Below are positions 1 to 26,264 of a stretch of DNA of 26,264 nucleotides, piece by piece. The translations under genes and the position numbers were made by a program. This stretch comes from a virus (lineage: Duplodnaviria; Caudoviricetes). The DNA lies in IMG/VR virus record IMGVR_UViG_3300005758_000048, positions 1-26,264 of that record. One strand, given 5' to 3'. The notes under the pieces are model-generated. The model was not told the DNA's origin, made no database searches, and saw only the letters and a list, made by a program, of their open reading frames with translations. Each line of letters starts with the position of its first letter. The first letter of the stretch is position 1.

Positions 1-57
1 TGATGCTCCAAATGGTGGTACGAAACAGGAACGAAACAGGGTTGCGATGATGCGGGT

Positions 58-1122
58 TTAGAGGGCGACATAGTTCCTCAATCGGTAGTACAGCTCACGC
101 TCAATGGTGGCGTCTGAATGGGAGTACAGAGCCAAATCCTCCCAGCGGTCGGCGTCGACCAAATCAAGGACCTGGTCGCCTGACATTTCGTAGCCGGCGG
201 GTGGCACGATGCCCAGCTGCTGACACAGCGTTTTGAGCTTCATCGGAGTTCCGGTCGGAAACAGAATCTGCATCAGGTCGATGGACTCTTTGGCGTACCT
301 GCCGCGATCCATGATCACCTCGCGGACTGGCAGCTGCAAAACCATCGAGCGGGCGACGATTACGCTGTCATCGAACCCCTTGATGTTGTAGCCGACGCGG
401 AACTCGAATCTGTCGATGCAATCCCACAGGTGATTGAGCAGGGCGACTTCATCCGCCGCGGTCTTGCAAAGGACGACATAAACGCGGTCCCGCGTTGCGA
501 TGCCAGCGCTGACAATGCGACAGCCAAACGGGGCAAAAGACAGTTTCCGCCACTCCTCCAGCTCCGAGGTGTCACACCCTGTCAGCTTGCCAATTTCTTC
601 GGTGATTGCTGACAGGAGCCCGATGCGATTTTTGCCGGCCGTTTCCAATGCCGTCAGCTCGTTGAGTTCGGCGAGCGACAGCTTTTCCAGTGCGGGCTTG
701 ATGGTGTTGATGGGCTTGCCCAGAAGGCTGTCCAGATTGCTACCCGAGTACGGTCGTTCAACCGGCAGCTTTGTTTCGGGGCGCGGAAATCGCGAATCGT
801 CCGGCACTGTTTCGAGATCGTAGACGAACCACGAACCACGCTGCGGAAGGATCTGCGGCAACTCGTCACAGCTCACCACCTGCACGTCCGTCACGGGCTC
901 ATCCGGCGGCGTCGTTTGGATTTCCGCTGGTTGTGCGGCCGGAGCCGGTGCTGGCGCTGCTGCTGGCGGTTGGGGTGTTTCGTCGGTACCGGGGATTGGT
1001 GTGAGGTGAAAGCTGTCACCGGCTGCCCACGCCACCTCCGGATTGGTCGTGGGTTTCGGTGTGGCTGGTGGTGCGTCGCTGCCGAACACGCCGGCAAACG
1101 GGTCTGAGTTATTGCTGGTCAT
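58..1122 (-). CDS. DEDD-type 3'-5' exonuclease (DnaQ/PolB-exonuclease-like) with Pro/Ala-rich N-terminus
   Basis: ExoI FVYDLETVP, ExoII VGYNIKGFD, ExoIII YSHSD motifs. Start placed at ATG 1122 (MTSNNS; ATGA overlap with upstream stop, AGAGG upstream) rather than 1260. Confidence 0.8.
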   Translation of the reverse strand: MTSNNSDPFAGVFGSDAPPATPKPTTNPEVAWAAGDSFHLTPIPGTDETPQPPAAAPAPAPAAQPAEIQTTPPDEPVTDVQVVSCDELPQILPQRGSWFVYDLETVPDDSRFPRPETKLPVERPYSGSNLDSLLGKPINTIKPALEKLSLAELNELTALETAGKNRIGLLSAITEEIGKLTGCDTSELEEWRKLSFAPFGCRIVSAGIATRDRVYVVLCKTAADEVALLNHLWDCIDRFEFRVGYNIKGFDDSVIVARSMVLQLPVREVIMDRGRYAKESIDLMQILFPTGTPMKLKTLCQQLGIVPPAGYEMSGDQVLDLVDADRWEDLALYSHSDATIERELYYRLRNYVAL

Positions 1123-1331
1123 CGATAAATTTCCTCTTTGGTAACGGGTCGCCGCTGGTTGTCCACCGAACCTGATCGGGAACGTAAGCGGCTGGTTGGG
1201 ATCTCGTATTGTCCGTCGGGTGTTGCTCCGCGCCGGGAGCGTTCTTCGGCTTCGGTCCATTCCGACTGGATCTGCTTTTTGCCAGCCTCAATCTCAGCCA
1301 GCGTCGGCAGAAAGCGGGGAAACGTCGTCAT
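1119..1331 (-). CDS. Small hypothetical phage protein (PTLAEIEAGKKQIQSEWTEAEERSRR)
   Basis: 70-aa ORF, AGGAG upstream, stop overlaps the exonuclease start. Confidence 0.65.
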   Translation of the reverse strand: MTTFPRFLPTLAEIEAGKKQIQSEWTEAEERSRRGATPDGQYEIPTSRLRSRSGSVDNQRRPVTKEEIYR

Positions 1332-1542
1332 AGATCAGGATCTCCTCTCGTGCAATGTGAACGTCTGCAGGTGCCTGGATTGTCAGTGAAACGTGGGTTG
1401 CGTCAATGCGATTCACGCCCACCCAAACATCCACGTCGCCCACGCGAATGAGCAGGCGCTGAAGTTTTTTGCGAGTGATTGTCAGCCCGGAGATTTTGCC
1501 GGGACGGTCGCTCATTTTTGGTCGTTTTGCGTTGGTAATCAT
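1294..1542 (-). CDS. csrA: CsrA/RsmA-like RNA-binding translational regulator
   Basis: LTITRK...IRVGDVDVWVGV..I....VSLTIQAPADVHIAREEI follows the CsrA pattern (L.L.RK..E.I.IG....V.lgI.AP..V.I.REEI). ATG 1542 has AAGGAAGGG RBS; the longer ORF start (1773) lies in the repeat array. Confidence 0.8.
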   Translation of the reverse strand: MITNAKRPKMSDRPGKISGLTITRKKLQRLLIRVGDVDVWVGVNRIDATHVSLTIQAPADVHIAREEILIYDDVSPLSADAG

Positions 1543-1559
1543 GTGGTTCCCTTCCTTGG

Positions 1560-1845
1560 TGTTCTGTGGTGTTGTGGTGGTCAAAATGTGCCATGCCATG
1601 CCGCGCCGCGCCAAGCCAGACCGTGCCTTGCCCCGCCGAGCCCCGCCTGACCGCGCCTTGCGCTGTGGTGTGGTGTATCGTGATTTGGTGGGTGAGATAA
1701 AAATCCATGCCTTGCCCCACCGGACCATGCCAGACCGTGCCCCGCCACGCCTGACGGAACCGAGCCGCACCATGCGGTGTGGTGTATCGGGTGAGAAGAA
1801 AATCCATGCCTCGCCCCGCCTGGCCCCACCCCGCCGCGTTGTGAT
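1560..1845 (-). ncRNA. GGY-NN pentamer array block 2: three putative guide-RNA units
   Basis: Minus strand units: 1835-1806 (6 pentamers; NN=GG,GG,CA,GG,GA,AT); 1771-1707 (13, one CGT variant; GC,TC,TC,CA,GT,GG,AC,CT,AT,CC,GG,AA,AT); 1657-1588 (14; GC,CA,GG,TC,GG,AA,AC,CT,TT,GC,GC,AT,AT,AC). Linkers GGATTTT...CTCACCC...CGATACACCACAC. The repeat is seen directly; RNA function is inferred. Confidence 0.8.
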
Positions 1846-2307
1846 TCACTTCGTCGGCTTCGGCGTCGCCGGAAACAGCTTCGGCCTGTCATTCACCACC
1901 GGCTGCAATGGTGCATCAGGTGTGGGCGTCTTCATCATCGCGAGCCTCGCCGCCTGCCGTGTGACGTTGTGGCCGAATTCGTCCCGCTGCTGCGGTGTCA
2001 ATTTGCTGACATCGACTCCGAGCAACCGCCGATGTGCTCGCCGTGCAATCCGGAGGCCATCCGCAAACCGCTTCGGATTGTACGCTGCGGAAGCCTGATC
2101 GGTGAGGATCTGCAGTCCATGCTGGGTCGCACGAACCGTGATGATCCGCCCAAATTTTGCCTTCATCGCCTGCTCAACGTCGGCTTTCAGTGCCAGCAGT
2201 TTCAGGGCGAATTTTTCGGGGTGCTCGTAACGGTCAATGCCAAGAATCTCGGTGCACTGAGTTTCCGTCAGCTCGTCGCCGAGGTTGAGTTTTGAGTAGT
2301 CCATCAT
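1846..2307 (-). CDS. Hypothetical protein embedded between the two pentamer arrays (candidate accessory factor)
   Basis: 153-aa ORF with AAGGA RBS, exactly filling the gap between array blocks; basic helix LRIARRAHRRL followed by VDVSKLT. Confidence 0.85.
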   Translation of the reverse strand: MMDYSKLNLGDELTETQCTEILGIDRYEHPEKFALKLLALKADVEQAMKAKFGRIITVRATQHGLQILTDQASAAYNPKRFADGLRIARRAHRRLLGVDVSKLTPQQRDEFGHNVTRQAARLAMMKTPTPDAPLQPVVNDRPKLFPATPKPTK

Positions 2308-2324
2308 TGCGAAAATCCTTTAGA

Positions 2325-2596
2325 GAAAATGTCCATGCCTCGCCACGCCCCGCCCCGCCGCGCCTTGCCATGCCTTGCCGAGCCTAGCCACGCCGCGTTG
2401 TGGTGTTTCGGGGAGTGAGATAAAAATCCATGCCTTGCCTCACCAAGCCAGACCTGGCCACGCCGCGCCGCGCCGCGCCGGGCCACGCCGGGCGGTGTGG
2501 TGTGGTGTTTCGGGTGTCTCAAAAATCCATGCCGTGCCCGACCCGGCCCTGCCTTGCCCTGCCCAGCCTAGCCGCGGCACGCCGAGCCCAGCCTGA
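2325..2596 (-). ncRNA. GGY-NN pentamer array block 1: three putative guide-RNA units
   Basis: Begins 3 nt after the stop of the Cas7-like gene. Units: 2593-2529 (13, one GCC variant; NN=TG,TC,GT,GC,TA,TG,AG,AA,AG,CG,CG,AC,AT); 2489-2430 (12; GT,CC,GC,GC,GC,GT,CA,CT,TT,GA,AA,AT); 2394-2335 (12; GT,TA,TC,AA,AT,AA,GC,GG,GG,GT,GA,AT). Each ends GGCATGGA then a T-run; linkers contain CCCGAAACACCACA. Confidence 0.8.
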
Positions 2597-3175
2597 TCAC
2601 TCTTCACTGACGACGCTGAACCGCCCAAACTTCGGCCGGTAGTCACACAGCCCGACCAGCCTTCCGGCGTCGCGGAGGGCCTTGGTCAGCTGCTCACGGT
2701 TGATCTGTTCGTCATCGTAGGCACAGGAAAATTCAAGTGCCCAGTTATTGAATTTTGGTCGCGTCCGCATCACGCGGCTGTTGTTGACGATCACCGGCGT
2801 AACGAATGCGTAGGTCTCGTGTTTCGCCCACAGTTCATCGACGGTCAGCTGTTCGCCATATTCCAAAACGGGATCTTCAAGCACCATCACAGCCGACTTA
2901 AACGAGGTGCCGAGCTTCGACTTTTTCGCGCCGCCGATGATGGTCCCTTCGATGTTCGCCGAGGGGATGATCACCTGTCCCTTTTCGTTCAGGTACAACG
3001 ATGCCCGAAACTCCAGCCGCTGAAGTTCGATGTGGTGTTCATCGGTCTTTTTGCGGAGGCCAGTAATCTCCTTCATCTGCTTTGCCAGTGGGTTGAGCGG
3101 ATTGGCCATTGCCCCGTTGTGCATCAGGAGTGGGGATTCGCCAACGATGCGGTAAGTAACTTCGTTCTGTGCCAT
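2597..3175 (-). CDS. Stand-alone Cas7/RAMP-fold RNA-binding protein (Vipr-like)
   Basis: 192 aa with RAMP-like motifs: N-terminal strand YRIVGESPLLMH, VIIPSANIEG (cf. IPgSSlKG), RTRPKFNNWALEF and C-terminal glycine-rich loop AGRLVGLCDYRPKFGRFSV; AAGGA RBS; directly upstream of the pentamer arrays. Confidence 0.78.
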   Translation of the reverse strand: MAQNEVTYRIVGESPLLMHNGAMANPLNPLAKQMKEITGLRKKTDEHHIELQRLEFRASLYLNEKGQVIIPSANIEGTIIGGAKKSKLGTSFKSAVMVLEDPVLEYGEQLTVDELWAKHETYAFVTPVIVNNSRVMRTRPKFNNWALEFSCAYDDEQINREQLTKALRDAGRLVGLCDYRPKFGRFSVVSEE

Positions 3176-3253
3176 GGTCTGAGGTCCTTAAGTTAGAATA
3201 AAACACGGTCTGAAATGGAACACAAAAACAAACGGTCATTCATCAAAACTCCA

Positions 3254-3327
3254 CCCCGGCGATTCGTTCGCTGCGGGGATCAGCCGCCCCGGTCGAAGGG
3301 GATCAGCCACGCGGTGAATCATCACCG
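3254..3327 (-). promoter_or_regulatory. Structured intergenic element: tandem hairpins with an 11-nt direct repeat
   Basis: + strand GGGGATCAGCC at 3275-3285 and 3298-3308, each closing a CCCC...GGGG stem, plus hairpin CGGTGA-ATCA-TCACCG at 3312-3327. Confidence 0.45.
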
Positions 3328-3391
3328 GACTCGCACGCTGTCATGTGCTGGCGGGGTGGGTTACGGTCGGTCTGAGATGGTCTGGTGTGGG

Positions 3392-4348
3392 TTATGCGAA
3401 GTGCGAAAGCGGTCTTGCATCGAGTTCCAAAATTCGCCGAACAACCAGCAAATACTGGTTTTCCATCTGCCGCATTTCGATCATGGAATCGACGTCCACG
3501 CCGATGGTCGGCTTACCGCTTTCGACGTGCTCATTGATCATCTGCGACAACTGGCGGAACCAGTCTGCGCGGGCCACGATTTGCGGTGTGGCGATGCGCT
3601 GCTGTTCGCTGGCGGACCACTCGTGCTCGCGTCGCTGTCGTTCGGCTTCTGCCCGAGCCTTTGCCGCCTCACGTGCCTGGGCTTCCTGCTCCGCCTGCAG
3701 TCGCATTGCCTCAGCCCGCCTCGCCTGCTCCTCACGGGCTATCCGCTGAGCCTCTTCGCGGTTTTTCGCCGCGATTGCGTCAGCCTCAGCCCGTTTGCGT
3801 GCCGCGATCTCCTGCTCACGCTTGCGGGTGTCGAGCGTGTCGAGCAAAGCAGCCCAAGACTCCGGCGTGTAGCCGACCAGTGACAGTGGTGTGGTTGCTC
3901 GCAGTTCTGCGACTCCCCACTCACCGTGGCGGGCCTGCAGCTGCTGGAGGCGTTCGGCGTGGACTGCGGCCTGAGCCTGGCGGATCCGGTCGGCTTTCTC
4001 GCGGGCCACGCGGTCCAGCTGAGCTTGCATCGCGTCTTCGATTGGCGACACCCGTGCGGTCAGTCGTTTGGCGAGGTCATTCACCCGGCGCTGCCAGTCG
4101 AGGGCGTCAGCGTTGAGCGACTTGCGGCAGTTGTCGATCTCGCAGCGAACCGCCTTCGCTGATTTGCGAACGGAATCAACCTGCTTTTCGCCGTCGGCCT
4201 CAATGGTGGTGTTGGCGAGCGACTCAACACGCTGAATCGCGATCTCGTGACTCTGCAGGCGTGCAAGCTGTGTGTCTGCAGGTGCTGCAGGTGTCGCCGC
4301 TTTCGGCGGGTCGATAAGATCGGAGGCAAATGGGTCTGGGGTCGTCAT
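3392..4348 (-). CDS. Coiled-coil phage early protein (DUF1351-like)
   Basis: Start MTTPDP at 4348 (TAATG overlap). VRCEIDNCRKSL...VNDLAKRL...IEDAM pattern followed by a long E/R/A/Q-rich helix; family call is tentative. Confidence 0.6.
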   Translation of the reverse strand: MTTPDPFASDLIDPPKAATPAAPADTQLARLQSHEIAIQRVESLANTTIEADGEKQVDSVRKSAKAVRCEIDNCRKSLNADALDWQRRVNDLAKRLTARVSPIEDAMQAQLDRVAREKADRIRQAQAAVHAERLQQLQARHGEWGVAELRATTPLSLVGYTPESWAALLDTLDTRKREQEIAARKRAEADAIAAKNREEAQRIAREEQARRAEAMRLQAEQEAQAREAAKARAEAERQRREHEWSASEQQRIATPQIVARADWFRQLSQMINEHVESGKPTIGVDVDSMIEMRQMENQYLLVVRRILELDARPLSHFA

Positions 4349-4455
4349 TACGCACGGTCTCCGAGAAGAAAAACAAGCGCGGTGGTAAATGCAATCGCAA
4401 GTGCCACCCCGCAACAGGCACCAGCAAAAAACGGTCCGAGGTCCGTGATGGTCAT
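4348..4455 (-). CDS. 35-aa single-pass membrane peptide
   Basis: MTITDLGPFFAGACCGVALAIAFTTALVFLLGDRA; overlaps both neighbours at start/stop codons (ATGA, TAATG). Confidence 0.6.
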   Translation of the reverse strand: MTITDLGPFFAGACCGVALAIAFTTALVFLLGDRA

Positions 4456-4736
4456 TGTGTCGGCTCCGGAAGCGGCAACAGAATCGGTGTGCAGATACAA
4501 CGCGCCCGCTCGCCCTGCAGTCGCGACAACTCCAGCTCCAATTGCCGGATGCGGATATCGCGGTCTTTGATCTCGCTTTCCAACCGGTCGCGAGTGTGGC
4601 CGTAGTACGTCGAGTACAGAGCGTCGCGGCATTTGTCACTGCAGGTAACGCGCGGACGGCCAACGGTGCCGCGCTGGCGGTCGATGGGTTGGTTACAGAC
4701 CCGGCAGAGGTTGACGATTGGGGTTGCGGTGGTCAT
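4452..4736 (-). CDS. Zinc-finger protein (CxxC...GRP...CSxxCR) with C-terminal coiled coil
   Basis: CRVCNQPI...GRPRVTCSDKCR; start at ATG 4736 by ATGA overlap. Confidence 0.75.
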   Translation of the reverse strand: MTTATPIVNLCRVCNQPIDRQRGTVGRPRVTCSDKCRDALYSTYYGHTRDRLESEIKDRDIRIRQLELELSRLQGERARCICTPILLPLPEPTQ

Positions 4737-4975
4737 GTGCTTCGGGTTTCCTCCGCTGCGTCGACTGCAGCGATCACTGCAGCCTGAGCGATTCTGAGGG
4801 ACTTCGCCTCGCCGCGGATCTGGCGGCGGCTGTCGGTCATGTAGTCGTAGTGGTCGGCGACAAAATGGAAAACGTCGGTGCGATAGACAATCAAAAGCCA
4901 GCCGCGGTGATAGGCATCCCACTGTCTGGCGGTCTTGTACCATTTCCACTCAACAGGTGGCGCTGCGGTGGTCAT
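4733..4975 (-). CDS. Hypothetical phage protein
   Basis: 80 aa, ATGA overlaps at both ends. Confidence 0.7.
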   Translation of the reverse strand: MTTAAPPVEWKWYKTARQWDAYHRGWLLIVYRTDVFHFVADHYDYMTDSRRQIRGEAKSLRIAQAAVIAAVDAAEETRST

Positions 4976-5448
4976 CGTGCCCGGCTCCCGTATGTGCCAT
5001 TGTGCAGTGCGTTGATGGTGATTGCCGCAACGGTTTTCTCTACCGTGTATCCTTGGCGGCGGTAGTCCTCAATTGTCTCACGCTCGCACTCAATGCGTCG
5101 CTCACTGTAATCGTGCAGCATCAGCAAAAATGAGCAGGCGGAAAAATAGCATTCGGCTGCGTCTGCCGTCGGCACTGCGAATTCGATCGGCAGGCAATCC
5201 GCCCACGCAATGACAACGCCGTGAGCGGGATAAATGCCCGGCATAATAAATTTCGGGCTGTCCGGATCTCCAGCCGCATATTTCAGGTAGCCGGCTCCGG
5301 CACCTGCAGGCAAACCGCCAACTGTAGACTGGACTGCGACCAGTACCCATTTGCGCTCAAGTGGCAGTTGTTGGCGGCGACCCTTCCGCCAGTCAAAGGC
5401 GGTCCACTGAATCGGTAGGATTGCTGATGTCGGTGTTGCGGTGGTCAT
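4972..5448 (-). CDS. Hypothetical phage protein (N-terminal DUF551-like W...LP....VLV...V.AW pattern)
   Basis: 158 aa, ACAGGAG upstream, stop overlaps next start. Confidence 0.7.
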   Translation of the reverse strand: MTTATPTSAILPIQWTAFDWRKGRRQQLPLERKWVLVAVQSTVGGLPAGAGAGYLKYAAGDPDSPKFIMPGIYPAHGVVIAWADCLPIEFAVPTADAAECYFSACSFLLMLHDYSERRIECERETIEDYRRQGYTVEKTVAAITINALHNGTYGSRAR

Positions 5449-5482
5449 GCCTGTGCAGTCTCCTGTGCGGCGTCGTGTGGCG

Positions 5483-5686
5483 TCAATCGAGATTGTCCAC
5501 GTAATCTTGGTCGTCGGAACTCAATTCCGAGCCGTCAGAATAGACCACCGTGCGGTCTGAATACCCACCCTGCCGCACGCAGCCAGCGTGATCTTTGTCG
5601 ATGCAGCGTTTTGCCGCCTTAATCGTCTTGTGCTTGTGCCCGCAACATCCGCGAACGCTGCCCATGGTTGTGTATGTGTCGCTCAT
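5483..5686 (-). CDS. Hypothetical protein with CGHKHKT motif (possible metal binding)
   Basis: 67 aa, strong RBS ACAGGAG; GSVRGCCGHKHKTI...C...D...C...GGYSDR. Confidence 0.75.
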   Translation of the reverse strand: MSDTYTTMGSVRGCCGHKHKTIKAAKRCIDKDHAGCVRQGGYSDRTVVYSDGSELSSDDQDYVDNLD

Positions 5687-5717
5687 CGCCCCTGACTCCT
5701 GTCTGGCTGTTTGGCTG

Positions 5718-5745
5718 AAAAACCCGCGGACAACTGCGCCCGCGG
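5718..5745 (-). terminator. Rho-independent terminator after the first early gene
   Basis: Minus strand CCGCGGGC-GCAGTT-GTCCGCGG followed by GTTTTT. Confidence 0.65.
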
Positions 5746-5770
5746 TGTGGTCTGTGCTGCAGGGGTGGTG

Positions 5771-6118
5771 CTACTGCCAGCGGTAATGAACGCCGCCGAC
5801 GTTCACGCGCCCGTAGTCTTTCGGGCTGTCCAGGATCTCAGCGGTGAGCACGTCGGCAAGATCGTCAGTCAGGTCAGCGGCTGGCAGATTTCGCCAATTG
5901 TGCCCCACGCCAGACCGATCGATCTGAATCGTTTTTCCGCAGACAATTGCCACGGTGTCGCGTTCCACCACCTTCACCTCCGGCTGCGTCTCGTGTTGCT
6001 CACACTCGTCGGCGATCTGCTCCGCTTCGGCGCGGCTGGAAACCCAGTCGCTGAGCAGTTCGCGGGAATTCACATTGAGGACGGCGTATTCGGTCGTTAC
6101 TGCTGCTGTCGTTGACAT
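5771..6118 (-). CDS. Hypothetical protein, first gene of the early operon
   Basis: ATG 6118 (MSTTAAVTTEY) with ACAGGAG RBS, downstream of the promoter. Confidence 0.75.
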   Translation of the reverse strand: MSTTAAVTTEYAVLNVNSRELLSDWVSSRAEAEQIADECEQHETQPEVKVVERDTVAIVCGKTIQIDRSGVGHNWRNLPAADLTDDLADVLTAEILDSPKDYGRVNVGGVHYRWQ

Positions 6119-6200
6119 TGCCCTGACTCCTGTCTGGCTGGTCTGATGAATCGGTCTGAATCGGTCTGTCACTCGCTGCGGTCATCAGCGGTGTGCAGGG

Positions 6201-6260
6201 AGTATCGTCGATCCGTGGCAGTGGGTCAAGGTTGTTCTGATAAAAAAATAAAAAAAATTC
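6201..6260 (-). promoter_or_regulatory. Sigma70-type promoter with UP element
   Basis: -35 TTGACC (6229-6224), 17-bp spacer, -10 GATACT (6206-6201), preceded by a conspicuous A/T tract (6240-6259) in an otherwise GC-rich sequence. Confidence 0.8.
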
Positions 6261-6284
6261 AAAACAGCGAAAAACGGCCGGAAA

Positions 6285-7028
6285 TCAAACCTGCACCGGC
6301 TCCAGCCGCACCCGAGCTCCCAGAATCCCCGCGGTGCACCCGTAGAGAGTGAGCGAGGGAAAAACGAACACCCCCGACCTGTAGACGTCGGCTGGCAACT
6401 CCGCGGCCTGCTGTGCGTCATACGTCTGATAAAGCGGGTATTCCCGCCACGGCGGGTTCGGCGTCACGATTGCCACGCGGCTGGGGGCGGTCACTGGAAA
6501 CATCGACCAGCGTTTCAGGTCGTCGCCGGGAGTAATCCACGGCCGGCCGTCTGGCGAATCATAAGGACGGTCTGGTGGCTCAACGAAAATCGCGCCCGGC
6601 GGTCGGTAGTCGTTGCAGATGATGGTCCATTCATTGCCCACCCATTTACAATGTTCGTGACCCGAGCCGTAATAGTAAAAGCCCTCGTTAAGCGTCGGTG
6701 GTCCGTCGGTGTTTCGCACGTGACAAAAACGCCAGTTCATCATATCGGCGAAAACCTGTTCGCCTTTAGTCTCACCATACGCGGCCTTAAGTTGCTGCAG
6801 CAGGTCATAATCCAGCCAGCTTATGCCGCCAACGGTCTGCAATACGCGGCGGCAGATGTCCTGAATCTGGTCGCCGAAATAAACTGCAAATGCATACGGT
6901 ATGCCGATAGCATCGAACGCCCCGCGGTTTGCCAGCAAATTGAACGGCGCTCGAGCCTCATCCAGCGGCCCCGGGTATCGCCACCCCGGCATTGGATTCC
7001 ACGGGTTGCCGATAGCCGAGGGATTCAT
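6285..7028 (-). CDS. Hypothetical Trp/Pro/Tyr-rich protein, last gene of the late operon
   Basis: Open frame of about 247 aa from MNPSAIGNPW; start uncertain; no motif recognised. Confidence 0.65.
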   Translation of the reverse strand: MNPSAIGNPWNPMPGWRYPGPLDEARAPFNLLANRGAFDAIGIPYAFAVYFGDQIQDICRRVLQTVGGISWLDYDLLQQLKAAYGETKGEQVFADMMNWRFCHVRNTDGPPTLNEGFYYYGSGHEHCKWVGNEWTIICNDYRPPGAIFVEPPDRPYDSPDGRPWITPGDDLKRWSMFPVTAPSRVAIVTPNPPWREYPLYQTYDAQQAAELPADVYRSGVFVFPSLTLYGCTAGILGARVRLEPVQV

Positions 7029-7758
7029 AGAGACGCTCCGTGTAAGGATCCAGTTTGGGCGTGATTGATTCGACAGGTTCGGAGGTTCGCTGAAATCGCG
7101 AGTACCACCCAGTATCGCTGGGACCGGTGGCGAGCGACTGCCCGTGGAAGTGGCCGGTGTGCCAACGGAAGACGTATTGCAGCGGCCCCAGCAAAGCCGG
7201 GTCAACCGTGCGGCCGTGCGTCGCGAAATGACTCAACATCTGCTGGTCAAAATTGGCGGCATGACTGAGTGGCCATCCGCCCACCTGTTCCCAGTATTCG
7301 CGGCGGAATGCGATCGATCCGTGAAACCGGCCGTCGGCCTGCTCAACGCGGTATTCGCCGATCCGGCATTGATAATCAGATAGTACCCGAGACGGCTTGC
7401 TGAAGTCACCATCGCGCAAAGCTTGAGCGTGGTTGATGGTGTGCAGCGGCAGGAACGAATCATCATCCTCCGCCACAATAATGATCTCGCTTTCGCACAG
7501 CCCCGCCAGTGCGTTGAATTTTGCGGGAAGGCTCGCGAACCGCTTCCGGATTGAGATGATTTCCCAGCGATCTCCGGCGGGCTGCGTAGGATATTGGCCA
7601 ACGTCGTCGAGAATCAGCAGTCGGAGCTTATCGGCTGGGTACTGCTGAGCCTGGAAGCAAGCGATCAGGTTCGCCAGCGTCTGGGGTCGGCAGTAGGTTG
7701 GCGTGATCCATGTTACGGTTGGTAAATCGCTCTGAGTTTGTCCGTCCAGTGTGTGCAT
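6958..7758 (-). CDS. Glycosyltransferase, GT-A fold (GT2-like)
   Basis: VTWITPTYCRP, LLILDD, IIIVAEDDDSF (DxD), EQVGGWP, YVFRW. Confidence 0.88.
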   Translation of the reverse strand: MHTLDGQTQSDLPTVTWITPTYCRPQTLANLIACFQAQQYPADKLRLLILDDVGQYPTQPAGDRWEIISIRKRFASLPAKFNALAGLCESEIIIVAEDDDSFLPLHTINHAQALRDGDFSKPSRVLSDYQCRIGEYRVEQADGRFHGSIAFRREYWEQVGGWPLSHAANFDQQMLSHFATHGRTVDPALLGPLQYVFRWHTGHFHGQSLATGPSDTGWYSRFQRTSEPVESITPKLDPYTERLYESLGYRQPVESNAGVAIPGAAG

Positions 7759-8357
7759 GGGATGTGGTCCTGTGTGGTGAGATTGTGCCGGTAATCGTTC
7801 GGCGGATTCATCGGGTCGATATACCACGGCAGATGTTTTGCCTGAAGTCCACCGTGGCGAATTGATGGTCCGTAACCGCCCCAAGTTGGAACGGTATATA
7901 CGGCTAACGTCGTGTCGATATCGGCGGCGTATAGGTTGCCGTCGATAGGCTTAGCCCAAAACTGCGATTCGTGATCGCGCACCTGTCGCGTGATCTCATT
8001 GTCCGGCAGTCCATCGAGTGACAGAGCGGCCCCGACTTTGGTGAATTCGGGGCGCGATTCGGCGATCTCACGCAGTTGCAGCAGCCCATCAGGCGGCCAG
8101 CCCTCGATGGACAAATCGCCGTCGGTCACCACGTATGGAACCACCGGCTGGAATGCAGCCCAGGCAGCACGGCAACCGAGGTTCGGCGCGAGGTGCACTT
8201 TGATCCATCGCGGCAGCTTCGCATATCTGCGGAAAAGCGGTTGGTAAGTGCTTCCGCAGTCGATAACTGTGAGTGAGTGGACGCCTCGCTGATCTGCCAA
8301 TTGGCAAGCAAGATCCGCGGCACAGAGCAGGTTTCGTGAGGTGATGTAAACTTGCAT
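7713..8357 (-). CDS. Glycosyltransferase, GT-A fold (GT2-like)
   Basis: VIDCGSTYQPL, NLG, YVVTDGD (DxD), ADIDTTLAVY, AKHLPWY. Confidence 0.8.
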   Translation of the reverse strand: MQVYITSRNLLCAADLACQLADQRGVHSLTVIDCGSTYQPLFRRYAKLPRWIKVHLAPNLGCRAAWAAFQPVVPYVVTDGDLSIEGWPPDGLLQLREIAESRPEFTKVGAALSLDGLPDNEITRQVRDHESQFWAKPIDGNLYAADIDTTLAVYTVPTWGGYGPSIRHGGLQAKHLPWYIDPMNPPNDYRHNLTTQDHIPCTHWTDKLRAIYQP

Positions 8358-8363
8358 GGTCGA

Positions 8364-9308
8364 TCAGATAAAGCAGGAGACTGGCGGATAAGTTTCCGGC
8401 ATTCGGGCGAGCGTGTCGAATTGCAGGGCTGTGAGTCGCCCATCGCGCGATTCAGGGCGCCCGGTGTCCTCATTGATGCCCTCGACATAATGGCGGCGGA
8501 GGCGGTCCAGTGGAATGCCAAGCTCCTGATGTCCGAGGATGTAATTGCGCACTTTGCCGTGAAGGGACAGAGGCGATTTTCTGCCACCTTCAGGGTCCCC
8601 AAAGCGGTGTTGCCATCGCAGCATCGGCAGGCAGAGACAGCGATGTCCGGCCTGCCGAAATTTCGTGTGGATGTAGAATTCCTCGCCACCAAATTCTCTG
8701 AAATACGGGTTGAATTTCAGCCAGGCATCGCGGCGGCAGCAGAACAATCCGAGACCCATTGCGGGGATCTCAAACTCACCGCCGAAATCGGCATGTTCCC
8801 CGCGCGGGTCGTGTCCCCAGATGCCCCACATACCATCACGCCAGACGTCGTCAAACTGCGTCAGGATTCCGCGGTGGCTGTCCAGCATCATCGGGCCGGA
8901 AATGAGGTCCGACGAATCGGGGCAGCGGTCCATGTAGTCAAAGAGTGTGGGCAGGGCCATCGGGTGCAACAGGACGTGCGAATCCATCACCAAAACCCAG
9001 TCCGCGGCAGCCTCATCGAAAATCTTCTGTCGAGGTGCAGCTGTGCCCTCAACTTCGCCGAACGGAATCCATCGGGCGGAGTGTGGGGCCAGCGTGTCCC
9101 CCGGCTTCGGGGCCGATCGTCCAGCGTTGATGTGGCCGATGAGCCCCTGTGCTCGCTGCCCCGCACGTGAATCGGGGGCGTTGTCCACCACGATCAGCTC
9201 ACACTCGCTGACGTTGGGGACGTACATGCGGAGAGCGTTGAGCGAAAAGTAGAGCCCGTCGAAATCGTTGTGGGTTGCGATGCCGATTGTGAGACGCGGT
9301 TTTGTCAT
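8364..9308 (-). CDS. GT-A glycosyltransferase with polypeptide GalNAc-transferase (GT27)-like motifs
   Basis: LIVVDN, VLVMDSH (DxH), IPAMGLGLF, FGGEE, RWQHRF parallel the ppGalNAc-T motifs DSH, PTMAGGLF, WGGEN, RVGHVF. Start MTKPRL at 9308 by ATGA overlap. Confidence 0.85.
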   Translation of the reverse strand: MTKPRLTIGIATHNDFDGLYFSLNALRMYVPNVSECELIVVDNAPDSRAGQRAQGLIGHINAGRSAPKPGDTLAPHSARWIPFGEVEGTAAPRQKIFDEAAADWVLVMDSHVLLHPMALPTLFDYMDRCPDSSDLISGPMMLDSHRGILTQFDDVWRDGMWGIWGHDPRGEHADFGGEFEIPAMGLGLFCCRRDAWLKFNPYFREFGGEEFYIHTKFRQAGHRCLCLPMLRWQHRFGDPEGGRKSPLSLHGKVRNYILGHQELGIPLDRLRRHYVEGINEDTGRPESRDGRLTALQFDTLARMPETYPPVSCFI

Positions 9309-10342
9309 GGTCCCTCTTGTGGTGATCTGGTGGTTGTGGTGGTCGGTTCGCCGGTTGTGGTTGTTGTTGTGGGTGCGGCCGTGGTCGTTGTGGTCGCCCC
9401 CGGATCTGGCGTTGTCGTGGTTGTCGGTGCGGGCGTCGATGTGGTGGTGACGACTGGCGGGCCGGGCGTTGTTGTGGTGGTCGGCCCCGGCGTGGTGGTC
9501 GTTGTTGGTCCCGGGGTTGTCGTGGTCGTCGGCCCCGGGGTTGTAGTCGTTGTCGGAGGTGCGGGCGTCGTGGTTGTTGTGCTGGTCGTTGTGGTCGGTG
9601 CGGGCGTTGTGGTAGTCGGCTCCGGATAGATCGGCTCGCCACGATACCATTCATAAATCCGCGGCTCAACCACGCCAACCATGAGCCCGATTCCCTGAGT
9701 ATACCAGCCCAATGCCAGAGCCCCGACGGCGATTCGTGGCGCGGTCGTTCGATTGGTCAAAGCCCAGCAGCGGAACACGTCGTTGACGGCGGCGAGCGGG
9801 CTTTCGGAGACTCTGAGAACCAGCGTGTCGAAATTGCCCTGAGTGAGCGGTACGGCTTCGAGTTCGGGGATCCGTTCGGGGAGCGACACAAACCAGCGGC
9901 CGGGGTACCACGTTTGCCCTGTGCCGGTTGGCGTCCGCTCGCTGATTGCCCCGCCGGTGACTTTGCAAATGTCCCGCAGCCCAGGCGGTAGAGCGGCGCG
10001 GAATGTCAAAGCCGAGGCACTGAATGGGATCGGCTCCGACTGCACCCCGCGCCAACTCACGCGGAAGGTGCCAGACTCGACGAGGCCGGTCTGGTATGCG
10101 GCCGGATAGCCGATCAGGCAGACGTCATAGGAATACGGGTAAAGCGGGTCAATCGCCATCGGGCAGTATCGGCCCTCAGTCCATCCCTGCGGCGCCTGCA
10201 GCAGCATCATCGGGACAGCTTGCCCGCCGGTTGGTGCGGCGTATTGTGGCTGTCCTCCGGATTGTCTCCGCCACCAGTCGCAGAGTTCATTGAACGTGCG
10301 CCGATCCTGCTCTTCAATTGCATAAAAATCGGCGTTCGCCAT
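9305..10342 (-). CDS. Putative tail-associated protein with C-terminal mucin-like Thr/Pro domain
   Basis: 345 aa; GTFRVSWRG..SEPIPFSASA module shared with the upstream tail protein; the last ~100 aa are PTTTTT repeats. Confidence 0.8.
   Translation of the reverse strand: MANADFYAIEEQDRRTFNELCDWWRRQSGGQPQYAAPTGGQAVPMMLLQAPQGWTEGRYCPMAIDPLYPYSYDVCLIGYPAAYQTGLVESGTFRVSWRGVQSEPIPFSASALTFRAALPPGLRDICKVTGGAISERTPTGTGQTWYPGRWFVSLPERIPELEAVPLTQGNFDTLVLRVSESPLAAVNDVFRCWALTNRTTAPRIAVGALALGWYTQGIGLMVGVVEPRIYEWYRGEPIYPEPTTTTPAPTTTTSTTTTTPAPPTTTTTPGPTTTTTPGPTTTTTPGPTTTTTPGPPVVTTTSTPAPTTTTTPDPGATTTTTAAPTTTTTTGEPTTTTTRSPQEGP
9329..9619 (-). repeat. Coding Thr/Pro repeat including (TTTTTPGP)x4
   Basis: ACN-rich tract with synonymous codon variation between units. 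Confidence 0.92.
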
Positions 10343-10345
10343 GCT

Positions 10346-13219
10346 TCACCCGCGGATGCCAACGTTACCGGAGACTGACAGATTGCGGGTCAATAACCTG
10401 CCACCTGTCTTGATGATTTCTGTTGCAGACACATTGCCGCAAACAACGGTCCCGGAGTTCTGCGTGATTCGTCCGACGGTCGATGTCTCTTCGTCGAATG
10501 TCGCAATCCCCAGCTCACCAGAGACGGCTTCGATATCGAGCGTTGAGACGGCGGAGAGAACACACAAGGCCTGCCGGTCGAGTTCCGCGGTGGTCGATGT
10601 CCGCAACAGTCGCAGAGTACCAGCGGAGCGGCCGAAATCAAGACGAATCAGAGATGATCCGCGGCCAACTCCTGCGCCAATTTCGCAAAGGCCACCGGAG
10701 GCCAGTCCGATCTTGAGATATCGCGGCCGGTATTCGACAAAATTGGTGGCACGTTCCTCGCGTCCGAGGTCGTCGGCAAATTGCGAGGTGATCCGGATTG
10801 CAGACGCCAACAGCCCGCAATAATGCGTCCCGGTCCCCGCAGATGTGATCGTGATCGGGGATCCGCCAGCAGCCGCAGAAAGCTGGAATGTGCCGTCCTC
10901 ATTGTCTGCGTCGAGCACGTAATAGGTCACACCAGCGGACAGCCCGCCGGGGAGCGTGGTTGATGTCGTCAGCCGCACCTGCTGACCGTTCCGGAAATCG
11001 TGCCCACCAATTGCCTGAAGGCGTGTGAGCAAATTCGGCGGCTGGCTGGTGGTTGTGCTGCTGGTAGTGCTCGTGGTCGTGGTCGGCTGCGGCGTGAATG
11101 TCGCGAGCGTCTGCACCTGCACCCATTGCCGGAGACCGTAGACGATGTCACCGTCTGAGCCGTCGATAACCACTTCGTCCGTCGCGGCGGGAAGGCGTCC
11201 CAGTGACCAGTTCGCGGGATCCGCCCAGTTCCGCGGCCCGGTCGCCTGCTGAGTGGCGTCGACTGTGTCGGCGGTGATCGTGTCGAGGTTATTGGCGGCG
11301 AGCGCGAAAACCGGAAGCAGCTTGTTTGCGAGAGCCGAGGTGAACGTGATTTCGTAGGACTGCGCGGCCGAATTGTAGGTCACGATCAGGTTGTCAGCGT
11401 TGCCGATTGCAGGCAGTGCAGCCAGCAGCGTTCGCAGGCTTGCGGCGCTGGTGTTAAGTGGAACAACAACCGGCCCCTGCTGCCCCATGTTGAGCGAGAA
11501 TGAGCCAGCCACAGCGTTGCTGCTGATGGTGATTTCGGCGGTCTGCGTGCGGCCCTGAATCGCACCCACCAGCGTCCCAGCTGAGCCAATTCCGTAGCCA
11601 CCGATTGCCACATTCAAACTTGTCGGAAGCGGCCGGGATTTCAGCGCGGTCGTGTATGTGATTTCCCATGGACTGCCCGGCGTGCCGGATCCGGAAACCG
11701 ACAGCCCAGAGTCAATGAGCGAATCGAGCAGGCCTTCAATCGTCGCAGCCGAGGCGTTCCATGCAATGGCTGCGGTCGTGCCTTCTGGAAACACAAGCTG
11801 GAAAGTTCCGCTGCTGCTTTTTGCGGGCAGCCAGACGCGATGGATTGCAGCTGCGGCGGCGCTGCCAGGCTGGTTGATGAGTCGGAGCGTACCAGTGCCA
11901 CCAGTCTGGCGGAGTGAGGGACCAATTCCCGCGCCGGTCAGATTTGCGGCGTTGTCGATGATGTGGAAGATCTGCGGATGAAAGAATGAAAACGGTGCGT
12001 AAGTCGCATCACCCCAGTTTGCGACATGGCCGGGCGAGTCAATTTGGCGACCGACAGAAGCGCGAAAATCCGCGAAATTGCTGATGTCGTTCAGCGAATT
12101 GACGACGGCCCCGACAGCATTTTGGTATGTGGTGTGCTGCGCGGTGTTGCTGTAGTCTGGCTGAATGTTGCCGAAAGAATTGGTGATGGTGAGCGGCTGG
12201 CCTTCGTATTCCAGCGTAATTGAATTACCCGTTGTAAAGTCGAGGATGTAGTGCGCTGGGTAGCCGGCGCTGCTTTCATTGATTGCAAATGCCGATGTTG
12301 TCAGAAGCGCGGTTGTCGGATTGTTCAGGATTTTAAGAGCCGATCCGCCACCGGATGTGATGCTGATCGTCGGCCTGCTGGAAGCACTGTAACCCGCGAA
12401 GTCGAGAATGTAATGACTGCGAGCGATGCCCGCGCCAGACGCCAGAAATCCACCGTAGACTTCGACGGCGTTGGTTGCGAGCGACTTAACCAACTGCCGC
12501 GTTTCCTCCAGTCCCGCGTCGCTCCGCAGTGATGCTGAGTTGCCGTCGATGGTGAGCGTGATGATGTCGTTTTGCTCAATGCCCAGCATCCAAACATCAT
12601 GCGGCCCGGGTGTATATGCTCGCTTCTGGTCGATGAAAATTGTGGTGCCGTTGCGGAGATTGGTCGCGTCCATCACAACAGAGACCGGCGTGGCGGCCAG
12701 CGTCCCCGTAAACTCGATCAGCACGGCATTGGGCGACTGTGAGCGAACGATTGCATCCCCGGCAGTCCATCCACTCAGGGCGTTGATTTTGCTGATGAGG
12801 TCGGTTGGGTCTCCATATGTGATTGCCCCGGTCGTCAGCCCGTTGATGGTCAGCGTGTAAGTGCCAGCACGGGCGCCTGCAAAATCCAACTCAGTGATTT
12901 GATTTTGCGGGGTGACTCCGGTTTCGTTGGTCACGGTTACCGTCGGCCGGTAGGTCAGGCTGATCTGAAAATCTTCATCGAGCGGCCCGGTGGCAATCAC
13001 GTCGCCGGAGATGTCCGCGGTAAATGCGATGCTGGCAAACTCAGGCACGCCAGAGTTGTTCAAGGTGCTGACGATGCCCGCAGCGTTCCATTCAGGGAAT
13101 GTGAAAACGCGAGTGCCACAGCGAATTTCAGCCTGCACTATGCCGCTTCCGCCTGGCGAAATCAGTCGCAGAATTTTCTGAGCCGGTGTCGCATCGCCCC
13201 TGAATTTATTGATTGCCAT
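10346..13219 (-). CDS. Large tail/adhesin-like structural protein
   Basis: 957 aa, G/S/T/A-rich. Repeated G(T/S)(F/Y).L......T..I.(W/Y)...A module, RNWADPANWSLGRLP motif, a HDF.NG..V...LPGGL..G.TYYV module and an internal Thr/Ser tract; located after the tape measure gene. Confidence 0.75.
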   Translation of the reverse strand: MAINKFRGDATPAQKILRLISPGGSGIVQAEIRCGTRVFTFPEWNAAGIVSTLNNSGVPEFASIAFTADISGDVIATGPLDEDFQISLTYRPTVTVTNETGVTPQNQITELDFAGARAGTYTLTINGLTTGAITYGDPTDLISKINALSGWTAGDAIVRSQSPNAVLIEFTGTLAATPVSVVMDATNLRNGTTIFIDQKRAYTPGPHDVWMLGIEQNDIITLTIDGNSASLRSDAGLEETRQLVKSLATNAVEVYGGFLASGAGIARSHYILDFAGYSASSRPTISITSGGGSALKILNNPTTALLTTSAFAINESSAGYPAHYILDFTTGNSITLEYEGQPLTITNSFGNIQPDYSNTAQHTTYQNAVGAVVNSLNDISNFADFRASVGRQIDSPGHVANWGDATYAPFSFFHPQIFHIIDNAANLTGAGIGPSLRQTGGTGTLRLINQPGSAAAAAIHRVWLPAKSSSGTFQLVFPEGTTAAIAWNASAATIEGLLDSLIDSGLSVSGSGTPGSPWEITYTTALKSRPLPTSLNVAIGGYGIGSAGTLVGAIQGRTQTAEITISSNAVAGSFSLNMGQQGPVVVPLNTSAASLRTLLAALPAIGNADNLIVTYNSAAQSYEITFTSALANKLLPVFALAANNLDTITADTVDATQQATGPRNWADPANWSLGRLPAATDEVVIDGSDGDIVYGLRQWVQVQTLATFTPQPTTTTSTTSSTTTSQPPNLLTRLQAIGGHDFRNGQQVRLTTSTTLPGGLSAGVTYYVLDADNEDGTFQLSAAAGGSPITITSAGTGTHYCGLLASAIRITSQFADDLGREERATNFVEYRPRYLKIGLASGGLCEIGAGVGRGSSLIRLDFGRSAGTLRLLRTSTTAELDRQALCVLSAVSTLDIEAVSGELGIATFDEETSTVGRITQNSGTVVCGNVSATEIIKTGGRLLTRNLSVSGNVGIRG

Positions 13220-13232
13220 CGTGGCCAGTTCC

Positions 13233-14246
13233 TTATGTCAGCAGAAGGTTGAAATCAAGTTTTTTTGGAATCAGGTATTCGACAAAATGAAGGTCTGATT
13301 TGTCGAGCAACTCTTTAAGCACCCATTCAAACTGAGGCGTTTGGCCGGGCGGTGCCACGTTCTTATATTCGCGGATTTGCTGCCCATCTTTGTTCAGCGG
13401 GACCGGCTTTTCCACTGGCTTCCCGGTGCTGTCCAGGCAAGGGCGGCGGATGGCTTGCGTGTAGCCGATCAGGCGTGAGCCGAAGACTGGAAAAACTTCG
13501 TAAATCGGCTTTGGCGCAAAGTATTCCGTCATGCCCTGATTGAGGTACTGTTCCCGCCAAGTCGTCTCTTTGTAATGGAATGTCAGCGGCAATTCGCGGT
13601 AACGAATTTCGCGGCCGTCGATCTCAGTATACTGAGGCAGAGACAAACGGACGCCACGCATTTTCAGCGTTTCAGGCGCGGCGATGAAGCCATCCAAATC
13701 AACCGGGTCAGAGTTGACGCATTCAACCGCGAACTGCCCCAGCCATTGCGGGATATTGGTGATGTAACGAACGGCGGAAAAAATCAGGATTGGATCATTC
13801 TTCACCAGCCCGATAATCTGCTCACCAGCGGTGTTTACCAGCTGGTTTCCTTCGCCGTCGACTTCCGCCGGAGCCTCCTGAAAATCGGTGTCTACTTCCC
13901 ACTCAATCGGGCGGCGAAGTGGGTTTGGATCCTTCGAGGATCCCTCACGATTCGGCCCCGCAGTGAACACCAATTCGAGGACCGCCTGACAATGTTCTGA
14001 GTCGCCGATTTGCTTGATCTGCAAACGCTCGATGTAGTACCCGTCACCGCGATAAACACCAGGCGAAAAGTCGGGCCAAATGGAGACGGCGAGGTCTTCC
14101 GTCATGTCAGCCTCGCCGACCAGACAGATGAGATTCCACGTCTCAGTTACGCGACGCTCCGGAAGCCCGGACTGAGGAAAAGACAGTTCCCCGTCTCGGG
14201 CTTTTGCGTGCTCGCGTCTCCAGAGATTTGCCGGGTTTGTGCTCAC
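13233..14246 (-). CDS. Putative tail tip/baseplate hub protein
   Basis: 337 aa, GTGA overlap with the tape measure stop; positional inference. Confidence 0.6.
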   Translation of the reverse strand: MSTNPANLWRREHAKARDGELSFPQSGLPERRVTETWNLICLVGEADMTEDLAVSIWPDFSPGVYRGDGYYIERLQIKQIGDSEHCQAVLELVFTAGPNREGSSKDPNPLRRPIEWEVDTDFQEAPAEVDGEGNQLVNTAGEQIIGLVKNDPILIFSAVRYITNIPQWLGQFAVECVNSDPVDLDGFIAAPETLKMRGVRLSLPQYTEIDGREIRYRELPLTFHYKETTWREQYLNQGMTEYFAPKPIYEVFPVFGSRLIGYTQAIRRPCLDSTGKPVEKPVPLNKDGQQIREYKNVAPPGQTPQFEWVLKELLDKSDLHFVEYLIPKKLDFNLLLT

Positions 14247-16429
14247 TTACGGCTTCCTCTGATTGTTGGATTCTGCCTGTTCTCGCGACGGGTTTTTTCA
14301 AACTCGTCTTCGAGCGTGCCTTCAAGCTGCTTGACCGCTGCAGTAGTATCTTCGACCGGCGTGCGTTGGTCCAGTGCTTCATAAATTGCACGTTGGCCTT
14401 CGATGGTGTTTTTGGAGACCGCTTCGATGCCGTGCGTTTGAGCGCGGCCAGTTTCCGCCACGCCCTTCTGTAAGGTCTTCGCGAGTTGTTGCCCAGGTGG
14501 TGCCTGACCTGCAGCCTGCATCTGTGCCATCAGTGCATCGCGTTCGGCTTTCGCGGCAGCTTCACGGGCTTCCGCGTCAGCCTTGCGTTTCTCCGCGGCG
14601 GCGGCTTCCTGTGCCTTGATTTCCGCGGCCCGTGCATCAGCTGCGGTGACAGCGTTTGCCAGCTCCTGCCTGACGGCGTCCATTTCGCGGTTATACGCCT
14701 CACGCTGCTGCTGATATTCTTCCTGCCGAGCCTCTTCGCGTGTCCGCTGCTCTTCTGCCATTCGCTCGACGTGCGTTTTGCGATTGGGGACGTCGCGGCC
14801 GATCAGCCTGTTGCCCCAGTCTACAGTCGCCTGGAGCCCGTCGCGGATTTCGGCGAACAGTTCGGCCGGCCCGCTTGAAGCCATGTCCCAAAATTGCATC
14901 CAGGTTTCTTCGAGTAGAATCAAGCCCTCATTGAAGAACGCGCGGGTCTCGATGAAGCCCATCTGCACAGCCGATTTAATCCCGACCCATGCAAGCTTCA
15001 TCGCGGATTCAAAATCACCGGCCTTGATCAAAGCAACCATGGAGTGCCAGGCTGGCTCAAAATCGCTCTTGATTGCTGAGGCGAGAGACTCGAGCGCCCC
15101 AGTTGAGTAGAGAATCGCGGCGGTGGCAGCGGCCAGAATCGCGGGAATGGCGATCCACGGCGACATCATCGCGCCCACAACAGCCCCGAGGACTCCGGCG
15201 ACAACAGACAGCGCGGCCATCACCTTCGCCACGGCGATCAGAACCACGGATCCGGCGGCAAGTGCAGCGAAGAATTTGACCAGCGACACTACCAGATGCT
15301 GATTCGCGGCAATCCATGTTGTGACCTTGCCGACGGTCTCCGTGATCCAGGTCCCAAACTGGTCCAGCATTGGTGCGAGAGCCTCGCCGATTGCAATGCC
15401 GGCACCCTCAAGCGCTGAAGTGAATCGACGCCAGACGCCACCAGGACCGGCGTCCATCTGCTCTGAGGTTTTCTGTGCCACGCCACCAGCGTTCTGCAGC
15501 TCTTTGGCAAGCTTCGCCGTGTCCGCTGCGGTGTTTGCGATGACTGTCGCCCCGGTAATGCCCAGCAGCCCGAAGGCCTCATTCATCTTCGCCACTCGCT
15601 CACCAGTTGGCAGGGTATTGGTGGCGGCGGCCAGCTCCCCCATCACAGTGACAAGCGGCCGGATGTTGCCAGCAGCATCGAGAAACTCGACGCCAAACAG
15701 CTCCCGCATTTTGTCCGCTTCCGCAGCTGTGATCGTGCCGAGGCGGCGGAGTGCTGTACCTGCATTGCTACCCTGAATGCCAACATTTCCCAACGTGCCG
15801 AGGATTGCGACGGTGTCCTCAAGCGACATGCCAAGATCAGCAGCAACCGGCCCCGCGTAACTGAGCGCCTCGCCCAGCTGTTCAACGGAATTGAACGTCG
15901 CGTTTGCCGCCAGCGTCATCACGTCTGCAACGCGCGTCGCGTGTTCGGCTCCGAGCGAAAACTGGCGGAGCGTCGCAGCCATGATTCCCGAGGCCATCAC
16001 AGCATCAGTGCCCGATGCCCGGGACAGGTTCAGGACCGCGGCCGTCATCGCATCGATTTCGTCCGGACTGAAACCAGCTTTGCCTAGTTCGCCCATCAAT
16101 TGAGCGACCTGCGCAGCAGTGAATGATGTTGTGCGGCCCAGCTCCAGCGCTGTGTTCCGCATCTGCTCAAGCTGTGCACCAGTGGCTTGTGAGACCGCAC
16201 CAGTCATGCGAATGGCATCATCGAACGCGATCAGCTGGGAGACTGGCAGCACGGTTGCAGCAAGCCCACCAAAGCCAGCAGCGAAGGCCTTCGAGCCGAT
16301 GCGTTGAACGTTGGCCCCGAACTGCCTGAGGCGTCTTTCGGCAACCGACAGCCCACGTTTTAGTGGGTTGTCTTCGAGGAAGAATTCGACGAACGCTCGC
16401 CCCGCTCGAACTGATCGACTTGATGCCAT
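14243..16429 (-). CDS. Tape measure protein (TP901-like core)
   Basis: ALELGRTTSFTAAQVAQLMGELGKAGF, ATRVADV, LGEALSYAGPVA, GIQGSNAGTALR; hydrophobic middle segment. Confidence 0.95.
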   Translation of the reverse strand: MASSRSVRAGRAFVEFFLEDNPLKRGLSVAERRLRQFGANVQRIGSKAFAAGFGGLAATVLPVSQLIAFDDAIRMTGAVSQATGAQLEQMRNTALELGRTTSFTAAQVAQLMGELGKAGFSPDEIDAMTAAVLNLSRASGTDAVMASGIMAATLRQFSLGAEHATRVADVMTLAANATFNSVEQLGEALSYAGPVAADLGMSLEDTVAILGTLGNVGIQGSNAGTALRRLGTITAAEADKMRELFGVEFLDAAGNIRPLVTVMGELAAATNTLPTGERVAKMNEAFGLLGITGATVIANTAADTAKLAKELQNAGGVAQKTSEQMDAGPGGVWRRFTSALEGAGIAIGEALAPMLDQFGTWITETVGKVTTWIAANQHLVVSLVKFFAALAAGSVVLIAVAKVMAALSVVAGVLGAVVGAMMSPWIAIPAILAAATAAILYSTGALESLASAIKSDFEPAWHSMVALIKAGDFESAMKLAWVGIKSAVQMGFIETRAFFNEGLILLEETWMQFWDMASSGPAELFAEIRDGLQATVDWGNRLIGRDVPNRKTHVERMAEEQRTREEARQEEYQQQREAYNREMDAVRQELANAVTAADARAAEIKAQEAAAAEKRKADAEAREAAAKAERDALMAQMQAAGQAPPGQQLAKTLQKGVAETGRAQTHGIEAVSKNTIEGQRAIYEALDQRTPVEDTTAAVKQLEGTLEDEFEKTRRENRQNPTIRGSRK

Positions 16430-16436
16430 GTAAACC

Positions 16437-16652
16437 TCACAGCCATCTTAAGAGCGGGGAAACCTCAGGGCGTTTTTTCTTTGCTTTGCGGCGCTGTCTG
16501 TACGGGTTGAGTTTCGCGGGATCAATTGGGTTTTTGGTCCGCTGAGAGTTGACCACTGCAGCCATGATCGAAGCGGCCTTTTCCCATTCCTCACACCGGC
16601 GGGATTGGTCCATCAGGTCCAGCTCCCGCCAGGTGTAAGGATCGGGATTCAT
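16437..16652 (-). CDS. Tail assembly chaperone, downstream (gpT-like) segment
   Basis: (PWELIWAAAGRLG)MNPDPYTWRELDLM...LNPY immediately before the tape measure gene; probably expressed as a -1 frameshift fusion. Confidence 0.65.
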   Translation of the reverse strand: MNPDPYTWRELDLMDQSRRCEEWEKAASIMAAVVNSQRTKNPIDPAKLNPYRQRRKAKKKRPEVSPLLRWL

Positions 16653-16678
16653 GCCGAGGCGACCAGCCGCGGCCCAGA

Positions 16679-17125
16679 TCAGTTCCCAGGGATCTCCGGC
16701 ATCAGGTTCAGGGCCAGCATCTCCTTCGCTACCTGATTCTCCAGATCGGTCTCGCTGATTTTTTGAGCGAGAGCCGTTCGAGCGGACTGAATCGTCCTCA
16801 AACTCTTCGTCAGTGCGGCGGCCTTGTCCGGCTCGCCGCACGATTGGAAAAAATCGTGTAGCGCCTCAGTCGCCCCGCGAATCAGTGCGGCAACATCGGA
16901 TCCGATAGCCTGCTCTGCGAGTTGCTCCTGATCCTCAATATCGCGGACATTGAAGAACTCGCAAACAACCGGCCAACAGACAGCAGACGACGAAAGAAAA
17001 TCGCTGAAGGCCTTCGAGTCCGCGCCGAGTAGGTCCACATTATGGACCCGCTTGATGCGCCTCAAAAGCCCCAGCGTCGCCTCACACTGCAGCGTCCGGC
17101 CGAAACTCAGGGTAACCTGGGGCAT
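16679..17125 (-). CDS. Tail assembly chaperone (gpG-like)
   Basis: 148 aa between the tail tube and tape measure genes; GGAGG RBS; ALHDFF motif. Confidence 0.75.
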   Translation of the reverse strand: MPQVTLSFGRTLQCEATLGLLRRIKRVHNVDLLGADSKAFSDFLSSSAVCWPVVCEFFNVRDIEDQEQLAEQAIGSDVAALIRGATEALHDFFQSCGEPDKAAALTKSLRTIQSARTALAQKISETDLENQVAKEMLALNLMPEIPGN

Positions 17126-17325
17126 CAGCCTTCACCCTCCTCCGCCGGAGCGGCAGCGGCCTTCAGTGCGGCGTCGATTCGTGCCTGCACAAAATTGGGG
17201 TCCGCCATCCGCTCAGGGCCTGCTACGCGGGCCTCAGGGAGCGTCATAAAGGGAACTGGATAGAACTTTATGAGAGTCCCATCTGAGTTGCGAAGATAGT
17301 GCGGAACTGGTGCTTTGTCACTCAC
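17125..17325 (-). CDS. Small hypothetical protein
   Basis: 66 aa, GGAGAG RBS, TGATG overlap with the chaperone start. Confidence 0.6.
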   Translation of the reverse strand: MSDKAPVPHYLRNSDGTLIKFYPVPFMTLPEARVAGPERMADPNFVQARIDAALKAAAAPAEEGEG

Positions 17326-17364
17326 TGAACTCTCCCGAATGAGTCAGAGAAGATGGAGTGAAAA

Positions 17365-17841
17365 TCACGGTGCGGCGGTTGTGGTCGTCGCGCCCGAAAT
17401 CGTGGTGTAGGTTGGCGTGAATGTGGAGACAGCGGCAGGCTTCAGGCCGAACTCAACTGAGTCGAAGGCGGCGAGGTCCTGAGGCTTTGGCGCGCTGACA
17501 ACAACGCAATCGATGAACATCCCTTTGGTGCCGTTGACGTTGATGGCGCCATCCATGTCGGCAATCGCAACAGGCGTTCCGTTGCGGTATGCGGTCCAGA
17601 GGATTGCCTGAGCGGCGTCGGCCGGGTCATAGGTGCACGGCACCGTGTAGGTCACGGTGCGTTTGCCGGTGCCGTAGAGGACGAAATCACCGCGGCGGTT
17701 GACCACTTCAGCCTCTGATCGGCTGTCCTCATTGCCCACCGATTCGGCAAGGTCCAATTCAGACCACGTGATCGACGTTCCAGCCATGTGCAGCGTGGAG
17801 CTGACGTACAGCTTGTTGCGTAAGCCGTGCTTGTATCCCAT
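17365..17841 (-). CDS. Major tail tube protein with C-terminal TTTTAAP tag
   Basis: 158 aa, beta-rich acidic sequence in the tail-tube position. Confidence 0.8.
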   Translation of the reverse strand: MGYKHGLRNKLYVSSTLHMAGTSITWSELDLAESVGNEDSRSEAEVVNRRGDFVLYGTGKRTVTYTVPCTYDPADAAQAILWTAYRNGTPVAIADMDGAINVNGTKGMFIDCVVVSAPKPQDLAAFDSVEFGLKPAAVSTFTPTYTTISGATTTTAAP

Positions 17842-18519
17842 TTAGAAGATCTCCCGGAAGATGCGAGGAACTTGACGATCAAGGGCGGTATCGAAGGCTG
17901 GCGACATGTACGGATGAGCTTTGATTCGCTTCGGCTTTTTGGTGAAGTTTGCCCGGACTTTGCCGTCCGACAACTTGAACCACTGCGGAACGTAGGCGCT
18001 CGACATTCCACCCTCTTCAAGGATGCCTGGAATATCAGAGCGCTGGAAAATGACGGGGCCGATTACAACCGAGGCGAGATTCGGTTCGACGATGAAAATG
18101 ATGAGGTCCTTGAAGCGGCTGAACTTCTTGCCGCTGTAGGTGTAGTTCAGCGTGTACTGAGGCGGCTTGCCCGGGGCCCCGGAAGTCTGCGGCCATGGTG
18201 CCACCAGCTCACGCAGTGAGAGCTCCTGAGCCTTTTTCGCACCTGCCACGAATCGCCCGCGAACGTCGCGTTTTGTCGATTGTGGCTGTGCGGCTTCGCC
18301 GAGCAACTCCTTGATATCTGCCGGCAATTCATCGACCCGCATATCACGCGAAGGCTTAATGGAGTTGCGCGCCGTCCGCATGGTGTAGCCACCGAAAATC
18401 GCGAGGCGACGACGGGCGACCTTGTCCAGTCGGTTGATGACTGCGGGACGATCGAGAAACAGCTTTTTGGCCTGCTTTACGGTCATCCGAACAGCGAATT
18501 GAGTTGGCATCTGACTCAC
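17842..18519 (-). CDS. Neck/tail completion protein (HK97 gp10-like)
   Basis: FLDRPAV...FGGY.MRTARNSI...PGKPP...VVIGP...LEEGG...HPYMSPAF; start GTG 18519 (GTGA overlap) or ATG 18510. Confidence 0.75.
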   Translation of the reverse strand: MSQMPTQFAVRMTVKQAKKLFLDRPAVINRLDKVARRRLAIFGGYTMRTARNSIKPSRDMRVDELPADIKELLGEAAQPQSTKRDVRGRFVAGAKKAQELSLRELVAPWPQTSGAPGKPPQYTLNYTYSGKKFSRFKDLIIFIVEPNLASVVIGPVIFQRSDIPGILEEGGMSSAYVPQWFKLSDGKVRANFTKKPKRIKAHPYMSPAFDTALDRQVPRIFREIF

Positions 18520-18869
18520 TGCCAGACCCTCGTCACATAGACTTTCGCCGTCTGCTCTGCGTCCCACCATTGCCAATGTCGGCCGGTGCTCGCAGACTCG
18601 CAAAAGCGGTAGTCGATCTCATTGACGGTGAGCAAATCGCCCAGCTCAATATCTTCGGGGCAGGCGTCTTCACCAATGAGCCAGATATGTTCCTGACTGT
18701 CAATGGCGAACTCACCGCCCATCTGCTGCATGTATCGCAGGGCAGAGATTTTGACGATGGTGATGTCTTCGACGATCGTCTCAGTGCCACGTGTGATGGT
18801 GCCAGTAACGCCGGCGACTTGCCGCGTTCTGCTCCTCACGTGTTGGGCCGCTTCGAGTCGTCGAGTCAT
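18516..18869 (-). CDS. Head-tail joining/head closure protein (gpFII-like)
   Basis: 117 aa; IELGDLLTV...YR pattern; position after the capsid genes. Confidence 0.65.
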   Translation of the reverse strand: MTRRLEAAQHVRSRTRQVAGVTGTITRGTETIVEDITIVKISALRYMQQMGGEFAIDSQEHIWLIGEDACPEDIELGDLLTVNEIDYRFCESASTGRHWQWWDAEQTAKVYVTRVWQ

Positions 18870-18883
18870 GTCATGCCGTGATA

Positions 18884-18920
18884 GAAAAACAGGTTGCAGG
18901 CGTCCTGCTCTGCAACCTGT
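18884..18920 (-). terminator. Rho-independent terminator after the capsid/decoration genes
   Basis: Perfect 11-bp inverted repeat ACAGGTTGCAG/CTGCAACCTGT (18889-18920) running into TTTTTCT on the minus strand. Confidence 0.8.
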
Positions 18921-18944
18921 GCGAGGTTATTGAGGAATCACAGA

Positions 18945-19337
18945 TCAGGGAGCGGCGGTTGTGGTCGTCGGCACCTGAGCGGTGTTGAGCGGCTGCCCGG
19001 CGTTGTTCAGGCAGACGATTCCGTGCGTCGCGTTGAGGGCCTTGTTTTTCACGTAGGTGCCAATATTGGTCCCGCCGCTGAGGACAAGTTTCTGGGTTGT
19101 GAAATTGAAGTTGGCGGGCTGGCCTGCGGCGATTGCCGCGAAGTTCCCGGCTTCAATTTTCAGGACGATCTCAGTCTCAAGCGACGGGATAACCGCGCCT
19201 GAGGCGACCGTCTGAGTGCCGCCGTAATAGCCCACACGGCCATCAGGGCAGAGGTGCAGGTGTCCGCTTTGCACTTCACGCGCGGCGGTCACATTTTCAA
19301 CAATCGAGTATTCACCGTGTACGGTTGCTGCTGGCAT
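18945..19337 (-). CDS. Capsid decoration/cement protein (DUF2190-like) with C-terminal TTTTAAP tag
   Basis: 130 aa after the major capsid gene; small G/A-rich beta protein ending VCLN plus a Thr-rich extension. Confidence 0.65.
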   Translation of the reverse strand: MPAATVHGEYSIVENVTAAREVQSGHLHLCPDGRVGYYGGTQTVASGAVIPSLETEIVLKIEAGNFAAIAAGQPANFNFTTQKLVLSGGTNIGTYVKNKALNATHGIVCLNNAGQPLNTAQVPTTTTAAP

Positions 19338-19522
19338 CAGCGCTTACCTTTGCGATTGAATTCAGGGGGAGGAGGTGTCTCGGTTTCCTCAGGCTGCGGG
19401 GCCGGTGTGACCAGCCCCTGCAGTTGAAGAGACTCGAACCGATCCGGCGTCAGCTCGACAATGTCGCCAGCCTCGTGAAGGCCGTCGTCGATGAATCGCC
19501 GTGTGACAAGTGCGAGTGGCAT
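19337..19522 (-). CDS. Small capsid-associated protein
   Basis: 61 aa; AGDIVELT....L...GLV pattern typical of small post-capsid genes; TGATG overlap. Confidence 0.7.
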   Translation of the reverse strand: MPLALVTRRFIDDGLHEAGDIVELTPDRFESLQLQGLVTPAPQPEETETPPPPEFNRKGKR

Positions 19523-19533
19523 GGAATGGGTTC

Positions 19534-21828
19534 TCAGGCGTTGTTGCGTTGGATGGACTTGCGACGGATCGGGGCGATGCCTGCAGCCATTGAGCAGTCA
19601 TACCAGAATCCGAATTGACCGTTGCCCAGCGTGCCCGTCCGCATGCGGGGAGCACGTCCGAGGCCAGCGACGTAAACCAGCTCAATTGACGGCTGGCGGG
19701 TGTCAGCGATCCACCAGGAGGTTGGCACGCCAGCAACAGTTGCCGGCACGTCGTCAGTGGAGAGCGGATCGGGAAATCCGTTGTCGATGCGAGCATCTGA
19801 CAGGACCCCGCCAATCTGACCAGCCAGCACGTTGAGCGAGGTGCGGGTGGCGTTCTCGCCGGTGATCAGCGCGGTTGGGCTGAGCAGTTCTGCAGCCGTG
19901 AAACGGTTGGCGCGAGAGACGATCAGCCGGGTCGGCTGCACGTCCACATTCACGCCGTTTTCCGCCTGCGTCTCGAAGGCGGTGAGAGCGGCCAGCAGAT
20001 TGGTTCGGCTGAGTGCCGAGGTGGTCCGCAGGTTCCCGTCAGTGGCGTTGAAAAACGCTCTGCCGTTCTTCATCGTCGGGTTGGCGATGAGCACGTAGGC
20101 GATCAAGTCATAGAGCAGGCGGCGGGACCGCTGACCCATGACGTCACCAGCTGAGCGGAGCGAGTCAAAGCGTTCGTCGATCAGGTCCTGCTCAGAGAAC
20201 TGGAACCGATCGGCGTACATGTAGGCGCGGACCTCTTCGCCGGTTGCGGAAAGCGTGATATCTTTCGCCACGCCCTGATTGGGAAGACGTCGCGGCGTCC
20301 CGCCCTGCAGCTCCATTTGCTTCCGCTCGTTGAGCATGAAGTTTGGAACGTCGGACTCCATCACCAGCTCCATCAGCTGGGATGTCTGCTCGACGTAGCT
20401 GGCCATCACGCGAGCGTTGACGGCCTGCGTGTACATGTCCATGATCGAAGCGGAACTGAATGCAGCTCGGAGCCACTCTTCGCTGGACGGCCGGCCCATC
20501 TGTGACAGGTCGATGCCATTGAGTCGAGCGGCAGCGGCGAACAGGTCAACCATCGAGTGATTGGCGAGGCGGTCGGCCTGCTCCATCGCCTGCTGACGCA
20601 GCGGGTCATTGACCGGGCGCGTCATGCTGGCGTTGAGTCGCTGCATCTGGCGTGAGGTGCGGTCGACGTAGCAGGCGTGATCCGGAGCCACTCCGAGGCG
20701 GTAAGCGAATGCGGCTGCAAGTGCTGCCTGCATGACTTCGCGGCTGCCCTGCGGCTGACCGTTGGCACCACCGCCGGTGGTTCGCGGGGCTTCAGGGCGT
20801 CGCTGGCGGAGGCCTTCCAGCTCCATCCGTTCAACGGTCCAGCGGTTTGCGATTGCGTGCGCCAGCAGGCTGACTCGCTGCCCACCAATGGTCACTTCCG
20901 GATTGCCCAGTGAGGCGTTCAAGTTGGTGAGTGCCTGGACTCGCTGAGCAGCTTCCGCCGCCTGACGCTCGATGTCAGTGAGAGCAGGCGCGACGGGCTG
21001 CTGTGCAGTTGCCTGAGCCTGACTCTGAGCGGGCTGCTGAGCGGGCTGCTGAGTGTCTGCGGTGGTTGCAGCCTGAGTACCAGTTGCTGCCTGAGTGTTG
21101 GCAGCAGCATCCTGATTCGTGGTCTGCTGTGCGGCGGCGGAGTCGTCTTCCGCGCCGGGATGTGCGGCCAGCCACTGCTGCTTCAGAGCAGCGATTGCCG
21201 CATCGGTGAGACTCGCCAGAGTGAGGCCGAGACTCTTCAGATACTGAGTGAAAGTCATTTGTGCTCCTTGGCCGAAACTTGCGGCGAGGCGGGCGACGGC
21301 GCCACCGGCATCCGCGCCAGTGGCAGTAAAAGTGATCTCCCTTAGCTCGCCATTCCTAGCGAGGAAGAATGGACCTGTCAACGTTTGTCCATTGATTTGT
21401 AATGTGGTGCCTTCCGGGATTGATTGGATGTCGTTCCGATCGGCGACAACGCCAACGGATAACTGCCACTCAAATCCGTTCGCGGCTGACATAATCACCT
21501 GATCGCGCGATGGTGTTTCCGCGCTCGTGATTGCATAGCCGGTAATGGTGTCAGGTCCAATCTGAATCCCTTCAGTGTGACCCACAGGCTTCGTATTGTC
21601 GTGATCGAGCAGCGCCGGGACCGGCATTCCATCGACGATGCGAAGCGTTGACAGGTCGAACACGACAGGCTGAGACATGGTTGGCAAATAAGCCTTGCCA
21701 CCGGTGTAGGCGAGCAGTTTGAATTTGCGGACCTTGTCCTTTCCCGTGGCAGCTTCGAGAACCGCGCGGCCCCCGAACAGGGGAAAGGTAATCGGACTTG
21801 CAGCATTGAGTGTGATCGGCTTAGTCAT
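19534..21828 (-). CDS. Prohead protease-scaffold-major capsid fusion (Mu gpT-like capsid domain)
   Basis: Protease motifs AYTGG, LLDHD...VGH, WQLSVG, LREITF...GAD; Q/A-rich scaffold linker; capsid motifs DVPNF, QDLIDE.F, PTRLIV, IELVYV.G...P. Start MTKPITL at 21828 with AGGAG RBS. Confidence 0.9.
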   Translation of the reverse strand: MTKPITLNAASPITFPLFGGRAVLEAATGKDKVRKFKLLAYTGGKAYLPTMSQPVVFDLSTLRIVDGMPVPALLDHDNTKPVGHTEGIQIGPDTITGYAITSAETPSRDQVIMSAANGFEWQLSVGVVADRNDIQSIPEGTTLQINGQTLTGPFFLARNGELREITFTATGADAGGAVARLAASFGQGAQMTFTQYLKSLGLTLASLTDAAIAALKQQWLAAHPGAEDDSAAAQQTTNQDAAANTQAATGTQAATTADTQQPAQQPAQSQAQATAQQPVAPALTDIERQAAEAAQRVQALTNLNASLGNPEVTIGGQRVSLLAHAIANRWTVERMELEGLRQRRPEAPRTTGGGANGQPQGSREVMQAALAAAFAYRLGVAPDHACYVDRTSRQMQRLNASMTRPVNDPLRQQAMEQADRLANHSMVDLFAAAARLNGIDLSQMGRPSSEEWLRAAFSSASIMDMYTQAVNARVMASYVEQTSQLMELVMESDVPNFMLNERKQMELQGGTPRRLPNQGVAKDITLSATGEEVRAYMYADRFQFSEQDLIDERFDSLRSAGDVMGQRSRRLLYDLIAYVLIANPTMKNGRAFFNATDGNLRTTSALSRTNLLAALTAFETQAENGVNVDVQPTRLIVSRANRFTAAELLSPTALITGENATRTSLNVLAGQIGGVLSDARIDNGFPDPLSTDDVPATVAGVPTSWWIADTRQPSIELVYVAGLGRAPRMRTGTLGNGQFGFWYDCSMAAGIAPIRRKSIQRNNA

Positions 21829-23374
21829 TTTGCGGATCTCCTGGAGGACGGCCGGGAGTCGGTGACGTGCCACGGCCCGGTCCGAGAATTGCCATTGATG
21901 CTTCGGGAAACAAAGTGCGAAATCGAGCCTCCCGAAATTGCTCAACCGTGATTCCGTAGGACCGGGCGGCGGCGAGGTCTTCTTCCTCCGGGTCCACCCC
22001 GTCGTCTTCTTGCCAGAACGCAGGTGACGTGAGCCCAGACTGGCAAGCCTTCTGCCTTCCGGCGTATTCGCGGTTGGTGTCTTGGTGCCGCCTGCGCGTC
22101 CATCTCCATTCATGCGAGTCAAGAGCCTGAGCGGCCACAGCAGCGGGAATGAGTCCCAGCAAAACAGCTTCTTCCAGGAAGTGCTTCAGGAGTTTGTCCA
22201 GGCAGTGCAGTTCCCAATCCTGCCGCTGAACGTCGACGTCAAGCTCGTAATCTTGGCGGCCCAGTTGCCCACCGGCGAAGTTCATTCCGCTTGCGTCCCC
22301 GGTTGCGATTTGTGCAGGCTGCCCCAGCGGTCGGGCTGCAGCTGCAACGTTTGTGCGAGTGAATTTGTCATGCGAGGCGGTGGGCTGCTCCGGCTTCAAC
22401 TGCGTCGCTTTGTGACCGGCCGGCAAGAATGTCTGCATCCCGTAGCCGATTTGCATCTGAACATCTGGGTCCACTGGATCGTAAGCGACCTCCCCATCCT
22501 CAAAGCGGTCCACAGCGGTTTCGATGAGGACGGTGTGTTTCGCAGCGGTGGCGGCGGAGTCAATGACAGCGCGGTCATAGACCCGCATCATCGGGCCTTT
22601 GCCGATCGATGTGGCCAGTTCCGGATATCCGCGTTTCTGCGACGGTCTGACCCACTGCCAGACCGAAATCACATACTCTGCCGAAATCGGCGTCGTGGTC
22701 ATCGAGAATTCGTCGGCCGGATGTGCGGGCAGAATGTGGTAGAGGACTGGGTCGCCCTGCGAGTCCAACTCGATCCCGTCGAGCAGGTATCGAGTGTTCC
22801 ACTTTTCGCCGGTGATTGAGCCGACAGGGGCAGTGATTTGCTCCTCCTCAAACGGCACGAAATTCAGCGAAATCTGCGGCGTGGTGGATTCCGGCACTGC
22901 CCGATTTGTGATCATGGCAAAGCCGGTACCGTCGGTGATTTTGGCCCATGCCATGACTCGCATTTTTCGGGCGCCGTTGATTGACTTGAACCACGCGTTG
23001 AACAGGCGTTCCACTTGTCGAGCGGCCGGGCTGTTGCCTTCCAGTTTCACTTCGAGGAACGGGCCGCGTCCGATAACCCAGTTGACGGCCTGACGTGCGG
23101 CGCCGTTGAACCACTCGTTCGCCTGGAGAATTTCGTATCGCGAGCGGTCCACCAGCGTTCGGCGGGTTTGCCGGTCAAATGATGTAAGGCCGGATTCGTG
23201 CAATGCGCGGCCGAACAGCTCGTTCAGCTCGGGGCTGGATTCAGCGTAGTCAAAAGCCGCGTTGAGGTTGACTCGCTGCGGGTCGATTTGCTGAATCGCC
23301 AGCCTCCGTTTGCGACTGCGTCGGGCCTGCTGCTGAGTGATCCGTGGCGTGTTTTCTGCATTGTTCATGGTCAT
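21821..23374 (-). CDS. Portal protein, lambda family
   Basis: LVDRSRYE..AN, VIGRGP, DGIELDSQGDPVLYHI, RPSQKRGYP, TGDASGMNFAGGQL; start MTMNN by ATGA overlap. Confidence 0.93.
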   Translation of the reverse strand: MTMNNAENTPRITQQQARRSRKRRLAIQQIDPQRVNLNAAFDYAESSPELNELFGRALHESGLTSFDRQTRRTLVDRSRYEILQANEWFNGAARQAVNWVIGRGPFLEVKLEGNSPAARQVERLFNAWFKSINGARKMRVMAWAKITDGTGFAMITNRAVPESTTPQISLNFVPFEEEQITAPVGSITGEKWNTRYLLDGIELDSQGDPVLYHILPAHPADEFSMTTTPISAEYVISVWQWVRPSQKRGYPELATSIGKGPMMRVYDRAVIDSAATAAKHTVLIETAVDRFEDGEVAYDPVDPDVQMQIGYGMQTFLPAGHKATQLKPEQPTASHDKFTRTNVAAAARPLGQPAQIATGDASGMNFAGGQLGRQDYELDVDVQRQDWELHCLDKLLKHFLEEAVLLGLIPAAVAAQALDSHEWRWTRRRHQDTNREYAGRQKACQSGLTSPAFWQEDDGVDPEEEDLAAARSYGITVEQFREARFRTLFPEASMAILGPGRGTSPTPGRPPGDPQND

Positions 23375-23556
23375 GGTCTCGGGTGTGTGAGGCGGGTGCG
23401 TTTGAGCATTGAGCGGCCTGGGGGTGTGGCTTCGGCGGCAGCCTGTTGGGCCTTCCATCGCTCGAAGGCGATGCGGTCCTGCAGGCTGTGCTCTTCAATT
23501 GTCTCACCACCAATTACGCTTCTTTTTGGGGCGGCTGCTGCTTCCTCTGGAGTCAT
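23371..23556 (-). CDS. Head completion/adaptor protein (gpW-like position)
   Basis: 61 aa, PKRSVIGGETIEEHSLQDRIAFERW, directly before the portal gene. Confidence 0.65.
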   Translation of the reverse strand: MTPEEAAAAPKRSVIGGETIEEHSLQDRIAFERWKAQQAAAEATPPGRSMLKRTRLTHPRP

Positions 23557-23758
23557 TCTTTTGGCCCTCCTCAGCGGCCAGCTTTTTCTGCAAATAGTCG
23601 TTCGGCGTCTGCGTTCTATTCGTAGCGAAACAGACCGTACATTTCCAGATAGCGTTGATAAATCCGCGGGTCTTGTACTGACGAATGATCGTGAATTGTG
23701 GGCAGCCACACATGCAGCAGCCGTCTGGCAGGTTGAGGTTGTGTTGTTGAGCGGTCAT
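23504..23758 (-). CDS. Zinc-ribbon protein (Ogr/NrdR-N-like)
   Basis: CCMCGC...WKCTVC; AAGGAGG RBS; ATGA overlap with the terminase C-terminal frame. Confidence 0.7.
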   Translation of the reverse strand: MTAQQHNLNLPDGCCMCGCPQFTIIRQYKTRGFINAIWKCTVCFATNRTQTPNDYLQKKLAAEEGQKNDSRGSSSRPKKKRNWW

Positions 23759-25957
23759 CGCTTGCCGCCTTTCTTTACGCCCGCCAGTGTGAATTCCTTG
23801 TGTCGGGTGCGCTGCGGCTTCGTGATCGGGGCCCCGTTGATCCTGAGGCCAGCAAGCTCCGCGGCGACGCGACACATAACCGCGCAGTCCAGCCAGTGGT
23901 CCTGATCCTGCCCCGGCTTGTTTTGCCAGACTTCGAGCTCACGCTTCGTATCCACTGTCAGCTTCACGTTTTTCGATGGCGAGGTGAGCGGCTAAAATTG
24001 GATCCGCGAATGGCGAGTTGTAAGTGATCGAGCCCGGCTTTGTGGGCTCTTCGGCGAGTCCCTTCTGGATCTGTGAGCGGTAGATGTTCGCGTCAAAAAG
24101 CAGGATTTTTCGCGTCGTCGATTCCCGCTTGATGTACCACTCAACATCCTTGCCGGGTCTCTTTGATCCGTCTTTCATGCGGCGGGCCGAAATCGCCGTG
24201 TCATTGCCGCCCACGAAAATGCCACCCGCAGGGACCACGGCGCCCGAGAATTCCTCTGAGGTTGCGACAGACTCAACCACCTGCTGAGCCTTGTGCCAGC
24301 GATTATCGATGAGCGTGGGGCCAATGGTCGGCCCTTCCGGTTGCGGCAGGTCTCTCAGGCACTGCTCAATTGCGGCGCGGTGCTCCTCCTCCCAGCTCAT
24401 GCCCTGCCGCGGAAACGTCTTGCGTGCCCAGTCGTGGATTGTCCGCGGCGGCTGCATGTGGTGGAAATCAGCGATCGGTTGTTTCGGGAATGTGCCCCAG
24501 TCCACCATCCATCCAGTGAGGTCCGGAGCCCACAGGATTTGCAGCCAGTACAAGATGTGTTCCTGCACGTCGATTGCAGTTGTGAGCATTGTGCCAGACG
24601 GCGGCAGTTGCCCACGGCGAAGTCCGTTGAAGCGGCTGATGATGCCGTTCAAATCGAGATACGCGGAAACGTCCTCGTCTCCCTGCGGGTTCTGCTGCTG
24701 CTCTGCGAGGAATGCCTGACGGTCCGACAGAAACTTGTCCATCAGAGCCTGGAGGGCATCGACACAGCCCAACTCAATACGCTCCGGCCACGTGATTTCT
24801 GCACCCTCAGACATTGCCGCTTGGTTGGCCAGATAGAAATCCGTGGCCCTGCGTCGCGTCTTGTCGCCCGTCGCCAAGTCTTCGCGGCGAAGCTCATCGT
24901 ATTGATGCCACAGCGGGTTCTCCGCTTCGAGGTCCACGGGCATCGAAGGCATGGCAGCGATCCGGCGGCCGGACCACTCGGGGCGTCGCTGCCGGTCAGT
25001 GAATTCGTCTGCGAGGTCGTTTTTGGCAATCACCGTGCACGGCATGAGCATAGCAAGTTTTCGGCCGGGGCCCCGCATCCCAGTCACGGCCTGGCGGATT
25101 TTGATCGACCGCTTTTTCACCAGCTCCGGTTGCCGTGCGGTGCTGTCGTCCTGCGGGTCGTCCAGCATGACAAGATCAGGGCGGGCCGTGGTGCCGTCGG
25201 CCCTGTCATAAAATCGCCCGCGAATCGAGCTGGAGTCGATACCGGTGCAGGCGATGACAGCCTCAGACCCTGGGGCCCCGGCGATGCAGGGCAGCACCAG
25301 ATCGGGCCGGGACCGGATCCGCACCAATTGCCCACGGTAGGTGGCGGACATTTTGAGCGATCCAGCCAGCGTTCGCATGGGGTAACAGATCTCGGGGTAC
25401 AGATCATACAGCGGTTGCGATGTCTCAAGGCGGCGCTTGATGCCTTCGCGCTGGCTGGTGGCCATATCGATGTTGGCGGCGATGATCATCGCGTAACGAA
25501 CACGGCCAGTGAGGCATCCCCAGAGGGCTCCGCCGATGCTGATTTGAGTCTTGCCAAAGCCACGCTCACAGGCGAATGCTTCGTTGCCGTCGATCGATAC
25601 GGCACGCTCAACGGCTTCAATCAATGCGATGTGAGCGGCTGAGAATGCGAGATGGAAAATGTCAGGGAAACAGGTCTGCAAAAAGACGGCCAGCGATCGG
25701 TCACACTCAGCGCGTTTTTCGGGATCCACGACGGCCGGAATCTCGCCGATCTCCCGCAGGGCTGCGCGGTGTCTCGCCACCTTCTCGCGATTTGCCAGCC
25801 TGGACTCCGACCGGATCCGCTCCCGCTCCTCCGCCTGCAACTGTTCCACCATTTGCAGCACCCTCAGCTGGTCCGAACTGCTGAGCAATGCGAGCTCGGA
25901 TTCGCTCAATGAGCTCAATTCGTGGAGCGTCAGGCTGTGCGGCGGAAGCGTCCCCAT
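23755..25957 (-). CDS. terL: Terminase large subunit (GpA-like), frameshifted near 23968
   Basis: Walker A ERGFGKT, Walker B LVMLDDPQD, EQQQNP, nuclease TAIDVQ. The final motif W...PGQDQDHWLDC lies in a different frame (23755-23967). Confidence 0.9.
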
Positions 25958-26207
25958 TGGTCTGACTCTGCGGGACGGGTAGGTGAGCGTGCAAGTGAGC
26001 GTGAGCCGCCGGCTGTCGCACAGACGGCTGAGCGTTTTGGTTGTTCATCTGAAGCAAAATTGCTGCAGCTCGGACAGCTTCCCGCGGCTTTCCGGCTTTT
26101 GCAATTTTGGCCATCTGTTCCGGCAGCTGAGAAAAAACGGCGTCGGGGATTGCCCATCCCTTTTTCACAGCTTGCTCAATCATGAGAAGGTCACCGCGTT
26201 TTCCCAC
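25707..26207 (-). CDS. Putative terminase small subunit
   Basis: Helical 166-aa ORF immediately upstream of and overlapping terL; positional inference. Confidence 0.55.
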   Translation of the reverse strand: MGKRGDLLMIEQAVKKGWAIPDAVFSQLPEQMAKIAKAGKPREAVRAAAILLQMNNQNAQPSVRQPAAHAHLHAHLPVPQSQTNGDASAAQPDAPRIELIERIRARIAQQFGPAEGAANGGTVAGGGAGADPVGVQAGKSREGGETPRSPAGDRRDSGRRGSRKTR

Positions 26208-26264
26208 CCCAGACCCCTTATTTTCAGGTGCCAGTTACAGGGTTACATAGTTGCAGAGGAGGGC

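What the first reader, a model, noticed from the sequence alone, without database searches (positions are those of the whole stretch)
1560..3175. Phage-encoded Cas7/RAMP-like protein with six GGY-NN pentamer RNA units: candidate RNA-guided system with a non-contiguous code
Seen in the sequence: a 192-aa gene with RAMP/Cas7-like motifs is followed 3 nt after its stop by 5-nt periodic tracts in which GGY is fixed and the next two bases vary. There are six units of 13, 12, 12, 6, 13 and 14 pentamers (only 2 of 70 deviate from GGY), each closed by GGCATGG plus a T-run and separated by conserved CCACA-rich linkers. No cas1/cas2, nuclease or repeat-spacer array is present. Established: Cas7 proteins polymerise along guide RNAs with fixed periodicity. 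Inference: each subunit binds one GGY and presents NN, so the dinucleotide string is the guide. This matches my recollection of the recently reported VIPR systems (to be verified), here in an apparently planctomycete phage early operon, plausibly acting against competing phages or host genes.
Basis: partly seen in the sequence, partly recalled or inferred. Interest (0 to 1): 0.97.

Follow-up and report, generated by a model that had tools for sequence, protein, structure and literature searches.

The report
Phage VIPR RNA-guided silencing system
This phage carries a relative of the Vipr protein, an accessory gene and six GGY-NN repeat tracts, making it a new member of the recently described VIPR systems, which here likely act as guide RNAs to silence still-unidentified rival phages.

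Summary
Observation confirmed: six GGY-NN tracts (13, 12, 12, 6, 13, 14 pentamers; 68 of 70 GGY), far above chance, follow a 192-aa gene. That gene is a homologue of SUSP1 Vipr (PDB 36pp, E 2e-32). All five residues shown by mutation to be needed for silencing are identical, and the model has a RAMP fold. All 24 viral loci with relatives carry such tracts. This is a VIPR system (2026 preprints), not a new kind. The module is an accessory cassette of a tailed phage, probably of planctomycetes; a syntenic relative lacks it. Variants in public metagenomes keep the genes and swap the guides. No target was found above chance, so the skip rule is inferred from published work. One difference from the characterised SUSP1-type RNAs: the sequence after each tract is G-poor, C/A-rich and predicted unstructured (median -0.5 versus about -7.5 kcal/mol in relatives). 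Verdict: new member of a known kind, with an odd linker.

The parts
2597..3175 (-). vipr gene, 192 aa, RAMP-fold RNA-binding subunit
   Evidence: phmmer to PDB 36pp_D 'SUSP1 Vipr protein' E 2.2e-32, residues 8-188; phrog_4652 E 9.5e-52; AF2 pLDDT 94.6; Foldseek hits are Csm/Cmr subunits, best E 2.9e-6
2529..2593 (-). vrRNA tract U1, 13 pentamers (one deviant), starting 3 nt after the vipr stop
2490..2528 (-). linker U1-U2: GGA, T-run, then C/A-rich with CCACA repeated at 5-nt period
2430..2489 (-). vrRNA tract U2, 12 pentamers
2395..2429 (-). linker U2-U3
2335..2394 (-). vrRNA tract U3, 12 pentamers
1846..2307 (-).
   Evidence: family profile vs profile of genes directly downstream of vipr in the wV8/Medea1/Pseudomonas clade: hhalign 96.9%, E 1.7e-10, 125 columns, reversed control 0.2%; homologues beside vipr in 15 of 24 viral loci
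1806..1835 (-). short tract U4, 6 pentamers (below the usual 9-16; possibly a remnant)
1772..1805 (-). linker U4-U5
1707..1771 (-). vrRNA tract U5, 13 pentamers (one deviant)
1658..1706 (-). linker U5-U6
1588..1657 (-). vrRNA tract U6, 14 pentamers; its NN string read as codons gives A-H/Q-G-S-G-K/N-T-L-L/F-A-A
1543..1587 (-). C/A-rich trailer of U6 leading into the csrA start
1294..1542 (-). csrA-family gene, 82 aa, directly after the array; probably phage backbone rather than part of the system
   Evidence: PF02599 E 4.6e-9, above the curated cut-off; a csrA is also present in the VIPR-less relative G337

Best explanation
This is a phage-encoded VIPR system, a Vipr homologue with a Vap1-like gene and six GGY-NN tracts, whose tracts are predicted to be guide RNAs that would direct Vipr filaments to silence genes of rival mobile elements. 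Shown here: the identity and fold of the protein, the tract anatomy, the family-wide linkage of protein and tracts, variation concentrated at NN, the accessory nature of the cassette, and no self-target in the window. Inferred from SUSP1 work: the operon is transcribed early and cut into unit-sized RNAs. One Vipr binds each pentamer and buries GGY; the NN pairs read double-stranded DNA with one skipped base per unit; the bound filament blocks transcription without cutting; Vap1 strengthens the block. Inferred and untested: the targets are co-infecting phages, prophages or satellites of a planctomycete host, and the invariant GGCAU-GGA plus U-run marks the 3' end of each unit.
For: Homology to SUSP1 Vipr over 181 residues. 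The five residues whose alanine substitution abolished or reduced silencing (D177, R138, K33, K82, R39) map to D178, R139, K35, K84, R41; H17, G87 and R179 are also identical (read from the alignment). RAMP fold. Tracts beside vipr in 24 of 24 IMG/VR loci (some are the same phage) and 88 of 107 loci in all. Vap1 link. In metagenome contigs 20 of 26 in-tract differences fall on NN (40% expected, p 1.4e-4) and 4 are C/T swaps at Y; whole pentamers are gained or lost and whole tracts replaced while vipr and vap stay alike. Best self-matches under the 1-nt skip rule equal the shuffled null. The syntenic phage G337 lacks vipr and tracts at this place.
Against: No natural target was found above chance for any guide, so the skip rule is not confirmed for this locus. 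Transcription is not shown: one RNA-library contig holds a variant of the locus but may be DNA. The 3' sequences lack the predicted structure seen in relatives. Some contact residues differ (W178 to Y, K88 to T, E71/M72 to A/N). The Vap1 profile alone does not find the window ORF significantly (E 1.1); the link needs the family profile. The NN-biased variants may include paralogous units laid on each other, so they are not fully independent of the window's own repeats.
Confidence: 0.88

Rival explanations
1. A VIPR module that is genuine in origin but decaying or only partly active here: structured tails lost, U4 truncated, guides out of date.
For: Tails predicted unstructured in 5 of 6 units; U4 has 6 pentamers; two deviant pentamers; no targets found.
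Against: vipr and vap are intact with key residues kept. Near-identical proteins (95-99%) and many guide variants with the same linker type occur in several independent metagenome studies. The linker motif is repeated in all units.
Confidence: 0.06
2. The guides are aimed at host chromosomal genes (host takeover or decoy sites) rather than at rival phages.
For: U6 decodes to a Walker-A-like string. Solo vrRNAs that target host REP elements are published (10.64898/2026.10.15.759431).
Against: Matches in 331 Planctomycetota genomes (U6: 2 vs 1 control) and in 34 selected genomes (U1 0, U2 4 vs 5 control, U3 1 vs 0, U5 0) are at chance level; the hits inspected lie in unrelated genes. The true host species may not have been searched.
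Confidence: 0.15
3. An orphan CRISPR Cas7/Csm3 beside unrelated low-complexity DNA repeats.
For: Foldseek's best hits are Csm/Cmr subunits; that library ends in April 2026 and showed no Vipr chain.
Against: The sequence hit to Vipr is far stronger than the structural hits. No cas or PADLOC hits. Tracts follow the gene across the family.
Confidence: 0.01

Closest known systems
VIPR system of Escherichia phage SUSP1 / Pseudomonas fulva prophage (type II; 10.64898/2026.04.26.720920, .720927; PDB 36pp)
   Same: Vipr homologue with conserved functional residues; GGY/NN tracts of 12-14 units; Vap1-family accessory gene; phage location; no CRISPR array or cas1/cas2.
   Different: About 37% identity to Felixounavirus Viprs and a separate clade in a quick tree. 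Six units all downstream of vipr, with vap between units 3 and 4. Linkers are G-poor and predicted unstructured, whereas SUSP1 has a pseudoknot tail. Host probably a planctomycete.
Sister IMG/VR loci L001-L016, L021 (57-61% Vipr identity)
   Same: Same vipr-array-vap(-array) layout and the same Vap family; csrA nearby in L001-L007.
   Different: Their 3' sequences fold (median -7.5 kcal/mol, n=44) with a short hairpin that varies in a compensatory way by eye; the window's do not (median -0.5, n=6).
Class 1 CRISPR backbone RAMPs (Csm3/Csm4/Cmr, Cas7)
   Same: RRM-thumb-G-loop fold; one subunit per fixed RNA period.
   Different: Contiguous spacer and repeat-spacer array; period 6 rather than 5; partner Cas genes are absent here.

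Membership tests
VIPR | Vipr protein: stand-alone RAMP homologue with RRM core, thumb and G-loop | tested here: met
   PDB 36pp_D E 2.2e-32; same PHROG 4652 as the wV8 Vipr; AF2 and Foldseek
VIPR | Residues needed for GGY binding and DNA clamping | tested here: met
   All 5 residues shown by mutation to matter are identical; W178Y, K88T, E71A, M72N differ
VIPR | Adjacent tracts of 9-16 GGY/NN pentamers with variable NN | tested here: met
   5 of 6 tracts have 12-14 units, one has 6; all 16 NN occur
VIPR | Minimal locus (vipr plus vap) without CRISPR array or cas genes, mostly in phages | tested here: met
   Terminase, portal, capsid and tape measure in the window; no cas or PADLOC hits in the 28 and 24 ORFs scanned; no Rfam hit. 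The record is a genome fragment.
VIPR | Tracts are transcribed and co-purify with Vipr | not testable with these tools
   Only assembled contigs were available; one RNA-library contig spans vap and vipr of a variant, which does not show transcription
VIPR | DNA targets recognised by the 1-nt skip rule | tested here: inconclusive
   No match above chance in the window, fetched loci, IMG/VR exact seeds or planctomycete genomes
VIPR type II (SUSP1 / P. fulva clade) | vap1 accessory gene | tested here: met
   Profile-profile 96.9%, E 1.7e-10. wV8 gene 94 is taken as vap1 from its position after vipr; it was not checked against the SUSP1 sequence.
VIPR type II (SUSP1 / P. fulva clade) | Vipr falls in the type II clade | tested here: inconclusive
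   Quick tree of 92 rows: the window lies in a 13-row viral clade (support 97); the wV8/Medea1/Pseudomonas rows form another clade; deeper forks are unresolved. The published type assignments (Fig. 5A, data S4) were not visible.
VIPR type II (SUSP1 / P. fulva clade) | Invariant structured 3' tail (pseudoknot in SUSP1) | tested here: not met
   34 nt after each tract: MFE 0 to -3.1, median -0.5, against median -7.5 and 0 of 25 as weak as -2.5 in type II-like loci; whole-unit z-scores -0.44 to +0.94. Pseudoknots are not modelled by these folds.
Class 1 CRISPR-Cas | Repeat-spacer array and partner cas genes | tested here: not met
   None in 1-8000 by repeat search; no Rfam match in the window; no cas hit

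The most novel reading that the evidence does not exclude
A tail-less VIPR subtype: the structured 3' cap is replaced by an invariant CAUGGA-U-run junction and an unstructured C/A-rich linker. The CsrA protein encoded right after the array binds the AUGGA motif of each unit, capping, processing or titrating the guide RNAs and so tying guide supply to the host's Csr regulon.
Probability: 0.08. Interest if true: 0.72.

Novelty: new member of a known kind. Interest (0 to 1): 0.4.

Why it matters
VIPR is only months old in print and has been tested mainly in enterobacterial and Pseudomonas phages. This locus gives a compact, intact example from a divergent, probably planctomycete phage lineage, with six guides and visible guide turnover in natural populations. 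If its RNAs work without a structured tail, the minimal vrRNA is smaller than the SUSP1 model suggests, and the junction motif becomes a direct handle on two questions the papers I read leave open: how arrays are processed and how new guides are written.

Tried and rejected
Target search under the 1-nt skip rule found nothing above chance.
- Self: best 15-16 of 22-24 bases for the five long guides, equal to shuffles.
- IMG/VR exact seeds: U6 18 bases, 1 hit, 22 of 28, out of codon phase in a LysR-like gene; U2 18 bases, 2 hits, 18 of 24; U3 18 bases, 1 hit, 22 of 24, in phase but on a 73% GC locus (L031), about what chance gives in a collection of this size by my estimate; U1 16 bases, 9 hits, 17-19 of 26; U5 16 bases, 4 hits, 18-21 of 26. 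U4 was not searched in the collections.
- Planctomycete genomes: at control level.
- 76 guides from related loci against the window and related phages: no excess for skip 1 (3 at 85% or more, versus 2, 2 and 1 for skips 0 and 2 and shuffles).
The junction motif found 0 IMG/VR records and 1 unrelated metagenome match, so no sibling arrays were available for covariation. A 5' leader hairpin with the first pentamers is possible in single folds, but z-scores are near zero and variants do not all keep G at N4: not supported. Fold searches of the Vap model (pLDDT 78, pTM 0.52) gave no significant match; weak Foldseek rows are mostly HTH regulators and VIA rows are generic helices. The promoter and terminator scan was at chance level. 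Rfam gave nothing. CsrA as a dedicated partner is weakened by csrA in VIPR-less G337 and by ANGGA ending only 46 of 185 tracts in related loci. Earlier-scan look-ups returned nothing. The careful tree did not finish; the quick tree was used.

Full report
Observation. The window is a 26,264-base virus record of a tailed phage: terminase, portal, protease-capsid, tape measure and tail genes, all on the - strand. Six GGY-NN tracts lie at 2529-2593, 2430-2489, 2335-2394, 1806-1835, 1707-1771 and 1588-1657, with 13, 12, 12, 6, 13 and 14 pentamers. There are no others in the window, and 100 simulated sequences never scored above 9 against 12-28 for the real tracts. 68 of 70 pentamers are GGY and all 16 NN occur.

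The protein. Gene 2597-3175 matches PDB 36pp_D, 'SUSP1 Vipr protein', at E 2.2e-32 over residues 8-188. Counting along that alignment, SUSP1 H17, K33, R39, K82, G87, R138, D177 and R179 correspond to H19, K35, R41, K84, G89, R139, D178 and R180. These include all five residues whose substitution abolished or reduced silencing in 10.64898/2026.04.26.720927. W178 is Y, K88 is T, and E71/M72 of the pyrimidine pocket are A/N. The AF2 model (pLDDT 94.6) hits Csm/Cmr subunits (best E 2.9e-6). The family is large: 877 proteins at E<=0.001 and 131 phage records.

Linkage to tracts. All 24 IMG/VR loci found with the protein carry GGY-NN tracts on the same strand (several are copies of one phage). Over all 107 Vipr loci fetched, 88 have a tract of 5 or more units within 2.5 kb and 19 do not by this GGY-only scan.

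The missed accessory gene. A 153-aa ORF (1846-2307) sits between U3 and U4. It has no Pfam or PHROG hit itself. A profile search found 1,215 relatives. A profile built from 169 family members picked out, among 1,901 ORFs, only genes beside vipr (15 of 24 viral loci) and, weakly, the genes directly after vipr in wV8 and Medea1 (E 0.002, 0.007), both phrog_5926. Profile against profile, the family matches nine such downstream genes at 96.9%, E 1.7e-10, over 125 columns (reversed control 0.2%). The Vap1 profile hits 44 of the 169 members at E<0.001 but the window ORF itself only at E 1.1. I read it as a distant Vap1. Its fold was not resolved.

Context and host. A csrA gene (PF02599) follows U6, then a DnaQ-like exonuclease. 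The related phage G337 (45.5 kb, estimated 76% complete; structural proteins 56-75% identical) keeps the glycosyltransferase, csrA and exonuclease order but has no vipr and no tract. The VIPR module is therefore an accessory cassette, and csrA is probably backbone. For the host: the best cellular Vipr match is in a Pirellula MAG (49%), the next in a Planctomycetota MAG. The terminase matches 30 of 151 genomes of the same class as that MAG at E<=1e-40 (29-39% identity), against 26% over half its length in cultured phages. No control phylum was searched, so the assignment is probable only. The best-holding public runs are labelled freshwater or aquatic.

Natural variation. Contigs from six runs were laid on the locus. 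vipr and vap are covered by close variants, while tracts are replaced, rearranged, or gain and lose whole pentamers. Of the 34 listed differences in 1540-1860, 8 lie in linkers and were set aside. Of the other 26, 20 are at NN (p 1.4e-4), 4 are C/T swaps at Y, 1 restores the deviant G of U5 and 1 breaks a G in a heavily gapped contig. Paralogous units may contribute. One contig from an RNA library spans vap and vipr with a different array; this does not show transcription.

Targets. The published rule replaces each GGY by one wildcard (10.64898/2026.04.26.720920). No self-target exists in the window. Exact-seed scans of IMG/VR for five guides, mismatch-tolerant scans of 331 (U6) and 34 (U1, U2, U3, U5) planctomycete genomes, and cross-scans of all fetched loci gave only chance-level hits (details under Tried and rejected). 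U6 read as codons spells a Walker-A-like string (A-H/Q-G-S-G-K/N-T-L-L/F-A-A; the motif name is from my own knowledge). This would fit wobble-aligned targeting of an ATPase gene, but no such gene was found and the resemblance may be chance.

What differs. In SUSP1 the tract is followed by an invariant structured tail with a pseudoknot. Here the 34 nt after each tract are 9-24% G and fold at 0 to -3.1 kcal/mol (median -0.5, n=6). Sister loci give -7.5 (n=44; 6 as weak as -2.5), type II-like loci -7.5 (n=25; none) and other loci -8.8 (n=90; 11). The linkers repeat CC at a 5-nt period, i.e. GGTGT read on the other strand. The papers state that array architectures vary among seven types and that the P. 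fulva structures lack a pseudoknot-like fiducial, so this does not bar VIPR membership. It does keep me from filing the locus as SUSP1-type.

Mechanism (0.88). Early transcription and processing give unit RNAs; Vipr polymerises one subunit per pentamer; NN pairs read double-stranded DNA with a one-base skip; the filament blocks transcription, helped by Vap1; the likely targets are rival elements. Only the parts list, homology, linkage, variation pattern and lack of self-targeting are shown here. The rest is carried over from SUSP1.

Literature seen. 10.64898/2026.04.26.720920: whole text with figure legends, no figures; its PMC supplement PDF by term search only. .720927: parts 1-2 of 6 and passages. 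10.64898/2026.10.15.759431: parts 1-3 of 8 and passages. 10.64898/2026.10.21.760802: passages. 'Planctomyc' and 'CsrA' occur in none of the first three main texts, and a search for CsrA + phage-encoded + Planctomycet found no paper. The type figure, tables S2-S3 and data S4 could not be seen and may already hold this clade. That CsrA binds ANGGA motifs is recalled, not from a call.

Verdict. Real, correctly recognised, and a new member of a known kind. Interest 0.4, raised by the unusual unstructured linkers, the lineage and the visible guide turnover, and limited by the absence of a target.

Noticed in passing
window 1294-1542 (-): csrA-family gene directly after the last tract; five of six tracts end in CAUGGA, which resembles a CsrA site (recalled). 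csrA also lies shortly downstream of the VIPR module in L001-L007 and L032, but also in VIPR-less G337.
   Followed up: partly
window 1567-1584, 4331-4348, 4719-4736, 4958-4975, 5431-5448 (-): Four early genes begin with a shared 18-nt segment (M-T-T-A/P); the trailer after U6 carries a similar segment with TTG in place of ATG (family D4). Possibly a cassette-exchange site.
   Followed up: no
window linkers 2490-2528, 1772-1805, 1658-1706: The CCACA periodicity reads as two to three GGTGT pentamers on the + strand, a short antisense GGY-NN tract; unexplained.
   Followed up: partly
window 1588-1657 (-): The U6 dinucleotide string decodes to a Walker-A-like peptide; no matching gene was found.
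   Followed up: yes
L001-L002 last tract before vap; L008/L016: Identical tracts recur at the same array position in different phage records while neighbouring tracts differ, suggesting polarised or conserved guides.
   Followed up: no
L106:843-1000 and L109:356-500: Arrays with almost no linker (tract, GGATGA, next tract), possibly the published staggered form; nearly the same sequence sits in MAGs labelled Bacillota and Planctomycetota.
   Followed up: no
window 6961-9650 (-): Two glycosyltransferase family 2 matches among the genes between the tail and early regions, conserved in G337.
   Followed up: no
L115, L116: Two viral contigs are 100% identical to the window's structural proteins, probably the same phage.
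   Followed up: no
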